Shown here: positions 1-64,000 of the stretch, in pieces | Layout of the letters: each line of letters starts with the position of its first letter | How positions within the stretch are numbered: the stretch's first letter is position 1 | Source: Protoeuglena noctilucae | Taxonomy: Eukaryota | NCBI GenBank assembly: GCA_958009085.1 | Contig: OY253672.1 | Coordinates: 620,001 to 684,000, forward strand | DNA length: 64,000 nucleotides | Direction: 5' to 3' | Notes under the pieces: model-generated | Told to the model about the DNA's origin: nothing | The model's database searches: none | The model's input: the letters and a program-made list of their open reading frames with translations, nothing else | Position numbers and translations under genes: made by a program

Positions 1-3000
1 CCGGGAGTCCCGGGCCGACGCGAACGGCGCGCCGCAGATATCCAACGATTTCGACGACGGATTCGAACGCGCGACCTCCGGGGCGGGCGGGGGAGGGTCT
101 CGGCCGGCGACCGGGCGCGGGGTGTCGCAGGCGGCATCGCTGCAGCGGTCGCAGTCGCGGGCACTGAGGGGGATCAGCCAGAGGGGTGAGTGTTGGTGTG
201 TGTGTGTGGGTGTGGGTGTGATGGTGTGATTGGGTCAGCCAGAGGGGTGAGTGGGATGTGGGTCGGTGGTGGTGTGCGGGGTAAGAGGAAGAGGGGTGAG
301 TGGGGGTGTGACAGTGGTGGTGTGGCTGGGGCAGGCAGAGGGATATGACGAGACTGGAACCTCACCCCCATCACCTCTCCCTCTCTCCCTCTCTCGCTCA
401 CCCCCTCCCCCTCCCCTCATCCCACTCCCCTCTCACCTCACCCCAACTCTCTCCTCCGCCACCCCCAGACATGGGCGTCCGCCTTCACACTCACCCCTAT
501 CATCCCTCACCCCACTCCTCACCTCTCACCCCACTATCCTCTCTCACCTCACTCCCCCTCTCCTCTGCACCACCCCCAGACATGGGCGTTCGCCTGCACG
601 ACGGCCTGGTCCAGCCCCGCATCACCAAGGCCCGCATGTCTCCCTTCCAGGGACTGGAGGACGACTCCCCCGCCATGGTGGCAGCCCTGGTCGGGTTCAG
701 CTACCACACCGGTGAGGGGGTGGCAGGGGCAGGGGCACAGGTCAGCTGAGCAGTGTGGTTATGAGGGCATGGTGGGTGAGTAAGTGGGGTTCAGCTACCA
801 CACCGGTGAGGGGGTAGCAGGGGCACAGCCCTCACCAAACCGCCTGCCTTTCAGTGGAACGACACGCACCCACCCTTCACCCGTCCCCACATCATACCCC
901 ATGCCCTCTCTCCCCCCCTCTCCCCCTCTCTCCCCCACCTGCTCGCCACCCTATGTATGAAAACACACCCACCCTTCCCACGTCTCCACATCACCTCATC
1001 AACCTGCTCCCCCCCCTGCAACACGACACGCACCCACCCACCCTTCCCACATCCCCACACCATACCCCTCCCCCCCCTCCCCTCCAGCTGCCTGCCACCC
1101 TACGTATGACCACACACGCACGCACGCACCCCTCCTGCTCCCCCCCTTCATTCCCCCATCACAACCCCCCCTCACCCCTCCCTCCCCCCAGCCGCGGGCA
1201 ACCGTGAGGAGGCCTACAAGGTCGCCAAGAGCATTGCGGACCCTCGGGTGTGGGAGAGCCTGGCGTTGATGTGCATTAAGACGCGGAGACTGGACGTGGC
1301 GGAGCACTGCCTGAGCAACATGGGGCACGTGCAGGGGGCGAGGGCACTGAGGGAGGCCAAGGTGGGGGTTCGTGAATGCTGCTGGGCACACGCTCTGTGC
1401 CAGCCCCACCCACCCTCTCCACCAATCCCACCCTCTCCAACTTTTCACCCTGCCAGCCCCACCCTCTCCACCCTCACCAACCACACCCTCTCCACCCCAC
1501 CCTCTCTCCACCCCACCCCACCCTTCTCACACACCCACCCCACCCTCTCCACCCTTTCTACCAACCCCACCCCACCCTCTCTTTACCCCAACCCTCCCCT
1601 CCAACCCCACACCCATCCCACCCTCGCCACCCACCCCATCCCCTCCACTCCATCCCACCCCACCCCACCCTCTCCACCCCTCCCCTCCCCTCTCCCACAC
1701 CCCCACCCCACACCCCCCAACCCCCCCTTCAGAACGAGGACGACGTCAACGTCCGCGTGGCTCTGGTGGCGGTGCATTTGGGCTTAATCGAGGACGCAGA
1801 GGCCTTACTGACTCAGGCGGGGGAGTGGTCCAAGCTGATTGAGCTGTATGCGGCTGCGGGGGAGTGGGGCAAGGCGATTGCAGTGGCGGAGGGCAAAGAG
1901 CGCATGCGGCTCAAGAGCACGCACTTTGCGCACGCCAGGCATCTGGAGGCGCTGGGGCAGATCGATGCCGCCATGGGGTGAGGGATGGGTGGGTCTGTGG
2001 GGTGGGGGGGGGAGATGATGTGATGTGAGGCGTGGGTGGGGGTGGGAGGTACTGTTGTTATTGGTACGATGTGGCAAATCATGCTTCCCTTCCTCTCGCC
2101 CCTTCTAGCAACACCCATTGCCATCCATCGTTCTGCCTCACCCCCCTTCACCCACCCCCTCTCACCCCCCCTCTCACCCCCCACCCCCGTCCCCCCCCCC
2201 CCCCCCCCCCCCCACCAGTGCCTACGAGCGCAGTGGCTGCCACGTCGACCAGATCCCCCGCATGCTCTTCCAGCAAGGCCAGCTCGACCGACTCCGCGAC
2301 TATGTGATGGCGAAGAGAGACGCGGACCTGCTGACGTGGTGGGCACGGTACTGCGAGGCCACGGGGGACATCGAGGGGGCACTGCAGGTGACGATTGAGT
2401 GGGGTCAACTGGGACAAGTGTGGTGGGTGGGGGTTGGCATTCACAGGGCACATGCACCGTCACCATGCCTTGCATGTACACGCCCCATGCCTCCCTTTCC
2501 CCCCATACACACACCCCCACCCTCCCCACCCATTCAGGTGTACGAGATGGCGGGCAACCACGTGGCGACGGTGAAGCTCCGTTGCATCCAGGGGGACCTG
2601 GAGGGGGCAGAGGCCGTGGTGGAGAACACCCGGGACCCAGGTGAATGATAGGGAAGGGGAGATGGAAATGAGGGATAAGGGGGAGATGTGGAGAACACCA
2701 GGGACCCAGGTGGGAGTGGGTGAATGGGGGACATGAGATGAGGGATGGTCAATATGTCATCATTTAACAGGGAGTGTCGACGAGAGTGCTATGTAAGTGG
2801 GAAACCTTATTGCACTTCCTCCACCCCTCTTCACCCAGCCACCCCTCCACACCCCCACCTCCGCACACCCCCACCAACACCCCTCTCCCCTCTCTCCCCT
2901 TGTAGCCGCCGCCTTCCAGTTAGCCGTGCAGTACGAATCAATGGACCTCCCCGACGAAGCTCTGCGGTTCTTCACCAAGGCAGGCCGGCCCTCCTACGCC

Positions 3001-6000
3001 CTGCGCCTTGCTCTAAAATTGGGTGACGACGTGCAGGTCATGCAGCTGGCGGGGCAGTGCTCGAAATCGGATCGAATCGAGGCGGCAAGGAGGCTGGAGG
3101 AGGCGGGGGATTTGGACAGGGCCGTGAGGCTGTACCAGCTGGGGGGGCACCAGGGGAAAGCACTGGTGAGGGGGGGAGCGTGTGGAGGGTTAGCCGAACC
3201 CATTCCCCCAGAACCTTTGCTTCTTCCCACCCACCCCACCCCACTCATTCCCCCAGGAGCTTTGCTTCCGCCTGGGCCGCTACAGCGCATTGGAGCAGAT
3301 CGCGTCTGAGCTGGACACCTCGTCCGACCCCAGCATTCTCCTCAAGTGCGCCAACTACCTTTTGGACCAGGGACAGCCCGCCAAGGCACTCAGGCGAGAC
3401 TGCCTGTGTGTTGTTGTGATGCAAGTCGCTACGAGGTGCAAGCTGTGCTATGCGATGTGCTCGGGAGTGGCGCAGTGTCCCCGCCACCTTGCTTGCCTTT
3501 ATACTCTTCTACTTAGTCTTGTTTCTCACCATCTGGTCTCCACCCTTTCAATCTCTCACTCGATTGTTACTCGTGCCTCACAACCCCTTTCATGTCAACT
3601 ATCAACCTTCCTACACCGCCCTGCATCTCCCCTATCATCTCCCCCTATCATCGCCCCGCAGGTACCTGGTGATGGCGGGTCAGGTGGAGAGGGCACTGGA
3701 GCTCTGTGAGTCGGGTCTGCAGGGTGCCACGTTGGATGAGGAGGTGGTGGAGTTGATGACGCCGGGGAAGGACAAGGGGACGGCGGAGGAGAGGTGAGGG
3801 GCATGGGGAGGTGGGCATGGGTGTGGTGGTGGTGGTGTGGTGGTAGAGGGGACGGCAGAGGAGAGGTGAGGAGTTTGGGGGGGAGAGGGGGGGGGTGGTG
3901 GTGGTAGAGGAGCGTAGAGTGGTCTATACATACAAACGTTTGACCCTTTCTCTTAGCAACGCCAACCATTCCAAGATCAACAACAAGTCACCCGGTCGTC
4001 ACCCCTCTGCAAAACAACTTTTCAAATCGTATCAAATCACACAGTTACCCCCACTCCCCCCTGCAGGGAGCGCATGCTCCTGCGCATCGGGGAGGCCTGC
4101 CTGCGCCAGGGCGCGTACCACCTGGCCTGCAAGAAGTTCACCCAGGCAGGGGACCGCAAGAGGGGCATGCGCGCTCTGCTGCGGTCGGGGGACAAGGACA
4201 AAATCATCTTCTTCGCCGGGGTGTCCAGGTGACCTGGCGTGGAGGCAGGGGGGAGGGAGACTTTGACTATTGTAACGGCTCGCGAGCGTTGTGTGATGCA
4301 TGCGTAGCCGTCATGGGTTATAGCAGCTCGTCTGAGTTCCCTCTACTGCTAGCTCCACTCTCATTTGCCCTTCTTACCACTCTGCCGCCTCACTTCAACT
4401 CCCCCTTCACTTGCCCCAGCCTCACTTGCCCCTCCCGCCACCCTGTTGCCTCGCAGGGACCGGGAGGTCTACCGCATGGCGGCCAACTTCCTGCAGGCGC
4501 TGGACTGGCGCAACGACCCCGAAGTGACCAAAAACATCATCGGGTTCTACACCAAGGCCAAGGACTTCGCGAGCCTGGCGTCGTTCTACGAGTCTTGCGC
4601 GCAGATGGAAATCGACGAATTCCGAGACTACGAGAAGGCGCTGCAGGCCATGCGCAACGCAGCCAAGTGAGTTTTGGTTATATGTAATTATGCGGGGAGT
4701 CGCGGCGGCGGATGGGAGGCGATGAGGGTGTTATTGCGCTTTGCGATGCGTGGCTGCGGCTCGCCAGTTGTTGCGCAATTAGCACCGATTGCACGCATTT
4801 GGTATCGGCGCAGGTACCTGGACAAGGCCGGCCCTGATCACGCCCTGGCCAAGGCGTCGCTGACGGACCGCCAGGTCATGGTCGAGCGGTACCTGCAGGT
4901 GCGACACCGTCGACACTGGCGACAAGCGAGCAGAGAATTCAAATACCCGCGTACTCTGCGCGCTCTTCTCACGCGATTACGCTTCTCGCACATCCCGGCT
5001 GTGTTCCTGAGCCTGTGTATTTTAGGTTATCTTCTCATCATCTCCCTGTCTCCCCAGGCCCGCGCCGTGCTGGCGCCAGACGCGGGCAACCCGGCCGCCG
5101 TGGCCGCAGCGACGCCCGAGGCGGTGGCGGAGGCGGAGAGGGCGTGCGTGAAGCTCATCAACGAGGCGCCTGAGGAGGCGAGGGGCACAGCGGGATTGGC
5201 CAGCGACGCGGTCAGCCATGCCCACCCACCCTTTGCGCATTGTCGCACAGTTGTAACCAACCCAACCAACCCTTGGTCTGCGCTCACCGCTCAGCCACCC
5301 TTGCGCACGGTTGCATTGTCACCAACCCAACCAACCCTTGGCCTGCGTTCACCTCTCAGCCACCCTTGCACATGGTCACACAGTTGTAACTACCACCCCC
5401 TGGTTTCCTTCCCCCTCCCCAGGTGGCCCCGCAGGAGGCGTGCATCCGCGTGGGCGACGTCTTTGCGATGCTGGTGGAGCACAAGCACGGGCAGGGGCAG
5501 CTGACCCAGGCGCACCTGCTGCTGCGGAAGATGCGGGAGAGGGGGCTCGTGCTGGCGCCCTACATCGACAGCAAGGCGAGCGAGTGCACTGTTGGGTGTG
5601 TTGTCTGGTGGCCCTGATTGCACCACCACAGACGCATCCTCATTGCATCACGCACGTCCCCTCATTGCGCACCACACCCACATGCCCCCGTCATCGCACT
5701 CCGCACACACACCACCTCTCATCGTACCACACATCACACACACACCACCCCTCATCACACCCCACACACACGACCCCTCACCGCACCTCTCACCGCAGCC
5801 CAACACAACACACCCACACACAAGGGCCCCCCCCTCGTTCCTCCCCAGATCCTCGCCGAGATCCTCGAGGCGGTGGGGGAGGCCCCCGATGCTCATGTCC
5901 CCAACCGGGACGCCCCTGAGGTCGAAGACGAGGTGGACTCGGATGTGGGGGCGGGGGCGGTGGATGAGAGCGTCGACTCGGGGACCGATGACGGCTTCTG

Positions 6001-6001
6001 A
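1..6001 (+). CDS. IFT140: Intraflagellar transport protein 140 (IFT-A), C-terminal TPR half; ~16 exons, 5' end lies upstream of the window
   Basis: Spliced exons give IFT140-typical peptides: [38 protein letters not shown] (~1248-1360), [40 protein letters not shown] (~4110-4228), [29 protein letters not shown]...[20 protein letters not shown] (~4476-4640) and [14 protein letters not shown]. Stop TGA is at 5999-6001 and splice phases are consistent. Confidence 0.95.
2191..2213 (+). repeat. Poly-C tract (23 nt) directly before an IFT140 acceptor site
   Basis: Run of C followed by accag|TGCCTAC. Confidence 0.9.
5251..5390 (+). repeat. Intronic tandem duplication (~65-bp unit x2) in IFT140
   Basis: ttgt(a/c)accaacccaaccaacccttgg(t/c)ctgcg(c/t)tcacc(g/t)ctcagccacccttgc occurs twice in tandem. 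Confidence 0.85.
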
Positions 6002-6535
6002 GGGTGGTAGCTGTGTGTCGTGTTCTCTGTGATTGGATGCGACACTGTCATTGGATGTGACAAGGAGTGACGACGGTGGGGTGTGTAGCTGGGGTGACAA
6101 CGGTGTGCAAGCCAACCAAGGCTGTGCTTAGCATAGGTGCTGGCTGTGTGAACGAGGTCGAAGTTCGATTATAACTGTGTGGGTATTGTGGCACTTCGGC
6201 GGTATTCAGTTCAAGTCGGTCACTCCATGAGCGGTTGGTATCAAGCCTGGCCTAGAAAGGGGCGACGACAGGGTGGAAAGACACAGCTTCCGTGACACAA
6301 GACAGGGCGCATGCCGCCGTACGTGCCAGCAACGCTCTGGCACACACCGGGCATGCCGGGCAAGCAACAGGTGTGGGCAGGCAGGTCAGAGCGATGGCAG
6401 GCACGGCTATCGGCGACCCGACAGGGCAAGAGACACCCTACCACAATGGCACAGCCATCGACAGCCGCTGCTACATCGCTCGTCATCAACATCGGCATCG
6501 GCAGCTATGGCTTGGTCGGAACGCGTCCCCGCTCC

Positions 6536-9500
6536 TCAGTCCAGCGCGGGGTGGTGACCGTGGCCGTTGGCCATCGCTGAGCCGGCGACGCTGCGCGCGT
6601 AGGCGGAGTGAGGGGCAGGCAGACCGTACACCGCCTTGCCTTCACTGCAGGCGGGGCACGGCAGAGAGCCAGGGTTAAGTTCAGTCATGGTCGTTGCTTG
6701 CCTTGACACACTGATTACAACCTCTACCCCTAGCCTACATCACACACGGACACCAACCAGCACGTAACCACAACAGCGCACTCCATCTCAGTCACAGCAC
6801 GCCCCACGCACCCACGACATCCCCCGACACTCACTGCATGGCCACGGCAGGGTACGGCGCCCCACGCGGTGTCGCGGCCTCCCCGCCCCTGGCCCTCTCG
6901 GCCGCCGCCGCGTCCCGCAACGCCCAGACCTCCTGCTGCAGGGCGTGCGCCCTCCTCCCCACGTCCTGTATTTCCCCGATGTCCTGCAACCGCATGCGCT
7001 CCAAGGCGTGCACCCGACGCAGCTCCACCTGCAGCCGCTTGTGGGCCTCGGCCTCCTTCTGGCGCGACTCGCTCTGCGGGGGAGAGGACGGTGTTGATGA
7101 GAAAGGGAATGCGAGTTGCTTTGCATGTGAGCGAACGCTGCTGTTGAGACGGGGAACACAGCGTATCGCATGCGCATGGCACGGGCCCTCCAGACACAAA
7201 CCAACTGCTTCTCTACGCTAGGTCTTGAGATGCTCTCGCCGATCCCCACCCCACTTACTCCGCTGCTTGCCCTGCGCTCACCAGCAGCGTGCGCGTCTTC
7301 GCCTCCAGGTAGTGCGCCTCTTCGAGCTGTGCCCGCTGCAACGTGCTCTGCTCCGTTTGCTCTTTAAGGCTGTGCTCCAGCACGCGGACGTACGTGTCGA
7401 GGGGACTCTGGCCCAGGGTGGCCGGCCGGCCGTGCACCCCCAGCTGAGAGACGGCGTCCGCATTGGCGCCGGCCGCGGCTGCCGCCAGCACGTCGGCAAT
7501 CGACCTGGAGAGCACGGCGCACGGGGAGGGGTCGTGATGTGGAGAGTGGTTGATACGGGTGATGACTGGAGAGTCTGACTTGTATCGTTTGGTTTGTTGG
7601 CAGGAAGATGCAGTCCCAGCACAGCGCATCGGCAGCATGTCCCCGCATCTCTGCCGCACGCAATCACCGCACCTCTGCTGCGCCTCTGCCAGCTGCGTCC
7701 CCAGTCGCTGCTGCACGTGCCGCGCCTGCCCCAGCGCCTCCTCCGCGTTCCGCAGCCGCTGCGTCAGCTCCTGCACCTCCCGAGTCAGGTCCGCGTTGGC
7801 CAGCGCCAGCTGCTCGGCGCGCTGCGTGGCCGCGTACACGGACTGCCTGCGACACGGGAATCGAATGGTAAAGAGACGTTAGATGTGGTGTTTGCTGTCC
7901 GCCTGTTGCAGAACACTTCACGAGAGCTGCGCCGCTTCCCAGCATGCATCGACCGGCGTCCCTTGAGCACCACTGCAACCCGGCAGCAGGGCACAGTAAC
8001 GCCTCAGCCCGCCCCTTGCCTCTGGCGGTCGGCGTCCTTGTGCACGTCCGCCTCCCTCGCCCGCTCCGCCACGTGCTCCCTCCGCTGCACCGCCAGCTGA
8101 CCCTCCAGCTCCTGCACGCGCCCCGCCAGCGCCCGCACCCGCGCCTCCGCGTCCTCCGCACGGCGATGCCCGCCCTCCTGGGCAGCGGTCGCTTCCCTGC
8201 GGCCACCACGGTGTACAACACCTGAAGCATCAAGGACCCACGCAAAGCACCGGCACCTTGCTTGGCACCCCCAAGCAAGTTGAGGTTCCCAGCGCACACA
8301 GCCCTGCACGTGCATCATCGCGCACTGCACTGAGCACGTTCAGCCACATGTGCTCTCTCTCTCCTTCTCACTTGAGCCTCCCCTGCAGCGACTGCACCGC
8401 CGCGGCCAGGTCCTGGACTTGCTGCCGGTGCGCCGACTTGACGCGGTCCCACTCCTCCCGCCACGCCGATTTCAACGCCTCCAGCTCCTCCACCCGAGCC
8501 TGGGACTCCCGCAGCCGCGCCTTCAGGTCCCCGTACTCCCCCAGGCGAGACTCGCTCTCCCGTCGCAACGCCTCAGCCTGCAATGGCACACAGCACACGG
8601 TGTCATGCGAGATGGGATGGGATTTGCGAGCACTTCCGGCAATGGCCCTGCACCCGCCAGCCAGCCGACCACTGTTGACTGCGCACAACAGGGGCAAGGC
8701 GACCCACAGTGCCACCCTCACGGCCCCCCACACTCCCAGCGCCCGCTTGTCATCTTCATCATCACCTGCGCCTTGGCCGCCTCCCCGTCCCTCCCCGCCC
8801 TCTCCGCCGCATCCAGTCGGCCCTGCAGCACCCCGACCTCCCGCTGCGACGTGGTCAGCGCGCTCCGGGCGTCCGCCAGCTGACGCTCCAGCTCCGCCAC
8901 GTGATCGTCGTACCTCGAACGCAGGGTGCGGACCTCCGCGGCCTCCTCCGCGCTGCGACGCGCGTCCACCTGCGCCTCCCTTGCCTGGGACAGGGAACAG
9001 AGAAGACGCATGTGATAGGCGCAAAGCGCTCTAGGATGCATGGCTTCTGCTTGACGGCTCGCAGCCCGCGCGTCGTGCGGATGTCTTCGTGCACATTTGC
9101 ACCACTCACCTGCGCCTCTGCCTTCTCGGCGCGCTGCCGCCCCTCGGCGATCTGGGCCTTGAGCTTGGAGACTTGATTCTGGCTCTTGTCCATCTCCGCC
9201 TTCATATCCTGAAGCAGCCGGCCGAGGAGCTGGTTCTCCGCCTTGTAATCCCTGCGGAGGGAACGCGAATGCGCTTCATCCCGCGGCGCAGCGCACGTCA
9301 TTGTCATGGCACGTGCGCCTGGCCCGCGACTCGCCGCAGCTTCTCCGAAAGGAGCTCGATGTGGTCATTTGTGCGGAGCTTACGGGTCGGCGAAGTCAGA
9401 GAGCTGACATCCGCCGACCCCGCCCGCGTGATGACGCCGCCAAAGCTCTTGTTGAGCATCGCGATGTCAGCCGCAGGCCACCCGGGCCTCGGTGGTTGCC

Positions 9501-9723
9501 TGCCTGGTGTCCGCGGGGCCCCAACAGGCTGCGTGGGAGGCGAGAATCGTCATTGTCGCTGCGAGCCCGACGCTGGCGAGCGATGGACGTGCAAAATTCC
9601 CCCACGTCTGCCACGGGGCCATGTGAGGAGGCTCTCCCTCCTCAATCCCCCACAAACCCTTCCGCGAGTGTGTGCGGGGAGAGCTGAAGCATGCAGACGT
9701 GGCGCGCTCAAAACGGGTGCCAT
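6536..9723 (-). CDS. Uncharacterised long coiled-coil protein (~10 exons; start uncertain, 9723 or 9459)
   Basis: In-phase exons rich in E/Q/R/A/L heptads: MLNKSFGGVITRAG...LLSEKLR, DYKAENQLLGRLLQDMKAEMDKSQNQVSKLKAQ, YDDHVAELERQLADARSAL, LDTYVRVLEHSLKEQ. The last exon ends ...GHHPALD* (TGA at 6538-6536). Confidence 0.7.
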
Positions 9724-10613
9724 CGCGGCGCGGCTCGTCGTGCCGGCTAGCATCGCACGCATCTCGCAGGTTCCGGGCGAAACCAAGAGGCTTTAAACCC
9801 CGAGCTCACCGTCCCTGCTGTCGACGTACACGTGAATCGCACAACCGATGCGCGAGACACGCGCCTCTCCCGGGATCGGCAGAGGATGGCCCGCTTCTGG
9901 GCCAGGGTCTGCACCGATGAAGGACAGCTCACGCCTCCCCGCTATGCTTGCGAATAAATTGCGAGCAGGTGCACTCGCAGACCGTTTTGCGCTCCCCGGC
10001 CCCCTGGCACTTTTTGTCTGACATGTGGCGCAGGAATCTCCTAGCCGCTCCCGTGGCGCGGCTGCGTGTAGCAAACGGTGTTTAGCCGCTGCGGCGAGGC
10101 TGCGGACAGTGACGCAGGGGAAACCCGCCATTCCTGGGACCCGGGAGGTGGCCTGCGAGCCCGGGTGAGGCTCAGCTGCCGGCCGCACCCTTTATGATAT
10201 CCCTGGCTTCAAGAGGGTATGTTTGAGTACCAGCACAGAAAGGACGGCCTGGTCCCGGCCCGCGCATCCTTCGGGGACGCAGCAAATGCATGCGCATGTC
10301 ACACCGCATCGCGGCAGGGCCGGGGAGGGTTCTTCGCACTCAAATGACGTCTCATCAAGGCTGCGTGATGCATGATAAATGTCTGCGAAGCGCCTTTCGG
10401 CCCTGCGGACGCGTGCTGCGTGGGGTCGGCGCAGACGACACCGCTGGGCCAACTTTCGCGCGCAGGTCATCGCTGGAGCTCGCCAGAGGGCGCTGCTGAT
10501 TTGACTGGCCGATAGCAATCTCGGCGCCCGCGGGAGCCCCGTCCCGTCGCTCCTGACGAGGTCTACGGCCCAGGAATTGCCGTCACGGGCACATCTGTGG
10601 GACCCCGGGAGCC

Positions 10614-13605
10614 ATGGCGACGCTGGATGGGCTCGGAGGGAGCCGCAAGGATGTCGGCACCACCGAGCGGCAGGAGCCTCGCGTGGTGCAGAGGCTGGTG
10701 AGGGCTGCAGTCCGCGTGGCATAGGCAGCTGCGGCAACGTCGCTGCGATGTTGTATCTAAGCCCCGGCTTCTCTTTTGGTCTCGCCAGACCCCCATGGAG
10801 GCCGCTCACGTGTACACCGTGATCGGGCAGTCGATGAATCGCCTGCACCTGGTGGGCGCCATCACGGTCGACCAGGAGATCCAGACCCAGCAAATGACAC
10901 AGGCGAGCGGGGCACAGCTACGTTGCACGCCAGCATGCGACAATGTCCACTTTTCCTGTTCGAGCTCCTTCCGAGCGTTTCTTGCTGGCAGACGTCGACT
11001 GGTGCGACGGTGCGAGTGGCACGGGCGATCCTGCTTTGGTACGCCCACCCGCGCAGAACGTGGGAGAGGAGATCTCTCGGATGATTGCGGAGCAGAAGGA
11101 GCTGGAGAAGACGTTCCAGAACCTGATCGAGCAGCAGCAGGCGCTGCGGGGCGTGGTCAACCAGAGCAAGCTCAAGGAGAACTCACGGGAGGTGAGGGAG
11201 ATTGTGGGTGACGCACACACAAGTGACATCAGCCAGCTGTGGGGGCGTGGGACATACGGTGAATCGAGGTCACAGCGATGGAGACTGACTGTATGCCCAG
11301 GCAGCTTCTCGACTGTAAGCGTTCCTGCGGCGAGACCCCTGTTCACGTGGCCTCTGCGTCGTGCCCGTACCCTGCAGGTCAAGATGGTGTCGGACGCGCT
11401 CCGTGAGAGCACGGCCAAGCTGTGCCGGAACCTGAAGTCGACGCCGAACGTGGTGGACAACATCAGCAAGGTCATGCAGCAGCGACTGTACCTCCAGGAC
11501 CTGTTCAACCGGTGAGGGCCGTGGCGATGCGACGTTTGTGCATGTGAGACAGACTGACGAACTGCTTTCAACAGCCCAGCAGTGATTGCTTCGCTCGTTG
11601 AGACGACAGCCGGCGTTGCCAGTGCTTGAGCTGTGATTTGTGCAAGCGCTTGCTGCAAAGAGACCGTGCTGACCCGATCCCTCATGTGCAGGTCCCACGC
11701 CCAGCTGATCCACACGCGCCGGCTCATGTCTGTGAGGGACTACGTGGACGACCAGGAGAAGTCGCGGAGGGAGGAGGAGCAGAGGGCCATTGAGCAGCGG
11801 CACTTGAGCGGTGCGTGCTTGTGTTACATGCGATGCCCCTTGCACGCGGTGCACTGCAAGGCACACATGTTGGATGTCTGTGCACGTGGTTGCTGAGTCA
11901 GTGCTCCGTTTGCTATGATGCCAGCAACGGCGTCTAAGCCAGCCTGCCTCGTCTAAGCATAGTGCGTGTGTGTCCACCCATCGTGCGAGTCCCGTCTCTG
12001 CGCATACTCACAACATATGTGTATGCCTGATCGCCTCGTCTTTTCCTCTTTTCCCCGCAGAGGTGGTGAAGGAGCTGAAGGCGGTTCGGGCCCAAGAGGA
12101 GGCGGCGCACGCGGAGCAGATGACACAGCGACGCGCACAGCTGACCAAGGAGAAGGAACGGCTCAAGGTGGTCAAGGTGACATGCTGATTTACAAAGCAA
12201 AGTGCTCTGCATCTTCTATAAGGGTCGCCGGTTCCAGAGCAAGGGCTAGGCAAGGCCAGTTTCGCGACACACAGTACAGCTGAGAGTGAGCGCTTGGTGG
12301 GATCCGATTCAAATTCCCGCCATGCCTGCGCAGGTGGAGTACGAGAAGGAGGCCATCTACCAGCGGCGGTCCAAGCTCGGGGCGAACGAGTGCCACCGCA
12401 ACCTGCAGCACGCTGAGCTGGAGGAGCTGCAGCAGCAGGTCTTCCGCCTCAAGCAGGAGCTCAAGGTGACGAACACAGCGCGAATGAACGAAGCGATTTC
12501 GTTTACATTTTTGCGCTGATGCTTGCTATTGCAAAGGGCAAGGTGCTGGGTTTTGCGGAGGCCCGCCATGGCTGCAGCCGCGAGGTCGGTCTTGCAAGGC
12601 GTTGCTCTTGCAATTTCAAACTTAGCACCTCCACCTTCTCGCCTCGCAGATCGAGGAGCAGGTCCACGCGCAGATCATGAAGTTCGAGACGGCCAAGTCG
12701 CAGCAGCTGCGGTCGCTCAACAACAACTGGGCCGACGCCAAGACGCGCGACGGGGCGAAGCTGGACAAGTGAGTGATGGGTCGTGACAAAGCTACATGGC
12801 TCGCAACAAGGCTCACTTGTGATTCTCGAGGAGCCCCTGGCCCCTTGCTCTGCTGCAACAGGACCCGCAGTGTCGCGCGCATGTCCCGTGACCCCCGCAC
12901 CGGCTGCACACGCCCGTGCCCCGCTCCACTCTCCCTCGCGCAGGGAGATGACCAACATCTTAACAACGCACCAGCGCGACCTGCGGCAGCACCTGGTGGT
13001 CGAGCAGGAGTACAAGAAGGAGCTGGCGCTGAAACGCCAGAGGGACGAGCTCATCGTGAGCCGGGAGCTGGCCAAGCGATTCGAGCAGCCGGCCGTCAAG
13101 GCCCGGTTCGAGAGGTGCGGGGCTGGTTGGATGATGCTTCTGAAAACGTGGATGGGGAGTGCAGGGCACGGGGATGACAAACCAGCACATTTGTTCACAT
13201 GTCACTGTGCTGCCGAGTGCCAATAAATGGTGAAGGCCAACCGCCACCTGCTCCCACCCCCGCAGGTGCACGCTGCTGATCCAGCGCGTGTGGCGGGGCT
13301 ACCACATCCGGCGCCGCCTGCAGCAGGGCGTGGGTGACGCTGTGACTAAGCATGTGGAGGACGAGGCAGCGGCGAGGGCAGAGGAGGCGGCGCGGCTGGC
13401 GGCAGAGGAGGCGGAGCAGGCGGCGTATGCGGGGGGTTACGCTGCGGCGGGAGACGAGGCGGGCGCGGCTGGCGGGGCGGAGGGGGCGGACGCGGCGGGA
13501 GCGGCGGCGGGCGATGGGTCGGGGGCAGGGGAGAGCGACGCTGCGGCAGCGCAGGGGGCGGAAAGCGGAGAGGGGCCGGAGGCAGCCGCTGCAGCCGAGG
13601 CATGA
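10614..13605 (+). CDS. DRC9: Nexin-dynein regulatory complex subunit 9 (IQCG/FAP122-like), coiled coil plus IQ motif
   Basis: Exons encode NVGEEISRMIAEQKELEKTFQNLI and LRESTAKLCRNLKSTPNVVDNISKV, matching my recollection of algal DRC9. There is a C-terminal IQ motif (LLIQRVWRGYHIRRRL) followed by an acidic Ala/Gly tail. First exon MATLDGL...VVQRL starts at 10614. Confidence 0.8.
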
Positions 13606-13769
13606 GGGGCTGCTGGCACGTTGTGAGCCATAGTAGCCACGTCGTGTCATGCTGTCGTTTGAAGTCGTTTGGCTTGCGGCAATGCTTTCTACACTCTGCA
13701 CTCCTTGAACCTCAGCCTTGGGATGAAACGTGAATGAAAGCAATGGCATCACGCATATTACAAAGCAAC

Positions 13770-16700
13770 TCAAGGCGCCCCCTGGTATCTATCCAGCTGG
13801 TCCAGGTCAGCATAGAGCTGGTTGAGCCGCTTCCTGCTCTCCGCCGCCCGCTGCACCACGTCCTGCGAATGCAAGACATGACATGATATCAAGATGCGCC
13901 CTCACAACACGCGCTATGTTCACACACCTGACCTTGCTAGCAACATCACTAGAAGCGTCGTCTAGCAGGTCGTCATACACCACCCAGCTTTCTGCAAACG
14001 CACCGGGACGTCGCTTGCAGACCCGCCCCCCATCCCCGTCCCCCCCGCCGCGTAAGAAACGTGCTCTGGGCCCGGGGGGGCCTTCACGGGGCTGTTGCCC
14101 AGGGACGGGGACCGAGATGCCCGCTCCCAGTACGCACGGTCCTCCTCCTGGTAATAGTCGCGCTTCACCTGCGCACAGTGCATGAGTCAGGGTGTTCGTT
14201 GGCGTCAGAATGTTGTTGTCAGGGTGGCGTCAGACGCCATGGATGATAGGGATGAAAGTGCTGGTGGCGATGTGAGAGTTGCGGTGCCGTGGCTGCCTCT
14301 GCCTCGCCTGCTCGGTGTACTCTCGGCTCGTCGGGACCACGAAGGGCGGGCGGCCCCGCGCCTCCGCCATTTGCTCCACCCTGGGGTGCCAGACAGGGCA
14401 GGAAATGGGCAAGCAGGCGACAAGCGCAACCAATGTGGAGCCAAGGATTTGACAGCCACGCTTTCGAATGTGGCTGCCAGCATCACATGCAAGGCACACG
14501 GTGGGAGCAATTCGAAACCAATGAAACAAAACCAAGGACCCCTGTTGCACCCTCACCTCTGTGCCAGCTTGTGCAGTGCGTCCGCCATGGCTGCGTTGGC
14601 GTCTGCCCCCGATGCCACGTCCCTCTGCACCTGCGCCAGCTGACGGGCGACCTGGGAGGGGCACGGCGCGGGAGGTGTCAAGGTGTTTACTCTGCATCAG
14701 ACACTGCCTGCCATGCACCAGCGCATTGCACCTGCTCTGCAAAGGACATCACCTGCTCTGCATCAGACACTACTTGCTCTGCATCCACACACATCTCACC
14801 TGCTCTGCATCGAACATCCCAGCCGCGTCAGCCAGCCGCTGCGTCAGTGCTTCGAGGGCCCGGGCCACCGGAGCGTCCGCGGCAGACCGACCCAGGTGGG
14901 CGTGGAGACCCTGAGAGCACAACAAACAGAAACACATATGCATATTGACAATAGGACCCTAGAAGCTGACAGGACACATTCAAAAGCACATGCATGGGCC
15001 CTGACCCCAGCCATCGACACGCGCATTGCCATTCTTACCGCGAGCCCTTCGACCTCTCCCCTCCACACCTCGACTTTCACCAAAATGTCTCGCAGCGCTG
15101 CCTCCTGCCGCGCCTCCCGGTCCGCCTGGGCCATTGCCTGGGCCTCGGCATGCCGGCCCTGCGCATCCCGGCCGCCCTCCAAAGATGAGAAGTGCACCGC
15201 CCCCGCCGCACCCCGCAGCGCACCCTGCACGGCCGCATAGCTCGTATTGATCTCCCCGACCGTCCGCTGCACGTTGTCCAGCAGCTGCCGCACCGCACCC
15301 TCCCACTGCGCACAAGGAACGGCCCACGCCATGTCTTGTGCCGAACATCCCATGCTCAGCAGCGGCACCAATGACCCTCATATCATGCAGACCCCAGTCC
15401 CGGTCCCGCACCTGCCGGAGAGCCGAGGGCGAGCGCCCCTCCGTTGTCCCAACCGCCCCCGCACCCCGCGACCCCCACTCCGCACTGGGCCCCGCAGCCG
15501 GGTCGGGCTGCCCGTGGCTGCCGACGCGAGATGCGCCAGCGGAGGTGCGCATCGGCGACGTCTGCTCTGGAGGGGACCCATGTTGCACCGATGACCCACC
15601 CCACACCGCCGCTGCCCGAGATGACCCATGGTCTGGGGTCGGGTAGCGCGCCCGGGTGTCCACGCGGGACCCGGCGCGGTGCCGGGAGACGTCGGTGCCG
15701 GAGGCCTCTGCCGTGGCGCTCGCCCGGGAAGCGCGGGCGGACCGCGGGGCGCGGGGGTCCATCGCGCCCTCGCCCTCCTCTGCCCTGGCATGGGAGGGAC
15801 TGGAGCCGCGCGACGCCGGGCGGCCCGAATGGCGGCTCAGAGGACGCCCCGGGTGCCGCGGGGGCGGGCGGGCGACGCCCAGGGCCGATCGGCCCGCCCG
15901 GCTCCCCAGGCCCAACACGTCGCTGCCGGAGTGGTGTGCGTCGAGGCCAGGGCGGTCTGCAAGTGGATAATATAAAGGGCAGGGGGGGTGGGCAAATAAG
16001 TGTTCATGACACCATTCATCGATCATCATAAAGCTGCGTGATGACAGTACTCGTGGCGTGACGCGTTTGTCGCATTTTACACACCGGGGCTTTCGTCGCG
16101 CTCGGTCCCTGACAGCCGCGCCGTCCGCCCCACGGCGCGCGTCACCGCCGTCTGCAGAGAGTCCAGTGCCGCCGCGACGGTCGGGTCGCTCGCGATGAAC
16201 GGGGGCGTGAAGGCGCTGCCAGATGCCGCGCCGTGATGACTGGGGGCATCTGCTGCCGACTGCGACGGGCTTGGCCCATGCGCCCCAGCGGCGCCGCGGC
16301 GCTCGGACCGAGTGTCCAAGGGGACGCCGACGGCCGGGAGCTGACTCAGGGACGAGGGCGAGCCCAGGCTGTGGGGGGCGCTGCCGCCCGAGCCCTGCCC
16401 CGCCGATCGCGATGCGTCCCTGCGATGTAACACGCGTGTGAGACGGTTATCCAACCACTCTTGTCTATGAGTACGCAGACATGTCAATGATTGGCATTAA
16501 ACACGCACCGGAAGGCCGCCCTGGCCTCCGCGACAGCCCTCTGGAAAGCAGCAGCATCGCCCTGTGCTCCATGACCGGCGCCCCCGCCGCCGCCGACCCA
16601 CGGCACGAGCTCCAAGGCATCAAGAGTGCGACGGATCTCCTCCCGGGATGCCGCCTGCGCGATAGGGCCAAGAGGGATGGGCATGGTGGGTGCTCGGCGT

Positions 16701-18423
16701 GTAATGGATCGTGACGGCGACGCGGCGCACGTATCAGTGACAGAGAGGATAAGAACGTACAGTAAACAAACAGGTTCATAGCTTGGCGCGCACGGTGCGA
16801 TGCCTCACTTGTTGCGCCACGTCCTCGAGCCGCGTCTGCAGCCCCGCCGCCAGCCGCCTGACGTCCTCCACGTGGCCCCCAAACGCCGCCTGCACCGCGG
16901 CCGCCGCAGCGACCTTGATCTGCGGTGGTCGAGCATAACATCTCATCTCATCTTATGTTATCCATGAGCAGTGGCCAATCCGCACGCAGCTCCAAGCAGG
17001 GACGGCTGACCGTGGCTTGTGATTGCGAGTCAGTTCAGCAACAAGAGTTGTGGTGCAGCCTCACCTCATCGAAGATGGTCTGGAAGCTGTCGCTGATCTC
17101 CTGCGTCCGCGCCGCGATCTCGGCCTTGGCGGCATCGACGTGGCGGTCCAGCTCCGCGCGGGACGCCGACACCTGGCCCAGCACGGCGTCCATGCGAGCC
17201 ATGACCTGCGTGGATGGGGACACAAGGACCTAGATATGAAGGAGGACATGACTGGTGGGAGGGCGAGGGCAGGTCGGGGCTTCTGTGTCTGACCCGACAG
17301 TAGGTGTCGTTATCGTGTTGTGAGGCCACGCACGGCTCACAAGCGGGCACAGATGCTCACCTGCTTCTCCATGGCCGTCGCCGCGTCCGTGAACTTGCGT
17401 TCCTGTGCCTGAGCCTGAGACACAAGGGCGAGAGGGCCAGCAGTCACGCATGAGATGAGCAAACAGCGTAGCGACACTCACACCGCCACATGCGTGCTCT
17501 GCCGAGCCTCACCCATGTCCTGAACTTGGCGTCCAGCACGCGCAGGTCCAGCTGGTGTATGTCCATATCCACGCCCGGGATGGACCCGTCGGGGCGCACC
17601 ACCGCGAAGGGGTGGCTGGAGAGGTCCCGCTCCACCTGGCCCACGCGGTTGGCGAGGTGCTGCGGGGATTCGAACCTCTTCTTGACATCATTTACAGATG
17701 CAGTGCTATACGCTCTCCTGCGCACCGAGCAGCGGCGTCGGATGGCGCGGTGTGTGCCGGTGCAACGCACCTGCACTGCCAAGCGCTGCAGTTCGTCGCG
17801 CCGTGCTGCCTCGTCTTTCTGGGCTCCCTCCCGGCTCCCGGAGGCCTCCACCTTCTCCTCGACGCGCCTGACGTGTCGGACGAGGTCCTGAAGACGAGCC
17901 TCGTATGACTCGACCACCTGCAAGGCCGGCAGACGGGAGGTTTGGCCAGAACGACGGCGCGAATCACACCTCATAGCAAGTTCCTGCCTAATGGGTCATG
18001 TTAGGGCGTGCTGGTCACGGCCGACCAACGCAGGGACTCAGCACAATCTCCCATGGCGCTCTCACCAGGCAGCTGGCGCTGACGCGCTCCAGCTGCGACT
18101 CGAGGTACGTCATGTACGCAGCGCGGTCGGTCAGGAGCTGCTCCGGCGGAGCGGGGGACGTCTTGGTCCGAGCAGCGCGGCGCGCATATTCGTCAAGCGT
18201 CTGCGGCGGCGCGGGTGCGGGAGTCAAAGAGCCCGGGGCAGGATTCACGGCAAACCGTTCGTGCATGCGATGGCGGGGCGCGCGCGGCCGCCGGGCCGCT
18301 CGCCAGCTTCTCCGCATGCTTGTTCGCGTAGCCCTCCTCCTGCCGAAGGGCCAGGGCCCTGGCCCACTTCTCGTGATCCTTCGGCGCCTGCTTGTCCGCC
18401 GCTCTCGGGAGGTCGAACACCAT
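13770..18423 (-). CDS. Uncharacterised coiled-coil / low-complexity protein (~13-14 exons)
   Basis: Phase-consistent exons: MVFDLPRAADKQAPKDHEKWARAL, LLTDRAAYMTYLESQLERVSASCL, VVESYEARLQDLVRHVRRVEEKV, MDIHQLDLRVLDAKFRTW, WEGAVRQLLDNVQRTVGEINTSY. The last exon is DVVQRAAESRKRLNQLYADLDQLDRYQGAP*. Confidence 0.7.
14689..14818 (+). repeat. Intronic minisatellite (~21-bp unit, ~6 degenerate copies)
   Basis: Units related to cctgctctgcatcagacacta repeated in tandem. Confidence 0.8.
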
Positions 18424-18904
18424 CGCCGACCACGGGCTGGGGCCCGGCAAGCCCGGCCAGCCCGGCAAACCGCAGCTCTCGAGAGGTGTTGAGATCACGG
18501 AGACTGCCGCGCGATTCCGGGGGCGGAGCGGAGGCGAGCAAAAGATTGTTATGCAAATGTGTGCGCAGCGTGAGGGAGCCACCAGTGCAACGGCCGTCCG
18601 CAGGATGGATCGCGGACGCAATGATGCATCACATCGGTGACGTGCGAGCGCGGTGCCGGGGCCTTTTTGAGAAGCAATCGCTTTGTCGCCAGCCTGCGCC
18701 AGAGTTCAAGCTGCTGGCTTACCCAGGCACCGCTGACACTTGTGGCCTCATTGCCGCACTTCCCACGTGTTCCAGCTTACTACACATCGCGTGCCGCCTG
18801 TCGTTTGCAGGCCACATCAAACCGTAGCCACCACGGCTGGCTGGTCACAAGCGCCAATAGCTCTCGCTTAACAGCGCTTCGCGCAGGGGCAGCGAAGGGG
18901 TGCG

Positions 18905-19560
18905 ATGGACGAGAAGAGGCAAGAGATCATGGAGCTGCAGGTGCGACCGGCCGCGGGTTGTGGCCGTGCTCAGCAGAGGTGGCCCCGGTCTCGAGCCTGA
19001 TCGCTACCGCCGCCGTCACCAGGACGTCGTCGATGGGGCATTGCGTCGCGGCATCGATCTGGGCGCATGCGCGCCGTCTGCGCAGCCCCGAAATAGCAGA
19101 CCTGGTTGCGAGGCCCGACGCCGTCGCTCGTGCCCATCCCGCAGCGCAAGCTGCAAGAGATCGTGCAGCAAATCCAAGTGGTGGAGCGGCAAGGGATGGC
19201 GCACGCCCAGGAGGTCCGGCGGGCGGCGCTGGTGGGTGCCGAGTTGCAGGGGGTGCCGGAGGACGTCCAGCTGTACCAGTCCGTGGGGAAGGCGTACATC
19301 TCGACGACGAAGGCGTCGGTGATGGAGGCGAACGACCAAGCGCGCGTGGAGTCCACCAAAGCCATCGAGCAGCTCAAGGTGCGTGGGGGAGTGCCTCCTG
19401 AGAAGCGCGCCGCTTGGGCGTTCGCCGGAGCGCATCTGATAGACTGGCTGATGTGACGCGGCCGTGCGCAATGCAGGCGACGCGGGACAGGCTGGTGAAG
19501 GAGAAGGAGTCGGCGGAGGTCGACCTGCGGGAGCTCGCCAAGAGCATGGCCTCGGCGTGA
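18905..19560 (+). CDS. PFD1: Prefoldin subunit 1 (beta-type), 3 exons
   Basis: MDEKRQEIMELQ | RKLQEIVQQIQ...ELQGVPEDVQLYQSVGKAYI...AIEQLK | ATRDRLVKEKESAEVDLRELAKSMASA*. The YxSVGK hairpin motif lies between two coiled coils. Confidence 0.85.
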
Positions 19561-19766
19561 CAATGCGTGGGGGCTTTGTGAAGAGGGCTCTCGTTATTGC
19601 ATGATGTTCTCGATTGAATGCAAGTGCTATATGTGGACGCCACCCGCCACCGTGACATCGCCGTGCTGCCAGTGGGGCTCGTCGGTCTCCCTGAGTGGCA
19701 ACTAGACACGCGGCCGTCGCTGACCAAGTGAAGCTTGCTGCAACGTGGCAGTAACCGGTCCCGAGG

Positions 19767-21482
19767 ATGACGCAGCCGGCGGTGGACGCGGGGCAGACGG
19801 CGTACACACATGAGGTGGCCCGTGTGTCGGAGCTGATTGCCAGGGCGGTCACGGCGATCAAGCGGAACGCATCAGGGAGGCCGTATATCGGAGGTGGGGC
19901 CTGGCTCCGGGCTCGCGGGCTCGCGGGGAGGAGCGCCCTCGAAGCGGGCGACTGCAACGGCGGTTATTTCAAATATCCGAGCGCCCCCTGCCCTCCTGTG
20001 CAGTGACGGCATGTCGCGAGGCGTTGAGCGCCATCTCGCTGGAGGTGGAGGGCCTGGAGGAGGCGCTGGCGGTGTGCGCGAGGCTGTCGGCCGCGCTGGC
20101 TGACATCGACGAGCTGGTCGCGGACCAGACGGAGCGCCTCGCGCACTACGAGCAGCTCGCGTCGGCTCATGCTACTGATTCAAGTCAACAGGATGCGACC
20201 ACGCACGGTGAGGATCGCGCGAACGGGCGCGGGAGGGCTCCTCTGTGCAGGTTGTCAGCTTCGCTATCAAACTGCGGCCGCCCTCCCGCCGCAGTGCCCG
20301 AGCCGCACGCCCCCGCCGTGAGGACACCGAGCGCCGGAGGCGTCCGCGAGCACACGACGCTGACGGTCGCGGCGAGCGACGCGGAGGAGGACGCCGGTGC
20401 CGGGCCCGGGGGGCCCCTTGCCGCCGCCTCGCCCCTGGTCAGCGGCTCGCCCCTCCTGAGCCCGACGCCCCTCGCGGCGGTTGCGGCGGCGTCTGCCGTC
20501 CCCGCTGCCGTCGACAGGCGAGCGTCGGCGGGGTCCTCCCGGGGCTCCACACCCGAGTTTGTGCTCCCGGACCTCAGCCGCCTGGGCATCTCGGCCGCGT
20601 CGCTGGCGCTCATACGGGGCGGCCAGGACGCGTGCGGGTCAGGCGCGGAGGGCGGCGTGGGCACTGCCACCGCCAGCGCTGGGCCGGGCACGCCCGACTT
20701 CTGCTTCCCTCAGCAGCCCCGGTCCCCGGTGAGGGCCAGAGTCTTCGCGTGCTGCAGGAGTTAGCAGGGTGGTATTTTGTGATGAGCTCATCTTGCCTCC
20801 TATAATGCAGGTTCGGGACGTCACTTGCCCCGCGACGCTCGGCCAGGAGTCCCCCGGCACGCCCGCCATCGCCGACCCACGCGGTGCTGCTCAGCCGCCC
20901 CTCACGCCCACCACGGCCCACATGCTGGTGAGTCGCCGGACAGGCGGGCGGCCACCTGCTGTCTATCTACTGTGTGGGAATTATCGCCACCAGCTTCCAC
21001 GCACGCAGTCGCGCGTCGTGGCTGCGTCGGCCGCCAAGCCCCCGCCGCTCTCGGCCGTCAAGCCGCGCCTCGCCACGGCGGTCAAGGGCAGGAACCCAGA
21101 CGCGGCGACGGCGGGGAGCCCGGGGCCCGCCACGGCCAGGCCACCCAGCGCCCTGCTGCAGGGGTTCGACGAGGTGTCCGGGCACGTCACCCCGGCGCGC
21201 CCGCCTTTGCGGGGCATCACCAACGTGGGCCCTGCCGCGACGGAGGTCTCCCACGCCCAGTACGCAACGCTGCCTGCCTTTCTGGCCTCGCAAGTGGCCC
21301 TGCCGGAGCTCAACGCCGCGCTGCGACGGTTCGCGTCCGCCGGGAGCAAGATGAGCGCCGAGGACCTGGCGGAGGGCGGCTCGCCCTCCAGAGGCAAGGC
21401 CATCGCGGCGGCCCTCATGCGCCTGGACTACATCGTCGCGGGCGGCATCGGCGGCGTGCGGACCTACTCCCTGCGCGGCTGA
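19767..21482 (+). CDS. SKA3: Spindle and kinetochore-associated protein 3-like (plant-type)
   Basis: N-terminal coiled coil, a PDLSRLGISAASLALI motif and an S/T-P-rich middle. The C-terminal domain VSHAQYATLPAFLASQVALPELNAAL...GKAIAAALMRLDYIV...VRTYSL resembles the plant SKA3 C-terminus. Confidence 0.65.
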
Positions 21483-21977
21483 CACGGCTGGCGCTGGCGT
21501 GTGTCGGCGAGTCTTCCCCTGTCGCTGCGCGTGCTAAGCGAGTATTCCTGGCCGTATTCCTGTTCGCGGAGTGGGCGTTTGAAGCCGCTTGCTTGCTCTC
21601 CGGAGGGTCATTCTGTCGACCTTGACCGGCGACCCTGGCGCGGCCGGCGCAGGCGGATTCTTGCCGGTCGGCGGGCTGTTATATCTACGTAAGATCTAGC
21701 CGATTTGTCGCCCCGCGTGGCGTTGTGCGCTCTTGAGACGGCGGGGAGCGACTCAAGCGGACTTGGCCGCAAAGCGAGCGACAGGCGACTCGCGGGGCCT
21801 CGCAGGGGCGCGAGGGCAGGCGAAGGTGAGCCAGTGGTGTGGGGAGTGGAAGTGGGTTGCGCGGAGGGGGCCGGGGACGGCGCGGAGGGTGCACTTGCAT
21901 GTTGGACACAGTCACCCGTCCTTTGTGCTGCTATCTTGCAGGCGGAGACGCCGTTAAGGGTGTAGAGGGGCCTAAAC

Positions 21978-24717
21978 ATGCACGAGGGCAAGGTGGTGGT
22001 CCACAACCTAGGAAATCAGACGGGCGTGGAGACGGCCGAGAAGATAGCTAAGGAACAGAACGCCGGGATTATCATGTTTCAGGAGGTTGAGAGGGGATCA
22101 GTCGATAGAATTTTTGAGATATATGGAGGACGAATGTATCGAGTGATTTTTGGTGTGGAAGGTACGGGGAGCAAAACTGGTAACCCCGGTTCTGCTCTCG
22201 TGACGATGGTTAATAAGGACATGTACGAATGCGATCAAGTGGACGTGGTGGGTCTTCCAGGTGAGATGTGCAAAGTAGCCAAGCAGCCAATGAGCTTTAA
22301 TAAACCGGCAGCAGCGACTGCTGACAACAAACATAAAATTATCAAAAAAGCAGTTGTTTGGTCACTGCTTGCAGACAACGATGAGGAAGAAGTATCGTTT
22401 CTCTCAAAAAAAGTCTTAAAGGCGAGAATAAGCCGCTGCAAGGAATGAAAAGAAAGATGAAGTCAACATTTCTCAGGAAATTGGGCATAATTCCAAGTAG
22501 GATGCTCGTCATCAAATGCACCCCAAAGTCGGGATCAAGGGAGTCGTTCCTCGCCGTCAACTACCACGGCTTCAACTGCCAATGGTCTACTGAAAGAGCA
22601 TGTAGGTGAGCTTCTGCAGCATTAAAAGTTTGGTACTAATTCGCAGGTAAGTAACTTGCAGGTGTTACTAATATTAAATTAAAAATGTTAAATTTAATTT
22701 TTAATGCTTTATTTTAGCCATGTAAGGCACTCTATATATTTTTGCACATAAGTTTTACATTTTTATAATTTACATGCTGCAAGGTGAGTAACTACGTAAA
22801 GCAATGTCATTTGACTTATTAAAGCATCATATTTTGCTCCAGGTTCTGGTCCCGGGCCTGCCATATTTTTGCCCAACTGAGGAGCAGCTATCAAATGCCT
22901 GTCCTCATTGGAGCCGACACCAACATCCATCTGGACGCAGAAGCCTCTTTTCGGCTGGGCAACTGGCCTCCAGGTAATTGTGGTATTCCACCCCCCTTGC
23001 GCCAGCACACAGACACTTTCGCTGTGCATTCGACAAGTGGCCGACAACCTTTTTGCAGCCACAGAAATGAACAAGCGGTGGTCGTGGAGGAGCGTCATGG
23101 TTCCCATCTACGAAATTACGAATCGGTTCACCGATGAGGAGGACAGGTTACAGTACAGGACGAGGGGCGTCATTGACTTCTTTGCAGTAGTCGATTCCAC
23201 GTGCAGCTCATCGCAGACAGCTGGCAGATGCATTGACTCCACGCACATCCATATTGCCAAGGTCGAGGTCTGCGGTGGATCGTATACAGCGGCACACGAG
23301 CCCCTGCTCGCGTCGTTCAAGATCTTCAAGGGTTACGATGGATGGCACAATGACTTCGAGCCGATGCGCTGCCTCTGGAACACGCCTTGCTCATGTGCTC
23401 CAGTTTCGGGACCTCGCAAAAGAATTGCGGCCCTTCTTGGAGAGCGGAAGGAACCTTTTACAAGAATCATTTTCCCTCCACAAGGGGTGAGCATTGACAA
23501 CAAGCACTTTGTATGTTTGCAATTGCCTTATATATTTTTGCTTTTTGCTTATTAGATACTGTTTTGTGGGTTTTTTGTGTTTTGTGGGCAAAGTTACTCG
23601 TCAATTAATTTTGCGCGCAGGCAAGTGCGGCAGCTGGGACGGCGGCGAGGGGGGCAGCTGAGCCAAGTGTAAACATGACGGTCACACCTGCAGCGGGAGG
23701 AGCACAGGTGCTTACTGTCAACAGCTGCCGATGTATGTCGTTCTGTATTTATATATGGTCTCCAAGAGCGTCAAAAAACGATCATAAATTTATTTGTCTG
23801 GTGACGCAGGTGTTGGAAATTAGCGAAGCAGGGCCCTCTCAGAGCCATGGCACGGCTGTGTCCCTTGAGAGGCGCATCAGGAATTTGGATTTGCAGGTAA
23901 AAGGCGCATTGTACTTTCCAGTTGCAAATGTCGAGCGTGCATATTGGTGCTCTTGTTAATGCGATGGACAGAAAATGGCATAATGTGAGAGCGCGTGTGT
24001 GCAATGCCCACAGTCCACGGCCACCAGCGGAGGGGTATTCCCTGTTAGGGCACCGGCCTCAAGCAATTTGGGGACAAGGGAGCCGGCCGTCAACGGGCGA
24101 CAGGCGCAAATTTGGCAGGTGCGCCTTGCAATTGGAGTGTCCGTGTCGGTGCAACGGGACGCACGGAGAGGTGCCGTCTTGCCAAAGTGCCGGGTGGGAA
24201 TGCCTTTGACGCAGCGGGAGTATTCTAGAGTGTGGTCCGTATATAGATGGTGGGTGGAAATGCCAGGTTTCGATTTTGACTTTCACAGCATGACAGCCGC
24301 CTTATGTTTTGCAGTTCAACACTGAGACCAAAAACTCCTACATGGGACGGCCTTTGAAACGAGGAACCGTCTCCACTTCGAACATGCCGCAAGTGAAAAG
24401 GTGAGTGTGAGGGTACTATAGGGGGCATTGGTTTTGGCTTCAGTGACAGTAGTATCTAGTTGTATCTTTTGCGCCCACCTTTCCTTTCACTCAAAATGCA
24501 GCGCATGTGTGCCGCTCTGCCTGCACGTCACCCAACACTAACTTCTCAGCCCTCTTCTGCGCATGCCAGGCTTTACACGGAAGGCAATTTGGACGAGATG
24601 ACTTCCGATGCCCTGAAGGACTTCCTCAAGCGATACAAATTGTCCAGAAGTGGGGACAAGCTCGACTTGATATTTCGCGTGTGCGACTACATTGCTGAAA
24701 TCAGCGCAGGACTTTAG
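21978..24717 (+). CDS. EEP (DNase I/AP-endonuclease-like) nuclease fused to a C-terminal SAP domain; 9 exons, one apparent frameshift in exon 2; AT-rich island
   Basis: Exons: 21978-22260, 22375-22605, 22843-22973, 23059-23486, 23621-23707, 23810-23896, 24014-24118, 24315-24400, 24570-24717. EEP motifs appear in order: VVVHNLGN, IIMFQEV, FLAVNYHG, VLIGADTN, VIDFFAV, AHEPLLASF. The SAP-like segment is LDEMTSDALKDFLKRYKLSRSGDKLDLIFRV. All junctions are in phase except for a 1-nt shortfall within 22385-22445. Confidence 0.7.
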
Positions 24718-25089
24718 AAAGCTTCAGATCTTGGCGTGGAATAATCACGCTGTGCTTCATATGCGTGCGTGCCTAGACAGGTTCATTCCAGCTTCGACGC
24801 GCATGCCATTTTTGAAAGCCAAATCATCTCACCGTCTGTGACACGGACATTGTGCTGCATCCCTGGCACGCGCGCGCGATTGCCCCACCCACCAGGCTGC
24901 CCCAGGCAACCACAGCCCCACCGCCCCCCTGCCACCATCATCTCCAAATCCGTCACTTTCCTCGCGCCCACACACATTTACGGTCCGGTGCGCACGCTCT
25001 GGAGAAACAAGCAAACACAAGACCCGGCCGGCGGGCCTCGTCCAAGCCGCGCGGGCCAGAGCGCCGGGGGAACGTCAGGAACGCCAGTC

Positions 25090-27433
25090 ATGACCGGCGG
25101 CAAGCGCAAGCGCGTGTGCGTGGTGGGCTCGGGCGCGGCGGGGATGGCCTGCGCGTGGAGCCTCGGCCGCTTCCCCGACCGGTTCGAGGTGGAGGTCTGG
25201 GAGGCCCTGCCGCAGCCCGGGGGAGTGGCAACGTCGCAGTCGTTGCGGTCGTCCAAGGACGGGGCCAACCTCGAGCTCAACGACCAAGTGCAGGTGCGTG
25301 GCGCGCTGGCAAACCACCTCTCCGCGGCGCTCGCGGCGCGCGCGGCGCTGTGGGCGGCGCGCGACGACCGTCATGCCAACGCACGCCTCGCGGCCGCCGG
25401 TCGAGGCGCCGCGACGCGCCCGCGGGCCTGCGCGTTCAGATTGCCCGGGCGAATGGCTCTCGCCATTAACCCGCGGCCGCGGCGCGGACGGGGACGCACG
25501 GCCGGCGCGCGCCGTCTGTCCTGCGCTCGAGCTGGCGGATTAAAAGGAATCCGCCGCCTCCGCTCGACGATACCGCTCGCGCGCCCCGGGAGGCAGCGCC
25601 CGTGGCACACGGATAGCGTCCTCCCGCGCGCGCAGGGGGGCGCGCCGAGCTACCGGAACAACGTGCTGTTTTTCCAAGAGTTTGGGTGCAAGACGCACAG
25701 CGTCATGATGAAAGTCTGCTTCGGCAAGGGGGAGTTTTCGTGGACCAACCACGCCGACTCGGCGCTCGTGCAGCGGCTGCACAAGGACATCGAGCGGTTC
25801 GGGCGCGTGCTGAAGTGGATTCACCGCTTTGAGCCGCTCTTCGTCTTCTTCCCGATTCACCGGGTGAGTTGCGCCCGCGGCGCGCGGCCTGCCGGTGGCA
25901 AGTGGGTGCGACATTGGGATCGTGCGACACCCGCGCGCGCCCGCCACACCCGCAGGTCCTGAGCATGTGGGGCTTCTCGAAGGACTTCGCGGACCACATG
26001 GTCTTCCCCCTGACGGCCCTCTTCTTCGGGACGGGCAACCAGACGCCATACGTGAGCGCGGCCATCATCGCCCGCGTCTTCCTCGACAAGGAGCTCGCGC
26101 TGTTCAAGTACTCGCCCGACCGGCTGCTGGACGGCATGCCGGAGATGTTCGCCTTCTCGAACCTGGGCCAGTCGTACCAGGCCATCGCCTCTCGCATCGG
26201 CGCCTCGGTCCTCTGCAACAAGGCCATCGCCAAGGTGCGCCGCACGCGCAAGGGCGTCACGGTGACGGACACGGACGGCAACGTGGCCGAGTTCGACGAC
26301 ATCGTGTTCACGTGCGACACCGAGACGACCCTGCGTGCCATGGGCGACGACGCGTCGTGGTTCGAGCGAAGGCTCCTGGGCAACGTCAGGTACTACGACG
26401 ACCTCATCGTCACGCACGAGGACGAGGTGAGAACCGACGACTGCTTGTTCTCGATATGGGGGTTGGGGGGCAGTCAACGCGCGATGGTGCGCGTTGGTGG
26501 GTCCCAGCAGCCAGCTGTCACTGCTTGCTTTTGACGCAGCCCCTCTTGTTTCCTGCCTGCAGTCGTACATGCAGGCTCACTATGAGATGGACCCGAAGCT
26601 CAACGACATGTACTTCATCCGCACGGACCCCAAGAACCGGAAGCGCGTCGAGATGTCGTTTAACCTGTGCCACTACCAGCCCCACCTGGCCAAGGCGGCC
26701 GGGCGCAACCTGTACCAGACCATCTTCCTCGACGCTAAGGGGAAGGTGAGGGGCGGCAGCAGGGGTGACGTAGACATGGCGGCTCGAGTGCCACCATCGG
26801 CTCCAGTAGACAGGTCTGCTGACACCAAACAGTGACACTCGGACTGAGCTTAATGAGCTCACTCGTGCTCTGACTTGCCCCGCCTTGCTGCAGGAGCACT
26901 GGACGTACGACGAGCTGGACAAGAAGTCGGTGCTGATGGAGCGGTGGACGCACCAGTTCGCGCACACGTGGACGCACTTCGCCTTCTGGGTGCCCTTCAT
27001 CCGATTCATCCAGGCAAGCCGTCGCCGCCACTGCACCCACAGCGCCACTGCTGGGCCGACAGCACACATGGGGTGCGTTGGTGCGTTCTGCTGACGCGTC
27101 GACACCCACCCACCTGCCCGTACACCCTCTCTCCCCTCGCAGGGGTCCCGAGGCGCGTGGTACGCGGGGGCCGTGACGCTCGTCAACACGCACGAGGTGG
27201 CGGTGATGTCGGGGCTGGCGGTGGCGCACCGACTCGGGGCACCCTACCCCTTCGCGCACGACCCCCTGGCCTTCTCTCAGATGAAGGTGTACATGTCGAT
27301 CGTGCACGGGGTCCGGCTGCGGCCCCAGGACTGTTCGTCTGAGGGCACGTCTTTCGCCAAGGGCCAAACGGACGGCAAGGGCGCCACAGGCGCACCCACG
27401 CAGCGGGCAGGGCAGGGACAGGCATCCGGCTAA
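25090..27433 (+). CDS. FAD/NAD-binding oxidoreductase (flavin amine-oxidase-like), 6 exons
   Basis: Rossmann motif RVCVVGSGAAGMACAWSL...EVWEALPQPGG, then FPLTALFFGTGNQTP, and C-terminal WYAGAVTLVNTHEVAVMSGLAVAHRLGAPYPF. Stop is TAA at 27431-27433. Confidence 0.85.
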
Positions 27434-28061
27434 CAGATCGGACAGGTTTCCTGCCAGGATAGGGGCCAGATGGAGGCCGGCGAGACTCGCCTCGTATGCA
27501 CTCAGAGGGTATGTCACCCACATCACGTTGTCATCGTCATTGCCGCGAGACATGGCCCGACCCCGAGTCGTGCCACGTCTCCGTATTTGTCGTTTCCAGT
27601 TTCGCTCGGACGTTTTTGCGGCTGCTCATTCTGCCTGCTGCCACCGACGCGCTCCGCCGTGGCCAGGCCCCACGCTATACGCGCCAAGTAGCGCCAAGTA
27701 GTCCAACCCTCTCAGACCGTTAGTGCCTCCGAGAGCAGCGCAGGTCCTCGCCTCTTCTCTGTCCTCTGCCGCTCACTGCGAACCTAAGCCCCTTAGCCAG
27801 GCTCCTTTCAAACGCACCCATTGGTCAGTCAGAGCACGCAGCCGGGACGCAAGAGCGTCTATGAAACAATGAAGGCCGGCAAGGTCGCGCACACGCGCCA
27901 CGGCCCGTCTGGCCGCCGAGGCGCTGGGAGCGAGGGCGCGACAAAACGGGGACAGACCCTGAACGCCTCAGGCAGGCCGGCAGCGAGCTGTTGCCCCTTC
28001 AGGCAGGCGCATAGTACCGTACAGAAGGCGGCGTAATGGGGCGACACAACACTCCATCCGG

Positions 28062-30735
28062 TCACTCGAGGTTGGGGAAGGTGAGGGCGCAGGCCTCCTC
28101 GATGCCGCGGATCTTGGAGATCTCCGCCAGGACCTCGTCCGAGACGACCTCGTCGACGCCCACGGCCATGATGGCCTCGGTGCGCTTGGCGCGGCGGCCG
28201 ACAGTCATGAAGGAGATGTTGATGTTGTGACCGCTGAGGGTGGTGCCCAGGGTGCCGATGACGCCTGGCTGGTCGCGCTGCTTGGTGAGGATGACCGACT
28301 CGCTCATCTCCACCTCCACGTCGGTCGTGCCCACGCGCGTGATGAAGGGGGAGCCCTTGATCACCGCGCCCGCCAGCTCGATGCGCCCGGCACCGTTCAG
28401 GCACCCGCTGAACTTGGGCTTGGCCGCCACCTCCACCGACACGCTGGACAGCAGGTCGCGCGACGTGGCCTTCACCACCGTCTCGACCACCTCGATGTTG
28501 TACTGCTCGGCCAGGTAGTCGGCGTTCACCAGGTTCACGTTCTGGTCCGTGATCGACTCGAGGATGCCCTTGAGGATGTTGGCACGCAGGAGGCGCGTGT
28601 CCAGGTCGTCGCCGCGGGGGGACGCGTACGTCACGCGCAGCTGGCCCAGGCCCCCGCTGCCCGCCAGCAGCTGTACCACCGCGGAACCGAGACCCTGCGA
28701 GGAGTACGAGGAGGGCGACAAAGGCTTCTCAGGGCGTCCGGTGCGTGCATCGCACGCAGCCGACGACAATCGCTCGCCGGCCGCTGTCGTGCACTGCAGC
28801 AGCGGACCTGGCCAACCAGCCACCCATGACTCTCCTGCAGCGTCCTTCTCTCACCTCGGCCAGCGCCACGTACGGCTGCAGCTCCGCCAGGACCTCCTTG
28901 GGCACCATGGGCGCGTTGACTGCCGTAGAGGCCAGCTCGCCCTGGAGCGCGTTCACCACCGCCTCCGCCACCTCCACCGCCACGGCCTCCTGGGCCTCGA
29001 CCGTGGAGGCGCCCAGGTGCGGCGTGCAGATCACGCTGTCGAGCTTGAGCTGCGGGGGGTGGGCACGGGCAGCGTTGGGGCACGGAGGGTCTCTGTGTGC
29101 GGGGGTGCCACCCTGGCTGGCCCATGACCAGGGCTGCGGCGGCGCACCAGGGGGTTGTCCGCCTGCACGGGCTCCTCGGAGAACACGTCCAGCGCGGCGC
29201 CAGCGATGTGGCCGCTCTCGAGGGCCTTTGCGAGGGCGATTTCGTCGATCACGCCGCCGCGCGCCACGTTGATGATGCGGGCGCCCTTCTTCATCTTGGC
29301 CAGCGCCTCCTCGTTGATAAGGTTCTTGGTCGAGTCGAGCAGGGGCATGTGGAGGGAGAAGAAGTCCGCCGTCTTGAGGGCTGCGAGGGAGGGGCATGGG
29401 ACGTGCGGGGTTGCAGCAGGAGGGCTGCCTGCCACGAGCAAGGGTGCGATCACGCTGCATCGTGGGCCCCGGCTCGTCCTCACCCGTCTCGAAGTCGACC
29501 ATCTCGACGCCGAGGGCCTTGGCACGCTCGGCGGGGGCATAGGGGTCGTAGGCAATGACACGCATGCCGAGGCCCTTGGCGCGGCGGCCGACCTCGGACC
29601 CGACCTTGCCGAAGCCGATGACGGCGACGGTCTTGCCGATCATCGACGCCCCGACGAACTTGGTCCGCTTCCACTCGCCCTTCTTCACCGACGCATTGGC
29701 CTGCAGGTGGTCACATGGGTGGTGCCGGCATGTGTCATCATCCAACCAGCGAGGTATAGAGAAACTTGTTGTCAGAGAGTCAGCGACTGCGACGTTGCTG
29801 GACTGTTGCTGGACGTGGGAGCGTGATTGCCACAGTGCAATGCAGAGGGCCTTGCGAGGGACAGGTGTGCGCCTCGGGCGTCACCTGGGGCACCATGCGG
29901 GCGAGGGAGCAGAGGAGGGCGATGCCATGCTCAGCGGCCGCGACCGTGTTGGCCGTGGGGGCGTTGACGACGAGGCAGCCGAACTCGGTCGCGGCCTTCA
30001 AATCCACGTTGTCGACACCCACCCCCGCACGGCCGACGACCTGGAGGCGGCCCTTGCCGGCCTCGATCACGTCGCGCGTGATCTTGGTGCCCGAGCGCAC
30101 GATCACGGCGTCCACGAGGGGCATCTTGGCCTTGAGCTGGTCTGCAGAGTGGGACCGGGGTCACACGGTGCGGTGCTGCAGTCGGGCGATCCGCGGCACA
30201 CGAGGATGCGTGTGTCGGGAGGAGAGCGGAGGCTTGGAGGGCAAAGCTGTGGCCGCAGCGCTCGAGGGTGGCTGCGGAATGCAGCGCTGCGGGCATGGCC
30301 TCACCGGGCGTGAGGTCGTACGAGCAGTCCACGTTGGCGAACTGCTTGAGGAGATCGAGACCGGCGTCGCCGAGCTTCTCCGCCACGAGGATGGTGGGCT
30401 TGCCGCCGTCGGCGCGAGCTGCGGGCAGAGGGACGCACCGGTGATCTGCGCCGGGCAGGTTCCGCGGGCTAGATCGGACCTTAGATGCCACGCGCAATCG
30501 TTGCTCTGTGACAATGCGTGGTCGTTTGTCGCAGCGAGGCTCCCGGGAGACGACGACAGTTGAGCGCGGGCGCGATTCCATGTGCGCAGGACAGAAAGGC
30601 AAGGGGCAGCCAGCAGGGCGCTGGGATGCGGCCGTGGCCGGAACCGACGATGAATTAAAGGACTGAAGGAGGCGCAGGCGTCGAGAACGCCGGCGCTCGC
30701 GCCCTGGATCGCGGGGACTCACCCACGGCAGCCAT
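28062..30735 (-). CDS. serA: D-3-phosphoglycerate dehydrogenase, plastid-type, with C-terminal ACT domain
   Basis: VVGRAGVGVDNVDL, NAPTANTVAAAEH, IGFGKVGSEV, INVARGGVIDE, TPHLGASTVEAQ and the ACT-domain segment DQPGVIGTLGTTLSGHNINISFM. Confidence 0.95.
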
Positions 30736-31424
30736 CCTTGACACCCGAACGCCCCGGCGCGACGTGAGGCATGCTGCCGCCGCGAGCGCGCTCCTCTGCA
30801 TTCGGAGACGGCGCATTTAGATAAGAGACATCACTTGCGAGGCCTGGGGTGTGCAAATACAGACGCTGCGCGTCGCGCAAGGTCCCGCAGAAAGGCGGGG
30901 AGGGGTCGCCCAGACCCGCGCGTCTGCGAGCCTCCTCGGCAACGGGACCCGCACACAAAGAGCGAATTCGACGCTTGGTCTACCGAAACCGAGCATCGGC
31001 GAATCGGCGACGCGGCACCCGCGAGGGGCGTCCTGGACCGGGCACGACAGCTGTTGCGGCGGCGGGCGCGAAGGAGAGCCAGGCTTGCATTTGCATCCAC
31101 TCCTCGTTTGAAAAGGAGGTGCCGCAGTTCACCTGCGCATTGCGGGTCAGCGCGGACCTGGGCGCGGGGCCCACCACCCCGGCCTGCCGGGCCGCCCGGC
31201 CGCGGACGGCCCCAGCCAAGGGAACTGACACCACGGTCGCCATGGTTCAAGGGAGGGAATCTTCTGCCCCTCCCAGCGACGGCAGGCCCGGGAGAGACCG
31301 AGTGCGGCGGCGTCAGGCGCGGGGGCGTACCTGCCCAAGCCACGCCAACGCCTGGCTCGCACAGGAAATCGAGTGCCTACAGCGGCAGCGGTATCGGCGC
31401 GCGATCCGCGCCGGTATGCGCCTC

Positions 31425-33776
31425 CTAGTTGCTCTGCTCGGGCACCTGCGGCAGGGGCACCATCTGGAAGGCCAGCTCGGACGCCCGCAGCCCCTTCCCC
31501 TCGGCGTAGAGGCTCCCCAGGACCTTCGGGTCCCGCCAGGGGCCCTCGTCCATCTGCATACACTCCTCGAGCGTCAGCTTCTTCTGACCCCCCAGGAACT
31601 GCGGGCAGAGAGAACAGGCGACGGGTGCCGGGCAAGGCCCCTCACCAACAAGGTCAGGCCTTCCTGCTTCTGACACGTGACAGGGAGCAGCCTCACCTGC
31701 GGCAGCACAGCCGGGTCCACAATCTCCCAGACCTGCTCGTCGGCCAGGTAGGTACACAGCTTGATCTTGTCCTGGGTCCGCGGGTCCAACCAAGGCTTGA
31801 TGCACGCCCAGATGGCGCTGCGGTGAGGGAGGACGCGTGGGCGTTAGCGATATGTGCAGGCCGCAGCGATGCAGGGGGATTCAAAAGCACCACAAGAGGG
31901 CAGCGCGCACGGCAGGGGAGGAGAGGCATTGGCTTGAAGGTGACGTGACACCGTCGCACACCTGAACGTATAGCCCGCGTTCAGGATGAACATGTTGCCC
32001 AAGTGCTCCGGGTAGTTGTCCTGGTCGATTGCTGCGGGCATGGTGGACAAAGTGCAAGGCATGACGTTTGGCCCTCAGAAGGGCCTGCAGGCCTCAGCTG
32101 GCGGCCATCGCGTCCCAACAAGGCAAACCAGGCTTCAGCAACGATCCTAGTCACCTGAGATGGTCTTGATAAGCGACTGCACCTGCGGGAACTGCGAGAA
32201 GCTGACCCCCGCCAGGTCCAGGAAGGTGCAGGAGGAGTAGATCTGGCGACCAGCGACCTGCGATGCAGGAAATGAAAATCGTCGAGGCGAGACACATGGC
32301 GCTGCGGGGCAGTATGCACAGGTGTGTGTAAGCGCCGGCTAGCTGCGGGACGCGTGCCTTCGATGCCGCAGGGAAGCGGTGCTTCACGAGGTACTCCCAG
32401 CCCCAGACGTGGAAACGCAGGAAAGTGTCAATGTCGCAGAGCTTGAGGATCTGCGGATGGACGGGTGCGCGGTGGCTGAGCAAGGGCCGCTAGCCATTCC
32501 TAGAATAACCTGCACAGATGCTGATGCTCATGACACCTCACCTCAGTGAAGTTGATCTTCCCCAAGGACTCGACGTAGATGGGGCGCCCAAAACGATCTG
32601 CGGGGACCGCGGACAGCGTTGCGCTGCGGGGCCGGCCCCAAGGGGACACGAGCTTGGTGACTTGCATCGGTCCTGGTGCAATCACAGCCCTGTTGCTCCG
32701 CACGTATCACGGCCCCATGCGTGCCCGGCCGCACCTGTCCCGCAGTAGAACATCGGGTAGATGCGCGCGATCTGCTCGTACTGGGGGAACTGGAAGGTGT
32801 GCAGCACCTTGTCCGCCCCGAAATCCGTGCGCCACTGCAGGAAGGACCTCAACGGGGCTGTCGACCCCGCGCGGGAACGTGCGGGTCACGGGGCGTCCAT
32901 GGCGCGTTCCATGGCGCGTTCATCCATGGCGCGTTCACGGGCCCACCTTGACCATCTTGGCGTACATGTCCGCGGCCTTGGCCAGGTCCCACTTCCGCGC
33001 CATGAGGAACCGCGCCAAATCCGTGTCGCTGGTGCCCGCGCCAGCCACCCCCAGCGCGCCGATCTCCGTCAGCCGCTGGCGGAACGACGGGATCAGCGCC
33101 TTCTGCTCCGCCGGAAGATATTCCACCCAGAAGACCCTGCAGGTATCCGGGCATACTCAGAAGTCAACCTGCGCCCTATGCTCGAGCGCGAGGGAGCCAA
33201 GCAGTTCCTACGCAAGCTGCACCGCGTGCGGCATCGCGGGGCTCAGGCGCGGGCTCGCCGCTGCCCTGGGGCCGGATGCAAAATGGCCAGCCAAACCGGG
33301 GCAGCAGCGCGATCCCGCGGCGCGACCAGCGCGCTCAGCGTGGACACCAACGGCAACAAGCGGTCATGACGCTCCGTGCGCGCCCATCGCAGGCAGCCTG
33401 GCAATCGGCGTCGAGCGAGAATGCGGGTCGCACGTCGCGCGAATGAGGGCACCGCGCAGAGGGCTGCTAGGCGCCCCCCGCAGCCGTTTAGCTCGATGAA
33501 TGAGCAACGTGTTCGAGCACGTGCATCCATCTCGCGGTGGCGGCAGCGAGCCGCGGCTGCTCGCGGCCCCGGGGTGGGTGACGACGATAGCGCAATGTGC
33601 GGGACGTCGAGGGCGCTAGCGGAGTCCAAGCTTGCTAAGTGGCGATATAAGAGCCTCTTCGATCAACGCCGAGGCCAGTCGCGGGCTTGCGACCCAAGTT
33701 GGCGTGGCTGGGCCATTAAAAAGGCCTCTCACCGCTCTTCGGTGGGGACCTTCTCGGCCGGGGCCGCCCCAGTCAT
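31425..33776 (-). CDS. SEC14/CRAL-TRIO phosphatidylinositol transfer protein (ends approximate)
   Basis: DLARFLMARKWDLAKAADM, DRFGRPIYVESLG, IDQDNYPEHLGNMFILNA and AIWACIKPWLDPRTQDKI. A likely first exon MTGAAPAEKVPTEER (33776) splices in phase to VFWVEYLP. Confidence 0.9.
32897..32938 (+). repeat. Short intronic tandem repeat (tccatggcgcgt x3)
   Basis: gtccatggcgcgttccatggcgcgttcatccatggcgcgttc next to a SEC14 donor site. Confidence 0.85.
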
Positions 33777-34217
33777 CCAGTTCCACATCCTCCCCCCCCG
33801 CCAGCCAGCCCGGGGTCCCCCAGCAGCTCGACACGCGCCTCCTGAGCAAAGACGATGGCTTGGCAGATAGAAGCGCGGCTGAGGACCTCACGCTACGGCA
33901 TTGCCAAACTGAAACTCCTCACAAGAAACCCCCCGGGCTTTAGTCGCGCAGCCTGCGCTGCCAGCCATCACGTTGCGTGCGTCAGATCGACAAAGCTCGG
34001 CAACCAGACCGCCTCGCTGATCTACGACCAGTTTTGCAGGTTTCTTTTGCTGTGTCAGAGGCGCTAGTGGGACACAGCGCGAAAGAGACCTCTTGCACGG
34101 CGCAAGGCACGGCTGGGACTGCGCAGTGCACAGCGACGTTTTGCAGCCTCGCGAGGAGCTATAAGGTCGAGGCGCAAGGCACAGCATACACTGCATGAGT
34201 AAATCAAGCTCTCCGCG

Positions 34218-36178
34218 ATGGTTCTGTACCTCGGTGAGCCAGGGGCGCGAAGCGCAGGCCCGGAACGCCGCATGTACAGCCATCCAGCCGCTCATGCTTT
34301 CCAGAGGCGTTGTGCCCACATCCACGCTCTGAGCTTTGTAATATGCTCCTCATGCAGTGGGACTGGGCCTCGAAGACGAGCGCGACATCTCGGTCAAGGC
34401 GCTGGAGGCCGTGCGGTGAGTCCGGCCTTGTGGCGCGATGTGGGCGCTGCGCCGCCGCTGCCCGAGGGGCGCGAATGAGCCTGTATCTGTCTGTCCGCAG
34501 ATCTTGCGACCGTATCTACTTGGAGATGTACACGTCCATTCTGATGGTGTCGCCCAGCGAGGCGCCGATGGACACCAGCCGCCTCGAAGCCTTCTACGGC
34601 AAGCCAGTAACAGGCAAGAGTTTCGATTCACATGTGCAATCGCAGTCAGTTGCAATGACCCTGGCCCCGGCGTCCCTGGCGCGAGCATTGGTGCGAAGGG
34701 ACCCCACGAGCACGCGCCCGCTCACGAGCATGCGTCTGCACCCTCGCAGTTGCGGACAGGGAGATGGTGGAGTCCAACTCGGACGAGATTCTCCGGGACG
34801 CGGACAAAGTCGACGTGGCTTTCCTAGGTGAGCTCAGGAGGACGCATGGCAAAGTACTGGTGGGCCCCTATGATTGGCTGGCTCAGTATGTGTGAGGGTC
34901 TCCTTCGTCCCAGTGGTTGGGGACCCCTTCGGTGCAACCACGCACGCGGACCTGCAGATCCGCGCTCGGGAGAAGGGCATACCGGGTGAGGGATTGCTGC
35001 ACATGGTATCCGAGCCCGGACGTCGTGATGAGTGTGCAAAGCTGCCAGTGAGACTAAGGTATCTATCACATGCCATAACAGAGCACGTGACGTGATCGCA
35101 GTGCGGGTATTCCACAACGCATCGATCATGAACGCGGTGGGGGCGTGCGGGCTTCAGCTCTACCGGTACGGGGAGGCCGTGTCGATCGTGTTCTTCGAGC
35201 CCAACTGGCGGCCCGACTCATTCTTCGGTGAGTGCGCATTAGCACAGTTCGCAAATACCATGCAAGGCTCTCGGGGCCGTCGCTGTTCCTTTGGCTCAAC
35301 ACGCAAGTCGCGACCCCCGCCCCTTGCAGACAAGATTGCCCGGAACAGGGCCCTGGGCCTCCACACGCTGTGCCTGCTGGACATCAAGGTCAAGGAGCCC
35401 AACCTGGACTATTTGGTCAAGACTGGGAGGACGAAGTATGACCCTCCCCGGTACATGTCCATCAGGTGACACCTTGCATAGAGGATGCAAGGGGCACAGA
35501 GTGGGGCCATATGCCACGGCTAGAACACCCGGACTCTTTGCTGAGGGTGCTGTCATTTCTCCTGCCTTCCTTGGAGTGCCGTGCTCGTGTGTCTGGGCCG
35601 GCGAGTCTTACGAGCGGCGTCAGAGCGTCACTCCCATCAGTCTTATCCTTTGCAGGACGGCGATCGAGGAGCTTTTGGAAATCGAGGACAAGAGGGGCGA
35701 GGGAGTGTACAGCCGAGGTACCCTGTGTGTGGGCCTGGCGCGTGTGGGGTGCCGAGACCAGCGCATCGTGGCAGGAAGGATGGAGGTGACGAGAGGCGTT
35801 AGCCTGGCTGGCTTTCACTTATCCATTCGGCCCAGACGCCGCTGCACACAACATAGGCACATTCTAACCCTAGTAGACTACTCTCGATACCAAACATGCC
35901 GTGCATGCTGGCTGCTTCCCAGTGGTCGGTCGTGCCGCGATGCGCGCCCCCATGGGTATTGACCACAGGACCTCCTGGACGTCGACTTCGGGGGCCCTCT
36001 GCACTCGCTGGTCATCGCGGGGGAGTGCCACGACATGGAAATTGAGCTCCTGAACGAGTACATGCTCGATTCAGCAAAGCACGTCGACCCAAGCGACTGG
36101 GACCTCTACCGCCCTCCGTCGGGCATGGTGGCCGTCCCGCAGCTCCACCGGCGCCCGAAAGAGGCCGCGGGAAGCTGA
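34218..36178 (+). CDS. DPH5: Diphthine methyl ester synthase
   Basis: [81 protein letters not shown] and [11 protein letters not shown]. Confidence 0.96.
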
Positions 36179-36308
36179 GCTAGGCGTTTGAGCACGCCCA
36201 CGTGGTTGAATGGTCCAGCCCGGCATTGCATGTGTCACGCCTCATGCTCCCGGCTGTCTGCACCCCACGCCGGGTGCTAGGCCACTGCATGGCTGGCCAT
36301 TGCGTGGC

Positions 36309-38353
36309 TCATCGCGACGCCGCCGCGACTCGAGACGGCGCGAACCACTCCCCGCGCTTCCTCGTGATGAATCGCGCCTGCGCCTGCATCATCCCCGCGT
36401 ATGCCTCCTCCTGGCAGAAAGCCGGCGCCGCTCCCGAGCCCCCCAGGCCCACCATGGTGCTCCCGGAACCAGTCATGAAGACTGCAGGAAAGGAGAAGAT
36501 GCCTGAATTCGTGGCTGCGTCATGGGCAGCAGCGGGAGATGATAGGAAGCGACCAACCACGACAGTACCGATGCCACACGCACAGTTGCCAGTGACAGCG
36601 GCTGTCTACATTCGTGCCACATGAGGTGCCCATGCATGATAACACCCCGCACGCACCCGAAGTGAAGTCCCCCTCCGCCATGAGCCTTCGCTTCAGCTCT
36701 GCCAGCTCCGGCAGTGTGTCGAACGCCGGCTGCTCCAAGTCGTTCACCACATTGCGCTGCTGGGCACCCTCGGCACGCAGGCGGTCCAGGAGCTCCCGGG
36801 GGTCCTCTGCGAGCAGGCGCGGGTCCGCTTGGGCGCTGGTTGGGAGGCGAGGGGTGCTGGGGGGTACACCACCGATGAGGCCGGCCGTGTGCATGCTGAG
36901 CGGGGCAGCCGCCACGCACCCGTGCTGCGCCGGGACAGGTCCAGGGCCTTGAAGATCAGCGGCGTGGAGAGGCCGACCTCTGGCTTGATCAGGAAGAGCG
37001 GCGTGTCGAGGGGCAGGGGCGGCTCCACATCCTCGACAAACTCCCCACGCCCCGTCACTGCGAGCGAGGTCATCAGGTGTGTCCTTGCGTGACCATAAGA
37101 CCGCTTTCATCTACGGCCGAGTGGCCGAGAGCGACAAGTCCAGGCACTGTGTCTGTGGCTGGACCGTCCTGGGTGCGGGGCTGTGCTGCATAAGCGCAAG
37201 TCACGCACCGTACGCGGCCCCCAGAGAGAAGAAGACAGGGCAGTCGGAGCCGATCTCCGCCGACCACGTCAAGAGGTCTTCCTCGGAGACTGCGGGCGGA
37301 GTGACACGGCTGGGATGATGCCGTGCGAAGCGGTGAGCTGGCGGCGTTCATGGGGTTGATGCTTGTGCAGGTCATCGTCGTCATGCCAGCACCGCCCGGG
37401 CCTTTCGCCGTCCCTGAAGCACCTGGATTGGGAGCGATTTGGTTGGCCGCCCACAGGGTGGTGGAGCCGTTGGCGCTGCCCCCGCCCATGCCGCCACCGA
37501 ACGGCACCCGCTTCACGATGTGGACCTTGAAGTGCTGCTTCGTGCCCGTCTTGGCGCGGTACAGATCCAGCGCCCTGCGCCGAAAGCACACTGTGATGCC
37601 TGCATTGGACACCGTGCAGAGTCACCCACGCTGCGCCAGCTCTGCGGGGCTGACCAGCCATGACGCACCTGATCACGAGGTTGGTGTTGTCCGTGGGCAC
37701 GCCCGGGTTCGTGCACGTCAGGACGTCTTCCGTGGCTGCAGGTGCGCGGGTGAGGCCGGGTGAGCTGGGCTGGCCGAGCGCACAGGTGCCTGGCAACAAG
37801 CACGCAGGTTTCGACTCACCTGAGCTCGGAAGCGGCTCGTAGGTGATCGTGTCTCCCAAGTCGATGACGTGAAACAAGGATGCCAGGTCGTGGTACCCGT
37901 CCTGCTCAGGAAGGGCGGCGAAGCAGCGAAATCATGAGCAACGTTCCCCACCACGGCTCCCTGCGCGGCAGGGCCCGCTTATGAGGCGACGCACCTCGCG
38001 GCGACGCATCACTCGGAGGAACACGTTGATCTTGGATGGACTGAAGAGCTCCTGGTCGTCACGGGTCGCGCGGACAGCCACCCTGCGCGCGCGAGATGTT
38101 TAGAGCTCCCGATCTCCTACACTCGCGGACATCTGGCCACGTCGTGAATGCCCTGGCCCGCGCTAACAAGACGCCTATCGCTGGGTATGATGTAAGCGCC
38201 GTTTGGCGAGGTAACGGAGCCGCGGCCTGCCGATATCGCACAGCGCAGGCATCGCGCCCACCTGCGCATCGGCGCGCGTGATGGGCCCCGGGAGGGCGAC
38301 GCACGCACCCCCTTGCATAGCGCAGGAGGGGCAGCTGAGGTCGACGCCTGCAT
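36309..38353 (-). CDS. ispE: 4-diphosphocytidyl-2-C-methyl-D-erythritol kinase (MEP pathway, plastid-targeted)
   Basis: FSPSKINVFLRV, DGYHDLASLFHVI, KRVPFGGGMGGGSAN, IGSDCPVFF, NDLEQPAF and VFMTGSGST, preceded by an Ala/Arg/Ser-rich transit-peptide-like N-terminus. Confidence 0.95.
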
Positions 38354-38645
38354 CCGAGCGCCACAACAACCACAGTGAACACCGTTTCGCTCGCCTAGCA
38401 AAGCTCAGCAAATTTCATGCCGAACTGGCCGGTATCAGGCCTCGCTGTCGATGTGTGTCTGCACTTGCAATGCGCATCGCTGGGCGTGCTTCGCGGAGAC
38501 TGCAGCACGGGTGCGAGAAAGTGGTGCGACTGCTGTCAGAGCACGCGTGCATCGCATCGGAGCTCCAACTCCGTCTTCCCGTGTCTCTCTCCAGCTAGAA
38601 AGTCACTTTGATGCTGCCACATCTCATCTGCCAGGGGATCCGACC

Positions 38646-39653
38646 ATGCCTGCGATCGAGACGGCCATCGCGCAGCTGGATGCTTTGCTCGCGAGCCTGA
38701 AGACCAGGGCGGCCGGGGACAATGCTTCGCCGGTCGCGGATGGTTCTTCGTCAAAGCCGGTAAGTCATGCGAGGGCCAGGATCGACTGCGGAAGGACACG
38801 GCCGCTCCTGCACACCTTGGTCACGGCGACGGCCGCGTCCTCTCTCCGCAGGCCGCATCCCCGCCGAGCAAGGAGGACGAGGAGCTGTTCAAGAAGGCGA
38901 AGCTTGTCGTTGGCCGCATCGTGTCCGTCGATGACCATCCCACGGGCAGCGACAAGCTGTGGGTCATGCGCGTGGACGTCGGTGGGGAGGAGAAGGGCGT
39001 GTGCGCGGGGCTGAAGAAGTACTACCCCAGGCGAGCCGTCCATTGCGCCATCGCGCACCGCACTCGCTGGGAACCCCAGCGCTGGGACGACGGGGCCTAA
39101 CGAGCCGCTGTGGTGCAGGGAGGAGCTGCAGGGCCGGGTGGTGGTCGTCGTGCTTAACCTGAAGGAGGCGAAGCTCGGCGGCGTCCCTTCCGAAGCCATG
39201 ATTCTCGCGGCAAACACGGCGAACGAGGCCGCGCCGGACGGGCGCACCGTGCGGGTGCTGGACCCGCCCTCCAGTGAGTGCGAGGGGCTGTTAGGGGTAG
39301 CTCAGGGGGTGGGGCGTAGGCCATCCTGCTTCGCGGGCAGTTGACTCGGCATGCAGCAACGCGGATAGCCCGTCGAGTGTCTGGGGGCAAGGCATGTAAG
39401 GCTACCTGGTGCGCCTGGCAAGCTCGCACGTATGTGTCTCTAAATCGCAGGGTCGGAGCCTGGTGACCTGGTCGCGCTGGAGGGCGCAGCGCCGGCGGCC
39501 GAGTGGCCCAAGGTTTGCAAGCAGTGGAAGAACATCGTGGAGAAGCTGGCGGCCCAGGGCGGCCGGGCCTGCTTTGCGGGGTGGCCGCTCGCCACGCCCA
39601 AGGGCCGGGTCACCGTCCCCCCGGAGATCGCAGACGGGAGCTCCATTCAGTGA
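38646..39653 (+). CDS. tRNA-binding OB-fold protein (EMAPII/Arc1p/Trbp111-like), 4 exons
   Basis: LVVGRIVSVDDHPTGSDKLWVMRVDVG...VCAGLKKYY and VVVVLNLKEAKLGGVPSEAMILAA...LDPP, with an N-terminal amphipathic helix. Confidence 0.85.
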
Positions 39654-39898
39654 AAGCGCGGCTCGCAGACGAAGACGCCCCTTGCCATAGCCCAGCGGCC
39701 TCCCGCTTGGCTTGTGTGGACAACCAATGTAGACGCCCCTTTTCAAGTTACAACCAGCATGCAAAGCCCCCCCTGAATAGCACACGGACGATCCACTGCG
39801 CGCCTGATGACCCGCAGCATATGCAAGGGCAGCGAAACAAATCTTCTCACCGGCCCCCCAAACCTTCTTTCACAACCCCGCCCGACCTCGCCCATCCT

Positions 39899-42310
39899 TC
39901 ACAGCCCCTGGGCCCCTAACTCCTGCTCCATGGCCAGTAGCCCCGTCAAGTGCTTCTTCTTCTGCCTCTTCCCCATCTTGGCCAGGTTCACGTGCCCATC
40001 CCTGTCCCGCTTCTCCTTGAAGGCATCGTCGTCGATGCGGTCCTGCCACGTCGACCGCGTCACGGAGATGGGGCGGTGCGCGATGTACTTGCCGTCCATC
40101 TCCTTCAGCGCACGGGCTGCGAAGAGAGGGACAGGGGGTGTCAGGGAGTCTAAATGAGAGTATGAGCGACAGGGGCGCTTGGTTGAGTGAGGCAGTGAAC
40201 GGACAAGGGTGCCGGGCGCACCGGGTGTATGTCCTAGCACAGATATACATATCTCAGCAGGTCTTACCTGCGTCCATGGGGTCCAGGAACGAGACGAACC
40301 CATACCCCCGCATCTTGCCCTTCTCGATACGCCGGTTGTCCTTCACCACACGCGCCCTGCAAGTGGGAGGGAGCTAACAAATGGTGGGCCCCAACCCCAC
40401 GGTGCCTCAGGTGGTGTATAGCACCCTGTATCACCACACTCGAGCGGTGTGGCTCCCTGGTCGCGTGGGCTCACTTGGCGAAGCTGGGGTACATGCTGAA
40501 GGCCTTGACCAAGTCCGCGTCCGTGCAGTCGGGGCCCAGGTTGCCCACGAAGAGCCTGTGGTCGTTCTCCGGCCAGTCTGCCAAAGAAGGGTCCACCCAC
40601 GTCTCCCCCGCCACCTCCCTGCAAGCGACCGGGGCCACACCATACCACATGCAAGCGACCGGGGTCATACCATACCACGTGCGTCAACCGAGCCATGCGC
40701 TGGATGACATTGTGCGGTTGATGTATGGAAAGAATAAGCAGGTGCTTGCAGCCTCCAGGGAACCGCGCCACCACTGCAACGCTCCCGCACGACACCACGT
40801 CCCCCACTTCCACCCCAATGCACGCAGCTATCATGTACCAGCCTCGCCTGTGTACTTCCTTCTTCTTGAGCGTCTCCTCGTCCACCGCAGCCTTCTTGAC
40901 CTTTCCTGACTTGCCCACCACCTCCGCGATGAACTTCCCATCGGGACCCACCGGGGGCACCAGGATCGCACGCCCCGTCACCTTGTCGAGCATGTGCGCG
41001 TAGGGGCACATGGCGCCGGCCTCGCACCGCCCGTCGAAGAAGAGCTGCGGGGAGACGGCAGGGGGCGTGATGTGCGGAACATGTGACGTGCAGCCAGCGC
41101 GGCCTCTGGCACCAGCCATGGCCCAGCGACATGAGCTGAGGGACACGGGCTCAGCAACACGAGTCGACCAATACAGGCCAAGGAACATGGATGAGCATCA
41201 TGACACAAGACGCGACTGCATCCTGGGATGGTCACATTCACGCACCCGGCACGGGATGGCCTTGGTGGGCTCAGGGCCTGGGTTCAGCAGCTTGGGCTTC
41301 ACTTTCGGAGCCATGGGACCGTCCGTCGGTGGCCTGCGGCGGGAAGTGCCAGTCGGAAACGTCGGCGGCTGGCACATCAACCACTGGGCAACCGAGGGCG
41401 CCGCTCGTGGAACACCCAATGGAACACCCACGCACTCACCGCACGGCTTGCGGCGGCGGCGGGATAACCGGCGCCACAGGGGGTGGCACCATGGGCGGGG
41501 GCAGTGCCACGGTCCCTGGAAGCTCCGCTGCCCTCGCTGCCGGCGCCGATGTCGACGCAGCGGGAGGGAAGGCCTGCAGCATGCGACGGAGTATCCAACA
41601 TGAGCAACCTGCAGGCACTTCGTGCATGCCGGGAGGAACGCGCAGGGCGGAGCAAGCGCTCACTTTGGGCGGTTCAGCCTTGGGCGGCTCCTCGACGACA
41701 ATCTCCTCCACCTGCACCGGCTTGCTGACGACCTGCCCCTTGCCTTGAAGCCTGGCCACCGCAGCGGCAGCGAGCGTCGGCGGGACGGGCGCGGGAGGGC
41801 GCACGAACGGCACACCAGCACTCCCAGGGGGGCCACGCGGAGGAGGGGGCCGGACCGGTGCCGCTGATGGCGCCAATGCAGGCGGAGGAGGCTTTGCTGC
41901 GGCGAGCAAAACAGATGGTGCGCTTTACGACGCGGGGGATGTGGCGGGAGCTCCTCTGCGTTGCAGTTCCGTCGTCGCCCACCGCTCGCGGGCTGGTGGC
42001 CCGCCAAGCACGTTCGCAGCGCGCATTGCCTCGCCACGGGTGATTCGCATAGCCAGCCACGCAGAAGCGGCCCCGCGCGAGGCAGCCGGGGCGGGGAGGA
42101 AGCTTCTGCGCACGTCAAGAACCAGAGCAGCGCACGGCGAGCCCCGACGTCACCTGGCATAGGCGGAGGTCGCGATGGCGGTTCGGTTTCGACGGGCGCC
42201 GGCCCCGCTGCGCCCGCGCTCGTCCCGGTTTGCTTCTCGATGGCATCCACTTCACTCAGGAAGGCCATCAATTCCGCGTCGGCGTCCCCCATCCCGCCCA
42301 CCGCTCCCAT
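39899..42310 (-). CDS. RBM42: RNA-binding protein 42-like (single RRM) with an additional CCCH zinc finger
   Basis: REVAGETWVDPSLADWPENDHRLFVGNLG, AFSMYPSFAKARVVKD...GYGFVSFLDP and ALKEMDGKYIAHRPI, with a Pro-rich N-terminus. Confidence 0.85.
40621..40682 (+). repeat. 30-bp tandem duplication abutting an RBM42 acceptor site
   Basis: gcaagcgaccggggccacaccataccacat followed by gcaagcgaccggggtcataccataccacgt. Confidence 0.85.
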
Positions 42311-42664
42311 ACCGGGGCGAGGCCCAGGACAAGCACCTGCTACGGGTTTTGTAAGATTTTGTCACAACACCAGGGCGCAGCCCTTCTGTGCACAACACTC
42401 GGCAGTGTAACCCCGGATTCTCGATGCTTTCTTCTTACTACGTCCTACTCTATGTCTAAAAGTAGCAAATGGATGGACAGGCGCAGGCCTGGACCCCCTC
42501 AAGCTGTGCCCACACGCTGCTCTGGCGACGCCTTCACTGGCGTGGCACTTGGTGGGACCAAGGGTCTGCTTGGTCACAGAGGCTGCCCTGTCACAGCTAG
42601 CCTGCTCACTCTCGATGCAATACTCATGCGATGCGGCAAACTTCAAACACCAATATGCGGCCCT

Positions 42665-45600
42665 TCAGATCCGCAGGTCCACGTCCGCCCGTGCCTCCAC
42701 CGCGGCAGGCCGCGCCGCCCCCACCTGCTCCACCACCTCCTCCGCCAGCTCCCACCGCGCCTGCACCCGCCCCGCGTCGGCAGTCACGCCCGCGCGGCGC
42801 GCCGCCGCCGCGACGGCGCTCGTCAGGGGCGCCCCCGCACCGCTGCCCAGCCGTGCGCCCGCCTCCGCCAGCCACTGCGCCGCCTGCCCTCCCAGCGGCG
42901 ACCCCGCGACCCAGGCCACCGCGGCGGGTGCGAAAGTCCAGACCAGCGCCTGCACCGCCCAGCTCTCCCACAGTGTCTTGCCAGAGTCTTCCCATGCCAG
43001 GCCCTCCGCCTCAGACACAGCCGCCATCGACGACCCCGCCGTCAGCTGCGGGGGATGCAACGCAGAGTCAACGACGGCGCTGTTGTCAAACACGCAGCCC
43101 AGCGATCGCATTTGCCGCCACAAGTGCACTCGCCTCTGCAACTGCAGTCACAGCATGCGCCCCACCCCCGGGCCTCACCAGCTGCAACGGGGACATCTCC
43201 GCTCGCGACACCTCCCTGATGCGCACGCGCTGGTCCACGGGGATGCCCGCCAGCGCCTTCGCCACCTCGATGGCCTTGCTCAGACCCCCCAGGCCGTCCA
43301 CCAGGCCCACGCCCATGGCGCGCGTGCCCGCCCACACCCGGCCCTGGGAACGAGGCACGCACTCCCATCGCGCGCACCGTCGCATTGACCCAGCACTTGT
43401 TACTCCTGCTACCCACCATCTCTGTCACGCCCACCCTCGCCCGCGCAATCGCTCCCGGTCGCTCCTGCTACCCATCCCCACCCCCATCCATCACCCCCAC
43501 GCCCCTTTGTCACCTGCGCATACCGCTCCATCTCCTCGGGCTCTTTCCCTCGGCTCTCCGCCGCCTTGTTCCGGAAACTCTCGTAAGCGTACTGCGCCTG
43601 GCGGTCAAACAGCTCGGACTCATCCTCGCTTAACGGCCGGCTCTCGAGCAACACCTGGGCGTAGCGGCCCTTGCTGATCGTCTCCTTGGCGTACCTGCAT
43701 GGGCAATGAAAGAGCAGCAATACAGGGATTACTTGAGCACCTGATGCCTACGGCTGACCAGAGGTAGGACGCTGGCTGATATCAATCATGGCAGCCCATT
43801 GGGTGGTGATACCCAGTGCTCAGATATAGTACCTAACATGCGTATATGTTTACTCACCCGATCTTCTCGTAAAAGTCCTGCAGGGAGAACTTGCCCGTGA
43901 CGACCCCGATGGACCCGGTCAGCGTGAGGCGCTCCGCCACGATCCTCTCGCACCCCATGGCCATGTAATAGCCACCTGACGCGGCCACGTCACCCATCGA
44001 CGCCACCTGCACGCAGAGTGGCATTCTACGGGTGCTGAAACTGGAACTGACTTGGGTTCCTCTAAACCCAAATCACACGCACGGCAGCGGCGCGATGCTG
44101 CCAGGCAAGAGAGAGAGCAACTCACGATCGGCTTGGACTTGACCACACGCTTGATCTCGCTCCACATGATGTCCGACGCCAGGGCGTCGCCCCCGGGGCT
44201 GTCGATGCGGAGCACGATCGCCGTCACCGATGGGTCCTTGGCCAGCTTGCGGAGCTTGGCCACGACCTTCTTCGCTGCGGGGAGACAGGCGTACGGAGGA
44301 GGTCAGTTGCAAGTCCCTGTGTCCAGCTATGACCTCTCAGCCTCAACCTCAGCCTCAACCTCAGCGACCTCGCCCAACTGCAGCCACCTCCCAGGAGGCA
44401 CCTCGCTGCTTACAGCTCGTAGCTCACCGGTGATGCCCTGGCTGGTGCCCCCGCCCCCCGTGCCAGTGATGGCCCCGGACGCTCGCAGCACTGCCACGCA
44501 AGCCTTGCCCGCCCCGATTTGGAAGGCCGAGGGCGACACGCGAGAATACTTCTGGTACCCCACCTGTGTGCGCACCACAGAGAGCGTGTCTGCCATTGTC
44601 AATGGCTCAATGACGGAGGCTTGGACATGGCTATGAGCCATCAGTAAGTCCAGACCCGGGCAAACTCCTGCCTTTCCACTAGATGCCTGTGCTGCGCCCT
44701 GCACCTGCCGCAGCTCGTCCGGCTTGCCATCCGTGCGTTCCTTCAGCATGTCCTCCACGTCGCCCTCATACGCCAGCCGGTCCACCCAGCCCTCCTCCAG
44801 CAGAACGCGCATGTCGTACACGCCCCTGCAGCACGCGCATGCACTTGTGCAATCAACTCTCAAGCTGAGATCGTCCTCTGATCCTTCCTCGTTGCTTCTT
44901 ACGTGCATTCACGTGCCCTCTTGCCCACCACAACTTCGCTGCTTGCCCCACACAATCTCATGTGTGCACGCCACTCGCCTGTCAGCCCAGTAACACTCAA
45001 ACCCCTGCCACCCCGCTCACCTGTCGATCAGCGACTTGACCTCCTCCGGCTTCTTGCCCCGCCTCCGCGCCACCTCCTCGACAAACCCGTCGTAGATGTC
45101 GTCCAGCAGCGCCGACAGCTGCTCCCTCTGCGCCGCGCTCATGTCCTTCCGCAGCAGCTGGTCCCCCGCGGACTTGTACTGCCCGATGCGACGCACCTCC
45201 GGCTCCACCCCGATCTTGTCCAGCACGCCGCTGCGGGAAGGAAGCGCGGGGGGCGGGTGCCGGCACAGGGAGCACAGCCATGCAGCCGAGAGCGGCATGC
45301 ACGGGCAGGGCGACACAACAGTGGGCCGCAGGGGGAGCACAGCGCCGACAAACACCACCACTACTCTGCTGCCCAGCTACCCTCACCGCAGGAAGGTGCC
45401 AGATACAGACAGACCCCGGAGGGAGAGATTGGCACTGGGCGGCAGGATGACTTCGGAGCAGGCCGACGCCAGGTAGTACTCCTTCTCGCCCCCGAGCTCC
45501 ATGTATGCGACGGCGAACTTGCCAGAGGCACGGAAGTGGTCGATGTGACGCACGAGCTCCTGGAGCTTGGCCCAGCCGATCGCGAGGGGCTCAACCTTGA

Positions 45601-46567
45601 TGGCCACCCCCACTGCGGGCACGCAGAGAGGGGTGACATCGCAGGGCGAGTGTGAGTTGAAGCATTGCCCAGAGCGGCGGGTGTTGGGCGACCTGTGGTG
45701 CCTCACTCACCGATGCGAGGGTCCAGGGCCGCCTTGCGCAGGCACAGGCAGAGCTGTGGCAGGGATGGCGTGGAAGAGAACCTTGGCTGCACCTCCTCGG
45801 ATATCTGGCCACCGATCTTCAGGGTCAGGACACTGTCCTGCTTGAACCTCCGCCAGGGCCACGCAAAGGCCAGCCTGCGTGCACACATGCCAGGGTGCTT
45901 TTGCTAATTCTGTGGCTGTCTTGAGTGGCAAAGGATCGCAGTGTGTCGCGCAAAAAGCCCTCTCTTGCCTGAGCTTTGTCCAAAAGAGCTCCCCGCCAGT
46001 GAGCGGCGTGAAGGGCAGGGCGTCCGCGGCTGCCAGCAGGTCGTCCACGCGCCCGTAGTCCACCTCCACCTCCGTCGTCTGCCCCTTCTTCCCGGCCAAT
46101 TGGCGCTTGACGACCCGCGACTGCGCCTCGGGCCTGCGGGGCGCGTGGGGCCATCAGTTGAGAAAGCAGCGCCACCGATGGCAGGGTGGCCCGAACACCA
46201 GGAGTCTCGGCATACCTGCCAACCTCCTCGACAGCCGTGGTCGTCGCCTCGCTCCCGCCGTCCGACGAATGTGTTCGCACGCTCCTCCATCGAGGCGCAG
46301 CGAGGTGGTGGCGGGCGCGCAATGTTGGTGTCGTCGGCCTGCTGGGAAGTCACGGGAATGCGCATTGTGCAAAACCGAGTCTCGCCTACGTCCCCGCGCG
46401 TCTCGATGGGCGGCCCGGCAGCGAAGGGCGCGGTGGAGACGCGACGACACGACCGAGGGGCCTCTATCCAAACCCGCGAATTTCCAATCCGGCATACCAG
46501 CGCCTCGGCAAACCCACCTCATGGATATCGAGGCGACCCGCACGGGCGGGCGGCAGGTGTGCTGCAT
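42665..46567 (-). CDS. sppA: Signal peptide peptidase SppA / protease IV, plastid-type (start approximate)
   Basis: GGEKEYYLASAC, RIGQYKSAGDQL, LRIDSPGGDALASD, SMGDVAASGGYYMAMGC, LTGSIGVVTGKF and AQGRVWAG...GLVDGLGG. Confidence 0.93.
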
Positions 46568-46868
46568 GGTGCGGCACTGTTGCATGCTGCCCCCGGCGCT
46601 GGCCGTACAGGAGACCCTCGCCCGAGGTCGCTGGATCGTAATTGTTCTTTCTCAGCAGCTCTGTGCGATCCATTCCATTCACCCGCTCCAGTCTGACTCG
46701 AATCTGACGGGGCTGGGAGGGCAAGAACAAGCCCCCGCTCCGTCCCCTTCGGACCCCAGATCTCGTCGCATAGCGCGACTTCTCTCAGCGACCAAGCGAT
46801 CGGTCCATCGGAGCTCCGAAACTCGTCTGGCCTAGGCGGCCGTCTCAGGGGCCCGCCGGAGCGCCACC

Positions 46869-48757
46869 ATGTCCGTGCCGCAGCAATGGCTCAACCCTCA
46901 GCGCAATGGCGTGTCGGGGACGGGGGACATGGACGTGACGCACCGGACGGGGCTCAACCCGCCGCTGCTCCGCCTCTTCGCGCCCCAGCCCCCGATGAAG
47001 TACATCCCGCCACCGGAGAGGAAGCCGTACAAGGTCCGTTGCACGGCTCGAAGACGCTGCTGCGAGGGTCTGCGAGCGCGGGGGCCCGGCGCAGCGGCGG
47101 CGGGGCGGAGTTCTCCCGTCTCGCGCTGGGGGCGCGCATGTGCTCGCGAGGGTCGGGCGCTGAGAGCAGATTGGCCTGCCGGCTTCCCCACGCGCTCGTC
47201 TTCGATCGCACAGACCCAAGGGTCGACGCAGTCGCGAGCCCTGCGCGACGTGGGGGGCAACTACCCACGCGCGTCCCTTGCCCGCAGCTGCCCATGAAGC
47301 GGACGTCCCTGGTGGAGCTGGTGAAGTTTTTTGAGGACTCCGCACAGGTGAGCCGCGCGGGGCCTGCCAGCCGCGGTCCCGGCGCTCTGGGCGCACACTG
47401 CGCAGCGGGGGCTTCACGCCGGCTCTTCGCGCCCCGCCGCAGAACCCCGGTCCCGGCGAGTACGTCGCGAAGGAGTTCAAGAACCCGGAGATGTCGCTGC
47501 AGGCGCGCGTCAACGTGCAGACGGTGCGCGAGAGGGACCGGAGCAAGCGCACCCGTCGGGACACGGAGAACCGCGACAAACTGACGAAGGCGATCGACGC
47601 GTGGGACCCAAACAAGGACCCGCAGGTGACTTACCAAGCGCCGGGCGTCCGGGCGGGGCGGGTTTCCCGGCCAGCGGCCCAGGGGCGCACGATTTGCTCA
47701 TTGCGCCTCTGCTGCGCCCATTGCAGGTAGAGGGCGACCCCTTCAAGACCCTTTTTGTGGCGTCGCTGCCGTACACGATCACCGAGGAGCAGCTGCGGAA
47801 GGAGTTCGAGGAGTTCGGCCCCATCCGGCGCGTGGTGCTGGTGTCGGACGTCATGACAAGCAAGCCCCGGGGCTACGCTTTCCTGGAGTACGAGCACCAG
47901 AATGACATGAAGGAGGCGTTTAAGAGGGCGGACGGGCGCCTGATCGGGGGCCGCCGGTGTGTCGTCGATGTGGAGCGGGGGCGCACCGTCGAGGGGTGGA
48001 AGCCAAGGCGCCTCGGCGGGGGTTTGGGGGGCGCCAAGCGGGCTGCGAAGGTGACGGTTGCTGCGGAATGGATTCGCGGAATCCAATTTTGGCAGCACCG
48101 TGCCTGGACCGGTTCTCGCCTCGGTTGCGTGCGCAGAAAGAGGGACAGGACGGGCTCCGGGAGCGCGACGCCGATCGGATGCGCGAGCGCGCGCGCGTGC
48201 GGCTGGAGCGGGAGCGGGAGCGTGCGGCGGCCAGCGGTCGGCCCCTGCCGCCCCTTCCGACCCCTGGGTCCGACCGCCCCTCAGGAAGGGACCGGGATCG
48301 GGACCGGGATGCGGACTGTGGGGACAGGCAAGAGCATGCGACGATACGCGACGATATGGACCAGGCCCCTTTCGCTTTGCTTCTGCGATTGCTGCCATGG
48401 CGCCCCTCGCGCGCCACGCTGGCCAGCGGCCATGCTGCACGATGCCCGGGCTGACTGGGTTTGCCCTGACCGTGTCGCCGCAGGTTCCGGGGCCCCGAGA
48501 GGCCGGACCGTGGGCTGCCCAGGGATCGGTACCCGCCCCGGGATAGGGACGACCGGGGTCCTCCTCGGGACGACTACCGGGGGAGGGACCGTGAGGACCG
48601 GGGACCTCCCAGGGACGATTATCGGGGCAGGGACAGGGGCTACGACCGGGGAGGTTACGACCGGGGCGGGTATGACCGGGGGAGGGACGGCGGGGACCGC
48701 AAGCGGCGCGACCGGGACGGCTACGACGGTGGGCGGGACTACAAGCGGCCCAGGTGA
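46869..48757 (+). CDS. SNRNP70: U1 snRNP 70 kDa protein
   Basis: LPPxLLxLF-like N-terminus ([14 protein letters not shown]), [54 protein letters not shown] and an RD/RG-rich tail. Confidence 0.95.
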
Positions 48758-49071
48758 GGGGCGCGGCAGTGCAGAGGGTCGGGATTGGCGCGGTGGGCGG
48801 CGGGGGCAAGGCGTTCGCAACGCGTTGTCGCGAGGCTGACCTTGCAGGGAGGACGGGGAGCTCTGAGGCTGACGTTTCTGGCCAGGCCGCTCGGGAGGAG
48901 GGCTGCCGTCGAGCAACGGCTGTGTCATGGATGAGATCGTGTTCAACGTCGGCGAGGCTCTGGCTCAAAGGCGATGCTAGGGTGCCGCCAGGCCAACCTG
49001 CGCATGAGGCTCTCTGTGTGGGGCTTGCAACGCACGCGGCTGGTGCTGCGTATCTTGAACTCATGGTCGGA

Positions 49072-50177
49072 TCACGCAATGCGAACGAGCTGCCCCGTCT
49101 CGATGGCGAACCGCTTCCGGTGCTCGCTCAGCGGCGCCCCGGCCTGCAGGCGGAACGAGAGCAGAGCACGTGACGGTCAAGCGAAGCTGGAGTCGCACGG
49201 CTGAGCAAACACTTGGCAAGGCCTGACGCAAAGCCTTTGCATTCGGCAGTCACTATCGCTCACAACGGTGGCTTGGAGGATCTGCAGGCAGTCCCCGTGG
49301 GACACGAGAAGGATGTTGGCACCCTCGTGGCGAGCGTCCAAATCCTGCAGCAGCTCCCTCAGCCGATCGGACACCTGCTGCGCCGACTCCCCGGGGGCGT
49401 CGCCGGGGATGATGGCTGCGACGGGGGCAGGGCATCAGGATACACGTCGAGGGAAGGGCGCACAGGGACCGATGCGCTCCAGCCTCGCAGCGGCCATGTC
49501 GCACCTGTGGGGTCCTGCTGGTCACGCTCCCAGCACTCCTCGTAGTGCGTGTGTGATTGCAGCTCGAGACGGCTCCCAAAACTCCGCTCCCGCAGGCGGA
49601 CGTCCGGCGTCACCGTCGACGCGTCCAGTCCTGCCGCTTCCGCTGCGGTCGAGGAGCGCTGGAGCGTCAATCCACGCATCGCTAGCACGCTTGCATCGGC
49701 AGGAGCGATGACATCGGCAAATTACCGGCCAGGCGCGCCGTCTCCACGGTTCGGGAGAAGGGGCTGCAGTAGACGACGCTGCAGGAGGGGAGCGCGCCCC
49801 CGCCCTCCCGTCGGAGATCTTCTCCCCATTTCTGTCCCGCCTGCCTCGCTTGCTGCAGAGACGGCGTGCCGATGGCCGCATAAGGTCGCTCACTACCGTA
49901 ACGAGCATCTGCAGCCCGCTGCATCGGCCCGCACCTCCTTCCCCGCATCTGCGAGCGCATACTCTTCCTTGACCCCGTTCTCGAGCATCGACACGATGAT
50001 GCCGGCCTCGTTCGCCTTGCTGCGCCCGTGGCGCAGGACCCTGCGCGAGTGCCACGCCCGTGAGAGCAGTGCTTTCCACGCCGAGAGCTTGACGGGAGCA
50101 TCATGAGAGAGCTACTCCCTTTCCGGCTCTCGCACGCACCAGAAGTTGTTCCTGAGGCGGAGAGCGTCCCCCGCCAT
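49072..50177 (-). CDS. Histidine phosphatase / phosphoglycerate-mutase family protein
   Basis: LRNNFWVLRHGRSKANEAGIIVS, YCSPFSRTVETA, RLRERSFG, GES and ILLVSHGDCLQILQ. Confidence 0.9.
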
Positions 50178-50617
50178 GGTCGACGCGTTGCCCACTGCCC
50201 CGTTCAGGCCTGTCACCGCCTTGCCTCAGCCAGTTGCTTGAGGACAGTACATGAACTTCTCGATCCATGGATGATGCCCACTCGCAGGCAGAGTGGCTGG
50301 CCTTTGAACGGAAGAGCGACAGACGAGTCAGGTCAGCGCGTCAGAGCACCTCGCCCGGCTCATTCGCAGCGCGTCCATTTTCGCCAGCCCTGTGAAATGC
50401 TATGTTGTTGCTTCGGGGTCTCTCCGCTGTGCCATCGCAGTCGCGTGCTCGTGCATCGGACCTCTTTTGTCTCCCGACGGCTGTGGTGACCTGTGGTGGT
50501 CGCCCGTGATCCCCTTCTCTCAAAGTAGTGAATCCTTAGGTGTACCTGCGTGCCGGCGCGACTATCCCTCATCGGGAGCCCGAGTGCGGGCCCGAGCCGG
50601 GGGGTCCAGCCTTCACA

Positions 50618-53600
50618 ATGGCCTCCGCGGTCCCGGATAGGCAGGCAAAGAGCTCATTTTCCAAGAGCGACGTCGTGTGCCCCAAGTTCGTCCAGCGGGT
50701 GTCGACGAGCAGGTGGGACAGGCTCCCCGGCTCGCCGGGCGGTGTTAGCCGGACAGGCTCTCGCCGGCAGATAGTTTGCGCTTATTGGCATCGACGGCTG
50801 CCTTGGCGGCCCTGGGGGTGGGTCCATCGCTGCGGGGGCCGGCCGCGGTAACAACCCCAGGGCGGAAATCGGCCGGCTCGCGCTGCGCTCGCCGCGCCTC
50901 CCCTCGAGAGCTGGTCCATGTATTCCGCGCATCGTATTGCGTCTGTTCGTCGCGAGGTGCCGTGGGCAGACGTCGCGGCGGGGTGCAGAGCGGCGATTGT
51001 TGACCCGCCCGCAGGAATGGGGCCGTGGACACGTTCCAGCGCGGGAAAATCCTCGGCAGGGGTGGGTTTGCCGCTGTCTTTGAGGTTCAGCGCACATCGG
51101 ATGGGAAGAAGTTCGCCCTCAAGGTGGGAACTTCGAAGCGGCACGGTCATCTGTCGCGGCCGCGCTCGCGCCGCGCACGGGCCCATTTACCTCCAGCCCT
51201 CCCCCGCGCCATCGTACATCTGCTCTCTCTTCACCTCGTCCCTCCGCGCGGGCCTCGGCGTCCGCTTGAGGGCACGCGGTGCTCGGACCCCACGCCGCCG
51301 CGCCCTGCTCCCCCGCAGGTGGTCTCTAAGCAGTCCATCGAGAAACCCCGGGCGCGCATGAAGCTCAAGACGGAAATTGCGATCCACCAGACGCTGCAGC
51401 ACCCGCACATCGCGCGCTTCCTGGCCGCATGGGACGACGCTACCAATGTCTACATCCTCCTCGAGCTCTGCGCCGGCCCCACGCTCGCGGACGTCGTCAA
51501 GAGTCAGGGCCGCCTCTCCGAGAGCACCGCCGTTCGCTATATGTACCAAATCCTCGACGCACTCCAGTACCTGCACGCCAGCAGGTGCGTGCGCAGGGTC
51601 CACCGCGCCACTAACACCATTGAGGAGGACTCGCCAGGGTCCCGCGCTTCGAGTCATTACATGCCACTGCGCTCTGCCCCTCTCTTAGCTCATCTGCCCC
51701 CCCGGCGCCCCTGCCGCCGGTGGCCCACACTGGCCCATCCCCACCCGACCGTGCCCCTGCCCTTTCTTCGCCCCAGGGTCATCCACCGGGACCTGAAGCT
51801 CTCGAATCTCTTCACCGACGCCGAGGGCAACATCAAAGTCGGGGACTTCGGTCTCGCGTGCCAGCTGCAGTATGACGGGGAGCGCAAGAACACCATCTGC
51901 GGGACACCCAACTACATCGCCCCGGAGATCCTCACGGGCGGGCAGGGGCACTCGTATGAGGTGCGGGCGGGCCGCTAGAGAGCCCCGTGCACCTGCATCG
52001 GGGTACCTGACATGGCAAGGCGACACTTGCGAGTTGTCGTCGCTCAGCTCAAGCCACACCTCAGTCCCCGCCTTGCCCGCAGGTGGACATCTGGTCGCTC
52101 GGCGTCCTCATCTACGCCATGGTCGTGGGGCGGCCGCCCTTTGAGACAACCGACGTCAAAAAGACCTATCGGCGGATCAAGGCCAACGCCTACGAGTTCC
52201 CCCCAGACAAGCCCCTGTCCCCCGAGGCACGCTCCCTCATCCAGTCCGTCCTCACCCTCGACCCCCGCCTCAGGTGACGCCCGAGTCACCAGGGGCGGCA
52301 GCCATGCACACACGGGCGCCAGTTGCGCGTCCTCTGGACCCCACTCACTTCTGCAGACGCGCCCTGGCGCCCAGCAGTCGCACCGCCTGTATCTAATACC
52401 ATCGATATCAACCCTGCCCGTATCTCTGCTTCCCTCGCAGGCCCACGCTGAGCGACATCGCCAACTCGCCCTGGATGCGAAAGTTCCGGCACCCCGCCCA
52501 GCTCGTCCCCAAGTGGGCGGCGCTCCCGGCCGCGTCCTCCTCCTCCGCCACCACCGCCTTCTACCACTCCCACTCCCAGGGCGGGGCCCTCCCAGCCTCC
52601 ACCTCATCGTCGTCGTTCGCCCCCGCCCCGCACGCCACCCGCCTGGCGCGCCCCGACCTGTCCCCCGCCTCCAAGGGCCGGCCCCTCGACGCCATCCCCG
52701 AAGGAGCGGCGCCTTCCGTCGGCGCCCGCCCCACCTCCGTGCCTTCCTACGCCCCGTCTGTCTCGCTGGCGGGCAGCGCGTCGACCCGCCTGACCACCGC
52801 GGCGGACGCTGGGGCGGTCGACACGGCGTCCTCGAGGCCCCGGGTGGTCGACCGGCTGCCGGAGGGACCCGCGCGGATGCCCGTGAGCCGCGTCGTCGCG
52901 GCTGGGTCCTACGCGGCACTGGCGGGGTACGGCCGCGCGCCCGAAGAGGTGAGGGGCGCTGCGGCGGGGATGGGCCCGCGCCGCCTGCGCTCCGTTGACC
53001 GCTCGCGCTGTCCGGAATGGAGGGAAGACCCAAGTCGTCTCTGCCACTGTCGCTCCCTTGCACGTGTTCGCAGGCGCTCCGGCCCGGTCGGCCTTACAGG
53101 CACGCCCAGCCCCTTGGGTCCCCCAAGGATGGAAACAAGGAGAACGTGGCTCCCGACTGGCCACTGGGGCGGGCGCGCCCGGTCAGCGCTCCGATGGGCG
53201 CCGTCAGCGGTGCGGGTGCCGGCGTGGCGCAGGAGGCGGCCGGCTCCCTGTGGGCCACCGGCGGGGCAGCCCGGGACCCGCTGGCGCCGCTGCGGGGAGA
53301 CGCGCCGGGGATGCGGAGGGTCGCGGAGGCATGGGGGGTCGCTGGGCACCAGAAGGGGGCGACGTCGCCCGCTCCCTCGGGTGAGGCCCCAGCGGCCGAT
53401 GGGCCACATGGCAGTGTGCGCGCTGACACGCACATGGTTGCATGTAATTACCCTGCGTGAGCTCGGACCTGTCTGCAGTGGCATCGTGCGGCGGGGACGC
53501 CGCGGGGCCTCTGGTCGGGGCCGGCGCGGGTGGCGATAGCGGCGGGGTGGGTGCGGAAGGCGCGCGGACGACACAGGCGGCGGCGCCCAGCGCGGGCCCC

Positions 53601-54520
53601 GGGGCCGCCGCGTGCCGGGAGCAGCCGTGGGTCGTGCGGTGGGTGGATTACAGCACCAAGTACGGCCTGGGGTACCTGCTGTCGGACGGCACGGTCGGCG
53701 TGGTGTTCAACGACTCGTCCCGGATCGCGCTGCCGCCCGGGCGCCAGGCCGTGTGCTACTGGGAGCGCCGCGGCAACGGGGCGTCCTGCGACCCGCCCGC
53801 GCGCGTCCTGCCCCTATCTGAGCCCCTGGTGAGCCTCGACATGCCCCGTGACCGGCCTGCCGCTTTGGCACCTCGACCTGCGCTGCAGAGCCCGTGTGTT
53901 CCCGCCCTTGCAGCCCGACGAGCGCGACCTGAACAAGAAGGCGACGCTGCTGTGGCACTTCGAGAAGTACCTCTTTCGCAAGGACGCGAGGGGCCTGGTG
54001 CATGCGGCGAGGGCCGCGGGCGCAGGCGGGGCGGAGGCAGAGCTTGTGGGGCAGGCGCCTGCCGGGCCTGCTTCGCCGGTCACGGGCGCCTCTTTGCACA
54101 TGAAGAAGTGGCTGAGGACCAAGCACGCGACCATCTTCCGCCTGAGCGACAGGGCCATCCAGGTGGGCTGAGGGAGGGGCACTAACTTGTGAGCGCCGGC
54201 GGGCAGGCGGCTGAGATGGGCGCACCGAGGCGCATGGCCGCCTTAGCTTCGCTCATATGTGTGTGTTCGTCATCTCGTCTGCGTGTGTGTCCATCACCTC
54301 ACATGCATGTGCCCGTCGCATCGCGCAGGTCGAGTTCGAGGACGGGACGTCGCTGGTGCTGACGGGCGACGGCACGTCAGTCGTGTCGGTGTCCAAGGGA
54401 GGCGTCGTGTCGCTCTTGCCCCTGGCAGCCCTGCCAGACGACCCCCACCTCCTGAAACGGCTCACCTACACGCGGGAGGTGCTGCAGCAGCTCACGTCGC
54501 CCCCGTCCAAGCAACCCTGA
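50618..54520 (+). CDS. PLK1: Polo-like kinase (kinase domain plus two Polo boxes)
   Basis: Kinase motifs LGRGGFA, IHRDLKLSN, GDFGLA, ERKNTICGTPNYIAPE and GRPPFET. PB1 is WVVRWVDYSTKYGLGYLLSDGTVGVVFNDSS and PB2 is KKWLRTKHATIFRLSD. Confidence 0.93.
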
Positions 54521-54740
54521 GCGGAGGAGCAGCTACTGTGCCCGGGGAGTTGAGCAGGGAGGGTCACCGCCGTGTGATTCGTGAATGCCTTACTGCGTTA
54601 CAACCACTTTGTCGACACCCCCTCGTTGCGCACAACCTTAGCCTTTCCTTCCCCCGCTATGTGACTCTTGTGCTTCCGAACTCGAACCCGCGCCCCGTTG
54701 AAGGGCTCTAGCGACGCTATCAGCTACCGTCCTCTTCTCT

Positions 54741-55539
54741 TCATCCCATGCCACCATCCAGCGCCAGACACTCTCGGACCACGCCCATCTCGTCCCGAAT
54801 CCCCTCCACCGTGTCCTGCAGCGCCCGAAGCGTCTCCGCGATCGCTCCCCGGAATTCCTCCTCCGTCGGCTCCGCGGGCACCGCGTCTGGCGCCGCGCCG
54901 TGGCCGTGTAACGACGCATGGCTGCACGCCCCGTGGTCGCCGTGGCACCGCGCGTCGTCCCCGCTGTCCCCGGCAAGGAGGGCATTCGGGGGCGGAGACA
55001 GCGGATCGTAGTCGTCGGAAGGGCGCTGCCAGTGGAAGACTCCCGCAGCTTCGGCCCTTTTGAGCGTGTAGAGAGTGACCGTACAGTGCAGCTTGTCGCG
55101 CTCCAGCGCCTGCGGGAAACGGAGGACCGCAATTCGCTGCAAACTTGTTCAGGGACTCCGCGACGATGGACGGACACGCGTAACGCGACAGGCCTCGCCT
55201 GGATCCTGTCAAGTGCGTCCGCCATCTCCCGCACCCCCGCGTCGCCCGCAGAGCGCAGATGGGCTTCTAGGGACCGGACCTCCGCCGTGCATTCGTTAAA
55301 CATCGCCGCGGTGCGAGTCACAGCGTCCCTGTGGAGCGATCGCGGCAGCTGTGAAGCGGAGCGTGTACACCGGGGACGGAAACGCAGGCCGCCGCGTCGC
55401 ATATGTGGTACCTGAACATGCCCTCGCTGTTGCCTTTGATCGCCGCCTGCAGAGCCTCCTCCAAACCGATGTACAGGGCCGCGCGTCGCTCCTGCACAGC
55501 GACCATCCGGCGTGCCGCCTCATGTCCACCGCTGCCCAT
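54741..55539 (-). CDS. Required for excision 1-B (REX1-B / C19orf60-like) domain protein, 3 exons
   Basis: VQERRAALYIGLEEAL, FNECTAEVRSLE, IQALERDKLHCTV, a His-rich loop and EPTEEEF...LQDTVEGIRDEMGVVR match the REX1-B family pattern as I recall it. Confidence 0.8.
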
Positions 55540-55931
55540 CGCCCAGCCTATCCCAGGCGGAGTCCAGCAGTCTGACTTGCTTCTCTGATGACGATTATGT
55601 GCTCGCATTTTGGCCATTGTTTCCAGATTTGCACAATGGGCCTGTTTCATGCATCTTGTTTCATGCATCCGCGCAGCCAAGGCTCTCTTGGGTCGCTTGA
55701 GGACCACCAGTCCTTCGTGGTTGACATTAAATTGGACCTGGTAGGCTGAATCTCCCTGTCTCCTCTCGCTAGTGGTCAAACACTTTGCATCTGTCCGCAG
55801 CGAGGTGAGAGCTCCGCGAGGGTGCCTGGAGAGACGGAGAATGGCATCTGCATGGGTAGCTTATCTCGATTACAATGCGTTCTTTGCATCTGAGGCAGAG
55901 ACGACTCGCTCCCCGCGCAGGTCAACTTGCC

Positions 55932-56243
55932 ATGCCGCGCGGACTTGCGACGCTCATCGCCGCGCTCGTGGCCGTCCCCCTGGCCACCTGCACCTACGGC
56001 TGCATAACGTACGAAGAGTTCTCCTCGATCAAGGACCACGACAGGGGAGTCAAGGTGCGCGAACGCGCTTTGCCCCGGCAGGAGCGTTGTGTCCCAGCAA
56101 AACGCTGGACGCATCGACTCACCTGCCCTTGCTTCGTCCCGCAGAACAGCTACACGGTGCCCAACTGCTCCGACCCGGGCGTCGACCCGCTGACCATGCA
56201 GTGCCAGCAGACGGTGCGGATGCCCGCCTTTGACGAGGTTTAG
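55932..56243 (+). CDS. Putative small secreted Cys-containing peptide (~73 aa, 2 exons)
   Basis: gccATG context, hydrophobic signal-like MPRGLATLIAALVAVPLATC, and an in-phase intron AAG|gtgcgc...ccgcag|AAC. Codon usage is host-like and GC3-rich. Confidence 0.45.
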   Translation: MPRGLATLIAALVAVPLATCTYGCITYEEFSSIKDHDRGVKVRERALPRQERCVPAKRWTHRLTCPCFVPQNSYTVPNCSDPGVDPLTMQCQQTVRMPAFDEV

Positions 56244-56526
56244 AGTCCTTTTGGCGAAGATTAGGCTCATATCTTCAACTCAGCTTGATTCCAGCGAGAT
56301 AGCGCTTAGGACAGTCCTTGAATAGGCTGCTGTTGAGACATGCTACACCATGCCGATGCTCTTGCCAGTGACTCTCGCTTGCTCACTTTTGCCACATCGT
56401 CCCAGCGCCCCCCTCGCTCGGCCCCGTCCCTCTTCTCGCCATTACCTCCTCTTGCTGGCGCCCCCATTGGCCCTACCCGTCCCTCCACCCTTCGCCCTGC
56501 CCTTCGCCGCACCCCCCGCGCCGCTC

Positions 56527-59500
56527 TTAACCCCGTCGCCACCCTCCCCTTTCGCATCTCCCCCTCTGCCGCTTCACCACCCCCTTCGCCTTCACCACGC
56601 CCCCGTACCTCTCCACCTTGTCAGCCATCGGACCCCAGGACTCGTCGCCTCCCAAGGCCCGCAGCGCCTCCAGTGCGCCGTACACCACCATGGCCGGGCC
56701 CTGCAGCTTGTCCGCGAACCGACTGGAGGCCTTGGGGCGCGGGCCCAGGTCTGCAACGCGGGGAAGGGCGGGGGCACGGTGCAGGGCAGGAGTGGTGGGC
56801 GGGGCACGGGTGATGGTACAGGGCCAGCGTAGCAGTGCAGGGCAAGTATAGAGTATGGCAGGCAGAGTCTAGTGTGACTGCCATCCCCCGCTGCGCTCTC
56901 ACCCTCGCCGCGCGCGCCCTTGCCGCTCTGCGCCTTGACGCGCCGCTCCTCCCACTTGCGTAACGGCTCCAGGGACAGCCTCCGCAGGTCCGCGCGCAGT
57001 TGCAGGGCGTGCTCGACCGTTTCCGGCACCACGAAGTCGATGGCCACCTTCAGGCAGGAGCGCAGGTTGCGGACCTGGTGGGCGCAGCCGCTCGGGATGA
57101 ACTGCGGGGGAAGGAGAGGGGAGGTGGGGCAAAGGTGATGGTGTTAGACGAGGTCAGGTGTCGTCAGGCTCTCGCAGCTTCCCACATCCAGCCTTTCTTG
57201 CTGGTGTCTCCGCACAGACACCGCCCCCACTACTGCCCTCTATCCGCAGTCACACTTTAACACACCCCCGCGCTCACCACAGCCTCTCCCTCGTACTGCT
57301 CAAAGGTCCAGGGTTCGACTCCGTACTCCTCCTTGAGCATCTCGCGGTGCCGCTGCGTCAGCATGCACTCCTGGTTGTGGATGGGGTGGCCGTCCCCGCA
57401 CACGCGGGCGGCGTTGTTGCCGTGGCGGAACTCAGCTGGGAAGAACGGGAGAAAAGCGATCATATTACTGACGAGGATCGACATAGTAATCACAAATGTA
57501 TTTGAAATGCTTATTCCAAATGCTTGCTAGCAAAGAGATGCCTCCAGAGCGACTCACCCGCGTGTAGTATACGAATCTCAGAGACTCACCCTGGCGGTAG
57601 CAACGGAACCAAACTCACCGGCGTGTTTGCGCAGAAACTCCGCGAGCTTCTCGCTGTCCTCTCTGCGGAAGATGTCCCACACCGCGCCCCCGTGGCCCCA
57701 GGCGTCGTCCGCAGGCACGGGGCCCTCCCTGGACCGCCCCCGCTCCTCGCCCTTCTGGTAGTGCGTGTGGGCCATGATGTTGACCGCGTCGCTCATGTCC
57801 ATGTGCAGCTTCGTCACGCTGTCGCCCTGCGACGAGAGGGGAAGGGAGCTGGCGAGTGAGTGGGGTGGTCCGTGGGGTTGTCAGTTGGGCAGCCAGCGGG
57901 GCAGTCAGTGGGTCGGGTAGTCCATGGAAATGCCAAAGCTCTACCCCACTCTGCTACCTCCCAGCCCCACCCCCTCACACCTCACCTCCGCTCCTCCTTC
58001 CTCCCCAGCGCCACCACCCCACCGCCCCACATCTACACCCCACTCCACCCCCCAGCCCCTCACCTCCCCCCGCTCCTCCCTCCTCCCCAGCGCCACGTAC
58101 GTCTTAGGCCCCACATCCGGCGGCTTCCGGCTCTGCGGCATGGCCGCCACGAAGTTAAGGGGGCCGTCCGTGGGTCGGACCGCCAGGGGCATCGGGCACC
58201 GCTCGCAGAAGTCCTGGTGGTAGCGGGGGAAAACCTCAGAGAAGTCGTCCTGCGGGGATGATATGATATATTAAGAGTTTATATATCAAATATCCCATGG
58301 GACGCTTTGGCACAGCAGCTGCTTTGTCATCATGAGAGGACGTGGATACCCTCAGTCCACAGCGTGTGCGGGTGTGGCCACGTGAACACCCGCAGCCCTG
58401 CAGCTTTACCATCCGCCCAACTGACCCCAACTGTTCTTATACTCCAATCCACCACCTGCATTCGCATTCACAGTCGCGTCGAGCCATCACACCTGGGGCG
58501 GGAAGTCCTTGAGCTTGAGCAGCGAACCCGGGGGCAGGGGCTGCTGGGTCTTGGCGTCGACGGCCTTGACGTCCTTGCCGCGATAGGCCGCGAAGAAGTC
58601 CTGCAGGCGCACCTCGGCCGCCGACCACGTGCGGGGGTCCAGGGCTGCGGGGGAGGGCGGCTTGCGGACGTCAACGCCTGTCCATGGTCGCAACCCCTCT
58701 CACGACCGCACCGCTGCCCCTATCGCATACACTCAGCACCGCTGGCCCCACACACACACACACACACCGCATTCCTACCCCCACCGCACACACCCACACC
58801 CACACCCGCACCCGCACCCGCACCCACATCCCCACGCACCCTTCAGCTCCGTCATCTGCTCGTCGTACTTCTGTCCCTTCCGGAGCGTCGCGCGCTCGAA
58901 GTTCTCCGTGCTCCAGTTCATCGCCATGCGCACGTCCCTGACAACGAACGGCCGCCCGCGCCGCAGCAGGTCCGAGCACCGCGCCAGCACCTCGGGACGC
59001 ATCATGCCGGGCTGCCCGCCCAGGTCGCGCGCCGAGGGACACCAGAGGTAGTTGTCCCGGCCCTCTGCTGCGGCATCGGTCGCACCCGCCCCACGCGGCC
59101 CCGCCCCAACGCCCCGGTAGCTCGCCAGCCGCCACTCCCTCGCGTCCCGCCCGCCCAGCCACTCCTCGAGCACCGCACGTGGCGGCGGCACGGGGCTCTG
59201 TTTATGAGACGAGGCCCCACCGTTGCTTGTCCCTGGTGCCCCCTCCCCGCCTTGGCCCTCCGCCTGCCCCGTGGAAGCGATCGCACTTGCACCCGGGACA
59301 GAGGCCTCTTTCGAATCACCAGCCGCAGTGCCCGCCTGCGCCCCTCCCTCAGCGTCTGCCCGTGCACCTCCCTCAGTCCCCACCTGCGCCCCCGCCCCAT
59401 CCCCTCCCTCGGCCCTCCCCCGCACCTCGCCCGCCCCCTCCGTTGCCTCAAAGAACGGCCAAGTGACCGTCGCACCCGCCGGCCACCGCAGCACCGGCGG

Positions 59501-62500
59501 GGGACCCCTCAGCAGCTTCTCCGGCCCCAGGCCCAGCGACTCTGTGGCAGCCGCCGATGCCGACGCACCCGCCCCTTGGCCCTGCGACCCGCGCTCTAGC
59601 AGGGCCCGCCCGCGCGCCATCGCCTGCCGGAGCCTGGCGATTTCGTCGGCGTTGATGAGGCTGACGAGGCGCATTGGTGATTCGCAGAAGAGACACAGAT
59701 GGCGCATGGACGCAGCATCCAGGTAACCCATGGCGCGGAGGTCCTTGCAGCAGTCGAGGCTGCGAGGGTGGGGCGAGCGTGACGTGGGGTTAAGCATATA
59801 TGATCACAAATCACGAGTCAGCCCCACTTCGCTGGTTCATGCACCGCGCATCGCTCACCGCACCCCCCACCCAACGGCACTGCGTGTCGCTCACCAGAAG
59901 TCCGCCGGGCAGGATTTATTCGTGCACGTGCGCAGCACACAGGAAATGCTGGTGCAGCAACGGTCGCAGATGACCCTGGTCCCGTCCAGCTCGCAGTACT
60001 CGATCCCAGCCCCTTTTGCCTTCCTCACACCCTGCGCTGCCCCGCGCTGCCCTGGGCCCTGCCCTTCTGCCCGACCGCTCGTCCCCGCAACACCACCACG
60101 CGCCCATTCCAGATCTTCGTCGTCCGCCACGCCAGGCCTTTCCAGCCCACTGGGCCCCGCACCATTCGCCACCACCCCGCCCCCGACGCCATTCGCACCC
60201 CCGTCGGCCTCCGCGCCATTCGCACCCCCGCCAATGCGCGCCCAAGCAAACGCGTCATCCTCCACCGCAGGCGCTTCCTCTCCTTCGCGCCGCACATGCG
60301 CCCCCGCTGCCCCATCGCCATGCCCATTTGCCTGCAGCCCTGTCCCCACCCCTGCCGCGCCGCCGCCGCCGCCGCCGCCACCGTTTGCAACACCGCTCCC
60401 CATGCCAGCAGCGCCCGCCACCCCATTCCCCCACGTCAGCCCCTCCATCGCGACCTCCTCGTCACACTGCCGCACGATCGCCTCCAGTTGCCCGTTCCAA
60501 GCCAGCTCCTGCAGCACGTACTCGGCCAGGGCGTGCCGCACCTCGCGCGGCACGTTCTCGGGCTTGGAGAACGCCAGGGGATCGTGCTGTGGGGATGTAC
60601 TGCGAAGGGGAGATGTGCTTGCATGAGGACGCAGCTCTTGGTATACAGTGCAACTCGCACCACAACTCCGCTGTCGCAAAAACATCTATAGTAGTACTAG
60701 CAACTCACCGGAGGAGGCAGCTTTCGCAATTGCACATCAACCGTAGCGGCTCACCGGAGGAGGCAGCTCTTGCAGTGGCACAGCCCCCGGCACACCACGC
60801 ATTGGGTGTAGAGGTCATCCCAGGTGAAGTCGCCCCTTCGGAAGGCCTTGCGCAGGCAGGAAGCGCAGAGGGACAGCCCGCAGCTCTGGCAGCAGGCGTA
60901 CGTGTGGAGACGCTGGCAGTCGTGGCAGAACAACATGGCCCTGCAAGGGCGGGGACACACAGGGAAGCAGTCATGACAAGAATGGAAGGACCTGTGTTTG
61001 TCCACCTTTGCATGCCCTCACATGCCCTCACAACCGGCCTCCCACCACCCCCGACCCTCACCGGTGCTCGGCTGGGTTGAACTCCTCCTCTGCAGCAGGG
61101 AACGCGCCTGTCGTGAGGAATTTCTTCACGCGCTTCGCGTCTGCACCCGTCAGCCCCACCGCCCGCTCCACGTCATCCCAGGAAGTGTGCAGCGCAAGGT
61201 TCGACGCCACCCATCCACGCCATGCATCCCCCTCTGCGTCCGGGCCCGGAGGCGCAGCCGCCCACGCCGCCGGCACCGCGTTCCGAGTACGCACTGCCTC
61301 CTTCCCACCTGCACCCCGCACACTGCCACCCCGGGCCACCGCCGTGCCCTGGCGCTCCGCCTCGCGGCACGCCGACGACGATGCGAGCTCCGGCGGGAGA
61401 GGCATCCCTTGAATGCGCGACCCCGAACGACCACTCTTTGCCGCGCTCGCCTTCCTCTGGGTAGCAACCGCCGCACCTGCCCCGTCCCCTGCAGCCCTCG
61501 CTCCCGCTCCCGCGCCGCCCGCCGCCCCTGGCGCAGCTCTGCTCAAAACGCCTCGTGCTGCCGTAGCCGCTTCCCTTGCGCCCTTTGCTGCCTTGCCTGC
61601 TGCCTTCGCCGGAACCGCACCCTCGCTCACACCCTCTGCACGCGCGCCTCGTGTTGCCTTGCTCGCCGCCTTCGCCACAGCCGCCTCCTGGCCCGCACCC
61701 ACCCCACGCGTGCCTCGCGTAGCCGCATCCGTTCCCCCTGTGCCCCTTGCTGCCTTGCCCGCCCCCTGGCCCGCAACCATGGCGCCTGCTTCCTTCGCTG
61801 CCTTGCCTGCCACCCTCGATGCCGCCCCCCGGCCCGCACCCGCCCGAGGGCGCTTCTGGGGCCGCGCCTCGAGGTCGGTGCTGCGAAGACGAACGACGAA
61901 GGTCTGCGCGCTTGGGTCTGACGCATCGGCCCTCATCTCCTCAAATCGCCTGGCTGCCTCCGGGCCAAACGTCGCCAGCACCATCTCCGCAGACATCTCC
62001 TCCCCATGTCCTGTCAGTGCCTCCTGCTGGCCCGTCCACGGCTCCCGCGGTCGCTTGCGCCTCGTGCCCCAGGCAGGCGGCGGTGGGAGCCACGCCACGA
62101 CAGCGCCGGCGTCGGCGGAGTCACTGGGGCCACCCTCTGCCCCGTCCGCAGCGCCCCTTGCACCTCCCACCACACGTACGCTCCCTGCCTGCCTCCCACC
62201 TTCTATTACAGGCACACTCCCCGCCTCCCTTGCACTCTCTAACACAGGCGCGTTCACCACAGGCACGACCCCAGCCTCCCTCACGCCTCCCATCCCAGGC
62301 GTAACCCCAGCCTCCCTCACACCTTCTACCATAGGCATGACCCCAGCCTCCCTCCCACCTCCCATCACAGGCACGACCCCAGCCCCCGGTCCCCCCACTC
62401 CAGCACTCCCCGCCAAGGGCAGCTCTGCGCCAGGCGTCAGACTGCCTTGCCCCACCGCGGCAGCCACCACATCAAGCGGCGGCAGCAAGGGCGCCCCAGG

Positions 62501-64000
62501 GACTGAGACGCCCCGTGGGCTGCCGGCGTCGCCCATGCCAGTCCCCAGGCCCACCGCTCCATCTGCCGCCCCGCCATCCTGGCCACCCGCAGCACCGGGC
62601 GCTTCCTCGCCCTTCTTGCCCTTTCCCTGCTTTGGCCGCGGTGCCCTCGCTGACTTGGCCTGCCCACCCTTGCCCTGACCCCCCTGTCTGCGACTGCGAC
62701 TAGCCTGGCCCTGACCACCGCTGCCCAGACCGGCACCCGCGGGGAGCTGGGGCAAGGGCGCGGCAACCACGGGAGCCACCGTCTCGATACTTGCCGGTTC
62801 TCCGATCGCAACACCTGCTTCTGCCCCGCCCACCAGCGCCTCATTCGCAACGCCCACGCCCTCCTCTGGCTTGCTTGCTGCCACACCAACCTCACCTCCC
62901 TCCCCTTTTGCTCCCCTCTTCACTTTCCCGCGCGTTGGCTCTGGCTTTGGCTTTGTCGACCCCTGCACCTGCACTGGACGCGCCTTGCGGCCCCGGAGCT
63001 CCGTCACTTGGCTGGGCCCGCCATCGACAGGCGCCCCTTCCACTGCTCCAGCAGCCGCCCTCTCCAACACCCCAACGCCCTCCCCGCCCCCTGCGTCGGC
63101 CGCCCCTCCCACTGCCCCATCGCCCTCTGCATCAACCGCCTCCGCCCCTCCGCCCTCACGCACCCTCCCCCGCCCTTCACCAACCTCGCCTTTGACCCAT
63201 ATCGCGTCGCACGCGCCCTCCATCACCTCCTCCGCCGCTTCTTGCATCGCAGCAGGCGCCGACGGGTCCGCCTTGCCGCGACCCGCACTGCGCGCCTGTC
63301 CCCGTGTCTGCTTCCCCCGTGCCGGCACACTCACACCCTCCTCGCCCCTCGCACCCTCCGTCGCAGCCCCAACCTCTGCCCCAGCTCCTCGCTTAGTCCT
63401 GGCCCTCTTCGGACCCCCACCAGCCCCACCGCCACCGCTAGGCGCCGTGGACTCTCCCTGCCCTGGGCCCGCCGCCACCACGTCCGCCGCCGCATCACCC
63501 GCCCCCCTCTTTCGCTTGCGCCCCTTCGCTTCCCCAGCGCCCTCGACTCCCGGCCCCCTCACTGCCACGCTCACATCTCCCACGACAACTTCACTCGGAC
63601 CGGGCGCTCCCGCCGCCCTCGCCCGCGTCCCTGCTCCCTTCCCTCGCTTCCCGCCCCTCCCCGCCCCCTCGGCGCCCGCCTCGTCCTGCACTGTAGCTGC
63701 TGCTCCTTGCTTCGGCCTTGCTTGCTTCGGCCTCCTGGCGCTTGCGACCTTCGTGCCACCGTCCCCACCCGCATCCTCTGGAGCCTCCTTCCGCACCGCA
63801 GCACCACGCCCCGCCTTGCCACCCTTGTTCTCTCGAACGCGCCGTTTGACCGCCGGTGCCCCTGCGCCAGTCTCAGCGACGGGGGCCGGGAGAAGCTGTG
63901 GTGGTGCGTCCGGCCGCCCCTCCCCACCCGCTGCGTGCGTCTCAGGGGCGAGCTTCGAGACGGACCCCAACTTGGCCGCTTCGCACGTCTCGCACACATA
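56527..64000 (-). CDS. KDM3/JHDM2-type JmjC histone demethylase (plant JMJ25/IBM1-like) with Cys-rich zinc fingers; 5' end lies beyond the window
   Basis: Zn fingers FCHDCQR...CCQSC...LCASCL...CVVCRGLCHCKSC and VICDRCCTSI...RTC...C. JmjC motifs [92 protein letters not shown]. The Fe ligands H-x-D...H are intact. Confidence 0.92.
58751..58828 (+). repeat. Intronic (CA)n and (CACCCR)n microsatellite
   Basis: cacacacacacacacac followed by cacacccacacccacacccgcacccgcacccgcaccc. Confidence 0.8.
62150..62385 (-). repeat. Coding tandem repeat (~36 nt / 12 aa, ~6 copies) in the JmjC N-terminal exon
   Basis: Translates as GVVPVMGGGREA / GVMPMVEGVREA / GVTPGMGGVREA / ...LESAREA / GSVPVIEGGRQA. Confidence 0.8.

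Follow-up and report, generated by a model that had tools for sequence, protein, structure and literature searches.

The window analysed here, a 64-kb stretch of DNA, contains a low-GC island that holds one multi-exon gene on the plus strand, flanked on both sides by ordinary host genes. The gene is real, transcribed and spliced, and its body is compositionally foreign to the genome that carries it. Its downstream neighbour is a NAD/FAD-binding, amine-oxidase-like oxidoreductase, which agrees with the FAD oxidoreductase named in a first-pass annotation made from the sequence. The SKA3 label given there to the upstream gene found no Pfam support.

The splice evidence comes from assembled contigs of two marine metatranscriptome runs of one study, X9 and X12. 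Six GT-AG introns are seen in these contigs, five of the joints in X9 and one in X12, and all six joints are absent from the DNA run X1. Each RNA joint is carried by one assembled contig at a depth of 3.5-6.4, and assembled contigs display the dominant path only, minor isoforms being dropped. Three RNA runs were examined, two of which (X10 and X12) leave large parts of the stretch uncovered; none of the three covers predicted introns 5-7, a gap that does not count as evidence against the exons that flank them. In the DNA, eight GT-AG introns can be placed so as to give a 1575-nt, 524-aa frame. The first-pass model of nine exons had placed introns 2, 3, 4 and 8 exactly, as well as the donor of intron 1 (22261), but its acceptor for intron 1 was 22386 where the RNA has 22375, and it overlooked a 5′UTR intron (21826-21941) that an RNA contig reveals. 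The features are as follows.

21700..21825, +, 3′ part of the GC-rich, non-coding first exon; X9 contig record 8 spans 21700-21823, with a joint to 21940
21826..21941, +, 5′UTR intron, GT..AG, 116 nt; X9 joint 21823>21940, cut +2
21942..22260, +, start-codon exon (ATG 21978) with the EEP N-terminal third, N10 (22005-22007) and E36 (22083-22085); RNA contig
22261..22374, +, intron 1 according to RNA, GT..AG, 114 nt; X9 joint 22257>22372, cut +3
22375..22605, +, exon 2 according to RNA, H155 of NYH at 22565-22567; X9 contigs 8 and 9 cover 22372-22492 and 22521-22603
22606..22842, +, intron 2, 237 nt, GC 0.29; X9 joint
22843..22973, +, exon 3 with GADTN, D193 (22916-22918) and N195 (22922-22924); RNA contig and residue mapping
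22974..23058, +, intron 3, 85 nt; X9 joint 22970>23056, cut +3
23059..23486, +, exon 4, end of EEP with D251 (23175-23177) and A289-A290-H291 (23289-23297), then a Cys-containing tail; RNA contig
23487..23620, +, intron 4, 134 nt, GC 0.35; X9 joint
23621..24118, +, predicted linker exons 5 (23621-23707), 6 (23810-23896) and 7 (24014-24118); frames and GT/AG sites
23708..23809 and 23897..24013, +, predicted introns 5 and 6; frames and GT/AG sites
24119..24314, +, predicted intron 7, 196 nt; frames
24315..24400, +, exon 8, basic end of the linker; X12 contig 6 covers 24311-24398 and joins 24568
24401..24569, +, intron 8, 169 nt; X12 joint 24398>24568, cut +2
24570..24788, +, last exon with SAP (about 24589-24693), stop TAG 24715-24717 and 3′UTR to at least 24788; Pfam, X12 contigs 6 and 7

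The first exon has a host-like GC of 0.70-0.73, and its RNA contig extends about 134 nt further upstream of 21700. Within the predicted linker exons (23621-24118), RNA cover is limited to 23621-23700, where contig 9 ends. The match of X12 contig 6 ends at 24311 with three letters left over, a weak hint for intron 7. Intron 2 contains an AT-rich palindrome (22668-22717). Rfam and tandem-repeat scans of 21000-25500 returned nothing notable.

A probable divergent EEP-type domain with a C-terminal SAP

The first-pass annotation described an EEP nuclease domain, then a disordered linker and a terminal SAP, and this architecture holds at the profile level. Spliced residues 1-300, compared with a profile that we built from 41 PF03372 domains of bacteria, give an hhalign score of 39.5 (P 2.5e-5, 214 columns); this was reached by 0 of 108 shuffles (mean 13.2, sd 2.2, maximum 21.5), and the reversed sequence scores 15.8. 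Both halves contribute to the signal. The start-codon exon by itself scores 27.4 against 11.5 ± 2.2 for its shuffles, and the C-terminal half of the domain by itself is weak at 19.8 against 13.1 ± 2.1. An EEP HMM of our own, built from the same alignment and run through hmmsearch, did not reach significance: the protein scored 4.9 bits and came second in a set of 1000 sequences, 998 of them shuffles. The nine exons, scanned singly rather than as the spliced whole, had no Pfam match to PF03372 at E up to 10, and pairwise comparisons by phmmer, first with three EEP sequences and then with 41, gave no signal. Atlas features of the start-codon exon point to PF03372 (score 0.96, 22 of 30 matches), and those of exon 4 belong to unnamed clusters only, their recognition value being low (1647). 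In per-exon protein comparisons, the start-codon exon aligns on the QE motif (P 0.0017), exon 3 on the GDFN motif (P 0.073) and the AAHEP of exon 4 on the SDH motif (P 0.15), and these three alignments are collinear.

Eight catalytic columns of E. coli XthA (N7, E34, Y/H109, D151, N153, D229, D258 and H259) were used to read the active site. The profile alignment is collinear on these columns, bearing out the canonical motif order that had been read from the sequence, and seven of the eight are kept as N10, E36, H155 (in NYH), D193 and N195 (both in GADTN), D251 (in ID) and H291. The eighth is lost: A289-A290 occupy the S257-D258 columns of XthA, so that the S-D-H motif reads A-A-H and one acidic ligand is missing, as had been noted earlier. 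Every reference sequence that reaches the D258 column has Asp there.

The alignment also bears on the type of EEP domain. The His-type sub-profile scores 30.0 (P 0.0012), and the ExoIII sub-profile 18.1 (P 0.094), inside the shuffle range. The column of XthA Y109 is occupied by H155 here and by Tyr in 17 of 17 ExoIII-like reference sequences. The N-terminal domain is thus probably a very divergent EEP-fold domain of the His-type, not of the ExoIII/APE type. The His-type reference set consists of two E. coli domains (L003 and L004), which we take to be YbhP and YafD, together with 22 further domains from bacteria. The island protein shares with His-type EEP hydrolases (PF03372, Exo_endo_phos) the same ordered N-E-H-D-N-D-H on the catalytic columns. 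It differs from them in the Ala where references reaching that column have Asp, in a loop that separates the GSALV strand from the pre-NYH strand and is 28-51 residues long under the different splice models, and in its C-terminal SAP tail; no sequence relative of it was detectable.

The C-terminal exon matches Pfam SAP (PF02037) over profile positions 2-36 of 37 with E 2.7e-5, its 24.1 bits standing only slightly above the gathering score of 23.9. The same region aligns weakly but at full length with the SAP structure of MKL1 (2kvu; E 0.31, 41 residues), and the 35-residue helix-extended-helix motif is common to SAP domains and the island protein. Between the two domains lies a low-complexity linker of about 120 residues, 78% of which are A/G/S/P/T/Q/E/K/R/N. 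A C-terminal SAP is also found in Ku70. In the island protein, however, the partner of SAP is a nuclease-type fold, unlike the Ku core or the transcription co-factor to which it is joined in Ku70 and MKL1.

An orthologue of ExoIII/APE1, including plant ARP, was considered and rejected. These proteins share with the island protein the EEP motifs and, in ARP, the combination of EEP with SAP. Plant ARP carries SAP N-terminal to EEP, whereas the island protein has it at the opposite end, and the His at the Tyr column and the weak ExoIII sub-profile score likewise set the two apart. No syntenic counterpart of an established repair enzyme, one of the outcomes that the first-pass annotation had named as counting against its reading, came to light, and no relatives were detectable by sequence. 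Homologous-protein searches with exon 4, exon 1 and the ORF at 21978-22445 returned nothing beyond the protein itself; exon 4, run exhaustively with phmmer through 1.84 billion representatives, matched itself only; and phmmer against the PDB with exons 1 and 4 found none. Five exons gave nothing below E 0.06 in NCBIfam, PHROGs and PADLOC (in PHROGs, nothing below E 0.19). Literature searches found no paper pairing the SAP domain with endonuclease exonuclease phosphatase or EEP nuclease, and in the papers retrieved for AP endonuclease, ARP and Arabidopsis, SAP occurred only in a reference title on PARP2.

By homology, the protein would be a metal-dependent phosphodiesterase. SAP would tether it to DNA, E36 would hold a Mg2+ ion, and the D251-H291 pair, together with D193, N195, N10 and H155, would cleave the DNA phosphodiester. 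Loss of the second acidic ligand (A290) may have weakened the activity or changed the metal preference. Such a protein would add to the well-studied EEP nuclease superfamily both an EEP-then-SAP domain order and an active-site variant with Ala in place of a conserved Asp.

The reading frame across intron 1

The acceptor of intron 1 seen in RNA, which starts the exon at 22375, sits 11 nt upstream of the one drawn from DNA (22386), and this breaks the frame. Three-frame translation of the RNA-supported mRNA shows that the frame from ATG 21978 ends at TGA 22446-22448. This stop overlaps an ATG (22445-22447) of the frame in which the rest of the EEP domain is read. The observed form thereby splits the reading into a 118-aa ORF with N10 and E36 and a 410-aa ORF with the remainder. 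The single continuous frame of about 530 aa proposed at first is therefore not what the only observed transcript form encodes, and a single protein of 501-524 aa would need a splice form outside those seen. Two candidates would restore the frame: use of 22386 as the acceptor of intron 1, or removal of a further intron of 80 nt (22397-22476). Five frame-restoring splice models score alike against the EEP profile (39.5-42.6), which gives no discrimination among them. A pyrimidine-rich tract precedes the acceptor at 22375, and a purine-rich stretch precedes the in-frame acceptor at 22386. Frame 0 is open for 62 codons across intron 1, equalled in 293 of 20000 shuffles, which fits coding in the past or present and not long decay. 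The case illustrates that spliced readings made from DNA only need RNA evidence.

The explanation that we favour, with somewhat more confidence than doubt, is that of a transcribed and spliced gene with a foreign body, acquired from a lower-GC source and encoding a divergent His-type EEP domain, a linker and a C-terminal SAP. A working full-length enzyme would require a minor splice form, through either of the two candidates above; otherwise the gene would be heading for decay.

The strongest competitor, possible though clearly less probable, is that the locus has become a pseudogene that is still transcribed. An EEP-SAP gene that was formerly continuous would have lost its frame between 22385 and 22448, and its transcripts would yield only the 118-aa N-terminal fragment and no enzyme. 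The frame-broken form is the sole one seen, and the acceptor used is the one that follows the pyrimidine-rich tract rather than the in-frame one after purines. The Asp universal among references reaching its column is lost here. Furthermore, the two protein variants known from other assemblies, T to S and L93P, are both amino-acid changes and thus give no sign of purifying selection, and the relatives that would reveal constraint were not found. However, over 1.5 kb the seven other catalytic columns, the SAP motif and all other exon frames remain intact. The frame can be restored by several splice forms, all of which retain the EEP score; assembled contigs would have dropped them had they been minor; and the openness of frame 0 across intron 1 also speaks against this reading. 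The pseudogene reading is compatible with a foreign origin. If the gene were a decaying transcribed relic, the finding would be an ordinary one.

Composition and origin of the gene body

The mean GC of the 64-kb window is 0.650 (sd 0.054, 500-nt windows). Values below 0.56 are confined to the 500-nt windows at 22001-25000, where the minimum is 0.398, and outside the island only one 500-nt window in the 64 kb falls below 0.58 (3501-4000, GC 0.572). A two-state likelihood fit places the island at 21895-24860, with a GC of 0.49 against 0.68 in the flanks. The change is sharp, taking about 100 nt at either end, and the island spans exactly one gene body, its left limit falling within the 5′UTR intron. 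Exons in the island have a GC of 0.48-0.67 and introns 0.29-0.55 (pooled 0.433), compared with 0.60-0.75 in host intron-like stretches. The GC3 of the gene is 0.608, compared with 0.84-0.97 in six host exon pieces. CpG is mildly depleted (0.83 vs 0.97), too little for a deamination process to explain the GC shift. Sliding GC, GC3 and the two-state fit thus all confirm the drop in base composition that was first noticed by eye, and the codon and pooled intron values confirm that it is strongly unlike the host.

Given codon and intron composition so far from the host's, a foreign origin of the gene body is plausible; this call is made on composition alone, no donor, relative or empty site having been found. 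On the favoured reading, the foreign stretch would extend from within the first intron to the 3′UTR, and the gene body with its AT-rich introns would have come from an unsampled lower-GC source, either another eukaryote or an intron-bearing nuclear virus, and landed behind a host-like, GC-rich 5′ exon. If the body was indeed acquired together with its introns, this would be a clean case of a single gene that moved, introns included, into a marine alga, a kind of event that is hard to document. A more specific version, which is speculative and to our minds improbable, holds that an intron-bearing nuclease gene from a mirusvirus-like nuclear virus or another eukaryote came to lie behind the host 5′ exon, where the splicing of intron 1 now gates it. 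The prevailing form (22375) would then give a harmless split product, and the rare form a full-length, DNA-tethered EEP nuclease with an active site one acid short.

That the gene is instead native and fast-evolving, with its low GC due to local conditions of mutation or recombination, such as an escape from GC-biased gene conversion, and with no transfer at all, seems unlikely. The failure of every search to find a donor or relative and the lack of insertion scars would fit such a history, as would the host-like first exon, presumably with its promoter, and the splicing of the gene by the host machinery at canonical sites. Against it stand the abrupt switch in GC that matches exactly one gene body, introns that fall to 0.29 and a GC3 far below the host range, the near absence of comparable windows elsewhere in the 64 kb, and a CpG depletion too mild to invoke deamination.

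With the downstream oxidoreductase as seed, a scan of metagenomes recovered two loci (L005 and L006). L005 is a distant relative (66% identity), and the roughly 920 nt upstream of its gene start have a GC of 0.71-0.79 and contain no island; L005 shares no other gene with the window and therefore says nothing on insertion. L006 is unrelated low-GC DNA.

Still less probable is a mobile-element remnant, either the endonuclease of a non-LTR retrotransposon or a piece of giant-virus or mirusvirus DNA that had integrated. The endonucleases of LINEs, of the APE type, have the EEP fold and act on DNA, and the island gene likewise has an EEP domain in a foreign-looking insert. Nevertheless, the longest stop-to-stop ORF in the island has 224 aa and is exon 4, and all long ORFs are exons of the same gene. 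This leaves no free ORF long enough for a reverse transcriptase or transposase, neither of which had been seen at first reading. The island has no flanking repeats, whether terminal, inverted or target-site, no second copy or paralogue of the gene lies in the 64-kb window, and ordinary host genes adjoin it on both sides. The gene also differs from LINE endonucleases in its many spliceosomal introns and in having His, not Tyr, at the discriminating column, where LINE endonucleases share the Tyr of the ExoIII-like references. With respect to viruses, PMC12768974 describes marine mirusviruses as commonly having spliceosomal introns, and many eukaryotes as containing mirusvirus genes that have integrated. 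Viral-contig scans with exons 1, 4 and 9, which reach close relatives only, found no match. The mobile-element or virus origin put forward in the first-pass annotation thus gained no support from repeats, paralogues in the window or viral contigs.

Finally, a misjoin of another organism's DNA into the contig, suggested by the composition break alone, is close to refuted. An isolate DNA run carries the whole 3.3-kb stretch, including both junctions, with zero differences in a 56.6-kb contig, and in one RNA contig the GC-rich exon is found spliced to exons of the island, two observations that rule out a chimeric assembly; four metagenome DNA runs contain 0.47-0.99 of the sampled words of the stretch.

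Composition and transcription of the island

GC content averages 65.0% (sd 5.4%) in 500-nt windows along the 64 kb, and those below 56% are confined to 22001-25000, where GC falls as low as 39.8%. By a two-state likelihood fit, this island spans 21895-24860, nearly identical to the 21890-24800 of the first-pass annotation, with GC of 0.49 within and 0.68 outside. GC3 of the island coding sequence is 0.608, against 0.84-0.97 in six exon pieces from both neighboring genes, and island introns have a GC of 0.29-0.55 (pooled 0.433), against 0.60-0.75 in host intron-like stretches. The CpG observed/expected ratio (0.83 vs 0.97) shows a depletion so mild that deamination fails to account for the GC shift. 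AT content within the island peaks in intron 2 (GC 0.29), which also contains an imperfect AT-rich palindrome at 22668-22717 (30-nt arms, 70% complementary). The sole other 500-nt window below 0.58 GC is 3501-4000 (0.572).

Nine coding exons (1575 nt, 524 aa) can be drawn from reading frames and GT/AG sites. All sampled words of the stretch are present in four cultured-isolate runs, 0.47-0.99 of them in four marine metagenome DNA runs, and 0.07-0.33 in three marine metatranscriptome runs. Contigs from the three RNA runs and from a single isolate run were aligned to the stretch. At 56.6 kb, the isolate contig agrees with it at 3301/3301 bases and has no joints; the RNA contigs contain six GT..AG joints, five from run X9 and one from X12, both of the same study, each joint on one contig at a depth of 3.5-6.4.

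Introns observed as RNA joints
21826-21941, + strand: 5'UTR intron, absent from the first-pass list
22261-22374, + strand: intron 1 as seen in RNA
22606-22842, + strand: intron 2
22974-23058, + strand: intron 3
23487-23620, + strand: intron 4
24401-24569, + strand: intron 8

RNA tests introns 1-4 and 8 of the eight annotated earlier, with 5-7 outside its cover; 2, 3, 4, and 8 are exact, while intron 1 agrees at its donor and differs at its acceptor. Contigs from the RNA run X10 are unspliced across 21714-21979 (5'UTR intron) and 24406-24574 (intron 8), and are pre-mRNA or DNA carry-over in the RNA library. On its left side the island begins within the first intron, downstream of a non-coding first exon of host-like composition. 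One spliced RNA contig connects this GC-rich exon (21700-21825) with island exons, which together with the isolate contig rules out a chimeric assembly.

Intron 1 and the reading frame

In RNA, the intron 1 donor at 22261 is joined to 22375, whereas the in-frame acceptor is 22386. The single open frame described earlier is thus broken in the observed transcript, and its roughly 530 aa correspond to the 524 aa drawable from DNA. Acceptor 22375 is preceded by a pyrimidine-rich tract, and 22386 by a purine-rich stretch. In the RNA-supported mRNA, the frame from ATG 21978 ends at TGA 22446-22448, giving 118 aa that bear N10 and E36, and the remainder of the EEP (Exo_endo_phos) domain lies in a different frame, in an ORF of 410 aa whose first ATG is at 22445-22447. 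The stop of the former overlaps the start of the latter in an ATGA at 22445-22448, which may be chance or a relic of a once-continuous frame. Five splice variants that restore the frame are conceivable, with products of 501-527 aa.

Predicted frame-restoring variants
Variants 1-3, + strand: intron 1 acceptor at 22386, 22422, or 22443
Variant 4, + strand: later intron 1 donor after 22360, joined to 22477
Variant 5, + strand: extra 80-nt intron 22397-22476, leaving a 22-nt mini-exon

The EEP score is 39.5-42.6 across all five, and so cannot discriminate among them. None of the five is present in the RNA contigs, which represent dominant paths alone, so that minor splice forms may still occur. 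Frame 0 is open for 62 codons over 22260-22445, through intron 1 into exon 2, a length matched by 293 of 20000 shuffles. We consider it probable that this is a real EEP-SAP gene of foreign composition, whose function would still depend on an isoform not seen in the RNA. A transcribed pseudogene is less likely, and would be compatible with a foreign origin. Read-through from the upstream exon likewise meets no stop in predicted introns 3, 5, and 7.

EEP and SAP domains

No single exon matches Pfam PF03372 (EEP) in an exon-by-exon search; therefore, 41 bacterial PF03372 domains were assembled as a reference set (E. coli XthA with two paralogues, ExoIII relatives, and 29 varied domains from five genomes) and compared with the spliced N-terminal 300 residues. 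These are not significant in hmmsearch (4.9 bits, rank 2 of 1000, 998 shuffles included). Profile-profile alignment with hhalign supports the annotated EEP domain: 214 columns align with a score of 39.5 (probability 75%, P 2.5e-5), which none of 108 shuffles attains (mean 13.2, sd 2.2, max 21.5; reversed sequence 15.8). Exon 1 by itself scores 27.4 (shuffles 11.5 +/- 2.2) and residues 115-300 score 19.8 (shuffles 13.1 +/- 2.1); the tail of the protein gives no signal (10.9). Pairwise exon alignments are collinear, pairing exon 1 with QE (P 0.0017), exon 3 with GDFN (P 0.073), and exon 4 with SDH (P 0.15). By protein-language features, 22 of 30 matches of exon 1 fall in PF03372 clusters (score 0.96), and exon 4 leads to no named cluster.

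Profile alignment of XthA positions with the island protein
N7: N10
E34: E36
Y109: H155
D151: D193
N153: N195
D229: D251
S257: A289
D258: A290
H259: H291

This mapping agrees with both the EEP motifs and the A-A-H triplet noted earlier. Seven of eight catalytic columns are kept; the exception is A290, at the D258 column, where all reference sequences reaching that position have Asp, leaving the island protein without one residue otherwise invariant among reference EEP domains. At the Y109 column, Tyr occurs in 17/17 ExoIII-like domains and His in 22/24 others, and sub-profile scores are 30.0 (P 0.0012) for the His-type vs 18.1 (P 0.094) for ExoIII. The island protein fails both tests of the ExoIII/APE family, which rules out an ExoIII/APE or plant ARP orthologue. 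Judged by sequence, its EEP domain is a divergent His-type, and it would work like a His-type EEP phosphodiesterase with an added DNA-tethering motif.

That motif is in the last exon, which narrowly passes the Pfam SAP model (PF02037; E 2.7e-5, 24.1 bits vs a cut-off of 23.9), in line with the annotated C-terminal SAP, and aligns weakly over its full length with the MKL1 SAP structure 2kvu (E 0.31). Small, polar, or charged residues make up 78% of the linker (residues 355-476). Plant ARP carries SAP at the N-terminus and Ku70 at the C-terminus; a full-text literature search found no publication on an EEP and SAP domain pair. The first-pass observation of the gene is for the most part correct.

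Catalytic residue roles are taken from ExoIII and APE1 work. By homology, the SAP motif would tether the protein to DNA, E36 would bind Mg2+, and the D251-H291 pair with D193, N195, N10, and H155 would cleave the DNA phosphodiester. With A290 in place of the second acidic residue, metal use would be expected to be weakened or altered.

Origin and neighborhood

A mobile-element or viral origin, as proposed in the first-pass annotation, is unsupported: the island has no flanking direct or inverted repeats and no second copy within the 64-kb window, and exons 1, 4, and 9 have no match in scans of viral contigs, which reach close relatives only. Searches for tandem repeats and RNA families gave nothing noteworthy within the island, whose free ORFs are too small for a reverse transcriptase or transposase, consistent with the earlier remark that neither accompanies the gene. 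The island lacks all the features that define a retrotransposon or integrated viral DNA.

For exon 4, a comparison with 1.84 billion representative proteins turned up only the metagenomic ORF fragment of the exon itself; the island protein was likewise the sole match of word-based protein searches seeded by exon 4, by exon 1, and by a 156-aa ORF. Two self-clusters, each with one variant, occur on 15-16 contigs: a T to S variant (A>T at 23118, also in an X9 RNA contig; this form on 16 contigs) and L93P (about 22254-22256; 2 contigs). The metagenome locus L005, with a relative of the downstream NAD/FAD-binding oxidoreductase, is too distant, and its upstream part too short, for use as an empty site. 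With no relatives, repeats, copies, or usable empty site, composition is the one line of evidence that makes a foreign origin plausible, but its signal is strong and sharp. AT content is highest in the introns, so these most likely came in together with the gene, which points to a eukaryote or an intron-bearing nuclear virus as donor. Spliceosomal introns are frequent in marine mirusviruses, whose integrated genes are reported across many eukaryotes (PMC12768974); neither SAP nor exonuclease is mentioned in that article.

Upstream, the gene labeled SKA3 in the first-pass annotation has no Pfam match, and is preceded by an exon-sized ORF (19097-19453, + strand) matching Pfam Prefoldin_2 (E 1e-7). 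D-isomer-specific 2-hydroxyacid dehydrogenase domains are matched (E 2e-17) by an ORF at 28729-29880 (- strand). A 133-nt gap (intron) interrupts the downstream oxidoreductase at 26427-26559; this gap is missing in the 66%-identical L005 relative (2229-2231), and thus intron positions differ between the two oxidoreductases.
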